64,000 nucleotides of DNA, from contig CAWBZV010000003.1 of NCBI GenBank assembly GCA_963793305.1, positions 64,001 through 128,000 on the forward strand, written 5' to 3'. The DNA is from an uncultured Gemmatimonadales bacterium. Lineage in GTDB: Bacteria; Gemmatimonadota; Gemmatimonadetes; Gemmatimonadales; Gemmatimonadaceae. Both the position numbers and the translations under genes were made by a program. Positions 1-64,000 of this stretch are shown here, one piece after another. Positions within the stretch are counted from its first letter, which is position 1. Every line of letters starts with the position of its first letter. A model generated the notes under the pieces. The model had not been told where the DNA came from. It ran no database searches and worked only from the letters and a program-made list of their open reading frames with translations.

Positions 1-1
1 C

Positions 2-268
2 ATTGGGGCGCCGGATCTCGCGATCGAGATTCTGTCGCCGAGTAATCGTAGGAGGCAGGTCGCCGAGCGGGTCGCAGACTTGCTCAGGACGGGTTCCAGA
101 CTCGTGTGGTGCATCAACCCAAAGAAGCGCATAGTCACGATCTATCGCCCAGACGGTACAACCCAGGTACTGCTCGAGACCGACACGCTCTCGGGCGAAG
201 ACGTCGTGCCCGGCTTCGCGTGTCTCGTCTCGGAATTATTCGACAAGGTCGTGTACTACGGCTCTTGA
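2..268 (+). CDS. Uma2 family (PD-(D/E)xK-like) endonuclease, 5' truncated by window edge
   Basis: Frame 2 reads GAPDLAIEILSPSN...GSRLVWCINPKKRIVTIYR...LSGEDVVPGF, typical of the Uma2/DUF820 C-terminus. Confidence 0.85.
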   Translation: MGAPDLAIEILSPSNRRRQVAERVADLLRTGSRLVWCINPKKRIVTIYRPDGTTQVLLETDTLSGEDVVPGFACLVSELFDKVVYYGS

Positions 269-292
269 CACACGAACGCCTAAGTGTAGGTT
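265..292 (+). promoter_or_regulatory. sigma70-type promoter for the ilv leader
   Basis: TTGACA (265-270), 16-nt spacer, TAGGTT (287-292), 9 nt before the leader ATG. Confidence 0.55.
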
Positions 293-301
293 CTCAAGAA
301 G

Positions 302-388
302 ATGCCTCGCGCAACCCTCGTCCTTAGCCTCGTACTCGTACTCCTCATTACCGGGGGAGCATTCGTGCTTGGGAGGCCGACGGTCTAG
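302..388 (+). CDS. ilv operon leader (attenuator) peptide, 28 aa
   Basis: [28 protein letters not shown] has a run of Leu/Val/Ile codons and lies directly upstream of ilvD. Confidence 0.85.
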
Positions 389-417
389 GTTCAGCGACGG
401 ACGACACTGACACCGAC

Positions 418-443
418 ACCCCTCCCCAAAAGGAGGGGTTTTT
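418..443 (+). terminator. attenuator terminator hairpin
   Basis: ACCCCTCC-ccaaaa-GGAGGGGT followed by a T run; GGGAGG (371-376) in the leader can pair with CCTCCC (421-426) as antiterminator. Confidence 0.85.
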
Positions 444-447
444 AATT

Positions 448-2118
448 ATGCGATCAGATACGATCAAAAGTGGCTTCAATCGCGCACCACATCGCAGTCT
501 GCTTCGGGCCACGGGCCAGATCCGTGACCGGGGTGACTTCGACAAGCCGTTCATCGCCGTCTGCAACAGCTACGTCGACATCATCCCGGGCCACGCGCAC
601 TTGCAGGAGCTCGGCCGCGCAGTCAAGGTGGCGGTGCGCGAAGCTGGCGGCGTGCCGTTCGAGTTCAATACGATCGGCGTCGACGATGGCATCGTGATGG
701 GCCATGACGGCATGCGCTACTCGCTGCCGTCACGCGAGTTGATCGCGGACTGTGTCGAGACCATGGCCACCGCGCACTGCTTCGACGGCATGATCTGCAT
801 CCCCAACTGCGACAAGATCGTGCCGGGCATGCTGATGGGTGCGGCGCGCGTGAACATCCCGACGGTGTTCGTCTCGGGCGGCCCGATGGCAAAAGGCATC
901 GACTCGTCGGGTCGCGCCATCGACTTGATCTCCGTGTTCGAAGGCGTCGGCGCCCACGCGGCCGGCACGATCGACGACGCGCGACTGGACGAGCTGGAAC
1001 GGCTGGCATGTCCCACGTGCGGCAGCTGCTCCGGCATGTTCACGGCGAACTCGATGAACTGCTTATGCGAGGCACTCGGCGTCGCGCTGCCCGGCAACGG
1101 CTCGGTCCTCGCGACCGCGCCGGAGCGGCGTGACCTCGTCGTCGAAGCCGCGCGCACCGTTCTCAGACTCGTGCGCGACGATGTGCGCTTTCTCGACATC
1201 GTGACGGCAGCGGCGATCGATAACGCCATGGCGCTGGACATGGCCATGGGCGGGTCGACCAACACGGTGTTGCACGTGCTGGCGCTCGCGCGCGAGGCCG
1301 GGCTCGACTATCCGGTGAGTCGATTCAACGACGTTGCCGAGCGCGTGCCGCATCTCGCCAAGATCTCGCCCGCGTGGGATGGCCCGCGGCAATGGCACAT
1401 GCAGGACGTGCATGCGGCCGGCGGCGTCTCGGCCATCCTGCGTCAGCTCATCGACGTGCCCGGCGCGCTGTCGCCGAATGCGCTCACGGTCACCGGTCGG
1501 ACGCTCGGCGAGACGGTCGCACTCGCCGAGACCTTCAATCCAGATTGTATTCGACCCGCCTCGCGTCCGCACTCGAAGCGCGGGGCGCTCGCGGTGCTGT
1601 TCGGCTCTCTGGCGCCCGAAGGGGCCGTCATCAAGGTCGGCGCGGTCGAGCAGCACGAGATGACATTCCGCGGGCCGGCGCGCGTGTTCGATAGCGAGGA
1701 AGATGCGACGAACGCCGCGTGCAACGGCTCCATTCAGCCGGGCGATGTCGTGGTCGTGCGTTTCGAAGGGCCCAAAGGCGGACCGGGCATGCGCGAGATG
1801 CTCTCGCTCACCAGCCTGCTCAAAGGCATGCCGCTTGGCGCATCGGTCGCGCTGGTGACCGATGGCCGATTCTCCGGCGGCACGCGGGGACTCTGCATCG
1901 GGCACGTGTCGCCGGAAGCCGAAGAGGGCGGCCCGATTGGGTTGCTCCAAGACGGCGATACGATCACGATCGATCTCGCCGCGCGGTCCATCGAGGTCAC
2001 GGCGGATCTGAGCGGGCGCACGGTCCAGCGGCGACCGCGGCGACTGAAGGGTTGGCTGGCGCGATACGCGAAGCTGGTGACCAACGCCAGCAACGGCGCG
2101 GTGCTCGGCGATGTCTGA
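448..2118 (+). CDS. ilvD: dihydroxy-acid dehydratase
   Basis: [44 protein letters not shown] motifs. Confidence 0.97.
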
Positions 2119-3887
2119 GATGCGCACCGGAGCACAGATCATGTGCGAGGCCCTTCTGCGCGAGGGCGTCTCGGTCATGTTCGGCGTGCCCGGCGGCGCG
2201 ATCATGCCGTTCTACTACGCGATGTACGAGTATCGCGACCGGCTGCATCACGTGCTGTGCCGGCACGAGCAAGGCGCTGGCCACGCGGCAGAGGGCTACG
2301 CGCGCTCGACGGGTCGCGCGGGCGTGTGCGTCGCGACCAGTGGGCCCGGGGCGACGAATCTCGTGACGCCGATCGCCGATGCCTGGATGGACTCGACGCC
2401 GCTCGTCGCGATCACCGGTCAGGTGTCGAGCACGGTACTCGGCAAGGATGCGTTTCAAGAGACCGACATCACCGGGATCACCGTGCCGATCACGAAGCAC
2501 AATTATCTCGTCAAGCGGGCCGAAGATCTGCCAGTCGTGTTTCGCGAAGCGTTCTATCTGGCGACCACTGGCAGGCCCGGGCCCGTGTTGATCGATGTGA
2601 CCAAAGACGCACAACAGGCGAAAGTGATCCCCGATTGGACCGCGCCGATTCGGCTCCCCGGGTACACGCCGACCTATGACGGGTGTGCGCACCAGGTGTG
2701 CGCCGCCGTCGAGTTACTCGTGGCCGCGGAGCGGCCCCTGATCATGGCCGGTAACGGTGTGATTCAGAGCGGCGCCAGCGCCGAATTGTTGGAGCTGGCC
2801 GAACGCACGGGCATCCCGGTGATCACCACGCTCCACGGACTCGGCGCGTTCCCTCAGGATCACCCGCTGAGCATCGGCATGCCGGGCATGCACGGCTGGG
2901 TGCACGTCAACCGCGCGATCCAGGAGTGCGATGTCCTCCTCAACATCGGCGGCCGATTCGACGACCGCGTAACGGGCAACGCGTCCTCGTTCGCCCCCCA
3001 TGCGAAAATCATTCATATCGACATCGATCCATCGGAGATCGGCAAGAACGTCCGCGTGGCGGTCCCGATCGTGGGCGACGCCCAGCGCGTGCTGCGTATG
3101 ATGTTAGGCCTCATGCCGTGCCGCTGGTCGGCGACTTGGCTCGGCCACATCCGCGACGTGCAGGCCAAGTATCAGCGGCGGCACAAGGAGTTGAACCGGC
3201 CGCACACCGAGGCGCTGATGCCGCACGAGGTGTATGCGGCGCTCAATGATGCGCTCAAAGTCCGAGGGCCGAGTCGGGTCGTCACCGATGTGGGCCAGCA
3301 TCGAGATGTGGGCGGCGCAGCTCATCGAGTGGTACAGGCCCCGGAGTCACATCACCTCGGGTGGCGCTGGCACGATGGGATTTGCGGTGCCAGCGGCGCT
3401 CGGCGTTGCCATGGCCCATCCGGACGAGACCGTGTGGGTGATCGTCGGCGACGGCGGATTCCAGATGACGAATCAGGAGCTCGCGACGATCGTCCAGGAA
3501 GGCTGCCGCAACATCAAGATCGCCGTGATCAACAATGGCTATCTCGGCATGGTGCGCCAGTGGCAGGAGTTGTTCGAAGGTCGCCGCTACAGCGGCACGT
3601 TGCTCAGCGGCCCTGACTTCGCCGAGCTGGCGGCCGCGTACGGCTTGCTCGGTCTCCGAGTCGAGCGGCCAGAGGACGTCGCGGCGGCCATCGACCGCGC
3701 GTGGGACCACGACGCGTGCGCGGTCATCGACTTTCGCGTCGAGCGCGAGGTGAATGTGTTTCCCATCGTGCCGGCCGGGAAGAGTCTCGATGAGATGTTG
3801 GTGGAGCTCGACGCAGTCGAGATCAGGTCAACCGACCAGTCGAGCGAAGCGCAGCGGAGCATCGACGCGCGGCGGAGCCGCGTGTGA
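2111..3887 (+). CDS. ilvB: acetolactate synthase large subunit, +1 frameshift near 3303
   Basis: [28 protein letters not shown] in ORF 2111; [13 protein letters not shown] and GDGGFQM...[12 protein letters not shown] continue in ORF 3234..3887. Confidence 0.93.
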
Positions 3888-4363
3888 TGCATACCGTCGT
3901 AGCACTGGTGCAGGATCATCCAGGCGTGTTGCACCGGGTGGTGAGCCTGATTCGGCGGCGGGGCTACAACATCGAGAGCCTGACCGTGGGCCGGTGCGAG
4001 TTACCGGGAGTGAGTCGCATGACGCTCGTCGTCGACGCGGACGTCGAGCAGGTCACGAAGCAGTTGAACCGTTTAGTCGAGGTGCTCAAGGTGCAAGACG
4101 TGACACACGATCGCACGGTCGAGCGCGAGACCGTGCTGGTGAAGGTGCACGCGCCGGCGCAGAGTCGCGCGGGACTCATCTCGTTGACCACGAGCCACGG
4201 CGCCAGAACGGTCGACGTGGGTATCGCGACCCTGGTCTTCGAGCTGACCGAGTCGCCGAAGAAGGTCGATGCGTTTCTCGACCTTCTCACGCCTATCGGC
4301 ATCACCGAGATGATCCGGAGCGGGCGGATAGCGATGGCGCAGGCCGACGGGTCAGGGGACTGA
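3884..4363 (+). CDS. ilvN: acetolactate synthase small (ACT) subunit
   Basis: [45 protein letters not shown]. Confidence 0.95.
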
Positions 4364-4367
4364 GGTC

Positions 4368-5381
4368 ATGGCCAAACTCTATTACGACACCCAGGCCGAT
4401 ATCGGCCGCTGGGCCAGCCGCCCGATCGCGGTCATCGGGTTCGGTAGCCAGGGCCATGCGCACGCGCTCAACCTGCGTGACAGTGGCCTCGACGTTCGCG
4501 TCGGCCTGTCCCCCAACTCCCCGAGCCGTCAAAAGGCCGCGGCTCACGGTCTTCGTGTCCTCGACGTTTCGGAGGCGGTGCGCGAAGCGCACGCCATCAT
4601 GATCCTCACACCCGATCACAGCCAGCGCGAGCTATACGAGACCGCGATTCGCCCCGCGCTGGCGCCGGGCAAGACGTTGATGTTCGCGCATGGATTCAAC
4701 ATCCGGTATGCCCAGATCGTCCCGCCCGCGGGCGTTGACGTCAGCATGGTCGCACCGAAAGCGCCGGGCCACCGGGTGCGCGAGGTTTTTGTGGCTGGCG
4801 GCGGAGTGCCAGCACTCGTGGCGGTCGAGCAGGACGCGTCGGGACACGCGCTCGCCGACGCGCTTGGTTATGCCAAGGGCATCGGGTGTACGAGGGCCGG
4901 AGTCTTAGAGACCACGTTCACCGAAGAGACCGAGACCGATCTCTTCGGCGAACAAGCCGTGCTCTGCGGCGGCGTCTCGGCCCTCGTCAAGGCCGGATTC
5001 GAGACTCTCGTCGAAGCCGGCTACCAACCGGAGGTCGCCTACTTCGAATGCCTCCACGAGCTCAAGCTGATCGTGGACCTCATGTATCAGGGTGGGCTCA
5101 ACTACATGCGATACTCGGTGTCGGATACGGCCGAGTATGGCGACTACACGGCGGGGCCGCGGATCATCGGGGATGAGACACGAGCGGTGATGCGATCATT
5201 GCTCGCCGACATCCAGAGTGGCGCGTTCGCCGAGGAGTGGATCGCCGAGAATCGCACGGGGCGCGCCTGCTTCAACCTGTGGCGCGCGAAGGACGTCGCG
5301 CATCCCATCGAGCGCGTGGGCAAGACGCTGCGTCGCATGATGCCGTTCGTCTCGCCGAAAGAGATCGTCCCCGGGTCATGA
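4368..5381 (+). CDS. ilvC: ketol-acid reductoisomerase
   Basis: [48 protein letters not shown]. Confidence 0.97.
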
Positions 5382-6861
5382 CGCGCGTTTTGATTTTTGA
5401 TACGACGCTGCGCGACGGCGAGCAGGCGCCGGGGTGCACGATGACGCGCGACGAGAAGCTCGAACGTCGCGCACCAGCTGGCGCGGCTCGGCGTCGATAT
5501 CATCGAGGCCGGGTTTCCGGCGGCATCACAGGGCGACTTCGACGCGGTCCACGCCATCGCGACCAACGTCACCGGCCCGGTGATCTGCGGCCTGGCCCGC
5601 GCGAACGAAGCGGACATCGATCGCTGTGCCGCCTCTCTCGCACCGGCGCCGCGTCGCCGCATTCACACATTTCTGGCCACGTCTGACATCCACCTGACGT
5701 ACAAGCTGCGCATGACGCGGAGCCAGGTGGTCGAGACGGTAGCCAAAATGGTGAGACACGCGTCCGAGCGATGCGAGGACGTCGAGTTCTCTCCGGAAGA
5801 CGCCGGCCGGTCAGACCCGGCGTTCTTGTACGAATGTCCTCGCTGCCGCCGTCGAACATGGCGCGACGACGCTGAATATCCCAGACACCGTCGGATACGT
5901 CACGCCGGACGAGTATGGCGCACTGATTCGGGGCATTCGAGAGAAAGTGCCGGACGATGTCGTGATCTCGACGCATTGTCACGACGACTTGGGACTAGCC
6001 GTAGCGAACTCGCTTGCTGGAGTCAGGGCTGGAGCCACGCAGATCGAGTGCACGATCAATGGCCTTGGAGAGCGCGCGGGGAACGCGTCGCTCGAAGAAT
6101 GCGTGATGGCGCTCCACACGCGCGGCGCCTACTTCGGTCTCACGACTGGAATCGTGACACGCGAGTTGGCGAGCACCTCGCGCCTCGTTTCGCATTGTAC
6201 CGGGGTCCGAGTACCGCCGAACAAGGCGATCGTCGGCGCGAACGCCTTCGCCCACGAGGCGGGCATTCACCAAGACGGAGTGCTCAAGAACCCGCTGACG
6301 TACGAGATCATGAGCGCCGAGACCGTAGGGATGGAGGCCAAGCCTCTGGTGCTGGGGAAGCACTCGGGTCGCCACGCGTTTCGGAAGCACCTCGAGGACC
6401 TCGGCATCCGTCTCTCCGACGGCGACCTCGTGGGCGCGTTCTCCCGGTTCAAGGACACCGCCGACCAGAAGACTCCCGAGATGTACGCGCTCGTTCACGT
6501 GCAAGTGTCCTGTGGCACCGGATCCATCCCAACCGCAACGGTGCGGCTGCGTCGAGCCGAAGACGATGCCTTGCTGACCGAGTCGGCGCAGGGCGCCGGT
6601 CCCGTGGATGCCTTGTGTCAGGCGATCAACAAGATCGTCGGCGATGTCGGCATCCTCACGGAGTTTGCGGTCGACGCCGTGACCGAAGGAATCAACGCCG
6701 TCGGCGCCGTGACGATGGACGTGGAGGGCCATGTCGGTTACGGCGTGGATACGGATATCATCGTGGCTTCGGCGAGAGCCTACGTGGCGGCCGTGAACAA
6801 GCGCTGCAGTTATCTTTCCGGGCGTGATCGATGTCTCCGGCCTGACCCGGTTGTACGGTGA
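5378..6861 (+). CDS. leuA: 2-isopropylmalate synthase, frameshifts near 5464 and 5835
   Basis: ATG overlaps the ilvC stop; [58 protein letters not shown] spread over three frames. Confidence 0.92.
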
Positions 6862-7540
6862 GCTCGTCGCCGTCGACCAATTGTCCTTCCGAGTCGGCCC
6901 GGGCGAGATCATGGGCCTGGTTGGTCCAAACGGCGCCGGCAAGACCACCACGCTGCGCAGCGTCGCCGGCATCATCCGTCCCACGGCTGGCACGATCACG
7001 ATTGCCGGCGCGGATCTGGCGAAGGATCCTCTCACCGCGAAACGCGCGCTCGCGTTCATTCCCGACGAGCCCGAGCTCTTCGAGTACCTGACGGTCGAGG
7101 AGCATCTCCGGTTCGTCTCGCGGATCTACTCGGTCGCGCACGTCGACGAGCGGGTCACGCCGCTACTCGATGAGTTGGAGCTCACGGACAAGCGCGGATC
7201 GCTGCCGGCCGAGCTCTCGCGCGGGATGCGCCAGAAGCTCGCCATTGCCTGTGGTTTGATCCACGATCCCGCCGTGTTGATTCTCGACGAGCCGCTCACC
7301 GGGCTCGATCCCGCGGGCATCAAGCGGATGAAGGAGACGATCGTCGAGCGTGCGGCGGCCGGCGCTGCGGTCGTTTTGAGCTCTCACCTGCTGCACCTGG
7401 TCGAGGAGCTCTGCACGCAAATCCTGGTGCTGCGCCGCGGCCGGATGGTCGCCTACGGCACGGTCACCGACATCGTCGCCGCGCGACCGGATCTGGCGGG
7501 GCTGGGACTCGAGGATCTCTTCCTCGCGCTGACCGCGTGA
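6824..7540 (+). CDS. ABC transporter ATP-binding protein
   Basis: GPNGAGKTT Walker A, LSRGM signature, LILDEP Walker B, SSH motif. Confidence 0.95.
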
Positions 7541-9258
7541 GACTCGACGCCCTCGCGTATTTGCTCGGCCGGTCGGCCCGAAACCGGTTCCGGGCGTCGC
7601 TGGCGCGTCTCCGCAAACCGGTGTACGCGGCCGCACTCGTCGTCGGTCTCTTGTACCTCGCGCTGATTTTGTATCGACCCGAGGGCGATGCCGCACCGTC
7701 GCCGACCGCGTACTTGCCGATCCAGCGCGGGTTCGGGCTCCTGAGCGCCTTCCTGCTCGCGGTGCTCGCCGCGAAGTGGTGGATCTTCGGTGCGTCGACG
7801 ATACCGCTGGCGTTCACGCCGGCCGAGATCCAGCTGCTGTTCCCGGCGCCGCTCCGCCGGCGGGATCTCATTCTCTATCGGTTGCTCCGCGTGCAGATCT
7901 CGATGCTGGTGAGCGCCGCGTTCATTGCGTTGTTGCTGTGGCGGAGCCGGGGCGCCGGGTATCCGCTCGCCTTGCCGCTCCGGATGATCGGGCTCTGGAT
8001 CCTGTTCGCGACTTCGTTCATGCACCAGATGGGCGTGACGCTGGTCCGGACCGCCGCGGCGCAGCGGGGCCGCGGGCTCGCGCGCAACCTCCCGGCGCTC
8101 GTCGTCGTGTGCACGGCCATCGGCCTGCTCGCGTACTCGTTGGCCCCCGCGCTCCTGTCGATCCATTCTATTGGAGACGTGCCGGCGGCAATCGGGCGAA
8201 TCGGCGACGCGATGCACGAGCCGATCCCGAGCGCGATCCTGGCGCCGTTTCGCTGGGTCATCGCGCCGGCGTACGCCGAGTCGAACCACGCCTGGCTCGT
8301 GGCAATCGGGCCGGCGCTGCTGCTGCTCGTCTTTCATTACATATGGGTGCTGCGCGCCGACGCCGTGTTCGAGGATGCCGCGGTCGATGCGTCGGCACGC
8401 CGGGCCGCGCGGCTCCGGGCTCGTGCCACCACGGCGCGTCCAGCCTCGACCAACACCCGCACGCTGGTCCGGCTGTCCGCTCACGGACCGGCGTGGTCGG
8501 CGATCGTGTGGAAGAACGTGACCGCCGCCGCGCGTGGGCTCAAGCTGACCGGGGCGATCCGGTTCACGTTCGTGCTCGTGGTCACGTTCTCGGTGTGGCG
8601 TGCGGTCGGGTTCCAGGCAACGAGAGAAGCCAGCCTGGTGGTGTTCGTCGGACTGGCCGCCCTCGTGGCGGTGGCTTACCTGGCGCTCGCCGGGCCCCTC
8701 ACGATCCGGAACGACCTGCGCGCCGACCTCGCGCATCTGCCGATGCTGCGCACGTATCCGCTCCACGGCCGCACGGTCGTGTTCGCCGAGGTCTTGTCGT
8801 CGACACTGACACTGACCGCGATGCAGGTTGCGCTGCTGGCTGTCGCGTTTGGGACCCTGACTGAGCGGCCGATCGGTGAGCGCTTCGGCGTGCTGCTCGC
8901 CGCCATCGTGATTCTGCCCGTCGTGAACCTCATGAGCCTCACGATCCAGAACGCGATTGCGTTGCTCGTGCCGGCGTGGGTCCGCATCGGTGGGCCGCTC
9001 GACTCCGGCCAGATCGCGTTCGAAGCGCTCGGCCAGCGCGCACTCGGCGCCATCGCGGCGTTGTTGGCGCTGGCGATCGCCCTCGCGCCCGCGACGGGCG
9101 CCGCGGTCCTCGTATCAATCCTCGCGGGTGGCAGCCCCGCAGCGGTAACGCTCGGAGTCGTGATCGGCTTAGCGATAGCGGCCTTCGAGATCGCGCTCGC
9201 GATGCGCTGGCTGGGGGGCGTGTTCGAGCGGACAGACCCGATCTCAATGCGGGACTAG
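7537..9258 (+). CDS. putative ABC exporter permease
   Basis: Many hydrophobic segments; GTGA overlap with the ATPase; FTPAEIQLLFPAP and AIVWKN motifs. Confidence 0.8.
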   Translation: MRLDALAYLLGRSARNRFRASLARLRKPVYAAALVVGLLYLALILYRPEGDAAPSPTAYLPIQRGFGLLSAFLLAVLAAKWWIFGASTIPLAFTPAEIQLLFPAPLRRRDLILYRLLRVQISMLVSAAFIALLLWRSRGAGYPLALPLRMIGLWILFATSFMHQMGVTLVRTAAAQRGRGLARNLPALVVVCTAIGLLAYSLAPALLSIHSIGDVPAAIGRIGDAMHEPIPSAILAPFRWVIAPAYAESNHAWLVAIGPALLLLVFHYIWVLRADAVFEDAAVDASARRAARLRARATTARPASTNTRTLVRLSAHGPAWSAIVWKNVTAAARGLKLTGAIRFTFVLVVTFSVWRAVGFQATREASLVVFVGLAALVAVAYLALAGPLTIRNDLRADLAHLPMLRTYPLHGRTVVFAEVLSSTLTLTAMQVALLAVAFGTLTERPIGERFGVLLAAIVILPVVNLMSLTIQNAIALLVPAWVRIGGPLDSGQIAFEALGQRALGAIAALLALAIALAPATGAAVLVSILAGGSPAAVTLGVVIGLAIAAFEIALAMRWLGGVFERTDPISMRD

Positions 9259-9708
9259 AAGCTCCACGACAACGAGATTCGTGACGGCGACCGGGCCGAA
9301 GTAGCGGCTGTCGAAGCTGCGGCGGTTGTCCGTCGCGAGCAGAAATAGCTCGCCTGGCCGTACGACTATCCACCCATCGGGCCGCGGCAATTTCCTCCCG
9401 CGCGAATCTGTGGCGAGCTGCCGGCTCCCCGGAATCAGAAACCCGTTGATGCGAACGCCCTCGGCGTCTATCTCGACGGTGTCGCCCGCGACAGCGGCGA
9501 CCCGTTTGCCCAATCGTTCCACGTGCCCAGGACATGGCCCGTAGCCTAGGTACCCGCGCTCACGAGCCAAGCGCCCGATCGCCAATGGCAGGCAGACGAC
9601 GACGATAGCGCCGCGCGTCACCGGAGCGTCAATCGGCCGATAGACACCGAGCGGCAGACTCGGGCTGAGGTTAATCCAGAGCGAGAGGATTCGACTCAGC
9701 CAGTCCAC
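9244..9708 (-). CDS. traF: conjugative transfer signal peptidase TraF (S26 family)
   Basis: WINLSPSLPLGVY (Ser), LGKRVAAVAGD (Lys), SFDSRYFGP. Confidence 0.85.
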   Translation of the reverse strand: MDWLSRILSLWINLSPSLPLGVYRPIDAPVTRGAIVVVCLPLAIGRLARERGYLGYGPCPGHVERLGKRVAAVAGDTVEIDAEGVRINGFLIPGSRQLATDSRGRKLPRPDGWIVVRPGELFLLATDNRRSFDSRYFGPVAVTNLVVVELLVPH

Positions 9709-10996
9709 GAAACGCTCGATCGCGAAGATAGCTCACACGCCGCGCCGCGATCGGCGCGTGCCCGCGCAGGAACAGCATCTGGAGATCGGGCGCCAGTCGC
9801 CGAATCTCGTCGGCCGTGATGAGCCGCCGCCCGCGCGTCTCCACCGTCGTCTCGCCGGCGAGTCGCGAGAGATGCTCGGCCGTCTCGTAGTCGTTGATGC
9901 CAAACGCCTGCAGTACCTCGGCGTTGGCGAGAAACGTCGACCAGTTCTCGCCATAGATCGCTCTCAACTGCGCGAGATCCTGGATGAGCAGCCAGAACCC
10001 GACACCGTACCCGCCGACGAGCGAGATGCCCTGCTCGACCGGCCGCATGCGGCCCAAGTGCGCGAACTCGTCGAGCAGGAACAGGATGCGTTGCGCGCGA
10101 CGCTGGCGCGTGATGAGATTCAGCATCGAGCCGATCATGAGACGAAGCCACCGCCGGTAGCCATCAATGCGCTCGGGCGGCAGGATCAGATACGTCGTCG
10201 TTTCCGCGCCCCCGCCGGGTCGCCGCGTCTCGCCGAGCGCCTGGATCATCGCCGGGCTGTCGAGAAAATGCGTATGGCTCTGGGCTGTCGAGATGACGGC
10301 CGAGCGTTCGCGGGGACCCTTTTGGCTGATCTGGGCCGCTGAGCGCCGCACGATCGCGTTCTTGCTCGCCGCCATCTCCGCGAGTAGCGCCCGGAATTCG
10401 CGTGCCGATAGCGTGAGATATCCTCGCACGGTCACGAGCGAAGTCTTCGCGTGCAGAATCAAGCCGACGAGCAGCGCGCGCGCTTCTTCTTCCCAGAACG
10501 GCTCGTTGCGGCCGTCAGGGACAACGAGCATATCGGCGACGAGCCGGGCATCGTCGACACCCCTGACGTGATCGAGCGGATTGTACGACGCGCGATCGTC
10601 ATCCGAGGCGATCACGCCGAACGGGTCATACGCCAGCACGCGGTGTCCGAGCGCACGGCGCCGCGCGGCGGTGACCGCATAGTTCTCGCCCTTGGGGTCC
10701 GTGACGACGATCGATCCCGGATAGAGCAGCAGGTTCGGGATCACCGCCCCCACGCCTTTCCCGGATCGCGTGGGCGCGACGGTCACGATATGTCCGTAAC
10801 CGGCATATCGCAGAAACCGCCAGCGGGTGCGGCCGATGATGAGCCCCTCGCGCCGGCGCAACGATCGCCCATCGTCCCACGTTGCACTCCCGCAGGCGTC
10901 GCTCGACCGTCGTCCGCCGCGGGTGAGTGTCGCGAGCAGAGCGAGCAGCGCGATTGTCGCACCAAAGGCGAACACAACGAGTGATAGCGATCCCAT
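9671..10996 (-). CDS. virD4: type IV coupling protein VirD4/TraG family (start may be up to 11032)
   Basis: N-terminal TM, GSATW, APTRSGKGVG Walker A, IVVTDPKGE, SYNPLD, LFLLDEFAHLG Walker B, QDLAQLRAIYG. Confidence 0.88.
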   Translation of the reverse strand: MGSLSLVVFAFGATIALLALLATLTRGGRRSSDACGSATWDDGRSLRRREGLIIGRTRWRFLRYAGYGHIVTVAPTRSGKGVGAVIPNLLLYPGSIVVTDPKGENYAVTAARRRALGHRVLAYDPFGVIASDDDRASYNPLDHVRGVDDARLVADMLVVPDGRNEPFWEEEARALLVGLILHAKTSLVTVRGYLTLSAREFRALLAEMAASKNAIVRRSAAQISQKGPRERSAVISTAQSHTHFLDSPAMIQALGETRRPGGGAETTTYLILPPERIDGYRRWLRLMIGSMLNLITRQRRAQRILFLLDEFAHLGRMRPVEQGISLVGGYGVGFWLLIQDLAQLRAIYGENWSTFLANAEVLQAFGINDYETAEHLSRLAGETTVETRGRRLITADEIRRLAPDLQMLFLRGHAPIAARRVSYLRDRAFRGLAESNPLALD

Positions 10997-11040
10997 ACTT
11001 ATAGAGACAGGCATAGCCCGTGCGATGATCAACGCCGGCT

Positions 11041-11394
11041 ATGCTCACGCTGCTGATTGTCTCGACGGACTCGCCGACGGCGACCCTGCTCGGAGCATTT
11101 GCAGAGGTCGAGGGGTATGACGTGGAGATTCACGACGACGTGCGTGAGACGCCGGAAGACGCCATTCGACGAGCCCGCCCACACATCATCCTGATCGACA
11201 TCGACCACCCGGACGGCTTCGCACCCGAGTTTCTCGACGGGCTCCAGCGTGAGGGGATTTCCGCGGTCGCGTTCAGTCCTGGCCGACTGACGTCGGAAGT
11301 GTTCGAGCGCGCTCAACCGTACGGACTGCCTATGATTACGCTGCCGATCGACCCAGGGGCATTCGCTGCCGTCCTGCGGCGGGCGCGCGGCTGA
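11041..11394 (+). CDS. atypical receiver (CheY-like) domain protein
   Basis: Receiver pattern LLIVS...RPHIILIDID; the conserved Lys appears replaced (MITLP). Confidence 0.6.
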   Translation: MLTLLIVSTDSPTATLLGAFAEVEGYDVEIHDDVRETPEDAIRRARPHIILIDIDHPDGFAPEFLDGLQREGISAVAFSPGRLTSEVFERAQPYGLPMITLPIDPGAFAAVLRRARG

Positions 11395-11453
11395 ACTGCT
11401 TGGTACGCGTTACGTTATGCGACCTCGGCCAGTCCCGGATCAGGGGGATTTCT

Positions 11454-12422
11454 TTGCGAATTGCGCTCTGCGCGTTGCTCGCGATCCAGCTCCAGGCCCA
11501 GGTCGCGCCCGTGCCCGACTCGGGCCTCGCGACCGGCCTGGCGCTGTTCGACGCGGGTAATCGCACAGCGGCGGCAGCGCTCCTCGAGCCCTACGCAAAG
11601 ACGAACGCGGTCGCCGCGTTCGAGCTCGGACTGACGGCGCTCGACGGTGGCCGTTACGGTCCGGCGGTCGACTGGTTCGAGCGCGCCGTCGGGCTCGATC
11701 ACGACAACCCAATGTACTGGGACAAACTCGGCCAAGCCTACGCCGGGCACGCGCTGGAGTCCGATTTCTTCCTGAAGTACAAGCTCGCGCACCGGTGCAA
11801 GGCCGCGTTCGAGAAAGCCATCACGATCGACTCGACGAACCTCGACGCGCGCACGGACTTGATCGAGTACTACGCGCAGGCGCCCGGCATCGTCGGCGGC
11901 AACAAAGATCGCGCCCGCGAGATGTCGGTCGAGCTCGGCCAGTGGGCGCCGTACTACGGACTCCAGTCGATGCTGATCACGTGTCGCGTGTCGCGCGACT
12001 CGACCTGCGTGCGCGTCACGACGGACTCACTCATGACGGCATTCCCCGATTCCAGCCTGGGATACGTCGCCCGGGCGGACTGGCTCGCCAATGGCGAACA
12101 GTACGACTCGGCGTTCGCTTTGCTCGACCGGCGGCTGGCGCTGCATCCCGACGACTGGCAGACGCTCTATGAGCTCGGCCGCGTCGGCGCGAGCTCCGGC
12201 CTGAGGCTCGACGACGCGACGACCGCGCTCGAGCGCTTCATCGCCTCGCCCTTCGGCGCGAATCCATCGAAGCGCGTGCAACTGTCTCGCGCGCACTCCC
12301 GACTCGCCCAGGTGTTCGCGCGGGTGAACTTGCCGGATTCGGCGCGGGCCGAGTATGAATTGGCGGTGACGATCGATCCGAAGGACGGCGACGCCAAGAA
12401 AGCGCTGCGGTCGTTCCACTGA
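11454..12422 (+). CDS. secreted tetratricopeptide repeat protein
   Basis: GGGGGA RBS then TTG; signal peptide MRIALCALLAIQLQA; helical TPR repeats, APGIVGGNKDRA. Confidence 0.8.
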   Translation: MRIALCALLAIQLQAQVAPVPDSGLATGLALFDAGNRTAAAALLEPYAKTNAVAAFELGLTALDGGRYGPAVDWFERAVGLDHDNPMYWDKLGQAYAGHALESDFFLKYKLAHRCKAAFEKAITIDSTNLDARTDLIEYYAQAPGIVGGNKDRAREMSVELGQWAPYYGLQSMLITCRVSRDSTCVRVTTDSLMTAFPDSSLGYVARADWLANGEQYDSAFALLDRRLALHPDDWQTLYELGRVGASSGLRLDDATTALERFIASPFGANPSKRVQLSRAHSRLAQVFARVNLPDSARAEYELAVTIDPKDGDAKKALRSFH

Positions 12423-13156
12423 ACGCCCTGCTCCTCGTTTCCGCCGCGTTTCTGGCGGGAGCCATCAATGCCGTCGCCGGCGGCGGCACATTTCTCACGT
12501 TCCCGGCGCTCATCGTCGCGGGCATCTCGCCAATAGCGGCCAACGCGACGAGCACCGCGGCCGTCTGCCCGGGCGCTTTGGCCAGCGCACTCGCCTACCG
12601 TCGCGACGTCGCGGGACTCGGCCGCGGGTTCCTGATTGCGCTCGTCGCGATCAGCTTGGTCGGCGGGCTCGTTGGCGCGCTGTTGCTCCTGTGGACGCCC
12701 GAGACCACATTCTCGCGCCTCATTCCGTGGCTCCTGCTTGGTGCGACGCTGCTATTTGCCGGCGGGCGCCACGTCGCGCAAGCCGTTCGCTCGCGTGTGC
12801 ACGTGAGCTCGAATGCCATTCTCATCGGGCAATTTTTCATCGCGATCTATGGCGGCTACTTCGGTGGCGGCATCGGCATCCTGATGCTCGGCATGATGAC
12901 CGTGGCCGGCTTCACCGACGTGCACCAGATGAATGGCATCAAGGCATTGCTCTCCGGCTGCTTGAACGCCGTCGCCGTCGTCACGTTTGCCATTGCGCAC
13001 AAGATCGTGTGGCCGCCGGCACTTCTCATGGCCGTGGCCGCCATTGCCGGCGGCTACGCGGGCGGGGCGATTGCGCGGCGAGTCGATCCAGCGCGCATTC
13101 GCGCCCTCGTCATCGTTATTGGGGTCGCGATGACGGCGTACTTTTTTGTGAAGTGA
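12419..13156 (+). CDS. TauE/SafE family permease
   Basis: AGAINAVAGGGTFLTFP lies in frame upstream of the ORF-track start; IYGGYFGGGIGI motif; likely CTG start. Confidence 0.85.
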   Translation: MNALLLVSAAFLAGAINAVAGGGTFLTFPALIVAGISPIAANATSTAAVCPGALASALAYRRDVAGLGRGFLIALVAISLVGGLVGALLLLWTPETTFSRLIPWLLLGATLLFAGGRHVAQAVRSRVHVSSNAILIGQFFIAIYGGYFGGGIGILMLGMMTVAGFTDVHQMNGIKALLSGCLNAVAVVTFAIAHKIVWPPALLMAVAAIAGGYAGGAIARRVDPARIRALVIVIGVAMTAYFFVK

Positions 13157-13853
13157 GAAAGGCCTGGAACGCCGCGCGCGCCTCGTCCGAATGCAGCGCT
13201 TCTCGAAACAACTCGGCCTCGCGCCGAATCGCGGCCAGCACGTCGGCGCGATCGTGTCTCAGCAAGCGCTTCGTATAGCGCATGGCTTGGCGAGGTTTGG
13301 CGTCGAGCCGCTGGGCGATGGCTCGGGCGTGACCGAGTAAGGCTTCGTCCGGCACGATCTCGTTCGCGATGCCAACGGCGACCGCGATCTCGGCGTTGAA
13401 CGGCTCGCCGAGCATGAGCCACTGTGCGGCTCGTCTCATGCCAACGAGGCTCGGCAAGAGCAACGTGCTGGCGGCTTCAGGCACGAGTCCGAGGTCGATG
13501 AAGGGCATTTGAAATCGCGCCGACGGCGACACAAAGACAAAGTCGCAGTGCAGCAGCATGGTCGTGCCGATGCCGATGGCCGGACCGCGGACGGCGGCGA
13601 CTAGTGGCTTATCGAATTCCGCCAACGCAAAGAGAAAGCGAAAGACCGGCGCGTCCTCGCCCCCAGGCGGGTGTTCCAGGAAATCGCGGAGGTCATTCCC
13701 GGCGGTAAACGTCGATCCCGCGCCGGTGATGAGCACCGCGCCGACCGCATCATCCTGGCGGGCGGCGTTGAGGTCGGCCGCGAGCGATGTATACATCGCG
13801 GCCGTGATCGCGTTCTTTTTGTCAGGCCGATCGATGACCAGCGTGCGAATCAT
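13116..13853 (-). CDS. enoyl-CoA hydratase/isomerase
   Basis: DRPDKKNAIT, FTAGNDL, AIGIGTTMLLHCD, LGLVPEAAS. Confidence 0.93.
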   Translation of the reverse strand: MIRTLVIDRPDKKNAITAAMYTSLAADLNAARQDDAVGAVLITGAGSTFTAGNDLRDFLEHPPGGEDAPVFRFLFALAEFDKPLVAAVRGPAIGIGTTMLLHCDFVFVSPSARFQMPFIDLGLVPEAASTLLLPSLVGMRRAAQWLMLGEPFNAEIAVAVGIANEIVPDEALLGHARAIAQRLDAKPRQAMRYTKRLLRHDRADVLAAIRREAELFREALHSDEARAAFQAFLTSQKSTPSSRPQ

Positions 13854-14652
13854 GCGGGGCGTCTTCGTCGGTCATGGTGACGGTGCGTTCCAAGCGCGCG
13901 GCCATGCGCAGGAGAAAATCGTGCGGCTCGAGCTGCACGGCGAGTGACGACGGCAGGAACCCCGAGACGATGTGCACTTCGTTGGCGAACCCGCGTTCGG
14001 TCGCGTAGCCGAGTTTGCTGGCGACGTTGCGCACGGAGGCGCGCGCGGTTCGCAGGTAGTGATACGCCCGCACCACGCGTGCGACGCGCACGATCATCCA
14101 ACCGGGCGCGAGCCCCGCGCGTTCGAGCGCGCGGTCGAACGTGCGGCGTGACATCACGGCGGTGCGCGCCAGCTCGTCGACGCTGGCGATCGTGTGCGGC
14201 GCGCGCAGCAACTCTTCGATCGCGTGCGCGAGCGACGGCGGCACCTTGCGGAGCAGCTCGTCGATCATCGGCAAGAGCAACTCGGTCAAGGTGTCCGCTG
14301 GCAGCGCATCCAGCAAAGTCCGTATCGCTTCTGGACTGTCGTCGAATCCGCGGAGCATTAAGTGCCGATAGCCGTGCGCGGCGAGGACGCCATGCGCGCG
14401 CACCGCGTCAGGCGACACCGTCGTGTACGCGATCACGTGGACCGACGAATGACGCGCGAGCACGGCGACGAGCGCCGGCAGCGCGTCGAGCCCGACGAGT
14501 TGCGGATCGATGATGGCGACATTGATCGGATAGAACCTGAGTGCGCCCTCGAGCTCCGACAGCCCCATGACGTTGTGCACGGCGTGCACACCGCGGACGA
14601 CGGCACGGAAGGGGCGCAGGAGTTGGTCAGGCAAATAGGCAGCTATGTCCAT
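13822..14652 (-). CDS. AraC family regulator with N-terminal receiver-like domain
   Basis: C-terminal double HTH (SVDELARTAVMSRRTFDR, VRNVASKLGYATERGF); N-terminal INVAIIDP...VIAYT receiver-like pattern. Confidence 0.8.
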   Translation of the reverse strand: MDIAAYLPDQLLRPFRAVVRGVHAVHNVMGLSELEGALRFYPINVAIIDPQLVGLDALPALVAVLARHSSVHVIAYTTVSPDAVRAHGVLAAHGYRHLMLRGFDDSPEAIRTLLDALPADTLTELLLPMIDELLRKVPPSLAHAIEELLRAPHTIASVDELARTAVMSRRTFDRALERAGLAPGWMIVRVARVVRAYHYLRTARASVRNVASKLGYATERGFANEVHIVSGFLPSSLAVQLEPHDFLLRMAARLERTVTMTDEDAPHDSHAGHRSA

Positions 14653-14815
14653 GTGACAGAACGATCGAGCGAACTCGGCAGGAATCGTGCAGTTGACTCA
14701 CGTAGCGTGGCTGGCTCACGACTGAGATTGGCCTGATGACGACATGGGCGCCCCCCAGCCCTAACCCAACTATTCAGTTGACGGGATCGAAACCCTCCAC
14801 GTTACCGAGGAACGC

Positions 14816-14971
14816 ATGGCCAAACGTTTCGGGCTGATTGCGGCAGTCGCGCTGATATCAGGCGTACTCGCGGCGTGCAGCAACCCGACGGCTCCGGCCG
14901 CAGCGCCAAGCACGAATCACATCAACGTGCCGCAGCAGTCCGCCGGCGTGTTGATCGGCGGCGATACCTGA
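14816..14971 (+). CDS. small 51-aa lipoprotein/peptide precursor (below ORF-track cutoff)
   Basis: GAGGA RBS at 14807-14811; MAKRFGLIAAVALISGVLAA-CSNPTAPAAAPSTNHINVPQQSAGVLIGGDT*; basic N-terminus, hydrophobic core, lipobox LAAC. Confidence 0.8.
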   Translation: MAKRFGLIAAVALISGVLAACSNPTAPAAAPSTNHINVPQQSAGVLIGGDT

Positions 14972-14979
14972 CTCAATCG

Positions 14980-16326
14980 CTAGTCGGCCTCCCCGGCGGT
15001 CGCCATCTCGCGTAATTCGCGGACAAAGCTCGTGACACGTTCGATGGCCGACGTCGGCGGTTGAGTGAGGTGTCGCGCATCGCGCGTCGGCAACACTGGC
15101 GCCGCGCTGAGCTGTTCCGCCATGATCAAAATCTGGTTGAACCGATGCTGCTCGGCGAGATGAATCGCTCGCGCGAGCGCATTGCGTGCATCGGCGGCGC
15201 GGCCGAACCGTCGATAGCCATCGCCGAGTTGCAGGTAGTACCTGGCCGCGATATGCGGCGGCAGCGCCTTCGCCGCGGCAAGCTCGCGCGCCAGGCGATT
15301 GAACAACGTCTCCTGCCCGTCGCCGGCGGCCAGCTCCAGCAGATTGACGGTTGCCGACCATCGCTGCATCTGCGTCGATCCCGCCGCGCGCAACACGAGC
15401 AGTGCGTCACGCCCCGCATCGCGGTGCCCGAGCTCGACCAGCACCTGAGCGATGTCGTGCAGCGCGTTGTCGCGCAGCCGGTCCTCGGTGTAGACGCGCA
15501 TGGCCTCGTGCAGGTGCGTCAGCGCGCACTCGAACTGCTCACGCTCGTATGCGACATAGGCCCGCTCGTGGAGCGCTCGCGCGAGCGTCTCAAAGTACGA
15601 CGGGTGCTGATTCGACATCGCACGGGCGTCGTCAATGACGTCGTCGAGCAGGGTCTCCGCGGCCGGCAGGTCGCCACGCAGCCGGATGACGGACGCCGCA
15701 CCCGTGCGGGCCAACAGCGAGTTGTACGCGTCGCCCACGGCGTTCGCGGCCCCGACCGCCATTTCGTACGCGTCTGCCGCGTCCGCGAGACGGCCGAGGT
15801 GGCGACGACAGCGCCCCAGTCGAACGCACGCGTTCGGGACGAGCTCGAACTCGTCGGCGGTGCGTGCATGCGCGAGGAACGTCCAGTAAACGTCGTCGGC
15901 GAGCTTCCACAGCTGGGTGTCGTCGCCGTCCAGCAACCGCGCATAGGCGAGAACGCTGGTCAAGACAACCGGCGACCGCCGCGCCCACCAGCGCGTGACG
16001 GCGAGCACGATGCCCGTGAGGATGTTCGGGATGGGCCCCGCCTCGCACGCGATGACCGCGCGCTGCACGGCCTCGATCTCTTCCAGCGTCGGCGTCGGCA
16101 CGGCGGGCGCTCGACTGTTCGCCCAGCGGTCGACCAACCGCATGGTGACCAGTCCGGCCATCGTGACCCGCCAGGCTGGTTCCTGCTCAATGGCCGCGCC
16201 CTCGAGGCCGCGCGCCTGGCCCGCCTCGGCCAAATCCCTGAGAACCGCAAAGAACCCCTCGTGCGCGGTCGCGCGTCGCGCGCCGGCCGACACTCCGGCC
16301 AGGCCGGTCATCATGTCGAGTGGCAT
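14980..16326 (-). CDS. cytoplasmic TPR repeat protein (start uncertain, 16311-16365)
   Basis: Successive TPR-like helices (LGRCRRHLGRLADAADAY, ALHDIAQVLVELGHRDAG, YYLQLGDGYRRFGRAADA); no signal peptide or clear HTH. Confidence 0.8.
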   Translation of the reverse strand: MPLDMMTGLAGVSAGARRATAHEGFFAVLRDLAEAGQARGLEGAAIEQEPAWRVTMAGLVTMRLVDRWANSRAPAVPTPTLEEIEAVQRAVIACEAGPIPNILTGIVLAVTRWWARRSPVVLTSVLAYARLLDGDDTQLWKLADDVYWTFLAHARTADEFELVPNACVRLGRCRRHLGRLADAADAYEMAVGAANAVGDAYNSLLARTGAASVIRLRGDLPAAETLLDDVIDDARAMSNQHPSYFETLARALHERAYVAYEREQFECALTHLHEAMRVYTEDRLRDNALHDIAQVLVELGHRDAGRDALLVLRAAGSTQMQRWSATVNLLELAAGDGQETLFNRLARELAAAKALPPHIAARYYLQLGDGYRRFGRAADARNALARAIHLAEQHRFNQILIMAEQLSAAPVLPTRDARHLTQPPTSAIERVTSFVRELREMATAGEAD

Positions 16327-16408
16327 CGTAAGACCCAACATTGATCCGCCGCCCCCCAGGGGCAAGTGGCGAGATCACCCCTTGCGCGTAGCGTCCGGGC
16401 CCCGCTCG

Positions 16409-17275
16409 CTACGGCCGCTGGCCAACCGTTATGGGCGCGTCCAGGGCATCGAGATGTTCCCGCCGCAGAATCGCCCGTCCGTCGGCCGAAAGCAGAAACC
16501 GCACAAACGCATTCGCCGGACCCGGGTGTGGCGCATGTGCCGGAATCGAAAGCCCATACACGATCGGCTCACCGCGAACCAACACGGTATCCACACGCAC
16601 GCTCGCCTGTGCATAGAACGCCGAATCTTTTGCGTCACTCAAGTCGATCTCGCGCGGCAACGCGACGTACGACAGCCCGGCGGCCTCGGCGACCGATTCG
16701 TACTCCCATGCATAGTCCAGGTCGCCGGTCTGCACGAGCGCGGTCAGATCGGCCGATTTGGGACGCATATTGCGCGGCGGTGCCGCAGCCAGCAGCCGGT
16801 CAGCGAGCCCGGGGCGCTTGTAGTACTTCTCGGCCAGCTGCCACACGAGCAGCGCCCGATATCCCGCCGGGTCGAGCTTGGGATCGCTCCGCCCGACTTC
16901 GGCGCCAGGCTTGGTGAGCACGTCGAACCAGTTGGCCGCGGTGACCTGCTTCCCCTTCGAATATGTGATCACCATGCGATTCCGCGCGAACTGCACGTAC
17001 CAGGTCACGTGCGTCGGCATGAGATAGCGCGGAAAGACCTCGTAGTCCGCAAGCGCAATGACATCGGGAATGCGCCCGAGCTCCGTCAGCTTGCGGGCGG
17101 TCTCGAGGCTCCCCGCGTTCTCTTGCTGCACGACCGTGTGCGTACGAACAGCAAAAGAGTCCAGCGCGACCTTGATCGGCAGCGCCAGGCTCCCCGCGTC
17201 AAAGACAGTCAGCGTGTCCGCTTGCGCGGAAAAAACAATGCTACTTGTGAGAAAAAAGTGGCAGAAACTGACCAT
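16409..17275 (-). CDS. molybdate/tungstate ABC substrate-binding protein (WtpA/ModA-like)
   Basis: [44 protein letters not shown]. Confidence 0.85.
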
Positions 17276-17684
17276 AGCCCTCGGCCTCGAGGCGATCGAC
17301 AGGAATGAATCGGAGCGACGCCGAGTTCATGCAGTACCGTTGCCCGGTCGGCGCCGGGCCATCGTCAAACACATGCCCGAGGTGCGAATCGGCGTTGGCG
17401 GAGCGCACTTCGGTGCGGCTCATTAACAAATGCCGGTCTTCTTTCGTCCGTACGTTGGCTGGAACGAGGGGCTTCGTGAAACTCGGCCACCCCGTACCCG
17501 ACTCGAACTTGTCCAGTGAACTGAAAAGCGGTTCGCCGGAAACCACGTCGACGTATATGCCCGCGTCGTGGTTATCCCAATACTCGTTGCGGAACGGCGG
17601 CTCCGTTCCCTCGTGTTGCGTGACTTTGTACTGCAGTGGCGTGAGCCGCTCTTTCAGCTCGGCGTCAGTCGGCTTCGTAGACAT
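17241..17684 (-). CDS. msrB: peptide-methionine (R)-S-oxide reductase
   Basis: [36 protein letters not shown]. Confidence 0.96.
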
Positions 17685-17705
17685 ACGTGAATATGATACG
17701 CAGTT

Positions 17706-17745
17706 GGGGGGTCCGGGGGGCGTCGTTGGGGTTTGCCCCCCGGAG
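17706..17745. repeat. GC-rich REP-like hairpin
   Basis: GGGGGTCCGGGGGGC...GCCCCCCGGA inverted repeat in the intergenic region. Confidence 0.5.
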
Positions 17746-17823
17746 GCGAACCAATGTAGCGTTTTGACGCGAGAGCGGCGAAACGCGTGCGTCGCGCAGC
17801 GGCGCAAGCGACAGAAAGTCCGC

Positions 17824-17851
17824 TTGTCGACCTCTGCCGCGATGGTAGATT
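17824..17851 (+). promoter_or_regulatory. putative extended -10 promoter upstream of the riboswitch
   Basis: TTGTCG, 16-nt spacer, TGgTAGATT. Confidence 0.4.
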
Positions 17852-17896
17852 GTAAGAGCAGTCGCACGAAACAGGCGTCGAGGGTCCCTCCTGGGG

Positions 17897-17995
17897 TGCT
17901 CACGACAATGGCAGACCCGCTGAAAGGCGGGGACGCAAAGCTCTGGAGGCTACGGCGTTCATGTGGACGCTACGCCAGTCCGGCCGCCGAACAGC
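17897..17995 (+). ncRNA. c-di-GMP-I (GEMM) riboswitch
   Basis: GGCAGA-CCCGCT-GAAA-GGCGGG-GACGCAAAGC...CTAcG...GCCGCCGA matches the GEMM-I architecture (P2 GNRA loop, GACGCAAAGC junction, CCGA 3' end). Confidence 0.85.
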
Positions 17996-18017
17996 TAGCC
18001 AGATCGAGGGAGTGCCA

Positions 18018-18428
18018 ATGCTCGAGCGCGTGACAGAGTCGCCGCGCACCGTGTTGGTCGTGGATGACAGTGAGGATACGCGCGTGATGTACGGCGCGTA
18101 TCTCCGTCACGTGGGATACCACGTGCGCGAAGCGGCCACCGGCGCCGCCGCGCTCGCGCTCGCCCGCCATGAACCGATCAACGTCATCCTCATGGACATC
18201 GCGTTGCCCGAAATGGATGGGTTCGAGGCGACGCGACGGCTCAAGGCCGATCCCGAGACGCAACGTATTCCCGTTGTCGCGCTCACCGCGTACGCCGTGC
18301 CGCCTGCGCCCGAGCGCGCCGCGGAGGCCGGTTGCGCCGCTTACCTGGCGAAGCCGTGCACGCCGCGCGAAGTCGTGGCGACCATCGAGCGCGTGCTCGA
18401 AGGCATACCGGCGCTGAAGAAGAGCTAA
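18018..18428 (+). CDS. single-domain response regulator (DivK/CheY-like)
   Basis: VLVVDD, ILMDIALPEMDG, VVALTA, YLAKP; GAGGGAG RBS. Confidence 0.93.
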   Translation: MLERVTESPRTVLVVDDSEDTRVMYGAYLRHVGYHVREAATGAAALALARHEPINVILMDIALPEMDGFEATRRLKADPETQRIPVVALTAYAVPPAPERAAEAGCAAYLAKPCTPREVVATIERVLEGIPALKKS

Positions 18429-18546
18429 CGACCGCGAACGACTGCATCGTTACGAGGTCGTTGCCGCTCGCGTTCTAGGATTCTGCTATCGGCATATAGC
18501 ATGGCCCTCTTGCTCAACGGTCAACTTTTTCTCCGAGCCGGAGGGT

Positions 18547-21500
18547 ATGCAGGTGCGTATCATTAGTCGGGCGGGCGCAACGCTTCTCGCGTTCGCGCTC
18601 TCGCTCGCCGTTAGTGTCACGGCGCGCGCACAAGGTGTGTACACAGCGGCGGTGCAAGGCACTGTTCTCAATGCGCAGAAGCAACCACTCCCCAACGTCA
18701 CGGTACTGCTGACGAACCCGGCCACCGGCGAGCGGTGGGGCTCGGTGACCGGAACAACGGGACGCTACGCGATCGAAAATGTCCCAGTCGGCGGACCATA
18801 CCATCTCATCGCCCGCACGGTCGGCTACACGCCCGAGCAGCTGAACGGGATTTTTCTCGTCCTCGGCCAACGCTTCGTCGGCGATTTCACGCTGACTGCG
18901 TCGCCGGTCGAGCTCCAGACCGTGCAAGTGACCGTGCCCAAGTCCGAGCTCGATGACGCGACCCGCACCGGGGCATCGTACACGATCAGCGATTCGCTGG
19001 TTCACTCGACGCCGTCGGTCGACCGCGACTTCCAGGCGCTGCTCGAGATGGCGCCGGAAGTCAGCTTCTCGCAGGGCAGCCTCTCGATCGCGGGCGAGAA
19101 CAACCGCTTCAACAACATTCTGATCGACGGCAGCGTCAACAACGACCTGTTCGGGTTGGCCGACAACGGGCTGCCGGGCGGCCAGATCAGCGCGCGGGCG
19201 ATCCCGCTCGAAGCCGTCGACCAGTTACAGCTGCAGATCGCGCCGTACAACGTCCGCCTCGGCGGATTCACGGGCGGGCTCGTCAACGTCGTCACGCGCT
19301 CGGGCACGAACGAGTTCCATGGCTCGCTGCTCGAGTACTTCAGAAATCAGAGTCTCGTCGGCGAGAATATCTTCGGCCAGCACATTCCGCCGTTCGCGAA
19401 TCACGACTTCGGTGGATCGTTCAGCGGGCCGATCGTGAAGGACGTCGCCCACTTCTTCGTCGCATTCGAGACCCGCTACTCGCAGTCGCCAACCTCACCG
19501 ACCCTGGGATCCAACGACACGCAGAACATCGATCAGATCGGCTACTCGATGGCGGCCGCGCAACAGATCGCCCAGAAGATCTCCTCGTACGGCGTCAACC
19601 CTGGCACGCTCAGTGGCCAGACGTTGAACAATCCGAATCCGATCATCTTCGGCAAGGTGGACTTTCAGCTCGCGCCGGGCAACACGATGACAATCTCGGA
19701 GAATTACGCGAGCGGGTACAACGATTTCATCGATCGCAATTACATCACGTCCGGCAACTACGATTTTTCCTCGGACGGCTACAAGATCAAGAATTGGAAC
19801 TCGACGACGCGGTTCAACTACGACGCCACGTTCGGCGGCATTTTCTCGAACAGCCTCATCATCTCGGGGATGTTGATCCGCGACAACCGCCCGCCCAACT
19901 CCAACTCTCCGCAAATCTCCGTCCGGTACACCACACCGTCCGGGCCGGACTCGGGTTCGAGCGGCAACTACGTGCTCGGCGCCGAGGAGTACTCGCAGGA
20001 CAACAACCTGAACCAGAACATCGTCGAGCTGACCGACAACCTGACGATGGCGCTCGGCGATCACCACCTGACCATCGGCACGCACAACGAGTTCTATCAG
20101 TTCCAGAACAACTTCTTCCCGCAAGCGTTTGGGCAATGGACGTTCAGCTCCGTTCAGAATTTCCTCGCCGGCAATGCCAGCGAGTACCAGATCGCGCTCC
20201 CGCTGCGTCCGGGCGGCCCCTACGCGAACTGGACAGCGAACCAGCTCGGTGGCTATGTCCAAGATCAGTGGGCGCCGAGTGACCGGCTGACGCTCATGGG
20301 CGGAGTCCGGGTCGATGTGCCGCTCATCCCGACCGCTCCGAAGCAGAACCCCACGCTGCTCTCGCAGTCCGGCATCAATACCGCATCGTTCCCCAACGGC
20401 AACGCGCAGTTCTCACCACGCATCGGCTTCAACTACGACCTCCTCGGTGACCGCTCGACGATCATCCGCGGCGGCACCGGGCTGTTCCAAGGCCGGCCGG
20501 CGTTCGTCTGGCTGTCTGACGCGTACAGCAATACGGGTGTCGACCAGACCTTGCTCACGTGCCGTGGCAACGTCGTGCCGACCTTCACGCCAGTGGCGAG
20601 CCAACAGCCCCAGACGTGCAGCGGCGGCCCGGGCTCCTCGCCGCCCGTGCCGACCATCAACACATTCAATAGCAACGTCCAATTCCCGCAGATCTGGCGG
20701 TCGTCGCTCGGCATCGATCGCCGGCTCGGCGACGGCTTCATCGCCAAGCTCGATGGCCAGTACTCGCTCACCGAGCACCAGATCTATCTCATCGATCAGA
20801 ACATCAAGGTGCAGGGCTACCTCGCGGGCGAAGGTAACCGCCCGATTTACGGCTCCGAGCCGACCGATCCGTTCCAGTACTACATCAGCCCGACGCATCT
20901 CAACCCGAACTTCGGGCCGATCATTTCGGGCATCAACCGCAGCGGCGACTACGGCTACTCGATCACTCCACAGATCGGCAAGACGTTCGGGCGCTGGTTG
21001 CTCGGATCGTACGGCGAGATCCACGCGTCGTACACGTACGCGCAGAGCTTCGACCGGATGTCGCTGTCGTCGAGCATCGCCACCTCGAACTACCAGTACA
21101 GCGAGCTCAGTGGGAACGCGACGATCTTCAACCGGCCGCTGACGCCGTCGGAATGGTCGACGCCGAACCAGATCAAGGTCAGCGCGATGAACGTCTTCCC
21201 GCTCGGGATCAAGGGGTCGATGTTCTATGTCGGGCGGTCTGGCACGCCATACTCCTATGCCGTGAGCGGCGACGTCAGCGGCCTAGGCGTCAGCTCTGGC
21301 GGGACGACGAACATGATCTATGTCCCCAAGACCATCAACGACATCACGCTCACCGATGCGAACGGGAACGTGCTGGCCGCCCCGGCGAAGCAACAAGTGT
21401 GGAATCAGCTCAATTCCTACATCAATTCCGTCTCGTGCTTGGCCTCGGCCCGCGGCACGATCATGGGCCGTAACGCGTGCCGCAATCCGTGGCAGGACAT

Positions 21501-21789
21501 TATCAACGCGCGGATCGCGAAAGACTTCCACGTCGCCGGCCAATCGTTCGAGCTCTCGTGGGACATCTTCAACCTGCCGAACCTGCTCGATCGCGGTTGG
21601 GGCCTGTACAAGCAGGTCACGCCGTTCGAAGACGCCGACATTTTATACACACAGGGCTTCGACACACAGAATCACCGATTCGCGTATCAGTACACGCCGA
21701 CGCCGAAACAAGTCGTCACCGATTTCGGGACCGGCGTGTTCGAGCCTTCGGTGTGGCGCATGCAGGTTGGCGTGCACTACGCGTTCTAG
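18547..21789 (+). CDS. TonB-dependent receptor (Oar-like) with N-terminal carboxypeptidase-regulatory-like domain
   Basis: Signal peptide, NNILIDG..NNDLFG, GGLVNVVTRSGTNEFHGS, YVQDQW, FSPRIGFNYD, C-terminal YAF. Confidence 0.93.
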   Translation: MQVRIISRAGATLLAFALSLAVSVTARAQGVYTAAVQGTVLNAQKQPLPNVTVLLTNPATGERWGSVTGTTGRYAIENVPVGGPYHLIARTVGYTPEQLNGIFLVLGQRFVGDFTLTASPVELQTVQVTVPKSELDDATRTGASYTISDSLVHSTPSVDRDFQALLEMAPEVSFSQGSLSIAGENNRFNNILIDGSVNNDLFGLADNGLPGGQISARAIPLEAVDQLQLQIAPYNVRLGGFTGGLVNVVTRSGTNEFHGSLLEYFRNQSLVGENIFGQHIPPFANHDFGGSFSGPIVKDVAHFFVAFETRYSQSPTSPTLGSNDTQNIDQIGYSMAAAQQIAQKISSYGVNPGTLSGQTLNNPNPIIFGKVDFQLAPGNTMTISENYASGYNDFIDRNYITSGNYDFSSDGYKIKNWNSTTRFNYDATFGGIFSNSLIISGMLIRDNRPPNSNSPQISVRYTTPSGPDSGSSGNYVLGAEEYSQDNNLNQNIVELTDNLTMALGDHHLTIGTHNEFYQFQNNFFPQAFGQWTFSSVQNFLAGNASEYQIALPLRPGGPYANWTANQLGGYVQDQWAPSDRLTLMGGVRVDVPLIPTAPKQNPTLLSQSGINTASFPNGNAQFSPRIGFNYDLLGDRSTIIRGGTGLFQGRPAFVWLSDAYSNTGVDQTLLTCRGNVVPTFTPVASQQPQTCSGGPGSSPPVPTINTFNSNVQFPQIWRSSLGIDRRLGDGFIAKLDGQYSLTEHQIYLIDQNIKVQGYLAGEGNRPIYGSEPTDPFQYYISPTHLNPNFGPIISGINRSGDYGYSITPQIGKTFGRWLLGSYGEIHASYTYAQSFDRMSLSSSIATSNYQYSELSGNATIFNRPLTPSEWSTPNQIKVSAMNVFPLGIKGSMFYVGRSGTPYSYAVSGDVSGLGVSSGGTTNMIYVPKTINDITLTDANGNVLAAPAKQQVWNQLNSYINSVSCLASARGTIMGRNACRNPWQDIINARIAKDFHVAGQSFELSWDIFNLPNLLDRGWGLYKQVTPFEDADILYTQGFDTQNHRFAYQYTPTPKQVVTDFGTGVFEPSVWRMQVGVHYAF

Positions 21790-21821
21790 CTGACGGACCT
21801 CCATCCCGCGTAGCTTGCGGG

Positions 21822-22325
21822 ATGGAGGTCACCTTTCGCCGCTTAGCGCCAGCCGACGCGGCTGTGTACCGGGCCCTCCGCTTGGAGGGACTCCGCCTCG
21901 CGTCCCGCGCATTTCAAAGCACGATCGAAGAGGAATCGGCCCTCACGCTCGACGGATACTCGACTCGCCTGGCGACGCCGGACAACGCCACGATCGGCGC
22001 GTTCAGTAACGACACTTTGGTTGGCATCGGCACCATCCTGCGCGAGACCCGGACGACGGTTCGCCATCGGGGAGAGATCGTCGGCATGTATGTCACGCCA
22101 TTGGCGCGGGGCGCTGGAGTGGCCGATGGCATCATGGAGCGACTCATCGCCCACGCGCGGACCCTGGGACTGCGCTGGGTCGGACTGGAGTTGGCGGCGG
22201 AGAACGCGCCGGCGCGTAGCCTGTATGAGCGATTCAAGTTTCGCGAGTACGGGCACAAGCCACGCGCCCAACTGCATGATGGCGCGTGGCTCGAGACCAC
22301 CCTCATGGTCCTACTTCTGGACTAG
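21822..22325 (+). CDS. GNAT family N-acetyltransferase
   Basis: YRALRLEGL, MYVTPLARGAGVA, ENAPARSLYERFKF. Confidence 0.9.
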   Translation: MEVTFRRLAPADAAVYRALRLEGLRLASRAFQSTIEEESALTLDGYSTRLATPDNATIGAFSNDTLVGIGTILRETRTTVRHRGEIVGMYVTPLARGAGVADGIMERLIAHARTLGLRWVGLELAAENAPARSLYERFKFREYGHKPRAQLHDGAWLETTLMVLLLD

Positions 22326-23846
22326 CGCCTCGTCCTTCATGACGCCGAGCATCGGCGGCAGATCAATGCCCGCCACGTCCTTCAGCACCTGCATGATCGG
22401 CGGGACCGCGTGCGCGATGTTCTGGACAAACCCCGCCGCGCCTCCATTGGGATGTCCATTATCCCACACCACAACCTTGTCGAACTTGATGTTCTGCACT
22501 GCCCGAGCCGCGCTATCGGCGAGCATCGGAATTTGCTCGACCATCAATAACTGGAATGCGGCGCGCGCGTCGCCACCCGCGGCAGCAACCACACGGGCGA
22601 AACCGTCCGCCTTCTTACTCATGATCTCGAACTGACCACGCGCCTCGGCCTCGAGCTTCGCGTAGATCGCCGCCGCTTCGGCATTCGCCTCGATCCGACG
22701 ACGTTCGGCGGCCGCCTCCGCTTCGACGATCGTCCGCGCCTTCTCCGCCTTCGCGGGCGCCTCCAATTTCGCCCGCTGCTCGGCTTCTACCCGCTCGGCC
22801 TCGGCCAACGCGGCCTTGGCCATCGCCCGGTTCTGCGCCTCGGCAACGGCCGCGTCGGCCTCCCGCTTGCTGGTCTCGCCGATCCGAAACGACTCGGCGG
22901 TCCTGACCTGCAACTCCGCCTGCGCGGCAACCACCAGGGCCCGCGACTGCGCCTCGCCAGCGACGGCTTTCGCATCCGCCTCGGCGACCGCGACGCGTTT
23001 TTTAAAATCGGCGTCTTTGACCTGGGCCTCCCGCTGGAACGCGGCGGTCTGCTCGGCCACCTGTTGCTCCTTGTCCATCTCGGCCATGCGCACGGCCTGG
23101 TCGCGCTGCATCTCGCGGAGACCGAGCTGCCGCTGCTTGTCCGCCTCGGCGACCTGCACGGTCTTGTCGCGGAACGCGCTCGCCACCCGCACCTCGCCGA
23201 GCTTCTCCTGCTCGGCGACGTTGCCGCGCGCCTGCTGAATGGCTTGTTGCGTGGCTTGCTTGCTGAGCGCCTCCAAGTACCCCGCCGAATCCTTGAGATC
23301 CGTGATGTTCACGTTGATGACCACGAGCCCGAGCTTCTTGAGCTCTGGCTCCAGCTGATGCTGGATGCGATGCAGGAATGAATCACGGTCACGCGCCACC
23401 TCGTCGATCTTCATGCCGGCGATCACCTGCCGCATCTGCCCGACGATGATGTCGTGCGCCGTCTCCTGGATGTCCTTGGACGAAAGACCGAGGAGCCGCA
23501 TCGCCGCGTTCTGGCGAATCTCGCTATCCGTACCCACCGCGACCGTGAACACGCTCGGCACGCTGAGCCGGATATTCTCGAGCGACAGCGCGTCGGTCAG
23601 CGGCACATCGATGCGGATCGGCTCCAGGGTGAGATACGCATACTCCTGGATCACTGGCCACACGAAGGTCCCGCCGCCCGAGATGCACTTGGCGACGCTG
23701 CCCTCGCCGACGTTGCCGGACACGACCAGGATCATGTTCGACGGACAGCGCTTGTAGCGTCCGACGAACATCGACACGAGGCCGAAGAAGACGACCGCGG
23801 CCAGGCCAGCCGCAACCAGCTCGAACACGATCGGAGAGTTGATCAT
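22311..23846 (-). CDS. flotillin (SPFH) family protein
   Basis: RYKRCPSNMILVV, GGTFVWPVIQ, GLVVINVNITD, AEA-rich coiled coil, IKFDKVVVWD. Confidence 0.92.
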   Translation of the reverse strand: MINSPIVFELVAAGLAAVVFFGLVSMFVGRYKRCPSNMILVVSGNVGEGSVAKCISGGGTFVWPVIQEYAYLTLEPIRIDVPLTDALSLENIRLSVPSVFTVAVGTDSEIRQNAAMRLLGLSSKDIQETAHDIIVGQMRQVIAGMKIDEVARDRDSFLHRIQHQLEPELKKLGLVVINVNITDLKDSAGYLEALSKQATQQAIQQARGNVAEQEKLGEVRVASAFRDKTVQVAEADKQRQLGLREMQRDQAVRMAEMDKEQQVAEQTAAFQREAQVKDADFKKRVAVAEADAKAVAGEAQSRALVVAAQAELQVRTAESFRIGETSKREADAAVAEAQNRAMAKAALAEAERVEAEQRAKLEAPAKAEKARTIVEAEAAAERRRIEANAEAAAIYAKLEAEARGQFEIMSKKADGFARVVAAAGGDARAAFQLLMVEQIPMLADSAARAVQNIKFDKVVVWDNGHPNGGAAGFVQNIAHAVPPIMQVLKDVAGIDLPPMLGVMKDEALVQK

Positions 23847-23850
23847 ACAA

Positions 23851-24450
23851 TCATTTTCCCTGAAGAAGAGGTTCATCCACCGCGCACACCACGAGTGCGT
23901 CGGTGCCGTCGATATCCGTGACCAGCACCGGCACGCCCGACGCGAGCGCCTCGCCGTTCGTCGTCGCCTCGTACTCCACGAGGCGATCCCGCACGGTCAC
24001 GTGCACCTTGCCGCGTCCCGCCTGACGGGCCGGGATCGACACGTACACCTGACCGAGCGCGCCAATGGCGGCGTCGATTGGCAACGAGCCGTCACTTTCG
24101 AACGCGGTCATCGACCGCAGCAGTGCCGCGACTCCGCTGGCCGCCGCTACGCCCGCGACCGCGCCAACCGCGACGGCGCTCCACAATGGCGCGCCGCTCG
24201 ACAGGACAGCGGCTCCGCCCAGGCCAAAGAACGCGAAGGCGGCCGCAATCGATTGGAGGTTTGTGAGGTAGCTGCCCCAGCGCGTCCGCGCCATCTTGGC
24301 GCCGTGGCGTCCACCGGCACGTCCACCATGATGATGGCTGACGTGATGACCACCGTGATGGCGATGGTGAACGCCGAGGACGCCGAGCAGGAACTGCAGG
24401 ACGAGAAACGCGCCGCCGGCCGCCGCACAACACAGGAATACCCGCATCAC
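23851..24450 (-). CDS. NfeD-like membrane protein
   Basis: TM segments plus OB-fold GQVYVSIP...GKVHV..EYEA; directly upstream of flotillin. Confidence 0.8.
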   Translation of the reverse strand: MMRVFLCCAAAGGAFLVLQFLLGVLGVHHRHHGGHHVSHHHGGRAGGRHGAKMARTRWGSYLTNLQSIAAAFAFFGLGGAAVLSSGAPLWSAVAVGAVAGVAAASGVAALLRSMTAFESDGSLPIDAAIGALGQVYVSIPARQAGRGKVHVTVRDRLVEYEATTNGEALASGVPVLVTDIDGTDALVVCAVDEPLLQGK

Positions 24451-24560
24451 ACGACGTACACCCGATAAAAGGGACGACGAATACTACGTGTCTGCGAGGT
24501 CGAAAGTGACGCCGTGCGCTATCTAGCGAGTGCGCACGGCGATGCGCCCGTTACACGGTG

Positions 24561-25127
24561 TTACTTACTCCAGGGCGGAGTGATTCCGTTCATGCGTGCA
24601 TAAGCGATGAGCTGCCCGAGATGCTCGTGGAGATCACCGGCCATGCCGTACGACGCCTCGATGATCGTGCCGGTGAGCTGTCCGTCGTAGAGCTTTCTCG
24701 TTCCCACGAGCGCATTCGGATCGAGTCCGTCGATGCTCGACCGCGTATACGCGAATCCGTCTTTCAGCGCCTTGAGCACGTCGGCCTTCGTCGACTTCGC
24801 TTCGTACTGCTTCATCACGGCGTCACTCGTGCCGCTGATGACCGGCGACGCCTTCGCGCCGAACGAGATGGGCGCCCAGATGTAGAACTCACTCGATACA
24901 TGCATGAACACCTCGCCGATGGATCGCACACCCGGCGCGGGGCGCCACGAGTACTTCTCGGCGGGGATGGCGTTGGCGAGCGCCGTGAATTTCGAGTGGA
25001 GGGTGTCGAGGTCGTTCATGAACTGCTTGCGGATCTCAATGGCATCCGCACGATTCGGCACGTCCTGCGCTCGGACTACTCCCGACATCGCGGCGACCGC
25101 GACGATGACAGCAAATGAGGTTCGCAT
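24561..25127 (-). CDS. secreted DinB family protein
   Basis: WRPAPGVRSIGEVFMH, HEHLGQLIAYARMNGITPPWS. Confidence 0.88.
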   Translation of the reverse strand: MRTSFAVIVAVAAMSGVVRAQDVPNRADAIEIRKQFMNDLDTLHSKFTALANAIPAEKYSWRPAPGVRSIGEVFMHVSSEFYIWAPISFGAKASPVISGTSDAVMKQYEAKSTKADVLKALKDGFAYTRSSIDGLDPNALVGTRKLYDGQLTGTIIEASYGMAGDLHEHLGQLIAYARMNGITPPWSK

Positions 25128-25225
25128 GGTCCATAGTATCGTCACGGAGACGGGACCCGGGAAGTGGCAAAAAGTTTGCTGACGGCCACCTGACATTGCG
25201 ACCTGGCGCGACTAGCTTGCCCCGC

Positions 25226-25813
25226 ATGCGACGACTGGCATTGTGCATGGCGATGTTCTGGACCGCGACGACGGCAGCGGCGCAGATGCCCACGCCGGTC
25301 GCCCCGCAAAAGCCGAGCAGCGCGAAACCGATTACGGTCACCAGCACGACGTTCAAGGCGAGTGGCTCGCTGCCGATGCAGGCGGTGTTCAATAGGTTCG
25401 GTTGCACGGGCGGCAACGCATCGCCCCAACTCGCGTGGAGCGGATTCCCAGCCGAGACCAAGAGCTTCGCGGTCACGCTTTGGGATCCGGATGCGCCGAC
25501 GGGAATCGGTTACGTGCACTGGCTCGTGTTCAACATCCCGGTCAACGTCACGAGCCTCGCCGAGAACGCGGGCGCGGCCGCGACGCCCGGTGGCGGTGTC
25601 ACCGGGTACTCCGATTTCGGCATGCACGCGTACGGTGGGCCGTGCCCACCGCCGGGCGACAAGCCGCATTGCTACCTCTTCACCGTCTCAGCCCTGGATG
25701 TGCCGGCGTTGAACGGCGCCGGTCCGGGGACGACGCTCGCCACCTTGACGTTCCTGATGCGTGGGCACGTGCTCGCGCAAGGACAGATCGAGGGTCGATT
25801 CGGCCGTCCCTAA
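25226..25813 (+). CDS. YbhB/YbcL (PEBP) family protein
   Basis: SPQLAW, DPDAP, HWLVFNIP, YGGPCPPPG. Confidence 0.92.
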   Translation: MRRLALCMAMFWTATTAAAQMPTPVAPQKPSSAKPITVTSTTFKASGSLPMQAVFNRFGCTGGNASPQLAWSGFPAETKSFAVTLWDPDAPTGIGYVHWLVFNIPVNVTSLAENAGAAATPGGGVTGYSDFGMHAYGGPCPPPGDKPHCYLFTVSALDVPALNGAGPGTTLATLTFLMRGHVLAQGQIEGRFGRP

Positions 25814-25869
25814 CGTGTTGTGCGTTCGATCGTCTCATATCGTCGTCACTCACAACCAGGAGACACCGC

Positions 25870-26142
25870 ATGATCCGGACAGCCTTCGCCGCGTTGGCAT
25901 TCATGGGCTTCGTCGGCACGCGCAGCGCCCCGGCGCCCGCGCCAGTCGTAACCCTCGCGCCGGTCGTCGTCACGGCGAACGAGCCGCACCCCGAGATCTG
26001 GGCCGCCATCCATTCGCTCGAGCATGCGAAGGAGCATCTGCAGCATGCGGCGCATGACTTCGGTGGCCATCGCGTCGAAGCTATCGGTGCGATCGACGCC
26101 GCCCTCGCGCAACTGCATACTTGCCTGGACTACGACAAGTAA
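25870..26142 (+). CDS. small secreted His-rich helical protein
   Basis: AGGAG RBS; signal peptide; HPEIWAAIHSLEHAKEHLQHAAHDFGGHRVEAI. Confidence 0.75.
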   Translation: MIRTAFAALAFMGFVGTRSAPAPAPVVTLAPVVVTANEPHPEIWAAIHSLEHAKEHLQHAAHDFGGHRVEAIGAIDAALAQLHTCLDYDK

Positions 26143-26158
26143 ACATACGTTCGTCACA

Positions 26159-26206
26159 CAGCCGGCCGGAGTCGTCACGCAATGACCCCGGCCGGCTGTT
26201 TCTTTT
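26159..26206 (+). terminator. rho-independent terminator
   Basis: CAGCCGGCCGG...CCGGCCGGCTG followed by TTTCTTTT. Confidence 0.7.
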
Positions 26207-26288
26207 GATGGCCACTTAACGCCCGCGAAGTGGGCTTCGTCTCCCTGGCGATTCGACATACCCGAATTCCACCAGGGAGGCGAAACCA

Positions 26289-27167
26289 ATGTCGCACTTA
26301 AAGTTCACAACCACGATAGGGGCCGCGATCATGGTCGCCGCCCTCGCGGCCTGCTCAGGCAGCGCCACGTCCCCGAACAGCACGCCGGCCGTATCCGACA
26401 GCCAAGTCTCGAACGACGTGGCCAATGTGTCGGCCCCGGATGTGGCGGGCGACGCCGCGGACTTCAGCACCGAAGGCCAAGGCGGCACGAACTTCGGCAT
26501 GATCGCCGGCTCGCCGAGCTCGCGCGCGGGCGGCATGTCCGCGTCGGTCGGACCGTGCGGTCCGAGCACGACGGTCATGATCAACTACTACTTCGGCCGC
26601 AACCTGCAGGACACGATCAGCTTCAATCGCACGCGCGAGTGGTTCGCCAATGGCGCGTGCGCCACGTCATGGAGCCCCGAAGTCGACTCCGTCGAGTACG
26701 TCGGCACGTGGGATGAGGATCTGGCTGATGTCAGCGGCAACTGGACACAGCACGCCGACCGCGTTCGCAACTCGTCCGTCATGGGCAACCCGACGCTCGA
26801 CTCGGCCACCGCGCACGTCTGGAACGCGAACGCGCTCGTGCACGATACGATCAACTTCGTCGGCGCGGTGAACACCCGGAACTACGCCGGTGTCGCGTAT
26901 GACACGGCGTCATCGGTCACGTTCAATCACCCGCGCAGCGGCGAGCTCTATCCGATGAGCGGCACCTGGACGCGCTGGGCGACGTGGAACGTGACGGTCA
27001 CCGGCGCGGTCACCAAGAACGAGACGGTGCAACGCCACGTCCTCGTGACCTTCAACGGTACGGAGTTCGTGCCGCTCAACGTGTACAACGTCGAGACCGG
27101 CCAGATCGCGCTGACGTGTCAGGTCGACCTGTTGACGCACCGCATTGTGCCCGGCAGCTGCAACTGA
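26289..27167 (+). CDS. hypothetical lipoprotein
   Basis: GGGAGG RBS; lipobox LAAC; beta-rich mature part. Confidence 0.75.
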   Translation: MSHLKFTTTIGAAIMVAALAACSGSATSPNSTPAVSDSQVSNDVANVSAPDVAGDAADFSTEGQGGTNFGMIAGSPSSRAGGMSASVGPCGPSTTVMINYYFGRNLQDTISFNRTREWFANGACATSWSPEVDSVEYVGTWDEDLADVSGNWTQHADRVRNSSVMGNPTLDSATAHVWNANALVHDTINFVGAVNTRNYAGVAYDTASSVTFNHPRSGELYPMSGTWTRWATWNVTVTGAVTKNETVQRHVLVTFNGTEFVPLNVYNVETGQIALTCQVDLLTHRIVPGSCN

Positions 27168-28849
27168 AAAGCCCCAGGCTGAGCACACCGAGCCGTCGCG
27201 CGTCGAGCGCGACGGCTCGTGTGTTTGGTGGCCACTTGCGCCGCGGTCGCCTGCGTCAGATCGATGGCGAAGATAGTGTCGGCCGTAATACCGATAAGCG
27301 TCGTCCCGCTTGGATCGATCGCTAACTCATGCGCGGGGTGTGGTACCAGAGAGATCTCGACGGGTGACGTCGTTGGCCGCACGTAGTGCAGATATACCCC
27401 GGGCAGTGAGTCGGCGGACCCTTCGCCAACAAAGAAATCAATCCCATTCGGCGCGACGACAGCGCCGTATGCCTGGTCATACCCGCCGGCGAACACTGCA
27501 CTGATCGTCGAATCGATCAAGATGTGATTGATCTGATAGACGAGGGGCCCGGAGGCATTCGCACTGGTGAACGTGTTCACGCCCCCAGTCGGAACGCCGA
27601 GGTACCCGCCACTCTCGAAGCTGTGCGTCGTCGAGACGTACACTTGCGTCGGACAGTTGAGCAGCAACACGTGCGTATGGTCGCCGCTCCGTGTAGGACG
27701 ACCCAGACAGCCGGGACCACCCGACGGAAGTGCCTGCGTCGCTCCAGTCGCGAGATCGAGCTCCACCGCCACGGAATTGGCGAACGCCAGCGCTTTGTTG
27801 TCACCCGTCACGCGCATGGACCGCAAGGTGTCCGCGGTTCCGAACGGCATCGAGCTGATGACGGGGTGGGAAGGCGAAGTGAGACTGACGATGGCCGCGG
27901 TCGCGGGAGAGGCGAGGCCGACGATGAGCGAGTCGCCTCCGGGCGAGAGATCGACCGCGACCGGCGTGCCGTTGACAGCTATCGGCGCCTGGTACGACAG
28001 ACCATTGAGTGACAACACCGCGACGATCTGACTGTCGGGTTTGGCGAGATACATGAGACCGCGGAGCGAATCGAACGCGACATCGGTGATGCGCCCGCCG
28101 CGTGGGACGCTCTGCACGGGGTGCGTCGTCACCCGCGCCACGAGCACGCCGGGCTGACTCACCGTCACGACATTGCCATCGCTATCGGCCGCGAACACGC
28201 TGAGCGAGAGTGTATCGCCGGCGAGCAATGCGGCCACGGGGATCGGCAGGTTCACCGAACTCGCGATGCCCGACACTGGCACCGAGTCGCCAAGCGAGAC
28301 GGGTGCGTTGATACTCCACCCGACCCAGGCCAGCGCGTGATTGTCGGTGGCCGAGACGACGATCGTGTCGGTTGTCCCGGCGAGGAGCAGATTACGCGCG
28401 TCGAATCCAGCGACGCCGGCCGTGAGACCGCTCACCGTGAGCTGCGGCGCTTGCGTGTCTTTGATCGTCAGCGTGGTCGCGGCGCTCTGCCCGATCGTCG
28501 GCAGGTTGATCGCGACCGACAGCACGCCGTCGGGCGCGTCAGCGGGGACTTGGATGTCGCCGGCGATCGGTTGGCCGCTGCTATCTGGCGGAATGGTGAG
28601 TGTGTCGACGCCGCTGGCCTCACCGGAGAACGTGAAGATGAGCGGTATGCCGCCGGAGTACGCCGCGGGCGGAAGTGTGATGGTGAAGGCAGCGTCTTGT
28701 CCCTGCGCGACCTGGTTCGGGATGAACACGATCGCCAGAGTCAGCCCCCGCCGCGGTAACGAGCTCACGCCAGGGCCCAAACCTGGGGAGCTCGGGGGAG
28801 CTGTGCAGGCAACCGCCAGGAGCAGTAGCGTCGCCAGGCGTCGTCGCAT
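27119..28849 (-). CDS. hypothetical lipoprotein with Ig-like and beta-propeller (YncE-like) regions
   Basis: MRRRLATLLLLAVAC lipobox; DVAFD, VDLSPGGD, LAIDPSG repeats. Confidence 0.65.
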   Translation of the reverse strand: MRRRLATLLLLAVACTAPPSSPGLGPGVSSLPRRGLTLAIVFIPNQVAQGQDAAFTITLPPAAYSGGIPLIFTFSGEASGVDTLTIPPDSSGQPIAGDIQVPADAPDGVLSVAINLPTIGQSAATTLTIKDTQAPQLTVSGLTAGVAGFDARNLLLAGTTDTIVVSATDNHALAWVGWSINAPVSLGDSVPVSGIASSVNLPIPVAALLAGDTLSLSVFAADSDGNVVTVSQPGVLVARVTTHPVQSVPRGGRITDVAFDSLRGLMYLAKPDSQIVAVLSLNGLSYQAPIAVNGTPVAVDLSPGGDSLIVGLASPATAAIVSLTSPSHPVISSMPFGTADTLRSMRVTGDNKALAFANSVAVELDLATGATQALPSGGPGCLGRPTRSGDHTHVLLLNCPTQVYVSTTHSFESGGYLGVPTGGVNTFTSANASGPLVYQINHILIDSTISAVFAGGYDQAYGAVVAPNGIDFFVGEGSADSLPGVYLHYVRPTTSPVEISLVPHPAHELAIDPSGTTLIGITADTIFAIDLTQATAAQVATKHTSRRARRATARCAQPGAFQLQLPGTMRCVNRST

Positions 28850-28870
28850 TGAACGCCAATATAATGATGC

Positions 28871-29962
28871 TCATTCGAGGGTGAGCGACACCTCGCGCTC
28901 GAGACCGAGCGAGTATGTCGCTCCCGCTCGCGTAAACATTTCGCCGAGCCAGTCGATCGACTCTCCCCTGACCGGGCGTCCATCGATGGTCCGAATCACA
29001 TCCCCCGCCGCGATCCCGGCGCGGGCCGCCGGCGACCCCTCGGCGACGTCATCGACCACGACCGTCGCGAAGTCTGGACCCTCGGCGCGGAACGCGAGAC
29101 CGCTCCGGTCGATCGCGAACGGCGCGTCCATCGGTGTCACGGGCTCGATAATGACGTGCTGGTGCGGGTAATCCAGAATCAACCGTGTGCGGCTCAAGAC
29201 CGGCGCGCCGAGCGTGCCGTCGACCCAGGTTATCCCGAAGAAACCGCGCGCGTCCGATGGCATCGCAACGTACGGATGCGGCACGCGCACGTTGCCGAGC
29301 CGCAAGGCGTCGAGCGTCGCCACGCGTCCGTGGGCCGATCCGCCGACGCCGGTGCCGATCAACCGCTCGCGGGACGATCCACCGAGCGCGCGCGCGTATC
29401 GATCGACGAACGCCTTCGTGAGCACGGAGGCGTACGCGCCGGTGCCGAGGTCGAGGAGCAGCCGCGCGGGGATCGTCGTGCCGTTCGCGACGAATTCCGC
29501 CGGCAATACCGGGACGCGCTTGGAGAGATCCACGGGGATGCGCTCCCCATCACCCTGATAGACGAATGTCGCCGGGTCGTGCAGTCGCAGCACGCGTGAC
29601 GCGTAGTCGACCTCGACGACGTATCGCATGAAAAACCCATAGCCGACCGTGCCATGCACGACCTGTCCGTGCCTGGCGCTGACCTCGCGGAGCGACACGA
29701 GCGCGGCCGGTTCATCGCGAAGCTCGACCGAGTCGCCGAGCGTGAGCGAGCCGATGGTCGCGAGCGCGATGCTCATGTTGTCGGTGCCCACCGCCCGCGC
29801 GTCTTTCGCCGACGGCGTGAGGCCTATGGTGCTCGCCCACGTGGCGTCGAGCGCGCACATGCCGGAGCCGGTGTCGAGGACGAGCGAGGCGGGCGCGCCG
29901 TCTATCCGCGCGTCGAGGAAGACGTGATGCGATCGCAATCGGAAGGGAAGCGCTATTGACAT
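28871..29962 (-). CDS. retropepsin-like aspartyl protease with PDZ domain
   Basis: LVLDTGS and LLLDLGT motifs; GSPAARAGIAAGDVIRTIDG PDZ. Confidence 0.85.
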   Translation of the reverse strand: MSIALPFRLRSHHVFLDARIDGAPASLVLDTGSGMCALDATWASTIGLTPSAKDARAVGTDNMSIALATIGSLTLGDSVELRDEPAALVSLREVSARHGQVVHGTVGYGFFMRYVVEVDYASRVLRLHDPATFVYQGDGERIPVDLSKRVPVLPAEFVANGTTIPARLLLDLGTGAYASVLTKAFVDRYARALGGSSRERLIGTGVGGSAHGRVATLDALRLGNVRVPHPYVAMPSDARGFFGITWVDGTLGAPVLSRTRLILDYPHQHVIIEPVTPMDAPFAIDRSGLAFRAEGPDFATVVVDDVAEGSPAARAGIAAGDVIRTIDGRPVRGESIDWLGEMFTRAGATYSLGLEREVSLTLE

Positions 29963-29998
29963 AATGTGATCATACGCTCACATTTCAACTGTGTCAAT
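29955..29998. promoter_or_regulatory. overlapping divergent promoters and probable TetR operator
   Basis: Minus strand TTGACA-17-TATGAT; plus strand TTGACA-17-CACATT; inverted repeat AATGTGA-N8-TCACATT. Confidence 0.7.
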
Positions 29999-30623
29999 GG
30001 ACGAGCCGCTTCCCGCGCTGCAGCTGCGGAGTCAGGAAACGACCGAGCACCTTCTCGAAGCCGCCCAAGAGCTATTGCAAGAGGGAGGGGCCGACGCCGC
30101 GACGCTCCGCGCTATCGCCGAGCGAGCGGGCGTATCGCTCGGCATCGTCTACCGGCGATTCCCCGACAAGGACGCGATTCTGCGCGCGGTCTACACGCGT
30201 TTCTTCGAGCGCTTGGGCGCGACGAACGCCCGCTCCCTGTCGAGTGACCGGTTCCAGCGCGCATCGCTGGCCGAGGTGGCGCACACGCTCGTGACCGGGA
30301 TCGCCGAGGGGTATCGGCGGCACGCTCGACTCTTACGCGCGTTGCTCCTGTACGCGAGATCGCACCCGTCGAGCGAGTTTCGCGAGCGCGCCGCCGCGCA
30401 CAACGCGCGAACGTTCGCGGTGCTCCAGAGCATCTTCGACCGTCACCGCCCGGAGATCACCCATCCGCGGCCGGAGGTCGCGGTCCCGTTCGCGATCTCG
30501 TCGGCGGCGTCACTGCTGCAAGTGCGCCTGTTGTTCAACGACACCGCGCCGGAGCCCGTGCTGCCCTTCGCCGAGCTCGTCGCCGAAGCGACGCGACTCG
30601 TGGTATCCTATCTGACCGGCTAG
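29991..30623 (+). CDS. TetR/AcrR family regulator
   Basis: ATLRAIAERAGVSLGIVYRRFPDKDAIL HTH. Confidence 0.93.
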   Translation: MSMDEPLPALQLRSQETTEHLLEAAQELLQEGGADAATLRAIAERAGVSLGIVYRRFPDKDAILRAVYTRFFERLGATNARSLSSDRFQRASLAEVAHTLVTGIAEGYRRHARLLRALLLYARSHPSSEFRERAAAHNARTFAVLQSIFDRHRPEITHPRPEVAVPFAISSAASLLQVRLLFNDTAPEPVLPFAELVAEATRLVVSYLTG

Positions 30624-30634
30624 ATTGGCGTCCC

Positions 30635-31894
30635 ATGCGACGCCTCCTGCTGCTCTTGAGTTTCGCCACGTGCGCCCAAGCGCAAGTCACCGCGGTACGA
30701 TTCGGGCGATTGATCGACGCGCACGGCGAAGTCCACCGCGACGCGGTCGTCGTCATCGAGCACGATCGCATCACGAAAGTGGGAACTGGCGACGCCGCCG
30801 TGCCAGCGGGGGCCACGGTCATTGACCTGAGCCGGTACACCGGCCTGCCTGGTCTCATCAACGTCCACACGCACATGACGTTCTGGTGGGACCCGAACCT
30901 CGGCACGCATCCGTGGGCGCAACAGGGCACGCTCGGTCCACAAGTCACCGTGTTCATGGCGCAGGAGAACGCGCGAAAGACGCTGGAGACCGGCGTGACG
31001 ACGGTTCGCGACCTCGGCTCGTCTGATTATGACGACATCGCGATGCGCGATCTCATCAATCGGGGTGCGATGGTTGGCCCGCGCATGTTCGTCGCGGGAT
31101 ACGGGCTGCACGTCAATGGCTCACCGATCCGCCCGGGAGTCGCGTCGACACCAGATCCCGGCACCGCCGATGGCGTAGCCGAAGTCCAGCGGGTCGCCCG
31201 CCAACAACTCGCCGCTGGCGCCGACTGGATCAAGGTCTACGGATCGACCGGTAGCGATCGCGACACGTCGGGCTACGAGACGTTCACCTACGAGGAGATG
31301 AAAGCGGCGGCCGATGTCGCGCACTTCGCGGGGAAGCGGATCGCGATACACTCGTATGGGCCGGCCGGCGCGAAGGCCGCGGTGAGGGCTGGCGCCGAGT
31401 CGGTGGAGCACGCGATCGACATGGACGACTCGACGTTGGCCGAGATGGTGCGGCGCGGCACGGTATACGTGCCGACGGTCGATCACAATCGGTACTACAT
31501 CGCCCATCGCGCCGAATACGGCTACAGCGAGACCGACTCGACCGCGCTCACCGAGTACATGCGCCGCAATATCGCGACATTGCGACGCGCGATCCGTGCG
31601 CACGTCAAGATCGCGATGGGTTCGGACGCCGTGTTCACCGGGTTTGGCGAGAACACGCGCGAGCTCGATCAGTTTGTCGCGGCGGGCATGACGCCGTTGC
31701 AAGCGATCGCGACGGCGACCACCACGGCGGCATCATTGCTCGGCATGGACCAGGAATTGGGCGCGGTTGCCCCGGGCTACTATGCCGATATGATCGCGGT
31801 GGAGGGTGATCCGGTCTCCGACATCACGGCCGTCACACACCATGTGAGGTGGGTCATGAAAGCTGGCCACGTCGTCGTGGACAAGCGCCAATGA
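30635..31894 (+). CDS. secreted metal-dependent amidohydrolase
   Basis: LPGLINVHTH, GVTTVRDLG, DWIK, SVEH, MGSDA. Confidence 0.9.
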   Translation: MRRLLLLLSFATCAQAQVTAVRFGRLIDAHGEVHRDAVVVIEHDRITKVGTGDAAVPAGATVIDLSRYTGLPGLINVHTHMTFWWDPNLGTHPWAQQGTLGPQVTVFMAQENARKTLETGVTTVRDLGSSDYDDIAMRDLINRGAMVGPRMFVAGYGLHVNGSPIRPGVASTPDPGTADGVAEVQRVARQQLAAGADWIKVYGSTGSDRDTSGYETFTYEEMKAAADVAHFAGKRIAIHSYGPAGAKAAVRAGAESVEHAIDMDDSTLAEMVRRGTVYVPTVDHNRYYIAHRAEYGYSETDSTALTEYMRRNIATLRRAIRAHVKIAMGSDAVFTGFGENTRELDQFVAAGMTPLQAIATATTTAASLLGMDQELGAVAPGYYADMIAVEGDPVSDITAVTHHVRWVMKAGHVVVDKRQ

Positions 31895-32818
31895 TACACG
31901 TCGCGCTTTTCTTGGCGCTGGTCCAGATGCAGGTCCCGGCGTGGGCGTTCCCCGTTAGCCCAGGCCCAGGCGGTCCGCCCGGCGTCGTCGACACGGTCAC
32001 GCCGCTGCACATACCCGGCAGCCACGCGGCGTTCACACAAGCGCAGGCCAACTACCCGTTCTTCGTGATGGACTGGTTTCCCGATGCCCATCCGCCGATG
32101 CCGGAACGTCGTCGCGCGAGGCCGGAAGCCGTCCGTTCTCGCCTGCGGCTACTGCCACCTGGCCGACGGCGCCGGGCGACCCGAGAACGCGATGGTCGCC
32201 GGATTGTCGGCCGACTATATCATGGCTCAGGTGGCAGATATGAAATCGGGCGCGCGAAAGAGCGCGTTAGGCGGCACGGATATCAACACGGTGCCGGCCG
32301 CGCGCATGGCGGACATTGCCCGCGCCGCGACGCCCGACGAAGTCGCACGGGCCGCGCGCTATTTCGCGACGCTCAAGCCGCGCCAGCGTGGACGAGTCGT
32401 CGAGGCCACCGAGATCCCGAAAACCATCATCGGCCGCGGTCTCTTCTTCCGTGCGCCTGACGGCGGAGTGGAGCCGCTCGGACAGCGACTGATCGAAATC
32501 CCCGAGGACGCCGAGCGGCACGAACGACATGATCCGTATGTCGCTTACACGACCTACGTGCCCCGCGGCAGCATCGCTCATGGACAGACGCTCGCGGGGA
32601 CGGTCTGTTCGAGTTGCCATGGCCCGGAGCTCCGCGGCGTCGCGCCGGTGCCAGCGATCGCGGGCCGGTCGCCATCCTACATTCTGCGACAGCTGCTGGC
32701 CTTCAACGCGGGCACGCGGTCGTCAGCCGCTGGCGCGCCGATGCGAGCGATCGCGACGACGCTCAGCCTGGACGACATGATCGCGGCCGCCGCCTACGCG
32801 GGCACGCTCGCGCCGTGA
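31891..32818 (+). CDS. diheme c-type cytochrome (c4-like), frameshift near 32106
   Basis: N-terminal half WAFP...DWFPDAHPPMP in one frame; CGYCH and CSSCH heme motifs in the next. Confidence 0.85.
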
Positions 32819-33510
32819 AAGAAGCGAGTAAGACCAACCGGGTTCGCGACGATGCGTTTCGGGCGCGCTACTTCGCGGGTACCGTGCTCGATATCGGCTC
32901 GGGACCGGATCCGGTCGTGCCGCACGCGCAGCCGTTCGACCGCGAGCACGGCGATGCCAACGAGATTGCGCGATATCTCGCGGGGGCCGAGTTCGACTGC
33001 GTGCACAGCTCCCATTGTCTCGAGCACATGAACGACCCGAGACAGGCGGTGGCGCAGTGGTGGAGTCTCGTCCGGCCCGGCGGGCATCTCATCGTCATCG
33101 TGCCCGATGAAGCGCTCTACGAGCAGGGGTTCTGGCCGTCGCAGTTCAACGTCGAGCACACGGCCACGTTTCGGATCGAAGGACCGCCGCGCTCACCGGT
33201 CTCGCACGATCTTCGCTCGTTACTCCTCTCGCTTCCGGGCGCCGAGTTAGTGGATATCTTCCGCCAGGATGACGGCTACGATCATCGCTTGCGCTGGTCG
33301 GGGCCGCCGGCGTTGGGCCGGGCGCTGTTGTGGGTCGACAAATATCGCCGCCGTCGGTTCCGCCATCACCAGGGCGATGGGCTGACGCGCGCCTGGACCG
33401 ATGTCGCGCGGTGGCTGCACACGCCCGTCGATCAGACGCGGAACAATGCGCTGGCGCAGATTCAAGCCATTGTTCACAAAGCGAGCGAGAGGGCTGCCGA
33501 GAGGAGATAA
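32815..33510 (+). CDS. class I SAM-dependent methyltransferase
   Basis: VLDIGSG, FDCVHSSHCLEH, LVRPGGHL. Confidence 0.85.
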   Translation: MKEASKTNRVRDDAFRARYFAGTVLDIGSGPDPVVPHAQPFDREHGDANEIARYLAGAEFDCVHSSHCLEHMNDPRQAVAQWWSLVRPGGHLIVIVPDEALYEQGFWPSQFNVEHTATFRIEGPPRSPVSHDLRSLLLSLPGAELVDIFRQDDGYDHRLRWSGPPALGRALLWVDKYRRRRFRHHQGDGLTRAWTDVARWLHTPVDQTRNNALAQIQAIVHKASERAAERR

Positions 33511-34676
33511 AGAACGCCGGCGACCGCCAAACCGCGTTGCTGCATCACGCCGGTGATGTACGGTCCCGCGAATCCGCCGATGTTCGACACTGACGCAATG
33601 ACCGCAATGGCGGCGGCCGCCGCGTAGCCGGACAGGAACGCACCGGGCATGGTGAAGAAGATCGGCAAGAAGCTGTACGCTCCGATCGCGACGAGAGAGA
33701 AGAGGGCCAGTGTCTCGCCGGCCGAACGTGGCGCGCCGAGCAGCACCAACGCCAGGCCGCCGAGCGCGATCGACAGGGCCATGTGATAGCGGCGCTCGAG
33801 CGTGCGGTCGGAGTGCCGGCAGACGGCGATCATCACGCCGAGGCCCAGCACATTGGGCACAGTCACCAGGAAACCAATCGCCGTATTCGAGACTCCGGTG
33901 AATGTAGATTTGAAGATCTGTGGGAGCCAGAAGTTGAACGTGTACTGACCGAAGGCGTGGCAAAAACCCATGATGCTGAGCTGCGACACGCGGAGAATCG
34001 AGACCAGCGTTGGTGTCGCAGCAGCAACTTTCGCCCGGTCTTCTTGTTGAACCGCGTCTATGATCGTCCGCTGTTGCTCGGCGGTCAGAAACGCGGCATC
34101 CGCGGGACGGCTCGGGAGGAACTTGCTGGTCAGAAACGCGCCGATGATCGCGGGAAATCCTTCCAGCACAAAAAGCCATCGCCAGCTACTGAGCCCGAGC
34201 CAGTGCACATGATCCAGAATCATCCCTGACACCGGCGCCCCGAGGATGCTCGCCAGCGGGATGCCCATGAGGATGATCGCCGTCGCCCGTGCTTTCTCTC
34301 GTTGCCGAAACCAATACCCGAGATAGTGCACGATGCCGGGGAAATAGCCGGCTTCGGCGAGTCCGAGCGCAAACCGCGCCCAGTAGAGTTGCGATGCGGA
34401 TTGCACGAACCCGGTCAGCGTGGCGATCACGCCCCACGTGAGCAGGATTCTCGCCATCCACACCCGCGCGCCGATCTTGTGCAGGATGAGGTTACTGGGA
34501 ACCTCGAACAGAAAATATCCGAGGAAGAAAATCCCGGCCGCGAACCCGAACTGTTGCTTGGTGAGCCCCAACTCGGCGTTCATCGTGAGCGCCGCGAATC
34601 CGAGATTGATGCGGTCGATGAACGCGACGACGTAGAGCGTGAGGAGGAAGGGCAGCAGCTTCCTCTGGAGATTCAA
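33474..34676 (-). CDS. MFS transporter (ACS/tartrate-like)
   Basis: FIDRINLGFA, FEVPSN, AEAGYFPG, WRWLFVLEG. Confidence 0.92.
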   Translation of the reverse strand: MNLQRKLLPFLLTLYVVAFIDRINLGFAALTMNAELGLTKQQFGFAAGIFFLGYFLFEVPSNLILHKIGARVWMARILLTWGVIATLTGFVQSASQLYWARFALGLAEAGYFPGIVHYLGYWFRQREKARATAIILMGIPLASILGAPVSGMILDHVHWLGLSSWRWLFVLEGFPAIIGAFLTSKFLPSRPADAAFLTAEQQRTIIDAVQQEDRAKVAAATPTLVSILRVSQLSIMGFCHAFGQYTFNFWLPQIFKSTFTGVSNTAIGFLVTVPNVLGLGVMIAVCRHSDRTLERRYHMALSIALGGLALVLLGAPRSAGETLALFSLVAIGAYSFLPIFFTMPGAFLSGYAAAAAIAVIASVSNIGGFAGPYITGVMQQRGLAVAGVLYLLSAALSLAL

Positions 34677-34735
34677 TGGAGAATCCCGCCAAGCGCAACG
34701 GCCATGAGCGCGAGTCTCATGGCCGTCACCATAGC

Positions 34736-35230
34736 TCAGTTACCGGTGAACGGGCGATCGTCTTCGACCGCGTCGATGATCGGGCCTTCATCGAGCGGCT
34801 CGAACGCCGCCGTCACGGCGATTGCCTCAGCGTCCGTGGGAACCCGCCGCGGCTCCTTGCCGATCCGCGAACGCCGCGCGTCCGCGATGCCGTCCGCGGG
34901 CAGGCGATGGATCGTGACGACGTCGTCGGCATCGTCCAAGTGGGCCACGCTGATCGGGACGAGCAACCACTCCTCGTCATCCCCGCTCCGAAACTCGCGA
35001 GCGACTTTCATCTCCAGATACTTCACGACCAGGTTGTCGGTATCCACGACCAGGTCGTCGACCTTCCCCACGGTCTGGCCGTCGCGAAGCTTGACCGTCC
35101 ATCCGCGGATGTCCGGAGCCGGGTCCTCGATCTGGTAATCCGTGAGTGCGCTCAAGTGGGCGAGCTCGCCGGGTTCGACGCTCGCGTCGTCGTCTTTGGG
35201 AAAGAGGCGGATCGTTTTCGGGGTGTCCAT
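34736..35230 (-). CDS. PRC-barrel domain protein
   Basis: PDIRGWTV..DGQTVGKVDDLVVD. Confidence 0.85.
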   Translation of the reverse strand: MDTPKTIRLFPKDDDASVEPGELAHLSALTDYQIEDPAPDIRGWTVKLRDGQTVGKVDDLVVDTDNLVVKYLEMKVAREFRSGDDEEWLLVPISVAHLDDADDVVTIHRLPADGIADARRSRIGKEPRRVPTDAEAIAVTAAFEPLDEGPIIDAVEDDRPFTGN

Positions 35231-35313
35231 TGGCAGCTCTCCTCGCTCGTTTTCGTTCTTCTACGCATGGACGGAAAAATAGGCCGGCGCCGATCGCGAG
35301 CGCACTCGACCAT

Positions 35314-36529
35314 TCAGGGCACGCGAATGAACCGATATTCGTTGAACCAGAACGAGGTGACGTTATCGCTGGCGCTGCCGGGATCGACGTAGAAGCTGGC
35401 GCGCTTGGCGCGGCCGTTGTCGTACGTGAGCTCGAGGCTGTAGTGCTTGACTCGGTACGTCCCCGCGCCGGGCGCGCCGTCATCGAGATCGTAGCGACCG
35501 CCGGCGAAGTTCTGGACGAAGGCTGCTTTGAATATGCCTTCGTCCTTGAACCGCCCATCAGGCAGAAAGGTGATCCCTTGCTGCGCGCCGGGCGACAACG
35601 TCTGATAGTCGTCGCGCCGAAACGTCCCGGTGAGCTTCGCGCCGTCGCCCGATTCCATCTTATGGTAGGAGTCACCGTGGATCTCGAGGCGATCGGCGTA
35701 CTCGTGGATGTCCCACGTGATCGTCGTCCGATCGGCAATGTTCGCACGGAGAAACGTGATCGTGCCGACATCTCCATTCATCTCGTAGCTGCCCCACCCG
35801 GTCACGTGGTACCGAATCTCGCTGTCCTCATCGAGATCGTCCATGCCGCGATCGGGTATGCCTTCCTGACACGGGCATCGGGAAAGAAGGTCATGTACTT
35901 AGCACCGATGTGATGCACCCCGCCCGGCCCTACCGGTAGCAGGTCCTTCTGCCCCACGGCTCGATACACGCATCGAATTTGCCGGTCGCTCTCGGCAGCG
36001 TAGCATTCGTCACAAACCCGGCTGCATCGTGCGTCGGCCCGCCACCGGAACCAAACCTCAAGCTCCGCATAAAATCCCCAAGCGCGCGTTGCCCGGCCGC
36101 ATACACGTCGCTCCGAAAATCCGTCGTCACATACGTGACGGTCTCGAATCGCGCCCCATAGATGGTGCCGACCGTCGCGACATCATACCGCTGCCCTGCA
36201 CGATCAACGAGCGACGCGGTCGTATACACGCCGTCAAATCCGCCCTCAAATCGCTAGGCTGCAACCTGTCCACCTTGCGCCACGCGCTCGCCTTGCGTGA
36301 TATGACTCCACACGCTTTGCAGCGCCGCGCGCGCATCGGCGTTCGCCCCAACGGGTGTCGCCGAGAGCACGATGTACGTGACGGCCCGTCCCGTATTGCT
36401 GGGTGACGCGAGGAACGTGCTGTCACCGTGATCGTGACGTCCCCAGCCGCCGGGTATACGGAACACGAAATCGCCGACTTGTGTCTCTTGCGCCTGCGCG
36501 AAGCCAAGCAAAAACATGAGCATTCGCAT
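35314..36529 (-). pseudogene. secreted hypothetical protein interrupted by an in-frame TAG (36254) and frameshifts (about 35860-35970)
   Basis: ORFs 36254..36529 and 35930..36229 are in frame across a TAG; later segments (KYMTFFPD, GIPDRGMDD) lie in shifted frames. Confidence 0.6.
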
Positions 36530-36578
36530 GCGAGACGAACGCCGCCGGCGGTTTCAAATTCTCACTGCAACGCCGATC

Positions 36579-36610
36579 CAGAGGCGCGGGCCGGAATCGA
36601 ACCGGCGAAT
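36579..36610 (-). repeat. att-like duplicate of the tRNA-Cys 3' end
   Basis: Identical to 38939-38970. Confidence 0.9.
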
Positions 36611-36644
36611 GGCTTTGACAAGTGTCCAGGGCGAGCGCGTAGTA

Positions 36645-36700
36645 TTGCGCACCCCGCTCAGTGTGTGTATGATAATCCACGAAATAACCGTGGATTATCA
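36645..36700 (+). promoter_or_regulatory. promoter with perfect 12-bp inverted-repeat operator
   Basis: TTGCGC-17-TATGAT; TGATAATCCACG-N7-CGTGGATTATCA at 36670-36700. Confidence 0.65.
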
Positions 36701-36711
36701 ACGATCTCATA

Positions 36712-37995
36712 GTGGCAGAGTCTAACCCCTCCCCCGATACAATCTTAGCCCGCGCGGTCGCGCCGTTATTCGATCGCGCCCTCGATGCGGTACGCGTGGT
36801 TGTCGTCACGGGCCCTCGTCAGGTTGGCAAAAGCACCTTCGTTCGCACGCATCCCCGCACCGCCGATCGCCCGTACCTGACGCTCGATGACGCAGCCACC
36901 CGCCTGCGAGCACGAGACGATCCGCGGGCGTTCGTGCGCAGCGAACGAATGCTCACCATCGATGAGATCCAGCGTGATCCCGAGTTGATTCTGGCCATCA
37001 AGACCGTCGTCGACACTCAGCGGCCGGCGATACGCGGCCAGTTCGTATTGACGGGATCGGCGAACCTGTTGCTGATGCAGCGGGTAGCGGACTCTCTTGC
37101 CGGGCGTGCCTACTATACCCGACTCTGGCCGCTGACTCGCCGCGAACAACGCGGTCTCGGCACAACTGGCATCTGGAGCACCTTTTTCGACACACCGGCC
37201 GGCGAGTGGCGCGATCGATTGCGCGCGGAGACCGACGCCACGGGAGCAATGGAGGAACCGTGGCCGGCGGCGGTCCGGCGCGGTGGTTTTCCCGAACCCG
37301 CGCACGAGATAACCGACGATGCAGCGCGCGAATTATGGGCCGACGGGTACATCACGACGTATCTCGAACGCGATTTGCGTGATCTCAGGGCGGTCGAACG
37401 GGTCGGCGACGTGCAACGGCTCATGCGGGCCGCCGCCTTGCGTGTCGGTAACCTGTTGAACCAGACCGAGCTCGCTCGGGATACGGGTATGCCGCCTACG
37501 ACCGTGCACGACTATCTCAACATTCTCGAGACATCATATCAGATCGTGCGACTCACGCCCTACACGGTGAATCGCACATCCCGTTTAATCAAGACGCCCA
37601 AACTCTATTGGAACGACGCGGCACTGGCGCTGCGGCTCGCCGGCGGTCAGCCCACAGGCGCGCATCTAGAGAACCTCGTACTGAGCGATCTCCTTGCCTG
37701 GCGAGACTCCGTGCTGCCCGGCACGACCGGTCTCCGCGCACGTCCACCGGAGGTCACCTACTGGCGCACAGCGGCCGGCCGGGAGGTCGACTTCGTGCTG
37801 GAGTGGGGCGACCACCTAGTTGCGGTCGAAGTGAAGGCCACCACCAATCCCGGAACGCGCAATGTCGCGGGCCTGGCGGCGTTCTGCGCTGAATATGGCA
37901 AGCGCGTACGGGGTGGCCTACTGCTGCACGGGGGAACCGAGACTTTCAGTCTGGGCGACCGAGTTGTTGCGACTCCCTGGTGGCGCGTACTATAG
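36712..37995 (+). CDS. AAA+ ATPase with DUF4143 / C-terminal nuclease-like domain
   Basis: GPRQVGKST, IDEIQ, LTGSA, SLAGR, GGFPE, KTPKLYWND, EVDFV..VEVK. Confidence 0.92.
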   Translation: MAESNPSPDTILARAVAPLFDRALDAVRVVVVTGPRQVGKSTFVRTHPRTADRPYLTLDDAATRLRARDDPRAFVRSERMLTIDEIQRDPELILAIKTVVDTQRPAIRGQFVLTGSANLLLMQRVADSLAGRAYYTRLWPLTRREQRGLGTTGIWSTFFDTPAGEWRDRLRAETDATGAMEEPWPAAVRRGGFPEPAHEITDDAARELWADGYITTYLERDLRDLRAVERVGDVQRLMRAAALRVGNLLNQTELARDTGMPPTTVHDYLNILETSYQIVRLTPYTVNRTSRLIKTPKLYWNDAALALRLAGGQPTGAHLENLVLSDLLAWRDSVLPGTTGLRARPPEVTYWRTAAGREVDFVLEWGDHLVAVEVKATTNPGTRNVAGLAAFCAEYGKRVRGGLLLHGGTETFSLGDRVVATPWWRVL

Positions 37996-38220
37996 CGTCG
38001 GCGGCGCGTAAGTCGCTCGCCGAGCGGGACGGAATGTAGAGCAACCAGTTTCTCGCGACGGGAGCTGCGGAAACGGTAGCCCCATTGGATGCCGAGGAAT
38101 ACCCGGCAGCTCGTGCTCCGGAGGGGAACACGGTGCACAATGTCTGGAGCTTGTGCGTTCAAAGCCCTACTGGTTACGCGTTTTCAGAGACACGAAACCA
38201 GCCTTGGTGATCGCTGACGG

Positions 38221-38865
38221 ATGTCATATTTCTGCCTGCTGGTGTCAGCAATCCTACCTTGTCGGCGGATTGAACGGGCACAAGAATTGGTTCACGATGC
38301 CTTCGCGGACACTGAAACTCAAAAAGAGAGACCATCTGACACTGCGCAGCTCGGCGCTGCGGGTGAGTACTATGTCATGTCACAGCTGTTACGCCGAGGA
38401 TTCATTGCCGCGCTCGCGCCACGAGGAGTACCTGATGCAGACATCATCGTATCCAATCAAGCGGGAGACCAGCTTTTCTCGATACAGGTCAAGACTCGGC
38501 GAGATATAGGAGCCGATGGCGGCTGGCACATGAAGAAGAAACACGAGGACATCCGCCGCGACCGGTTATTTTATTGCTTCGTCGATTTCGGAAAATCATT
38601 GAGTGATCCGGCGAGCGTTCATATTGTGCCGAGTGCCGCAGTCGCCACCGTACTGGCGGAGTCGCATCAGCAATGGCTGAACAGTCCCGGTAAACGCGGC
38701 CACGTTAGAAAAGATGGCGTAATGCGTCGTTTCCGACCGAGCTACGGTAACCTGTTTGGCGCTAGTGACACACGCTATCAGCGCGGTTGGCTGGACCAAT
38801 ACCGAGATGCGTGGTCTTTACTATCAGGAACGAGTCCTGTTATCAGCGGGGCTCGCCGGTCCTAG
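38221..38865 (+). CDS. PD-(D/E)xK-like nuclease (start uncertain)
   Basis: GAAGEYYVMSQLLRRG...PDADIIV...IQVKT motif pattern. Confidence 0.7.
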   Translation: MSYFCLLVSAILPCRRIERAQELVHDAFADTETQKERPSDTAQLGAAGEYYVMSQLLRRGFIAALAPRGVPDADIIVSNQAGDQLFSIQVKTRRDIGADGGWHMKKKHEDIRRDRLFYCFVDFGKSLSDPASVHIVPSAAVATVLAESHQQWLNSPGKRGHVRKDGVMRRFRPSYGNLFGASDTRYQRGWLDQYRDAWSLLSGTSPVISGARRS

Positions 38866-38941
38866 GCTAGACAATAGGCACTGGGACCCGCTATGAGAAA
38901 AAAGGGAGCGCGGTCGCGGCGCTATCATCTGTCCCCTTCAG

Positions 38942-39013
38942 AGGCGCGGGCCGGAATCGAACCGGCGAATAGCGGTTTTGCAGACCGCTGCCTTACCACT
39001 TGGCTACCGCGCC
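38942..39013 (-). tRNA. tRNA-Cys(GCA)
   Basis: Reverse complement GGCGCGGTAGCCAAGTGGTAAGGCAGCGGTCTGCAAAACCGCTATTCGCCGGTTCGATTCCGGCCCGCGCCT folds as a cloverleaf with GCA anticodon and U73. Confidence 0.97.
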
Positions 39014-39085
39014 AGAAACAGCCCGTAAGCTATTCTTGCTGACGACTTGAACAAGTCGGCCGGGACCGGCGTGAGACGCGTGCGA

Positions 39086-39944
39086 TCAGCCGCCGAACAC
39101 GACGGGGATCACGATCAGGAATTTCACCGGGCATCCGCCGAGAGAGGCCGGCGACATTCGCATGTCGGCGAGCGCCGCTCGTGTAGGACCTAGCATGTCC
39201 GCCTGCTTGGCGTTGACCTCAACGCTCGCCGCGCGCCCCTCCTCGTCGATCACGACCCACGCGTCGACCGTACCCCGATAGCCGCGCGGCGTGCCCGGGC
39301 GGATCAGCTTGGGCGGCGGCAGCTGCCGGCCAGACCGGCACGGTGAGCGAATCCAAGTTGACCGTGTGCGGGCCATGGTGCTTGCTGAGCACGACCTTGA
39401 GGCTATCCGGCATCGGATGCGCCGCATCGTACGTATGCCCGTCCGGCGTGGTGAGCTTACCACCCATGGCCGGCGGCGACGTGTGCGTGTTGAGGCTCAC
39501 GAGCATCGTGAGCTTGACCTAGCGGCCGAGCATCTGCGGCGGCACCGCGGCGAGTGCGTTGGTGAACGCGGAGTCCAGACCGCGCGAGAGCGTCGACTGC
39601 TCGACCTTGATGCTTCCGACCTTCCCATCTTTCTCGATCGTGAACGCGAAGTTGCCGTGGACGTACGGGATCGACAGCCCTGGCGTTATCATCCACGCAG
39701 GAATCGAGACAGGACTCGGCAACCTGAGCACCGCTTTGATGGCCGCGCCGAGAGAGTCAGCCGCGTCGGTGGTGAGACTGTCACCAGCGTTGGGCGTCGT
39801 GAACCGCGCGTTGATCGCGCCCAGCTGGGAGTCAGCCGCCGGCGGCGCACCGTGGCAATCCTGCGCGGATGCCTGAGCGCCGGCGAGTGTACCGCACACG
39901 ATAATTGAGGCGGCAACTTTCCGTGGGCCACGTAGTGCGCTCAC
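39086..39944 (-). CDS. secreted TonB C-terminal-like protein, interrupted by an in-frame TAG (39519) and a frameshift (about 39320)
   Basis: ORFs 39519..39944 and 39219..39506 are in frame; end GTVDAWVVIDEEGRA...SPASLGGCPVKFLIVIPVVF. Confidence 0.55.
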
Positions 39945-40614
39945 CGCTATTCACCTCGTCCTGCCCGATGGTCAGGCTTACACCGTTTACCGTCACCTGC
40001 ATACTCACCGAATCGGTGGAGTCAAACACCGCGAATCGCAGCGCCATAGTCGCTTGGATCTGCATCAACTGACACGGATCGCCACTGTACTTGGTGACAT
40101 TGGAGCCAACCAAACCGGGGATCAAGTTGCAGGCGCCGCCCAGCTGCTTTGTGCTCGCTGTCACCGGCCCCGATCCCGGCCACGGTAACGCGTTTCCGCC
40201 ACCCACGGACAGATAGCCCGTTGTCAGATCCGGGGGCGGAGGGAATCCGTCCGATTGCTCGGCGACCACCATTGTATTGAAGCTCGCATCGGGCGACGCG
40301 ACGACGAAATAGATGTCCGTTCTGTTGCCCAGCGTGTCCTGACCCACGAGGTCCGCGCCGAACGCAATCCACGATTGCGGCTTGCCGTTGTACGTGACGC
40401 TGACCGCGACCGGTGTCGCACCGAATGCAGGGCCGAGCTCCGCAAATCGAAGCACGTCGTACCCCTCGGTGTTCTGCTCCGCCAGCGCCTCTGCGTAGAG
40501 GCTGTCGAGCCGGCGTGCGACCGCAGCAGCAGATGGCAAAGGCCGAGGAGCGGTCGCATCGTGACTGCACGCCGCGATGAACATGCCTAGCATCGGCAGG
40601 CAGCAGTTTGCGCG
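39832..40614 (-). CDS. hypothetical lipoprotein
   Basis: MFIAAC lipobox followed by SHDATAP. Confidence 0.6.
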   Translation of the reverse strand, partial: RANCCLPMLGMFIAACSHDATAPRPLPSAAAVARRLDSLYAEALAEQNTEGYDVLRFAELGPAFGATPVAVSVTYNGKPQSWIAFGADLVGQDTLGNRTDIYFVVASPDASFNTMVVAEQSDGFPPPPDLTTGYLSVGGGNALPWPGSGPVTASTKQLGGACNLIPGLVGSNVTKYSGDPCQLMQIQATMALRFAVFDSTDSVSMQVTVNGVSLTIGQDEVNSGERTTWPTESCRLNYRVRYTRRRSGIRAGLPRCAAGG

Positions 40615-40695
40615 CATAAGAGGCCGTAAGTTATTTCTGCGGCGACACTTGAACAAGTAACGTTGCTGAGCGCCACGCGCGCGCGTCTCCTCACG

Positions 40696-41496
40696 ATGCC
40701 CGTCGCGAAGGCCGTTCGAGTGTCCGTGCTGATGGTCGTACTGGTGGTGGCCGCGGCGGCGCTACGGAACCACCGGCGCGCGGCGGCGAAGCATCCGCTG
40801 GTGCAGCTGACGCACGCGGACAGCGAACTCGTGGTCCAGGCATACGAGAACCAGGTCCAGTCCATGGGCTACCGGTACCCCGGACCGCCGCAGTGGCTGC
40901 GCGAGCTGCACCTGGAGAGACTGCGGCTGAATGCCCAGCAGCAGATCGCCACCGACAGCGCGCCGGCGGCAGCGTCCAGAGATCGGATCGACTCCATCGT
41001 CGACGCGGACGGCGACGGAACGTACATCAGGCGCGTGATCGCCGAGGGCGCGGGTAGCATCTCTCGCTGGCCCGACAACAAAGATACAGTCGCCGTCTGG
41101 ATCGCGGCCCATCAATATGCAGCGGTCGTGCGAACCTCGTTTCGCCGTTGGAACGAGGCCCAGGCTCCGGTGACCTACGTGATCGTCGACGACTCGACCA
41201 CGGCCGATGTACACGTCACGTGGGCCCAAACGCTCCCATTCCAGGGGGAGCTCGGCACCACGTTTCGGCTCACCGACAATGATGGCCGCATCCTCGTCGC
41301 GCACGTGCTGCTGCTATCCACGGCCCCCATCGAGGGTATCCAGAACGCCGCGTTGCACGAAGCAGGTCACGCCCTCGGTCTCGACCACTCGCCGAACCCG
41401 GACGACATCATGTCGAGCGCGGGGAACGGTAAGAAGTGGCAGTTGAGCGACGCCGACCTCAAGACGCTCCGCGTCCTGTACGAGATCCCGTTCTAG
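40696..41496 (+). CDS. matrixin (M10) family metalloprotease
   Basis: HEAGHALGLDHS..DIM zinc motif and Met-turn. Confidence 0.88.
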   Translation: MPVAKAVRVSVLMVVLVVAAAALRNHRRAAAKHPLVQLTHADSELVVQAYENQVQSMGYRYPGPPQWLRELHLERLRLNAQQQIATDSAPAAASRDRIDSIVDADGDGTYIRRVIAEGAGSISRWPDNKDTVAVWIAAHQYAAVVRTSFRRWNEAQAPVTYVIVDDSTTADVHVTWAQTLPFQGELGTTFRLTDNDGRILVAHVLLLSTAPIEGIQNAALHEAGHALGLDHSPNPDDIMSSAGNGKKWQLSDADLKTLRVLYEIPF

Positions 41497-41849
41497 CGGA
41501 GCGTCGCCGCGAGCTTCTTGGGCGCCGCTCGCTTGTGGGCGGTGCGCAAGAGCTCCGTGACGACCTTCCAGTTCGGCCTCTTATCGAGCCAGACACCGAT
41601 CCAGCCGTAGGGCCCGACGTACGGCGGCACGAAAAACCGGCGCGGGTTCGAGCGCACCAGATACTCCTGGTCCATGTGCGAGCCCTTGCACCACACGGCC
41701 GGGTGGCCGTGGCCGTGATGGGTCTCTGCCGACGCATACATCGCGAAGATCTTATTGCGCACCCGAAACGTGGGCTCGCCCCACGTCTTGACCTCGTGCG
41801 ATTCGGGGAGCTTGCGGCAGATCGCGCGGAGCTGCGCCAACGGAGTTAT
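41493..41849 (-). CDS. MmcQ/YjbR family protein (start uncertain)
   Basis: ICRKLPE..WGEPTFRVRNKIFA, FFVPPYVG..GWIGV. Confidence 0.85.
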   Translation of the reverse strand: MTPLAQLRAICRKLPESHEVKTWGEPTFRVRNKIFAMYASAETHHGHGHPAVWCKGSHMDQEYLVRSNPRRFFVPPYVGPYGWIGVWLDKRPNWKVVTELLRTAHKRAAPKKLAATLR

Positions 41850-43742
41850 TGGCGCAGCCCGGTGAGCATGACCTCTTGCTTGACCGGGCACGAGCCCGCG
41901 AGCGCCGGACGGAACCGGAATGCGGGCAACACTCGAGCCGCGGCGGCAAGGGCATCGGGCGAGGCCGCAGCCGCGAGAAGCGTCGAGGGAACGGCACGGC
42001 CCTGTTCATCGACGACGAACTCGAACTTACCAGTCACCGACAACCCCGGTTGCGTCGAGTCCGGGTCGAGCGCCGCGGTGCGGGCGAGGGACATGACCGA
42101 GGCGGCGACGCGCGCGAAGAGGATGGAGGCCGGCGCATCGGATGATGGTGCGACTGATGAGAGTGAGAACGTGTAGTGCCCTGCTTTGAGCGAGCGGAAC
42201 GCGTGCGCTACATCGGCGCCGCGGATCGCATCGACCACGCTGCTGTCGATCGATGGCGAGAGCGAGGTCGCGGTCACCGCAATGCCCGTCGCGTGTCCGG
42301 TGGCGTCGAGCGTAGAACGCCGTCTGAGCGGTCAACGTCTGCGGCGCCTTGGAACCGGTGGCGTAGCCGTACACGGGCAGCGCGAAATCATTCGGCATAT
42401 GGAACGACGCCCGCATCTTCGCCAGCACATCGCTGGCACGAGCGTCCAACGCACTGGGGCCGGCGAGCGTGCCATAAATGAGTACGTCGGCCGTCTCGAA
42501 GGACGGCGGCATCGTGCAGGCGACGTTGACCACAAACCCCGAGCTCCGACCAGGCGCGTGCGCCTGGCCTTGGGAGCCAATCGTGTCGGCGATGAACGAG
42601 CGGTCGAGCACGAGATCCTGCTGAATGGACACTCGCTGCTCCGATTTGCCGGAGATAGCCCGAGAATCCACCGACATTCTTGGCGCCTTGGTCCGCGAGA
42701 GACCCCATCGATTGCAGGCCACCAGTGGTGACATTCGTGAGCGGCTGCTCCGTGCGCGACGACACGAGCATCGGAACGAACGGCACCTCCTCACGGAAGG
42801 TCGCCGTCACTTTGACGTACGGCGCCGCCCCGCCAACGGCGCCAGCGTGCGTCAACGTGAAGACCGCGCGCTTGACGACGTACCTCGCGTCATCGAGGTA
42901 GATCGATCCGGTGACATCAGGCGCCTTGATCACGTCGGCTGGACGAAAGTCGATGCGCAGCTCATGCGCCACGTCGCCCACATACGCGAAGCAATGCGCT
43001 ACCGCAAATGCGGCATCGGCGAGATCGCTCAGCGTCGGGATGAACATCATCATGCGCTTCCCACCGCTCACCGATCGCTGTTCGTAGACGACACCGCCGA
43101 TGGCATACTGATGCCGCTGCCGGCTGTCATACGTCGCCGTGTCGAGCGCGATCACGCTGTCCGTCTCGTCTCTGGTGTGCACGTTGAGGAGAACCGCCCG
43201 GCTCTCCGCCAACCGGTAATTGAACGGATACTGATCGAGGAGAATCCGGTACCGCTCGGCGTTCTGGCGCACCTGCGCCAGTACCATAGCGACCGCGGGC
43301 GAAGCGCCCGACTCGGCCAACTGCGGCGCGGCGCACCCGTGCTGCGGAGACTCGGCCGGGAGGTTAGCGAGACGGACGGGGAGAGGCTGGAGTCGCAGCA
43401 CGAGGTGCTGAGAACTGGTGCCGGCACTGAGGGTCGTGTCCACCGGCAGAAACCCGACCTGCTGAGCACGCAGGCGATAGGTGCCAGTGGCAGGGACGCC
43501 CAAGTGAGAACCGACCGGCGACATCGGCAAACCGCCCCTCCGCCGTGTCCCCGATGGCTGATCGTGCCGTACGGCACGGGTTGGGAATCGGCGGCCGAAA
43601 CTACGGTACCGCTCACGACTTGCGCTCCGAGGGCAAACGGCACTGCGAAGAGCGCAAGGGTTGCCGCGTAGGCGGCTCGGAATCGTCCGTTTAGTTTTGA
43701 CGTAGGCCCCCAAACTACGTCCTGCGCACGGGGCGTCAACAA
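41846..43742 (-). CDS. large secreted protein with carboxypeptidase-regulatory-like N-terminus and TonB-C-like C-terminus, several frameshifts
   Basis: QVVSGTVVSAADSQPVPYG, GTYRLRAQQVGF, HCFAYVG and terminal FVVDEQGRAVPST..FRFRPALAGSCPVKQ occur in different frames. Confidence 0.55.
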
Positions 43743-43807
43743 TCCGCTGTCAATTCTCTGACGCCCAGCTTGAACCTTACGTGAGCCTGACGCACACTGT
43801 GTCTACC

Positions 43808-44704
43808 ATGAAGCGATTACTGCTGCTCACGCTGCTCGGCGCCTGGTCGACCGCGACCCCGATCCCGGAGAAGATACAGGAGGAGCACGGGGCGCTTCTC
43901 GACGGAAAGATCTACATCGCCGGCGGATTCGACTCGACCGATACGCAGACCAACCGCGCGTATCGGTATGATCCGAGCCACGATACCTGGGAGCGCATCG
44001 CGGACCTTCCGGGGTCGCGGCATCACATGCCGCTCATCGTCCTGAATGACACGCTCTACGCCGTTGGCGGGCTCCAAGGCGACTCGGCGTTCGATGCCGT
44101 GGCGACCATGTGGATGTACCGCGTCGACCGGAACCGGTGGGAAGAACGAGCGCCGTTGCCCAAGCCGCGGGGCGCGTCGGCGGCTGGGGTGGTTGACGGC
44201 AAGATTGTCGTCGTCGGTGGCTTCGGGACCAAGTACAAGCTGCTCGACTCCATCACGGTCTACGATCCCGCGACAAATCACTGGACGAATCGTGCGCCGA
44301 TTCCAACCGTCAGGGATCACCTCACGGCAGAAGTGGTGCACGGCGTGCTATATGCCATCGGCGGCCGACCGCTCGACCCGGCCAAGAACTATAATGTCGT
44401 CGAGGCCTACGACCTGGCGACGAATCAGTGGACGAAGAAAGCGAGCATGCCGAGTAAGCGCGGTGGACTCGGCTCGGCCGTCATCGCCGGAAAAATTCAC
44501 ACATTCGGCGGCGAGACCCGAAACTCCGTCTTCGCGAATCACGAGGTGTACGACCCCGCGCACGACACGTGGAGCGTCGCGGAACCCATGCCGACGGCGC
44601 GGCATGGACTGGCGGTCGTCGCGGTCGACGATCGGATCTACGTGATCGGCGGCGGACCAAAATCCGGGAGCGGACAGACGAACGTGGTCGAAGTCTGGCG
44701 CTGA
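43808..44704 (+). CDS. secreted Kelch repeat protein
   Basis: Six GG-containing kelch repeats (IYIAGG, LYAVGG, IVVVGG...YDP..W). Confidence 0.92.
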   Translation: MKRLLLLTLLGAWSTATPIPEKIQEEHGALLDGKIYIAGGFDSTDTQTNRAYRYDPSHDTWERIADLPGSRHHMPLIVLNDTLYAVGGLQGDSAFDAVATMWMYRVDRNRWEERAPLPKPRGASAAGVVDGKIVVVGGFGTKYKLLDSITVYDPATNHWTNRAPIPTVRDHLTAEVVHGVLYAIGGRPLDPAKNYNVVEAYDLATNQWTKKASMPSKRGGLGSAVIAGKIHTFGGETRNSVFANHEVYDPAHDTWSVAEPMPTARHGLAVVAVDDRIYVIGGGPKSGSGQTNVVEVWR

Positions 44705-44706
44705 GC

Positions 44707-47529
44707 ATGCGGCGATACGCGTGCAGGATCCTGCACGTGGCGGTCGCGACGGCAGTAATGGTCGCGACCGGTGGGGCGCAGACTGCCGCGGAAGCGCGGA
44801 GCGTCGTCCGCCAAGCGCGGCACGCGTACGAAGTCGACAGCTCAGCGGCATTCGACCAACGATGGACTCGCGCACTCGCGCGGGACTCCTCTGACCGACT
44901 GGCCGCGCTCGGCCTCGCGTCGCTCGCGTGGCTCAACGCGCGGTACGACGAGGCCGACCGCCGGTACGGTTCGCTGCTGCACCAGCGCGACGCGGTGAGC
45001 GTGTATGCTCAGCTCGGGCTGGCCCAAGTGCAGTTCGCGGAGAGCGCGCCTGGACCCGCGGATACCGCGTACAGCAAAGCGGCCACCGCCGCGCGCGCCG
45101 CGAAAGACTCCGCCGCGCTCGTCGAGGCCCTCCTCGGCTGGGCCGTAATGAGAGCGCATAGCCGATCGGCGGCCGAGGGGGCGGCGCTGCTCACGGGCGT
45201 CGAAGCGTTCATCCCGCACGGAGACGACGGTCTCGAAGCGAACTACCAGTGCACCCGCGTCGCGCTCGGCCTCCTTCCTCGGGGCGCCGACCCGCGACCG
45301 ACGCTGCAGCGCGGCGCCGCACTCGCCAAGGCCGCCGGTGAGCCAGACATCGAGGGATTCTGCTGGTTCGTCCTCGGCACCGGGCTCGAACGCTTCGGCG
45401 ACATGGCCGGCGCGATCGCGGTCTTCGACACACTCGAGCGACAAGTGCTCGCGCCCGGCGATTTCACCAATCGCGCCCGCGTTCGCCAGCACCGCGCGTA
45501 CTGTGAGCAATCGATCGGCGACTACGGCGCCGCCCTGCGCTCGGCGCGCATGGCAATTGCCGACGGCGAGCGCGCTCACAGCCTCGCGGTCATTGCGTAT
45601 GCGCGACTGACCCAAGGGACCGTCTATCTCGGTCTCGGTGACATCACGGCCGCGGCACGCGCCTCCGATAGCGCCGCGGCCGTCTTCTCCCAGGTCGGCG
45701 ACGTCATCGGTCGCCTCAACGCGATAACGACTCTCGGACAGGTCGCCCTCGCCGGCGACGATACGGCGGCGGCACGCCAGGCATTCGCGTCCGAATTTCA
45801 GCTCGGGACGAGCATCAAGGACCTGAACTACGTGGCCGACGCGCAGGCGTGGCTGGCCGATGTCGCGATGCACGAAGAACGATGGAACGAGGCGGGTCAA
45901 TGGCTCGACGCTGAGCACATCACTATCCAGCGCGGCCGTCTCCAGGGATGGGCCTCGACCGAGGATTTCGATCGCGCCGTGCTGGCGCTACGGTCCGGGC
46001 AATGGCGCGAGGCCGAGCGTCGGATGGTGATCGCGTCGCGCGCGATCGATTCGACCCAACACCGCGACCGATACGAGATCGGCGCCTTTCTCGCCGAGAT
46101 CCACCTCGCGCTCGGCGATACCACGCGCGCGGAACGGGAGCTCACGGCCGCGAGTGATGCGTTCGATCGGTGGCGCGCAACGCTCGACGATCGCGAAGCC
46201 CGAGTGCTGGCGTTCCAGTTCCATTCACTCGTCGGCGGGCCCGATCCCGGCGTCGCCAAGGTCATCGCGGCCGTGGCGCACGCCGGACGCATCGGCCCGG
46301 CATTCGAGCTGGCCGAACGCCGTCGGGCACGAGATCTCTCTGATCACCTCGTGCAAGCCGGATCGTCCGCGCGCACCGCCGCGGCTCCCGCCAACGTACT
46401 CGAGACGATCCAGCATGCATTGCCGGATGACGCAACCGCGCTCTTCGAGTACGTCACCGGACCCGCCAATGCGCCGACAACGCTCTTTGTCGTGACGCGA
46501 CACAGTGCGCGAGCCTACACGCTGCCGCCAAACGACAGCCTGGCCGCCAACGTCAGCCGGCTCGTGGCATTCGTCGAAAGTGGTATCAGTACGAATGCTC
46601 CCGCGAACGCGTTGGGCTCGGCGCTCGTTACTCCGGCGCTCGCCGATCTACCCGCCGGCATCACGCGGCTCGTCGTCGTGCCGGATGGCGTCGTGCACCA
46701 CGTGCCATTCGGAGCGCTGCGCGTGAATGGCCGGTATCTCGTCCAGACGTACGCGACCGCTCTGGCGCCCTCGGCGGCCGTGCAAGCGTGGCTGTGGGGG
46801 CGCCGCCAGGACCACCACACGTCGGCCACGGTCCTGGCCCTCGGCGACCCCAAGTTCGCGAAAGAGAAATCAGGCGACGCCGAGACGGAGACGTTTCGAT
46901 CGGCGTTCGATGAGACTGGCGGACTACCGCGGCTCAGAGGATCGGCGGCCGAGGCCGAGCTCGTGGGGCAGTTCGGCGCGAGGAGCATCGTGCGACTGCG
47001 CGATAGCGCCAGCGCCTGGTTCTTGAAGCACACCGCGCTCGACAAGTTTCGTGTGATTCATCTCGCGACGCACGCGGTCGTCGATGACCGCGCCGCGACG
47101 CGCACCGCGCTGGCCCTCGCGCCAGGATCTGGCGAGAGCGGGTTCGTGACGCCGACCGACCTGGCGGCGCTGCATCTCAAGGCGGATCTCGTGATGCTCT
47201 CCGCGTGCCGGACCGCGGGCGGCCGCATCATCGCCGGCGAGGGCGTGCGCGGGCTCACCGCGCCGCTGCTTGCCGCCGGAGCGCACGCGGTCGTCGCGTC
47301 GTACTGGGAGATCGGCGATCAGCAGACGGTGAGGCTCGTGCACGACTTCTATCGGGCGATGGCCGAGGGTCACCCGGCGGGCGACGCGCTCAGGCTCGCC
47401 GAGGTCGCGGCGCTCGATCGCGGGGCGCCGCCGCGGGAGTGGGCCGCGTTTGCGATCAGCGGTGACCCAATGGTGCGGGTCCCAGTGAAGGTGCCGGCGT
47501 TCGACTGGTGGTGGCGGTTGTTCCACTAG
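44707..47529 (+). CDS. TPR + CHAT (caspase-like) domain protein
   Basis: TPR helices; VVVPDG, IHLATH and LVMLSAC catalytic His/Cys, VASYW, WAAF. Confidence 0.9.
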   Translation: MRRYACRILHVAVATAVMVATGGAQTAAEARSVVRQARHAYEVDSSAAFDQRWTRALARDSSDRLAALGLASLAWLNARYDEADRRYGSLLHQRDAVSVYAQLGLAQVQFAESAPGPADTAYSKAATAARAAKDSAALVEALLGWAVMRAHSRSAAEGAALLTGVEAFIPHGDDGLEANYQCTRVALGLLPRGADPRPTLQRGAALAKAAGEPDIEGFCWFVLGTGLERFGDMAGAIAVFDTLERQVLAPGDFTNRARVRQHRAYCEQSIGDYGAALRSARMAIADGERAHSLAVIAYARLTQGTVYLGLGDITAAARASDSAAAVFSQVGDVIGRLNAITTLGQVALAGDDTAAARQAFASEFQLGTSIKDLNYVADAQAWLADVAMHEERWNEAGQWLDAEHITIQRGRLQGWASTEDFDRAVLALRSGQWREAERRMVIASRAIDSTQHRDRYEIGAFLAEIHLALGDTTRAERELTAASDAFDRWRATLDDREARVLAFQFHSLVGGPDPGVAKVIAAVAHAGRIGPAFELAERRRARDLSDHLVQAGSSARTAAAPANVLETIQHALPDDATALFEYVTGPANAPTTLFVVTRHSARAYTLPPNDSLAANVSRLVAFVESGISTNAPANALGSALVTPALADLPAGITRLVVVPDGVVHHVPFGALRVNGRYLVQTYATALAPSAAVQAWLWGRRQDHHTSATVLALGDPKFAKEKSGDAETETFRSAFDETGGLPRLRGSAAEAELVGQFGARSIVRLRDSASAWFLKHTALDKFRVIHLATHAVVDDRAATRTALALAPGSGESGFVTPTDLAALHLKADLVMLSACRTAGGRIIAGEGVRGLTAPLLAAGAHAVVASYWEIGDQQTVRLVHDFYRAMAEGHPAGDALRLAEVAALDRGAPPREWAAFAISGDPMVRVPVKVPAFDWWWRLFH

Positions 47530-49213
47530 TGTCGGTCAACGCGCCGAGAAACGCGATCAGCTCCCGCTTCTCGTTCGCGGTCAAGCCGAGGTGCTTGAGC
47601 GGTAGGCTCTGGTTCGGGAGGCGCGCGCCAATGCCCTCGCCTCCCCCACGATCATAGAAGTCGATGACCTGGTCGAGCGTGCGATACACGCCGTTGTGCA
47701 TGTAAGGCGCCGTCACCACGACATTGCGCAGCGATGGCACACGGAACGCGTGGAGATCACGGCCGTCATGGCTGATCGCATATCGCCCCGGATCGATGTC
47801 GGGAGAGGCGTGCACGGTATCAGCGGTGCGCGGAACGCCGAGGACCTCGACCTCGCTGCGATCGAAGTTGGGCGGGGCCATGCCGTTGAACAGTGGCAGC
47901 ATGTGACAGAAGCCACATTGGCCCTTTGCCATGAAGACGGTGAATCCCCGTCGCTCCGTCGGCGAGAGCGCCGTCGAGTCGCCACGGACCGCGCGGTCGA
48001 AGCGGCTGTCCAGGCGAACGAGCGTGCGGACGTACGCGGCGAGCGCGCGCTGGATGCGGATCGCCGGGATCTGGACGCGAGCGGCAATGCTGTCGATCGG
48101 CAGGCCTGACATCTCGCGCGGGTTGGCGATCACATCGCGCACCTGCGCCTCGAGCGTCGGCGCGCGCAGATCCATGAACAAATCGTGCTCGAGCGCGGCA
48201 TCGATCAGCGTCGGCGTGTTCCGGGTCGGATGCACGGCCTGGCCATCGGTGAACGCGCGCGCGGGTTGATGGCACGTCACGCACGCGTGGCCGGAGCTCC
48301 CGCCGAGTCGCGGGTCGTTGAACAGGGATTGACCGAGGGCGACCTCGCTCGGCGTTGGCGGGGGTGCATCGGCCGGCGCGAACGCCCAGACATCAAATGC
48401 GGCCGAGTCGAAGAGCGACGCGGTGCGCCAGAACGCCTCGCCCGAGGGGCGCTGGAGTGCGCGGGCGACACCGGAGGCCTCGCGGGCGAGAAACCGTAGT
48501 CGATCGAACGTCGTGTCGTTCGCTGATCTCAGCGCGAGCGCGGCGGCGGCGAGCGCGGAGTCGAGCGAGGGGGCGCTGACCAGCGCGACAACGCGCTGGA
48601 GACCGTCGAGGGCAGCGGCGCTCTCGTGCAGGCCGGCGTGGGCGAGTCGCGAGTCGCCGTTGGCGAGCCCGATCGCCTCGACGCGCGCGAGCTCCTGTCG
48701 CGCGGCCTCGAGGATCGCCTCTCGTGTCCACGAGGTACCGAAGGTCGACACGCGGAGCCGATCGACCGCGCTGAGCATGGCGCCGACCGGCGCGGTCGCG
48801 CCGGGCAGCACGCTGGGATACAGGCGGAGCTCGACGGCCTGGAAGCCGACCGGGTCGACGAACTGCACGCCCGCGGCGGCTACTTCCGCCGAGTCGTCGG
48901 AGTCGTCCGCCTCGTCGTTGCCACCCTCGATGTCCTGCGCATTGAGCGCGGCCGCGACCGGCGGGGCGGAGTAGGCGAGCCACCACTCGGCGTGCTTATA
49001 CGCGACGCGCGCGCGCGAAAACGCTGCGCGCACAAGGGCGGTGTCGGTCCCCGGCGCCAGGGACAGAGCTTCCAGCGACAGGCGCAGGGTGTCGAGCTGT
49101 GCCGCGTACACGACCCGGGCGGCGTCGAGGTCGCCACGCCCGGGCGCACTGGCCGCGCCGGTGATCGCGCCGCACAAGAGAGCGGCAACGATCCACCGGC
49201 CACGCCTGCTCAC
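47456..49213 (-). CDS. diheme cytochrome c peroxidase/MauG family protein with N-terminal helical extension
   Basis: LFNDPRL, CVTCH, RNTPTL, CGFCH, FRVPSLRNV..TAPYMHNG. Confidence 0.9.
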   Translation of the reverse strand: MSRRGRWIVAALLCGAITGAASAPGRGDLDAARVVYAAQLDTLRLSLEALSLAPGTDTALVRAAFSRARVAYKHAEWWLAYSAPPVAAALNAQDIEGGNDEADDSDDSAEVAAAGVQFVDPVGFQAVELRLYPSVLPGATAPVGAMLSAVDRLRVSTFGTSWTREAILEAARQELARVEAIGLANGDSRLAHAGLHESAAALDGLQRVVALVSAPSLDSALAAAALALRSANDTTFDRLRFLAREASGVARALQRPSGEAFWRTASLFDSAAFDVWAFAPADAPPPTPSEVALGQSLFNDPRLGGSSGHACVTCHQPARAFTDGQAVHPTRNTPTLIDAALEHDLFMDLRAPTLEAQVRDVIANPREMSGLPIDSIAARVQIPAIRIQRALAAYVRTLVRLDSRFDRAVRGDSTALSPTERRGFTVFMAKGQCGFCHMLPLFNGMAPPNFDRSEVEVLGVPRTADTVHASPDIDPGRYAISHDGRDLHAFRVPSLRNVVVTAPYMHNGVYRTLDQVIDFYDRGGGEGIGARLPNQSLPLKHLGLTANEKRELIAFLGALTDTSGTTATTSRTPAPSLGPAPLGHR

Positions 49214-49214
49214 G

Positions 49215-50753
49215 CTATGGCGATCCCGCCGGCGAGCGTCCACCAGAGCGAACCGCCAGCGTCTTGCCTGGCTTTGCGGCAATCGTCGGCACCGGCTTCG
49301 TGATCGTGAAGTGATCGATCAACGAGCCGTCGGCGCCAACCTGCCGGAACGTGATCGTCCGGCCTTTGACATCGATGGCACTCAGCGAATGCTGCGTGGC
49401 CTCGAACGCGTAGGTAAATGCCTGCCAACTGCCCCGGTCTCCTGTCTGCTCGGGGTTGTAGAGCTCGGCGCCGCCGCCGCCCGACACGATGTAGATGACG
49501 CCCTTGGGCACGGTGCGCTTCACGCCATCGAACTCATGGTCGAACCGGTAGTCGCCGTCGATGGTGAACGGCAGACGGCCATTGGTGCGATACCAGTCTG
49601 GCGCGTGCAACGTTCCATCGATCCCGGTCTTGGGATCGCCCGCCAGCTTGGGGAGAAAGGTCATCGGGTACGAGCGTTGATAGTTGTGCACGTGCCCCAT
49701 CAGCACGAGATCGACGTTGCCGGCCTCGAACACGTCGGACATGAGCCGCATCTGCTGCTCGGTGAAATGCTCACGCGACGAGTTGAACCCCGGTTGATGG
49801 AACATCACGAACCGCCACGTCGCACCGGCCGCGTGCGCGAGATCGCGCGCGACCCAGTTCCGCAAGACGGGATCCGTCCAGTCCATGTACGGGTCGGCAT
49901 CGAGCACCGTCCAGTGCGTATTCCCGTAGTCGAACGAGTAGTTCGCCATACGCGGATAGTTGGGCCCGTAGCTCCGCGCCAGCGCGGCCGCCAGCGTCGA
50001 ATCGCTCGCCATGAGCGGCGCGTTGTGCCCAGGCTTCGTGGTCGGGCCGTTGAGCGGCATCGACCAGAAGGCAAAATAGCCGCCATAGTCCGCCATCGAG
50101 TCGTTCACGTTGCGGGCATAGCTCGCGTCGTGATTGCCGATGGCCGCGACGAATGGAATCGATCGCGTGAGCGGCGCTCCGTTGGCCGGCGACGCGCTGT
50201 CCGCGTTATAGATCGGAAAGAACTTCGTTCGGTACTCGCTCATCCGGCCGGAGCCGTACACGATGTCACCGGGGATCGCCACGAAATCCGGGTGCTCCAA
50301 GTACGCGCGGTACGCTATCGCCCGTTGTCCGGGCGTATTCTGGCCGGCGTCGCCGAACACGACCACGCGATACGGCTCGCTCGCGCCTTTGCGCGAGAGC
50401 CCCGAGCTCGTGAAGACGACGGTGCCGTTGCGCTTCACGCGGTACTGGAACGTCGATCCCGGCGCGAGATCGCCGAGCGTGCCGTGATAGACGTTGTACG
50501 GATCGAGACCCGGCACATCGATGCGCGACGGATAGAACGTCCGCTGCGCTTTCCACGCGGTCGCACCCGCCGGCTTGAGATCGACCTCCCACTCGGCGCT
50601 CGTCGTATCCGAGTGCCAGAGGAGGGCCATCGTCACCGTCTCGCCGACGGAGGGAGCGTCGCCGAGCTGGAGATAGGGCTGGACAATAAATGGAGGCTGC
50701 GAAGTCGCGATCGCGGCGGCCGCGAGGGCCTGCACCAGCATCATTTGGAACAT
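49215..50753 (-). CDS. secreted purple acid phosphatase-like metallophosphoesterase with Fn3 domain
   Basis: FGDAG, GDIVY, IGNHD, FHQP, GHVHNYQR. Confidence 0.9.
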   Translation of the reverse strand: MFQMMLVQALAAAAIATSQPPFIVQPYLQLGDAPSVGETVTMALLWHSDTTSAEWEVDLKPAGATAWKAQRTFYPSRIDVPGLDPYNVYHGTLGDLAPGSTFQYRVKRNGTVVFTSSGLSRKGASEPYRVVVFGDAGQNTPGQRAIAYRAYLEHPDFVAIPGDIVYGSGRMSEYRTKFFPIYNADSASPANGAPLTRSIPFVAAIGNHDASYARNVNDSMADYGGYFAFWSMPLNGPTTKPGHNAPLMASDSTLAAALARSYGPNYPRMANYSFDYGNTHWTVLDADPYMDWTDPVLRNWVARDLAHAAGATWRFVMFHQPGFNSSREHFTEQQMRLMSDVFEAGNVDLVLMGHVHNYQRSYPMTFLPKLAGDPKTGIDGTLHAPDWYRTNGRLPFTIDGDYRFDHEFDGVKRTVPKGVIYIVSGGGGAELYNPEQTGDRGSWQAFTYAFEATQHSLSAIDVKGRTITFRQVGADGSLIDHFTITKPVPTIAAKPGKTLAVRSGGRSPAGSP

Positions 50754-50860
50754 GTGACTCAGTGTGTGGGCGGCAGGGTGAAATTACACACAAACCTGCC
50801 CATTAAGACACAGAGTCGTGTAACAAACCCTAACGCCGGGCTCGACCGGCTGCGATTTTC

Positions 50861-52753
50861 GTGGCCATGAACGCACCGTGTCGCACTATCCTGATCGGCG
50901 TCCTCGCCGCCGCACCGCTGCCGGCGCAGAGCGTCGCCGACTCATCGCCATTCCGGCCGCTCGGGCTCCCCACGCCGAACGAATACCGGACCGCGGCGGG
51001 CCGGCCTGGGTCGCGCTATTGGCAGCAGCGCGTCGACTATCGGATTCGCGCCACGCTCGATCCCGCGAACAACGAGGTGCGGGGGCGCGAGACCATCCAT
51101 TACGTCAATCGGTCGCCCGACGCACTGCCCTACCTCTGGATGTTCCTGGAACAGAACATTTGCGCGCCGTCGAGCATCACGAACGTGCTCGATCAGCCGC
51201 CGCTCGTGTTCCTCGGATCGACGTTCGACTTCTCGTGCCAAGGCTTCGCGGGCGGGCTCACGCTCGACTCGGTCCGGGTTGGCGGCAAGGACGCCCAGCG
51301 GTCGATCTACGGGACGACTATGCGGATCGATCTCGCCCGGCCCTTGGCTCCCGGCGACACTGTCAACTTGGATCTTGCGTGGTCCTTCCACGTGCCCGAG
51401 CAAGGAGCTGGCCGCATGGGACACGACGGGACTCTCTACGAGATCGCGCAGTGGTATCCGCGCATGGCCGTGTACGACGACGTGCATGGGTGGAACCATG
51501 AGCCGTACATCGGGGCCGGCGAGTTCTATCTCGAATACGGTCACTTCGACGCACTGATCACGGTGCCCGCGACATATATCGTGGCCGCGACCGGACGCCT
51601 CGTGGATCCCGACGTCGTGCTCACGGAACGGGAACGCATGCGCCTTCGGCGCGCGTTAGCCTCGGACACCGCGATCGCCGTGATCAGCAAGCAGGAGGCC
51701 GGCAATGTCGCACAGACGAGACCAACAGCCAATGGCACGCTGACCTGGCATTTCGTGGCCGACAGTGTGCGCGATCTAGCCTTCGCGGCCGCGCCGAACT
51801 TTCAATGGGATGCGAGTGGGTACCGCGGCATTCTGATTGAGACTCTCTACAGGCCATCCGCCGACAAGTGGGAAGAAGCGAACCGGATGGCCCGGGGAGC
51901 GATCCAGTATTTCAGCGAGCAGTGGTTCCCGTATCCCTACTCGCAGGCCACGACGATCGAGGGCCCGATCGAAGGCATGGAATACCCGATGCTGACGTTC
52001 GTGCCCAACAGCCCGAGCCGCGAGGAGCAGCAATGGGTTCTCGCGCACGAGTTCGGGCACGAGTGGTTCCCGATGGTCGTCGGGTCGAACGAGCGGCTCT
52101 ACCCGTGGATGGACGAGGGCTTCAACACGTTCATCGACCTCGGCAACGCCGCGAAATATTTCGCGGGCACGGCATATGGCGACACGATCGAGGTGCATTC
52201 GCTGCACCTCTATCCGGACCACGCGGTGCCGGGCGCCGAGCAGCCGATTATCACGAAGCCGACCGAGGTGCACGATCTCTTCTGGGGCGCGTACCAGAAA
52301 CCCGCGCTCATGATGCAAGAGCTCAGATACGAGGTGCTCGGCAAAGAGCGATTTGATCCCGCGTTCCGGGCATACATCCGGGCCTGGCAGTTCAAGCATC
52401 CGACACCCGCGGATTTCTTTCGCATGATGCGCGACGAGTCCGGCATGGACCTCGACTGGTTCTGGCGCGGGTGGATCTACACGACGGCCCGGCTCGACCA
52501 AGCGATCGATTCCGTCAGCGGGAGCAAAGTTTATCTTTCGAATCGTGGGACGATGATTATGCCGGCCGAGCTCGCCGTCACGTTCGAGGATGGGACACAG
52601 ACAGTGGCGCGATTGCCGATCGAGATGTGGAACCTGGGATCGCGATTCGCGTATCGCGTCCCTGGGACAAAGCGCGTGACCCGCGTAGAGCTCGACCCAC
52701 GCAAACACCTCCCGGATATCGACCGCCGCAATAACATCTGGCCGCGACCATGA
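50861..52753 (+). CDS. M1 family metallopeptidase
   Basis: YWQQRVDY, QWYPR, GMEYP, HEFGHEWF...WMDEG. Confidence 0.93.
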   Translation: MAMNAPCRTILIGVLAAAPLPAQSVADSSPFRPLGLPTPNEYRTAAGRPGSRYWQQRVDYRIRATLDPANNEVRGRETIHYVNRSPDALPYLWMFLEQNICAPSSITNVLDQPPLVFLGSTFDFSCQGFAGGLTLDSVRVGGKDAQRSIYGTTMRIDLARPLAPGDTVNLDLAWSFHVPEQGAGRMGHDGTLYEIAQWYPRMAVYDDVHGWNHEPYIGAGEFYLEYGHFDALITVPATYIVAATGRLVDPDVVLTERERMRLRRALASDTAIAVISKQEAGNVAQTRPTANGTLTWHFVADSVRDLAFAAAPNFQWDASGYRGILIETLYRPSADKWEEANRMARGAIQYFSEQWFPYPYSQATTIEGPIEGMEYPMLTFVPNSPSREEQQWVLAHEFGHEWFPMVVGSNERLYPWMDEGFNTFIDLGNAAKYFAGTAYGDTIEVHSLHLYPDHAVPGAEQPIITKPTEVHDLFWGAYQKPALMMQELRYEVLGKERFDPAFRAYIRAWQFKHPTPADFFRMMRDESGMDLDWFWRGWIYTTARLDQAIDSVSGSKVYLSNRGTMIMPAELAVTFEDGTQTVARLPIEMWNLGSRFAYRVPGTKRVTRVELDPRKHLPDIDRRNNIWPRP

Positions 52754-53055
52754 TCGTACGCGTCTGGCGCGGACGAGCCGCACTCGCGAATCCGTCCGGG
52801 TACCCTCGCCATTTCATCGACGTGGTGTTGCCGCAGCTGCAACGCCTCGAGGGATTCGCGGGCGCTACCCTGCTGCGCCAGCACCGCGCGCACGACATCG
52901 AGTACGTCGTCGAGACGCGCTGGACGTCACTGGACGCCGTCCGCGCGTTCGCCGGCGCGAACATCGACCGCGCGGTCGTTGAACCCGAAGGCCAGGCCGC
53001 TCTCATCGATTACGACCAGCGCGTCACGCACTACGACATCATCTACGATGGTTGA
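52750..53055 (+). CDS. antibiotic biosynthesis monooxygenase family protein
   Basis: MIVRVWRG, WTSLDAVRAFAG..AVVEP. Confidence 0.85.
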   Translation: MIVRVWRGRAALANPSGYPRHFIDVVLPQLQRLEGFAGATLLRQHRAHDIEYVVETRWTSLDAVRAFAGANIDRAVVEPEGQAALIDYDQRVTHYDIIYDG

Positions 53056-53618
53056 GCGCGATACATCGCGCGAAACTGCGCGATGTCCGCGTCGGGTAAC
53101 GCCCGCAACGTCGTGAAGATCTCGGCCGCGAACTCGACGGCGCCAAGACCCGAGGCCGAGATGATGCCGCGGTCGGCGACCGCGAGCGACGTATCGACAT
53201 ACATCGACGGCGTCTCGTAGTTCGGCGCGTAGTGCGAGAGAAAATCGCGGCCGTTGCTCGTATGCCGACGGTCGCGGAACAGGCCCACACGTGCCAGCGC
53301 GACGGTCGCCGCGCAGATCCCGGCCAAGGGAATCGAGTCGGTGGCGAGCCGTCGCAGGATGGGGTCCAGCCGATCAGCCGGGTATCCCTGCTCCCACATG
53401 TCGCCGCCCGGCAGGAGAAGGAGTTCCGGCGCGTCGAGATCTTCGAGGACTCGGTCCGGCGTGACGCGCAAGCCGCCCATCGACGTGACAGGGGACAGGT
53501 CGTACCCATACGTCGTTATCGACCGCTTCCCCCAGCGCCGAAGCCCGGTTAATGCATAGGAGGGCTCCCAGTCCGCAAACCCTTCGAAGACCAGAACTGC
53601 CGTACTCGGGCTCGTCAT
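53043..53618 (-). CDS. DJ-1/PfpI family protein
   Basis: FADWE, LLLPGG, AGICAA, HTSN. Confidence 0.9.
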   Translation of the reverse strand: MTSPSTAVLVFEGFADWEPSYALTGLRRWGKRSITTYGYDLSPVTSMGGLRVTPDRVLEDLDAPELLLLPGGDMWEQGYPADRLDPILRRLATDSIPLAGICAATVALARVGLFRDRRHTSNGRDFLSHYAPNYETPSMYVDTSLAVADRGIISASGLGAVEFAAEIFTTLRALPDADIAQFRAMYRAQPS

Positions 53619-53633
53619 GTGTATGTTTGGGTC

Positions 53634-53816
53634 ATGCGTGACCGGGTGAACCTGGAGTATAGCCTGCGAGGCAGCCAGATCTTTGTGACGTATCCGCCGA
53701 GTTACACCGGCGGATTTCCGATCGGCGAGTATCCCGCGTGGTACGAGACGGACCCACCCAACGAGATCACCCGCGAACGCGTGGCGATCTGGCGTGAGTT
53801 GAGGAGCCAGCTATGA
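53634..53816 (+). CDS. small hypothetical protein
   Basis: Fills the intergenic gap; ATGA overlap with the next gene; TATGTT 6 nt upstream of the ATG. Confidence 0.5.
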   Translation: MRDRVNLEYSLRGSQIFVTYPPSYTGGFPIGEYPAWYETDPPNEITRERVAIWRELRSQL

Positions 53817-55843
53817 AAGTTGTGTTCTCGATGGCCATCGCCCTCGCGGTGCTCAGTGTCGCCGCGGCCGCGCAGGATCAAGATCCACCGACCCGCGCCG
53901 GCCGGCTCGGCTACATCTCGGGCACCGTCTCGCTCCGGCCCGCGGGCGACACGGAGTGGGCCGCGGCCGTGCCGAACCGCGCGCTCACCACCGGTGATCG
54001 CGTCTGGGTCGACTCGAATGGCCGAGCCGAGGTACAGATCGGACAGACGCGGATCCGCTTGGCGGGCGGGACGGAGCTCGACATCGCCAACCTCGACGAC
54101 AACACGATTCAGGCGAGCGTCACGCAGGGCACGGCGACGGTCAGCGTGCGCCACTTGAACGATGGCGAGTCCGAAGAGTTCGACACGCCGAACGCCGCGA
54201 TCGGGATCGGCCAGGCCGGCGACTATCGCATCGACGTGTCGCCGGACGGCAGCCAGTCGACCGTGAAAGTGTGGGCGGGCCAAGTGGCCGTGACCGCGGC
54301 CGGCTCATCGTTCGATGTCAACGCGAAACAGGCCGCGACGGTGAACGGCACCGACGCGCCGACCTACGATGTGGTCGACATCGGTCCCGAAGACAGCTGG
54401 GATCAGTGGAGCGACGACCGCGACCATCGCGAAGAGGCCTCGGCCTCCTCGCGCTACGTCTCGGCCGACATCGCCGGGTACGACGATCTCGATGGGAACG
54501 GCGCGTGGCGCGACGATCCGACATACGGCGCGGTGTGGACGCCGACGACGGTCGTCGTGGGCTGGAGCCCGTATCACTACGGCCACTGGGTGTGGGAAGG
54601 ACCCTATGGATGGACGTGGGTCGATGACGCGCCATGGGGTTGGGCGCCGTTCCACTACGGCCGTTGGGTGTACGCCGAAGACCACTGGGGTTGGTGCCCG
54701 GGTCGCGTCTACGAGCGGCCGGTATGGGCGCCCGCGCTGGTCGCGTTCGTCGGCGGCCGCGGATGGAACGCCGGCGTGTCGTTCGGCGGCGGAGTCGGGG
54801 TCGGCTGGTTCCCGCTCGCGCCCGAGGAACCGTACTACCCCTCGTACCACGTGAGCAACACGTACGTCCGGAACGTGAACATCACGAACGTCACCAACGT
54901 GACGAATATCACGAACGTCACCAACGTCACGAACATCACCTACCGCAACCGCGAGGTGGCGGGCGCTGTGACGGTCGTTCCGGATAACGCGTTCCGGAAT
55001 GGTCAGCCAGTCTCGCGCTACGCCGTACGCGTCCCAGCGGGTGCGATTCAGCAGGCGCCGAGGCTCGGATCGGCCGCGCCATTCGTGCCGACGCGGCGCA
55101 GCATCGCGCCGATCGCGTCTCAGCATCGCCCGCCCGCCGCGATCAACAACCGGACCGTCGTCGCGGTGCGGCAACCACCCAGGGCACCGCCGCCGTTCGA
55201 CGAACAGGCGAAGCTGCTGGCCGCGCATCCCGGCCGTCCCGCCGCGGCGTCCGAGCTCGCGACGATCAAGCGGCCAGCCGAGCCGGTGGTTGCGGTGCGG
55301 CCCGCCAATCAACCAGTGAGACCAGGCGTGACGCTCAAGCCCGCGCGTCCGGCCGTAGCGGCGGCGCCAGCACCGAATGCTCCGAAGCCGAACGTGGCGG
55401 GGCCGCCGGTCGCGAAGGCGGTGCCGCATCCGGGTTACGTCGCCACGCCGGTACCGCATCCTACACCGTCGCAACCGCGCGCACCGGTGGCCGAGCCCAC
55501 GCGTGGTCCGGCAACCGCGACACGCGTTCCACAGCCGGCACCGCGGCCGACGATCTCGTCAGCGCCGGCTCCGCATCCGAACCTCGCGACGCAGTATACG
55601 CAGCAGCGGAACGACATGGAGAACCGGCACGCACAAGAAGCCGCGAATCCACCAGCAAACGTGCAGCCGCAGGCGCTCGCGAAACAGCAGGCGACCGAGC
55701 ATCGCACCCTCGACAATAACTACGTGCAGGCGCGTAGCAGTGGTGCGAAGTCGATGCCGGCGCCGCCGCCGCGTCCCGCGGCACCAGCACCTCGTCCGGC
55801 AGCACCGCCACCGCGTGCCGCACCGGCGCCGAAGAAGCACTAG
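53813..55843 (+). CDS. DUF6600/FecR-like domain protein with Pro-rich tail
   Basis: DPPTRAGRL, GDRVW, WSPYHYGHW..YGWTWV..PWGWAPFHYGRW, GWFPLAP. Confidence 0.88.
   Translation: MKVVFSMAIALAVLSVAAAAQDQDPPTRAGRLGYISGTVSLRPAGDTEWAAAVPNRALTTGDRVWVDSNGRAEVQIGQTRIRLAGGTELDIANLDDNTIQASVTQGTATVSVRHLNDGESEEFDTPNAAIGIGQAGDYRIDVSPDGSQSTVKVWAGQVAVTAAGSSFDVNAKQAATVNGTDAPTYDVVDIGPEDSWDQWSDDRDHREEASASSRYVSADIAGYDDLDGNGAWRDDPTYGAVWTPTTVVVGWSPYHYGHWVWEGPYGWTWVDDAPWGWAPFHYGRWVYAEDHWGWCPGRVYERPVWAPALVAFVGGRGWNAGVSFGGGVGVGWFPLAPEEPYYPSYHVSNTYVRNVNITNVTNVTNITNVTNVTNITYRNREVAGAVTVVPDNAFRNGQPVSRYAVRVPAGAIQQAPRLGSAAPFVPTRRSIAPIASQHRPPAAINNRTVVAVRQPPRAPPPFDEQAKLLAAHPGRPAAASELATIKRPAEPVVAVRPANQPVRPGVTLKPARPAVAAAPAPNAPKPNVAGPPVAKAVPHPGYVATPVPHPTPSQPRAPVAEPTRGPATATRVPQPAPRPTISSAPAPHPNLATQYTQQRNDMENRHAQEAANPPANVQPQALAKQQATEHRTLDNNYVQARSSGAKSMPAPPPRPAAPAPRPAAPPPRAAPAPKKH
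54872..54940 (+). repeat. coding tandem repeat (N[VI]T)n
   Basis: 9-bp period encoding NVNITNVTNVTNITNVTNVTNIT. Confidence 0.8.
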
Positions 55844-55880
55844 CACGCAACGTCCGGATAGTCTCGACCGTAGGTAACAG

Positions 55881-57246
55881 ATGAAGCTCTGGTACTTTGC
55901 GACAGTCGGCGTTGTGGGGATCGCCAATGCGCAACAGACCCCCACGGCGCCGACTCCAGGCCTGACGGCGCGGGCGATGGCGGATACGTTGCCGCCCGAT
56001 ACGACTTTCAAATACGCGGCGATGCTGACGATAGATCAGGTCGTCGCCAACGCACTACGCTATAGTCCGGCGGTCGCACAAGCCCGTGGCGCTGTGCACT
56101 CGGGACTCTCCAGCCAGCGCGTCGCCTACGGGGCGTTCTTGCCGAACGTCGTGTTCAATGCCAATGCGCTCCAACAGGACGCGAAGAGTACGCCGGCCGC
56201 TCTCACCGGTACCGGCTTGGGCAATACGTACGCGCCGAACGCGTACTGGGCTGGGTTCTCGGCGTCCTACGATGTCTTCACCGGCGGCCGGCGGCCCGCC
56301 GAGATCGCCGCGGCGAAAGCGACGACCCACGCCGCGGATGCCGCGCTGACTGAGCAGAAGTACGGCACGGCGCTGACGGCCGAGCAGCAGGCGTATGGCG
56401 TACTCCGCGGCCACGACCTCGTACAGGTGTCGTACACGCGGATCGAAAACGCCGTGCGCGCGCTCGACTATGCATCGGCGAACTTGCGCGCCGGCACCGC
56501 GACGCGCGCCGACGTGCTCCAAGCCCAACTCGCGGTCGAGCAAGCGCGCCAACAGAATGATCGCCTCCGAGGACTCGCTGTCGACGTACTCGTACGGCCT
56601 CGGTCGCCTCGTTGGTGTCGACGGCGCGGTGGGCGTGACGGGCGTGGACTCGGCCATCGACTTCCGCCTCGCGCTCGCCGACTCGCAGATCATCGCACTC
56701 GCCATCTCACAGGCGCCCGCGGTGACCGCGGCCGACCAGAGCGCGCGGTCCCAGCGCGCGTTCTTCGACGCCGCGCGCACCGAGTATCTCCCGACGATTA
56801 CCCTCTCGGGCGGCTACAACTGGGCCAACACGTCGCTCAACATCAACGCGACGCGCCCCGGGTGGCTCGTCCAGCTGGGGACGGCGTTCCCGTTGTTCAA
56901 CGGGTTCGTGCGGGAGAACGACGTCGAACAGGCCTCGATCAACATGGACGTCGCGCGGTCGACGGCGTCGGACACCCACCGGTTCGCGCTGAGTCAGGCC
57001 CAAGCGCTCCTCGCCAATTTGCGGTTGGCCGAGGAGAGCATTCAGTCGGCGGAGGTGGAGGTCGCGACGGGCGAGGAGAACCTGCGCGTGATGTTCGCGC
57101 GCTATCGGAATGGCGTCGCGACCTTCCTCGATCTGACGACCGCGCAACTCAACGAGGCCCAGGCACGGACGGACCTCGTGACCGCGCGCTACAACTATTT
57201 TATCACTCGCGTATCGCTCGAGGCGCTGTTGGGTCGGTCGCTGTAG
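55881..57246 (+). CDS. TolC family outer membrane protein, frameshift near 56557
   Basis: AFLP, YDVFTGG, GTATRADV in the first frame; YLPTI, PLFNG, RYRNGVAT..LEALLGRSL in the second. Confidence 0.88.
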
Positions 57247-58373
57247 TTGACCACACGGAGGCGCGCGCCCTCGATCACGTCGTCGGACGGGTTGACCACC
57301 ACCGTCGCGCCCTCCGTGACGCCATCGGTCAGCTCGACTTCGCCGCCGTAGTCCCGGCCGAGCGTGATCGGCGAGAAGTGGGCGGTGCTGTCCGCACGCA
57401 CTTCGACGACTTGCGGACCATCGGACCGCGTGACGAGCGCGTTGGCCGTCACGAGGAGTGGCGCCGCACTTCTATCGATCTGAAAATGGACGTCCGCGTA
57501 GAGGCCGGGCACCAAGGCACCGTCGGTATTCAGTATCCGTACCTCGACTAAGAGCGTCCGCGAGGCCGGATCCAGTGCCTCCGACGTGCGGCTCACGGTC
57601 CCCGTAAATGTTCTTCCCAGGCGCTCGGCCACACTGACCGCGGCATGCTGTCCGACCACGATCGCTGAGCTCACGGACTGGGGAACGTTGACCAGCAGTC
57701 GTACGGTGTCGATCTGCGCCAACGTGTAGAGCCCGCGCCCGATGCCGCTGGTCGCCGGGCCAGCGCCTGCTGGCGATACGTACTGACCGACGTCGAGCGA
57801 GCGCGACGTGACGACGCCGGAGAATGGCGCGGCGATATACGAGAATTGTTGCAGTGCGGAGAGCCTACGGACGTCGGCTTCGTCGGCCATCACGGCCGCG
57901 TTGGCGTCGTCAAACGCCGCCTGGTGCTCGTCCAGCTCGAGCTTCGACACCGCGCTATCGCGCACGAGGTCTTTCCACCGAACGAGATTCGTCCGGTTGA
58001 GCAGCAACGTGGCCTGCGCACGCGCGAGCGTCGCACGAGCCGCCTCGAGTTGCTGATCGACCTCGGGCGTCGAGATCTGGGCCATGATCTGGCCGGATCT
58101 GACATGGGCGCCCATGTCGACCGTCCACCGCTTCACGTAGCCGGCCGTCTGCGCGTACACGGAGGCCTCGTGCAATGCCTCGACGGTGCCGGGGAGGGCC
58201 AGGTCAGACGATGCGGCGGCGCGGTGCACGGTCGCGACCAGGACGCCGACCGCGCTGGTACTGCGCGCTGACGCCGCGGCGGCGAGCCGGCGGGCGCGGG
58301 CGACGCGGGGCAGCCCGCCCACGAGCAGCGCCACCGCGACGAGGATGATGATGGAGATGGTGCGGACTTTCAT
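57195..58373 (-). CDS. RND efflux membrane fusion protein
   Basis: GYVKRWTVDMG, IAAPFSGVVT, LDPASRTL, LVPGLY. Confidence 0.92.
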   Translation of the reverse strand: MKVRTISIIILVAVALLVGGLPRVARARRLAAAASARSTSAVGVLVATVHRAAASSDLALPGTVEALHEASVYAQTAGYVKRWTVDMGAHVRSGQIMAQISTPEVDQQLEAARATLARAQATLLLNRTNLVRWKDLVRDSAVSKLELDEHQAAFDDANAAVMADEADVRRLSALQQFSYIAAPFSGVVTSRSLDVGQYVSPAGAGPATSGIGRGLYTLAQIDTVRLLVNVPQSVSSAIVVGQHAAVSVAERLGRTFTGTVSRTSEALDPASRTLLVEVRILNTDGALVPGLYADVHFQIDRSAAPLLVTANALVTRSDGPQVVEVRADSTAHFSPITLGRDYGGEVELTDGVTEGATVVVNPSDDVIEGARLRVVNYSDRPNSASSDTRVIK

Positions 58374-61300
58374 TATCGATCGACTCCGGCCAGAGACACA
58401 TCTCCGGTGTCGCGCGGCGCAACCCGCCCGCGAATGGATGCATAGACGACCGGAACGAAGAATAGCGTCGCGAAGGTCGCGACCAGAAGCCCACCGATGA
58501 CGGCTCGGCCCAGCGGCGCGTTCTGCTCGCCACCTTCGCCGAGGCCCAATGCCATGGGGAGCATGCCGATGATCATGGCGAGTGCCGTCATGAGCACCGG
58601 CCGGATGCGCTCGTGTCCTGCCTCGAGCGCGGCTTCCTCAGCCGTGCGTCCGAGGCCGCGCTGGTCGTTGGCGAACGTCACCATCAATACCGAGTTCGCC
58701 GTGGCGACGCCCATGGCCATGATCGCACCCATGAGCGACGGCACGCTGAACGAGGTCTGCGTCAGATAGAGCGACCACACGATTCCCGCCAGCGCGCCAG
58801 GGAGCGCCATGACGATGATCAAGGGGTCGGTCCAGGACTGGAAGTTGACGACCATCAGCAGGTACACGAGCACGATCGCGAACACGAGTCCGGCCTCGAG
58901 GCCAAAGAACGACGACCGCATGCTCTCGACCTGTCCACGCACGACGACCGTTGTCCCGCGCGGCAGGCTTTTTCTGGCCGTCGCGACGACGCGATCGACA
59001 TCGGTGGCCACGCCGCCCAGATCGCGTCCCGAGACATTGGCATCGACGTCGAACACCGGCTGGATGTTGTAGTGCGTGATCACGGCCAGCGTGTTGCGTC
59101 GCGTCACCTGCGAGAGATTCGTGAGCAGCTGCGGTTGGTCCGTCCCCGAGTGGATCGGCGTCCGCTCCAAGTCGGCCATGTCCGTGACGCGGTACTGCGG
59201 CGTCTGCACGACGAGCGGATAGTTGATGCCATTCGCCGGGTTGAGCCAGTAGTTCGGCGCGACCTGCACATTTGATGACAGCGTCACCAGCATGTCGTTG
59301 GCCACATTGCGCTGCGTGAGGCCGATCTCCTGGGCTTTCGTGCGGTCGACGTTGATCAAGAGATCGGGCGCATTGACGACCTGTAAGAGGTGGACGTCGG
59401 CCGTGCCCGGGATGGCGGTCAACTGGTGTACCAGGCCTTTGGCGATCTCGAAGTTCTGCGCCCGGCTCCGGCCGACGACTTGCACGTCGATCGGTGCCGC
59501 CAGCCCGAAGTTGAGCGTCTGCCCCACGATGTCGGCGGGCTGGAAGAAGAACGTCACGCCGGGGAAGTCACGATTGAGCGTCGTGCGCATCGAGTCGACG
59601 TAGTCGGGGGTCTTGCCTCGGCGATCGTCGGTCAGCGAGATCAAGACCTCGCCATTGGTTGCGCCGATCGTGGGGTTATCGCTATAGGCGAGATTGAGGC
59701 CGAGCCCGCCGATGCCGATGTTGTCGACAATGACATCGAGATCGTGCGGGGGGATCACGCGGCGGATCTCGCGCTCGACGCCGGCGAGGAGCTGCTCCGT
59801 CTCCTCGATGCGGGTCCCGGCCGGCGCCCTGACATGCAGCCGTATCTGACCCGCGTCGACGGCCGGAAAGAAATCCTGCCCGATAAATGGCACCAAGAGG
59901 AAGCTCGCCAATACCCCACCCAAGAACAGCGCCGTCGTCCGCTTGCGCTGGCCCATGATGCGGGTGAGCGCGCGATCATACGCGCCTCGGAAGCTTTCGA
60001 ACCCACGCTCGAAGCGCCGAAAGAACGCGGGTGCCGGGCGTCCATGCTCAGCCTGCAGCGCATACTTGACCAGCGTTGGCACCAATGTCCGCGACAGGAG
60101 GTACGACGCCAGCATCGCGAAAATCACGGCTTCGGCCAATGGAGCGAACAGAAACCCGGCCACGCCGGTCAGCGATAAAATCGGGACGAAGACAATACAG
60201 ATGCAGAGCGTCGACACGAACGTGGGCACCGCGATCTGCACGGCGCCATCCAGAATGGCCTGCTCCAGATCTTTGCCCTGCGCGGCATTCCGGTGGATGT
60301 TCTCGATGGCGACCGTGGCGTCGTCCACCAGAATACCGACGGCCAGCGCGAACCCGCCCAGCGTCATACTGTTGATCGTCTGCCCCAATGCGCTCAGCGC
60401 GATGATGGACGAGAGAATGGCGAGCGGGATCGACACCGCGACGATCAGCGTGCTCCGCCAGCTGCCGAGGAACAACAAGATCATGAGCGCGGTGAGACAC
60501 GCCGCGATGATCGCTTCGCGAATGACGCCGTTGATCGCGGCCTTGACGAACAACGATTGATCGCCCAACGGGTCGGCCTTCAGCGATGCCGGCAACGTCG
60601 CCATGACCGACGGCAGCCGATCGCGAATGCGCTTCACGACGTCGAGCGTCGACGCCCCGCCGCCCTTGAGCACGGTGAGCAGCGCCCCGCGCTGGCCGTT
60701 GCGCCGCACGATGCTCGACTGCACGGCGTATCCGTCGTGCACCTGCGCCACGTCCCGCACGTAGATCGTTGCGCCATTGACTTGCTTGATCGGCAGGTCA
60801 TTGAGCTGCTGCAGGACGTTCGGGTTCGAGTTCAAGTGTACCTGGTACTCGCGCGTTCCCATCTTCGCCGTTCCCGCGGGCAGCACCAGGTTCTGGGCAT
60901 TGACGGCATTCGAGACATCGTTCGGCGATACCCCGTTGGCGTACATCTTCTGGGGATCGATGTCGACCATGATCTGCCGCACCTTGCCACCGTAGGGCAG
61001 CGGCAACTGCGCCCCTTGAACGGTCGCGAGCTGGGTGCGCATGAAATTGTACGCGTCGTCGTAAATCTCCTGCTCGGACAAAGACTGGCTGGAGAGCCCG
61101 AGCTGGAGCACCGGCACGTTCGACGCGTTGAAACGCACGATAAACGGCGGCTGCGTCCCCACCGGCGCGATGCGCAGAATCGTCTGCGAGATCGCCGTGA
61201 TCTGGGCGATCGCGCCGCTGATGTTGGTGCCCTGGTGGAAGAACACCTTCTCCACCCCGTACCCAGTCATGGACTGGGATTCCATGTGCTCGATGTTGTC

Positions 61301-61525
61301 GACGGTCGTCGTCATCCCGCGCTCGTGCGGCGTGATGATGCGACTCTCCATGTCTTCCGGCGACAACCCCGCGTACGTCCAGATCACGGTGACAACCGGG
61401 ATGTCGATATTCGGGAAGATGTCGGTCGCCATCTTTCGCACGGAGACGATGCCGAAGATGAGGATCAGCATCGCGCCGACGACGAACGTGTACGGCCGCT
61501 TGAGGCCGAGTTGGACGAGCCACAT
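58373..61525 (-). CDS. RND efflux permease (AcrB/AcrD/AcrF family)
   Basis: DIFPNID, GILVDDATVAIENI, RIRPVLMT, PLGRAVIGG. Confidence 0.96.
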   Translation of the reverse strand: MWLVQLGLKRPYTFVVGAMLILIFGIVSVRKMATDIFPNIDIPVVTVIWTYAGLSPEDMESRIITPHERGMTTTVDNIEHMESQSMTGYGVEKVFFHQGTNISGAIAQITAISQTILRIAPVGTQPPFIVRFNASNVPVLQLGLSSQSLSEQEIYDDAYNFMRTQLATVQGAQLPLPYGGKVRQIMVDIDPQKMYANGVSPNDVSNAVNAQNLVLPAGTAKMGTREYQVHLNSNPNVLQQLNDLPIKQVNGATIYVRDVAQVHDGYAVQSSIVRRNGQRGALLTVLKGGGASTLDVVKRIRDRLPSVMATLPASLKADPLGDQSLFVKAAINGVIREAIIAACLTALMILLFLGSWRSTLIVAVSIPLAILSSIIALSALGQTINSMTLGGFALAVGILVDDATVAIENIHRNAAQGKDLEQAILDGAVQIAVPTFVSTLCICIVFVPILSLTGVAGFLFAPLAEAVIFAMLASYLLSRTLVPTLVKYALQAEHGRPAPAFFRRFERGFESFRGAYDRALTRIMGQRKRTTALFLGGVLASFLLVPFIGQDFFPAVDAGQIRLHVRAPAGTRIEETEQLLAGVEREIRRVIPPHDLDVIVDNIGIGGLGLNLAYSDNPTIGATNGEVLISLTDDRRGKTPDYVDSMRTTLNRDFPGVTFFFQPADIVGQTLNFGLAAPIDVQVVGRSRAQNFEIAKGLVHQLTAIPGTADVHLLQVVNAPDLLINVDRTKAQEIGLTQRNVANDMLVTLSSNVQVAPNYWLNPANGINYPLVVQTPQYRVTDMADLERTPIHSGTDQPQLLTNLSQVTRRNTLAVITHYNIQPVFDVDANVSGRDLGGVATDVDRVVATARKSLPRGTTVVVRGQVESMRSSFFGLEAGLVFAIVLVYLLMVVNFQSWTDPLIIVMALPGALAGIVWSLYLTQTSFSVPSLMGAIMAMGVATANSVLMVTFANDQRGLGRTAEEAALEAGHERIRPVLMTALAMIIGMLPMALGLGEGGEQNAPLGRAVIGGLLVATFATLFFVPVVYASIRGRVAPRDTGDVSLAGVDR

Positions 61526-61528
61526 GGG

Positions 61529-62815
61529 TTAGAGACTCCTGCCGGCGAGCGCTTCGAGCTGTGCTCGGGCAATGCCGTAGTCGTAGCGCGCCGTGACCGC
61601 GTCCTGCTCGGTGGCGACGAGCGTCGCCTCGGAGGTCAGGCGGTCGAGAATCGTCGACGCGCCGGCTTGGTACCGCGCGTCTTGCACGCGCAGATCTTCT
61701 GTCGCTTGCACCACGGCCGCTTGGGCGAGCCGTATTCTCTCCCCAGCGACATTCAGATTGGCGAGCCCACGCTCGGCCGCGGCCCGCGCTTCTCGTTTCG
61801 TATCCGCCCTCGTGGCACTCGCGGCGTCCGCCTCGGCGTCAGCCCTCGACACCCCGTCCTCGCGTTGAAATCCGTCGAAGATCGGATAGACGACACCTAC
61901 TCGAAATTGCCACGCTTGGCCGCCATCAATGAGCGGCCCACGCGTCGCGGGCTGACTGTACACGGAGTAGCCGCCGCTGGCGTTGATCGTCGGAAAGTAC
62001 TGCGATTTGGCGGCGCGCACCGACGCAGTTGCCGCGTCCGCGGTCGCGTCAGCGGAGCGCACCGACGGTCCGCCGGCCACAATGAGATCCACCATCTCGC
62101 GATCTGATACCGGGAGCGGGCGCACGATCGTCGAGTCCGCCTCGTTCGCGCCAACCGCGCGGCCGAGTCCGGTCACGCGGCCGAGCTCGAATGCGGCGCT
62201 CGTGCACTGTGCCTGCGCGGCGAGTAAGGCCTCCTTTGCCGACGAGAGCTCGACGCCGGCGCGTAGCACATCCGACCTGAACGACGTCCCGGCCTCCAGC
62301 CGATGCTGCGCCACGCTCAACGCTTCTTGATCTCTCGCGAGCCGTGCCTCCGAAACTTTTATCAAGTCAGACGCGCGGAGGACGTCCAGAAACGCGACCT
62401 CGACGGTAAGCCTTGCGCCGTACGTGCGATCGACCAGCGATGCATCGGCCGCCGTACGCTCGGCGTCAGCCGCTCGTCGCTGCGCTCCGCGTCGGCCGGC
62501 AGTAAAGAGATCCAGCGAAGCGAGGACCCCCGTGCCGTATGTCGGGCCAGGCAGCGCGAGGGACAGCGGCGGTTCGGGCGAGGCTAAGTCGGCGTTTGAG
62601 AAATTCGCCTGATACGCGATCTGGGGCAGAAATGCGCCGACTGCGAGTCGCTGCTGTGATCGGGCTTCCCAAACGTTGGCCTTGCCGCGCGCGACATCCG
62701 GGCTCGCGCTCGCGGCGTGCGCCAATGCGTCGGCCAAAGAAATTGTCGTGTCGACTTGGGCGTGGGCGGAAAGTGCACATGCCGACGACACAGCGATAAC
62801 GCGCGCGATGTTCAC
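61529..62815 (-). CDS. TolC family outer membrane protein
   Basis: AFLPQ, DLFTAG, YFPTI, PIFDG, RYQAGAS..LEALAGRSL. Confidence 0.92.
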   Translation of the reverse strand: MNIARVIAVSSACALSAHAQVDTTISLADALAHAASASPDVARGKANVWEARSQQRLAVGAFLPQIAYQANFSNADLASPEPPLSLALPGPTYGTGVLASLDLFTAGRRGAQRRAADAERTAADASLVDRTYGARLTVEVAFLDVLRASDLIKVSEARLARDQEALSVAQHRLEAGTSFRSDVLRAGVELSSAKEALLAAQAQCTSAAFELGRVTGLGRAVGANEADSTIVRPLPVSDREMVDLIVAGGPSVRSADATADAATASVRAAKSQYFPTINASGGYSVYSQPATRGPLIDGGQAWQFRVGVVYPIFDGFQREDGVSRADAEADAASATRADTKREARAAAERGLANLNVAGERIRLAQAAVVQATEDLRVQDARYQAGASTILDRLTSEATLVATEQDAVTARYDYGIARAQLEALAGRSL

Positions 62816-62879
62816 ACCGCAATGTCATCTGACCGGGCGGTCAGGAAAATGCAGAAACTTGCGGCCGAATGATCCTTTC

Positions 62880-63738
62880 TTAAGCTACCTGCGTCTCGCG
62901 CCAGCCACCGGGCGGCGTCCCGTGACGTTTCGCGAACTGGCGTATGAAATATGAGACATTGTCATAACCAACGGCCGACGCAATAGCGTGCAGCGGCTGA
63001 TCCGTGTCGATCAGCAATCGCTCGGCCTCACGCATGCGCCGCTCGATGATCCACTGCAGAACCGTCCGTCCGGTCTCTTCGCGCACGGCGTGCGTGAGAT
63101 ACGCCGGCGACCGGTCCACGGCCTTCGCCACGTCGGCGAGCCCAATCGGCGACCGATAGCGCGTCTCTATCACCTGAAAGACATCGCGCACGAGCTGCGT
63201 GGCAGCATTGGACTCGCACGAATGGCAGAGCGCGAGATCATTCGGCACCGGACGCAGCCGCGCGACATCCGTCAACACCAAATTGATGAGCGACGGCAGC
63301 GCCGAATGCTCGGCCTCGGCGTGACGTTCGAGCTCACCTTGCATGAGATCGAGCTCGGCCACGAGACGCGAGATTTGGCCCTCGTCAGCATGGAAGCGCA
63401 ACACCGTGCCGACGCGAGCGAGCAGCTGCGACGGCAGTCCACGCGGACGCGCCTCCAAGCAGAGCGCGATCGCATGTCGCGCAAACGAAGCGACCCAGTA
63501 TGTCGAACGTCCCGAACGTATGTGCATCGAACGGGATTCCAGGCGCGAAGAGATAGACATCGCCTTCGGCGTGGAGCGTCGGGCCAAGCACGGCCTTCTG
63601 TGGACACTCCGGGCCATCGACGACGACGAGCGTGTAACGAAGCTCAGGCCACACGGGCGCGCGAAACACGATCGGCTCCAACCGCCGTCTACGCCAGAGC
63701 GCTACGCCCGTCCGTGCGCTATTCTCGATGGGGGACAT
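62880..63738 (-). CDS. AraC family regulator, frameshift near 63505
   Basis: IGLADVAKAVDRSPAYL...IASAVGYDNVSYFIRQFAKRHGTPP; cupin-like N-terminus (EGDVYLFAPG) in another frame. Confidence 0.85.
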
Positions 63739-63755
63739 TGCCTGTATACAATCCA

Positions 63756-64000
63756 ATGACTACTCCTGTGGTTCCGACTGACGTTATCCTCAAGCGCTTC
63801 GAGACTCCCGACGAAGTGCGTGAAATGGTGAAGGGCAAATTCGAGATCGTGCGACTCGGCGGCATGACAATCGGCCGGGCGACGTACGAGCCCGGTTGGC
63901 GGTGGTCCGAACACGTGGGACCCGGCGTCGGCGCGACGCGGTGCTCGGTCGAGCACGTCGGGATGGTACTGTCAGGAACCGCCACGGCGGCTCTCGAAGA
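63756..64000 (+). CDS. cupin domain protein, 3' truncated by window edge
   Basis: MTTPVVPTDVILKRFETPDEVR..GKFEIV..IGRATYEPGWRWSEHVG...CSVEHVGMVLSG. Confidence 0.85.
   Translation, partial: MTTPVVPTDVILKRFETPDEVREMVKGKFEIVRLGGMTIGRATYEPGWRWSEHVGPGVGATRCSVEHVGMVLSGTATAALE

Follow-up and report, generated by a model that had tools for sequence, protein, structure and literature searches.

A lipobox peptide gene, a TPR gene and an AraC gene form one conserved unit

We analyzed a stretch of 64,000 nucleotides (the window) from the genome of a Gemmatimonadaceae member, a diderm soil bacterium. A TPR gene and a lipobox peptide gene converge here, and an AraC-family gene lies on the other side of the peptide gene. 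The first-pass annotation had described an AraC gene, a 51-aa open reading frame (ORF) and a convergent TPR gene, with 8 nt between the stop codons of the latter two; all three ORFs were recovered at the coordinates below and with this spacing. In positions of the window, the features are:

13822–14652, minus strand: regulator of 276 aa with an atypical receiver and an AraC-type HTH, from a subfamily that occurs with the TPR gene (profile, fold model, homologues)
14707–14748, plus strand: direct repeat of 21 bp, present twice (TGGC-n6-ACGAC) and diverged from the family version TGTCGCAAAA-n11-TGTCGCAAAA (family lag, local matches)
14766–14788, plus strand: block without any change between the window and 9 relatives; putative promoter core of the peptide gene (its distance matches that of a -10-like hexamer in family members)
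14807–14811, plus strand: ribosome-binding site GAGGA (sequence)
14816–14971, plus strand: lipoprotein-type propeptide of 51 aa with signal (1–20), Cys21, generic S/T-x-P-T-A-P linker and variable tail (ORF, lipobox pattern, homologues)
14948–14968, plus strand: candidate mature signal VLIGGDT, the seven C-terminal residues (length deduced from repeated 7-8-mers of homologues)
14980–16341, minus strand: HTH-less TPR protein of ~453 aa, predicted cytoplasmic, with an N-terminal helical domain, ~seven TPR hairpins and a C-terminal helix (profile, model, homologues)
14816–15936, no strand assigned: strain-variable block, comprising the peptide gene and TPR residues 136–453 (comparison of loci L253–L255)

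Outside the source genome, a convergent lipobox ORF lies beside 81 of 87 TPR genes, an AraC gene likewise beside 81 of 87, and both partners beside 78, as had been predicted for TPR homologues. In three of the six TPR genes without a convergent peptide, the peptide sits beyond the searched interval or upstream in a rearranged operon. Within the source genome, a short lipobox ORF converges on 9 of 22 TPR paralogues, compared with 14 of 1951 control genes (Fisher p 3e-13), a frequency that exceeds chance; for 3 of the remaining 13, the peptide is upstream or read through. The TPR and AraC families also co-occur across genomes: among 201, 75 have both, 10 TPR alone, 7 AraC alone and 109 neither. 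Loci that lack AraC still pair peptide with TPR (six convergent and two co-directional, the latter in the source genome). Single genomes hold many paralogous peptide-TPR pairs with differing tails, and some TPR genes persist without a peptide. The three genes are hence one conserved unit.

Among the neighbors of 88 loci (flanks of ~1.5 kb), no modifying enzyme or kinase recurs, and the cassette has no protease or importer as a constant neighbor. A hybrid kinase adjoins one cassette, L075. PADLOC gave no match for TPR or AraC. For the TPR homologue P0019, viral contigs yielded no locus, and phage and plasmid records held no match; sensitivity here is low, and Gemmatimonadota elements are rare in such collections. 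LuxI was found in 0 of 61 genomes, but the control genomes gave no match either.

The small ORF behaves as a gene for a lipoprotein-type propeptide

That the small ORF is a real gene, as first proposed, is borne out by several features. An RBS-like motif precedes 83 of 90 peptide family genes and 86 of 90 start with ATG; codon position 3 is the most changed in all 16 informative gene pairs (17 compared, with references shared between pairs), and no length difference breaks the frame. Contigs from four of four soil metatranscriptomes span most or all of the ORF, although contigs are no proof of transcription. Judged by these sequence features, the ORF behaves as a coding gene. Three RNA contigs start at 14807–14809; contigs give neither transcript level nor start.

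The peptide had been described as exported. Its signal-type N-terminus agrees with this, with the correction that the precursor is of lipoprotein type, its lipobox Cys21 being invariant (pattern-based). Family members are mostly 40–60 aa long, and 51 aa fits the 10–100 aa of RRNPP(A) propeptides. Tails are short, Gly/Ser/Asn-rich and non-cationic. Of 90 tails, 62 contain exactly two cysteines and 28 none; one or three never occur. A tandem 7-8-mer is present in 3 of 92 (L045, L069 and L071), and also in L149; short tandem units are described for RRNPPA propeptides in a passage of PMC11343458. Three features, the repeats, the Cys pair and a conserved motif at the end, suggest that the signal is the C-terminal tail. 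We rejected the post-Cys T[AG]P motif as a signal-specific mark because ordinary lipoproteins share it: this type of linker occurs in 41 of 294 long lipobox ORFs and is generic to Gemmatimonadota lipoproteins.

A generic TPR fold and an atypical receiver

The TPR ORF spans 14980–16365 (minus strand), with start candidates TTG 16365, ATG 16341 and ATG 16326. A length of about 450 aa, as originally annotated, is favored because close homologues have 447–454 aa. The description as a cytoplasmic, HTH-less, all-TPR protein also holds: TPR_12 of Pfam matches (E 2e-10), the profile search found no HTH family, an absence shared with the Rap subfamily, and no hydrophobic window reaches transmembrane strength (maximum 1.59). 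In the all-helical model (pLDDT 93), four long helices at the N-terminus are followed by about seven hairpins, a cap and a tail helix. RRNPP(A) receptors are likewise TPR-repeat proteins of 250–500 aa. No NCBIfam family matched at cut-off, and neither Rap nor any other described RRNPPA subfamily appears among the PDB sequence matches (best 60 of 115). The structural comparison does not establish kinship with Rap. With Z 18.8–19.6, Rap structures rank high among the bacterial matches, but LGN/Pins and SprE outscore them: LGN aligns at Z 23.5 (rmsd 3.8, 288 residues aligned) and Rap pLS20 at Z 19.6 (rmsd 8.2, 325 aligned), with Rap and NprR structures together at Z 18.5–19.6. Only one Rap alignment extends to TPR residue 58. 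As modeled, the fold is that of a generic TPR protein.

The regulator has a double-HTH DNA-binding domain of AraC/XylS type: HTH_18 was detected in 73 of 73 family members and AdpA matches at E 3e-16. Its N-terminus had been called receiver-like, which the model supports with a five-strand, receiver-type fold; the best Foldseek rows include FixJ, RcsB and NarL, none at E<=0.001. Canonical receivers have an acidic pocket, a phospho-Asp, a Thr/Ser and a Lys. Homologues retain Asp49 in 97% of cases and Thr77 in 80%, but the acidic pocket past strand 1 and the Lys past strand 5 are not conserved, so the domain is not a canonical response-regulator receiver. Because it is atypical in this way, a Rap-like phosphatase role for TPR is doubtful. 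We consider it more likely that TPR acts as an anti-activator or co-activator.

The conserved Asp49, together with the hybrid kinase at L075, could be read as the trace of a membrane histidine kinase that senses the peptide and phosphorylates this residue. Alternatively, the peptide might be a RiPP precursor with TPR as scaffold, given that multi-core tails, typical of RiPP precursors, occur here. Both readings are highly improbable, as modifying enzymes and kinases do not recur beside the 88 loci and the receiver lacks the other canonical residues.

A 21-bp repeat accompanies AraC

Before the peptide gene, a direct repeat of 21 bp (best lag 21) occurs at 72 of 81 loci with AraC versus 0 of 6 without. 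The pair in the window agrees at 11 of 16 positions (shuffle p 0.017) and is 90% identical among 9 relatives. A search with the family repeat found it in 29 of 29 AraC-positive genomes and 0 of 6 AraC-negative genomes, with 0 control matches; it also lies upstream of some TPR genes. The repeat is likely the AraC operator, and the block at 14766–14788 is likely the promoter core of the peptide gene. A scan of the intergenic region for the sigma-70 consensus gave no match.

Defence/toxin genes lie behind second copies of the repeat (7 of 40 versus 0 of 94). Exported proteins are frequent among the genes at such copies, and toxin-like domains are found there too. The window-type repeat has no convincing second site in the genome, with three matches at <=2 mismatches, itself included, versus three in the control. 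A loose operator pattern, tried over 36 genomes, returned mostly coding noise and was rejected.

The frequency of exported targets would suit an export-coupled partner switch, in which TPR co-activates AraC and unexported propeptide sequesters TPR until Sec export, with no re-import. Such a switch would avoid the two-membrane problem. IpgC, a TPR protein, offers a model for the co-activator. In the precedent, MxiE-IpgC, an AraC regulator works with a chaperone co-activator held by secreted proteins, as a passage of bioRxiv 2022.04.20.488988 describes. We think this quite unlikely here, as the count of 0 or 2 cysteines points to a post-export disulfide, tandem short units suit processing, and the switch leaves the pherotype-like alleles described below unexplained. 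Both MxiE-IpgC and InvF-SicA resemble the cassette in that an AraC-family regulator answers to an exported protein and to a partner that lacks a DNA-binding domain, but they belong to type III secretion and have a small chaperone, no propeptide and no allele diversity (same source, in part).

Peptide and TPR vary as one block between strains

In L253–L255, TPR residues 1–135 and AraC share 96–99% aa identity (AraC itself 98–99%), whereas TPR 136–453 is only 83–87% and the peptide 62–70% identical, both varying as one block. Four-fold-site differences reach 40–50% in this block versus 7–12% in TPR 1–135 plus AraC. We found six peptide alleles, shared across lineages. This variation of peptide and TPR together is a pherotype-like pattern, and the cassette is therefore likely to encode a strain-specific peptide signal.

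Peptide-receptor covariation, a prediction of the first-pass annotation, is seen in this one-block variation; order-wide, the groove/peptide signal is weak and not register-specific. At groove positions 292, 329 and 371 the residue differs according to peptide allele, and 329, 371, 367, 332 and 213 rank in the top 20 of the order-wide scan. The order-wide partial r is 0.39 (p about 0.02). However, sets of shifted positions score equally, other definitions of the peptide give p 0.07–0.13, and AraC HTH divergence correlates more strongly with the groove (0.535). Signal-peptide divergence does not track the groove (r -0.19). In close relatives, 5–9 of 42 groove positions changed versus 35–45 of 231 others, which is no excess. 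The strain-invariant TPR N-domain (1–135) tracks AraC. A FastTree tree was used only for choosing pairs and viewing tail classes.

The allele blocks are apparently under balancing selection, and blocks of this kind are typical of toxin-immunity pairs. We therefore weighed a toxin-immunity or self/non-self pair, in which the exported peptide would harm or mark non-kin, TPR would neutralize or detect it, and AraC would control expression only. The toxin-like domains among repeat targets fit as well, as does a weak Atlas likeness to a colicin lysis protein (0.76, a lead only). The short, non-cationic Gly/Ser/Asn-rich tails do not fit, nor does the persistence of TPR genes without a peptide, the genome-wide co-occurrence of TPR with AraC, or the tracking of AraC by the TPR N-domain. 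Overall, such a pair is distinctly improbable.

Allele diversity also bears on an envelope or danger sensor, whereby the lipopeptide would stay anchored and its tail be freed only upon envelope damage (phage, kin lysis, protease activation) to act on the same TPR-AraC pair. The lipid anchor, the generic lipoprotein linker and the defence genes behind second repeats favor this reading, but alleles shared across lineages suit cell-cell recognition, self-monitoring needs no diversity, and many paralogous pairs with differing tails coexist per genome. We regard it as unlikely.

A Rap-Phr-like signaling circuit is the favored reading

We consider it probable that the cassette is a Rap-Phr-like peptide signaling circuit that runs from export through processing and re-import to TPR, AraC and the 21-bp repeat. 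The lipoprotein-type precursor would be exported via Sec/Lgt/LspA, and a protease would clip off the tail of about seven residues, which would re-enter the cytoplasm via an Opp-type importer and bind the C-terminal TPR repeats. The strain-invariant N-terminal TPR domain would contact the AraC receiver; under TPR control, AraC would bind the 21-bp repeat and activate the peptide gene along with further targets. As a first guess, TPR may be an anti-activator freed by the peptide, giving positive feedback. The source genome has three full LspA matches and two to SBP_bac_5 (Opp-type binding protein); SBP_bac_5 adjoins 3 of 88 cassettes. With a lipid anchor and two membranes, tail release and re-entry are harder than in Bacillota.

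In Rap-Phr, too, an HTH-less TPR protein of ~400–450 aa is paired with an adjacent small exported propeptide whose C-terminal unit is sometimes duplicated (passages of PMC11343458 and PMC9765709). In both systems a genome carries many paralogues and also orphan receptors, and the presumed target has a receiver fold. The cassette differs in its diderm phylum, lipobox precursor and convergent genes. Two thirds of its tails carry a Cys-pair loop, its linked AraC partner is a dedicated one whose receiver is atypical, and the TPR model shows about seven hairpins, against 3HB plus nine TPR in Rap. By all five genomic criteria of PMC10075063, it would fall in the relaxed tier, the only one to accept a lipoprotein signal (here pattern-based), and outside the strict tier with Sec/SPI export.

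A lipoprotein precursor is also the source of the enterococcal pheromones cCF10 and cAD1, read by the cytoplasmic TPR-fold proteins PrgX/TraA; there the signal peptide is the pheromone, whereas here the C-terminal tail is indicated. Pherotype-like variation is familiar from the agr groups as well as from ComQXPA. In ComQXPA of Bacillus subtilis, a highly polymorphic signal-plus-receptor segment likewise lies in a conserved background and alleles coexist (PMC4408185, in part). There, however, a membrane kinase serves as receptor and the peptide is modified, in contrast to the cytoplasmic TPR candidate receptor here.

A search of open-access papers found no description of this cassette. Passages of PMC10075063 and PMC9765709 place intracellular peptide quorum sensing in Bacillota, and the tool of the former is, by its figure legend, illustrated on Firmicutes and viruses. 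New here are the block with six alleles, the AraC-linked 21-bp repeat, the defence/toxin genes at second copies and the tails with 0 or 2 cysteines. More tentatively, this may be a cytoplasmic pheromone system that arose in Gemmatimonadota independently of Bacillota RRNPP, from lipoprotein precursors. Peptide and receptor would then be exchanged together as strain-specific pherotypes, and kin density would switch an AraC regulon comprising anti-phage defence, interbacterial toxins, surface proteins and a contractile-sheath operon.

The cassette is directly testable: six peptide alleles occur naturally together with matching TPR variants, positions 292, 329 and 371 are candidates for specificity, the putative operator is defined, and 7-mer candidates can be synthesized. 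If the favored reading is true, a diderm soil phylum would possess a lineage-wide equivalent of this signaling, in which a lipoprotein-derived peptide signal can cross two membranes. It would be the first cell-to-cell language for the little-studied Gemmatimonadota, linked to defence genes.

Cassette genes

The first-pass annotation had placed an AraC gene, a 51-aa ORF and a TPR gene side by side, and all three are present, with the peptide and TPR stops facing each other 8 nt apart:

13822-14652, minus strand, AraC-type gene
14707-14748, the window's copy of a 21-bp direct repeat (diverged from the consensus, conserved among relatives)
14816-14971, plus strand, peptide gene (51-aa ORF)
14980-16365, minus strand, TPR gene

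TPR families are the sole Pfam matches of note in the TPR protein, and a hydrophobicity scan revealed no strong hydrophobic window in it. Its model (pLDDT 93) predicts four long N-terminal helices, ~7 hairpins (residues 124-399), a cap and a tail helix. Three named relatives, all Gemmatimonadaceae MAGs, have TPR proteins 84-98% identical to the window's. The AraC protein is predicted to carry a receiver-type domain. Of the canonical receiver positions, homologs conserve Asp49 and Thr77, but neither the acidic pocket nor the Lys. Elsewhere in the window, 9244-11032 holds an S26-type peptidase (TraF-like) and a VirD4/TraG-type coupling-protein gene, with no other conjugation genes seen nearby; this pair is possibly a mobile-element remnant.

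Judged by its pattern of conservation, the small ORF is a gene. An RBS-like motif precedes it in 83 of 90 family members and the start is ATG in 86; in all 16 informative gene pairs the third codon position is changed more than the other two, with no frameshifts; and every one of 83 aligned sequences has Cys21 and Pro27. Contigs from 4/4 soil RNA runs cover the gene mostly or wholly, contig coverage being no proof of transcription. Ordinary lipoproteins have the same linker after the lipobox Cys: in the whole genome, 41 of 294 long lipobox ORFs share the start C-x(2-5)-[TS][AGSD]P, a lineage-typical linker and possibly a sorting or cleavage motif. The variable C-terminal tail is therefore the specific part of the peptide. 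In the family alignment it ends in a G/S/N/T-rich unit of roughly seven residues, truly repeated in tandem at 3 of 92 loci (L045, L069, and L071) and tandemly present three times in L149, a member of another family. Of 90 tails, 62 contain two cysteines and the other 28 lack them; a single cysteine or three is never seen.

Linkage across genomes

The proposal that TPR homologs are accompanied by a peptide and an AraC gene was borne out in other genomes: among 87 homologs, 81 have the peptide, 81 the AraC gene and 78 both, and a contig edge ends three of the six AraC-less loci. Two genomes have a rearranged but still clustered order, peptide-AraC-TPR-AraC. The window's genome has 22 TPR loci, of which 9 have a convergent short lipobox ORF (versus 14 of 1951 control genes), two more have a peptide directly upstream, one further locus reads through, and five have an AraC neighbor. 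A profile search of 201 genomes of the phylum found the TPR protein in 85, the AraC protein in 82 and both in 75, kin not being independent; the positive genomes nearly all belong to two families of the window's order. The best seven Atlas clusters listed are commonly Gemmatimonadota. One locus, L007, is from an unpublished genome (G157). It supplies a single row in the tallies and in the alignments and is one of the cases where the repeat stands before a TPR gene; the main claims are independent of it.

In the window's genome (G000), five of the 22 TPR paralogs (C3:1063734, C3:593083, C5:663939, C9:54313, and C3:1336073) are split over frames or truncated, and several repeat-target genes are split too, through either assembly error or decay. 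A 'C[ST]GPxxH' reading, either a conserved N-terminal extension or a DNA motif, recurs upstream of the AraC-less TPR paralogs L035, L038, L040, L043, and L037. TPR paralog L039 (C3:1332838) is convergent with the gene of a 144-aa lipoprotein, in which the linker leads into a Cys-loop segment and whose tail by eye looks folded and copper-protein-like, with no Pfam match. An orphan family-type peptide gene (C3:753932) has a receiver-like gene upstream and no TPR gene found beside it. Other regulators (response regulators, kinases, an ECF sigma/anti-sigma pair, an XRE protein, and a SIR2-receiver fusion) often adjoin AraC-less or extra TPR paralogs (L035, L037, L038, L042, L045, L046, and L048), a gene-order hint of other partners.

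A strain-variable allele block

In metagenome relatives L253-L255, the AraC protein (98-99%) and TPR residues 1-135 (96-99%) are nearly identical to the window's, with four-fold sites 7-12% different, versus 83-87% identity for TPR residues 136-453 (four-fold sites 40-50% different) and 62-70% for the peptide (32-36%). The identity dip spans about 15950 to 14800. In L001 and L256, which have the same peptide as the window, identity to the window is 97-100% from the peptide through the 3' end of the TPR gene, higher than in their own flanks. Six tail alleles (VLIGGDT, TLVGSDT, TLIGSEG, TLMGSDT, TLWGSDT, and VLSGSDT) occur in ten loci, which include the duplicates L001/L256, L002/L255, and L003/L258. 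TPR homolog P0005 has an N-domain 99% like the window's, but over residues 286-400 it is closer to L258 (92%) than to the window (81%); hence, alleles cross lineage lines. Three predicted groove positions (292, 329, and 371) vary in step with the peptide allele.

Two results count against a peptide-receptor reading: changes do not concentrate at groove positions in close-relative pairs, and groove/peptide covariation across the order is weak and not register-specific. Rival explanations take the cassette to be an envelope or danger sensor, an export-coupled partner switch, a toxin-immunity pair, or a RiPP or kinase route. Of all the evidence for a ligand-receptor pair, the allele block is the strongest. 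Its pattern suggests a division of labor in which the TPR repeats are matched to the peptide and the TPR N-domain to AraC, and it resembles the comQXP pherotype polymorphism (PMC4408185).

The 21-bp repeat and its candidate targets

A direct repeat of period 21, consensus TGTCGCAAAA-n11-TGTCGCAAAA, lies upstream of the peptide gene. AraC proteins typically use tandem half-sites two helical turns apart, and 21 is the best lag at 72/81 loci with AraC versus 0/6 without. In family f2, the cassette-site pattern matches in 29/29 AraC-positive and 0/6 AraC-negative genomes, and the reversed pattern in none; matches at cassettes are circular, but the 38 second sites away from them are not. The repeat also precedes 5 of 93 TPR genes at a score of at least 12 bits, two of them reversed; it also precedes one in genome G111. 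In the window's genome, a matrix from other genomes' sites found a variant repeat, and retraining on 10 variant sites gave 19 matches versus 0 reversed. The 19 sites are more probably those of other AraC paralogs than of the window's copy, for whose variant no clear second site was found in that genome. At G000:C4:145079-145888, an AraC ortholog follows a polysaccharide deacetylase gene, as is usual in the family, with neither a TPR nor a peptide gene as neighbor; it may read these 19 sites under control of TPR paralogs in trans.

Under a lenient filter, all 38 second sites and 2 others have a co-oriented ORF within ~210 nt. These 40 first genes include 8 two-component genes and 3 TonB receptors (orthologs included in both classes), and 7 defense- or toxin-like genes: Tox-REase-9, GmrSD, UvrD-PD-(D/E)XK, HsdM, Tle1-like, DUF4062, and Cap4 (E 1.3e-5). 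None of the baseline genes was defense- or toxin-like (0/94 versus 7/40, Fisher p 1e-4) and none was a two-component gene, the 94 being drawn from 150 genes called in 20 arbitrary regions, of genomes partly different from the target genomes and at unequal thresholds (1e-4 vs 1e-5). One operon behind a second site includes a tail-sheath gene; at L216:1508-3100 (genome G156), the repeat site is followed by two regulators and then a tail-sheath gene. Genes behind the window genome's variant sites include those of a secreted SH3 protein (a target in genome G046 too), PDC-S21, and a DUF4297/LmuA-like nuclease with a STAND ATPase, and on their divergent side PDC-S35 and a Mokosh-like helicase. Other repeat sites precede a lipoprotein with a JAB-like motif adjoining an integrase-like gene (L115), and, at L123:1595-2470, a redoxin with a secreted Cys-rich peptide after it.

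A candidate peptide-signaling circuit

We consider the following circuit, taken as a whole, reasonably probable. The propeptide would be exported and lipidated (LspA is present in the genome), and its tail set free by some protease and taken up by an Opp-type importer; Opp-type binding proteins are present in the genome, and genes for them adjoin 3 of 88 cassettes. The tail would bind the C-terminal TPR repeats, where an Asp/Asn ladder is conserved at repeat position 6 (Asp296, 93%; Asn/Glu333; numbered by TPR convention rather than from coordinates). The peptide would thereby alter the TPR-AraC contact, and AraC would activate at the repeat, the peptide gene itself included.

By its model, the TPR protein falls among generic TPR superhelices: structural matches score Z 23.5 for LGN, 23.0 for Pins, 21.4 for SprE, 18.8-19.6 for Rap proteins and 18.5 for NprR, and Foldseek is similar. 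The cassette shows the RRNPP genomic signature of PMC10075063 at its relaxed tier. PMC9765709, covering 13,513 genomes, reports RRNPPA profiles from genera of Firmicutes. Unlike Rap-Phr, the cassette has a different phylum, a lipoprotein precursor, a Cys loop, a convergent layout, and an AraC partner. We found no description of it in the open-access literature. The cassette is real and conserved, and apparently undescribed; on genomic evidence, it probably works like Rap-Phr and is a candidate relative of RRNPP systems.
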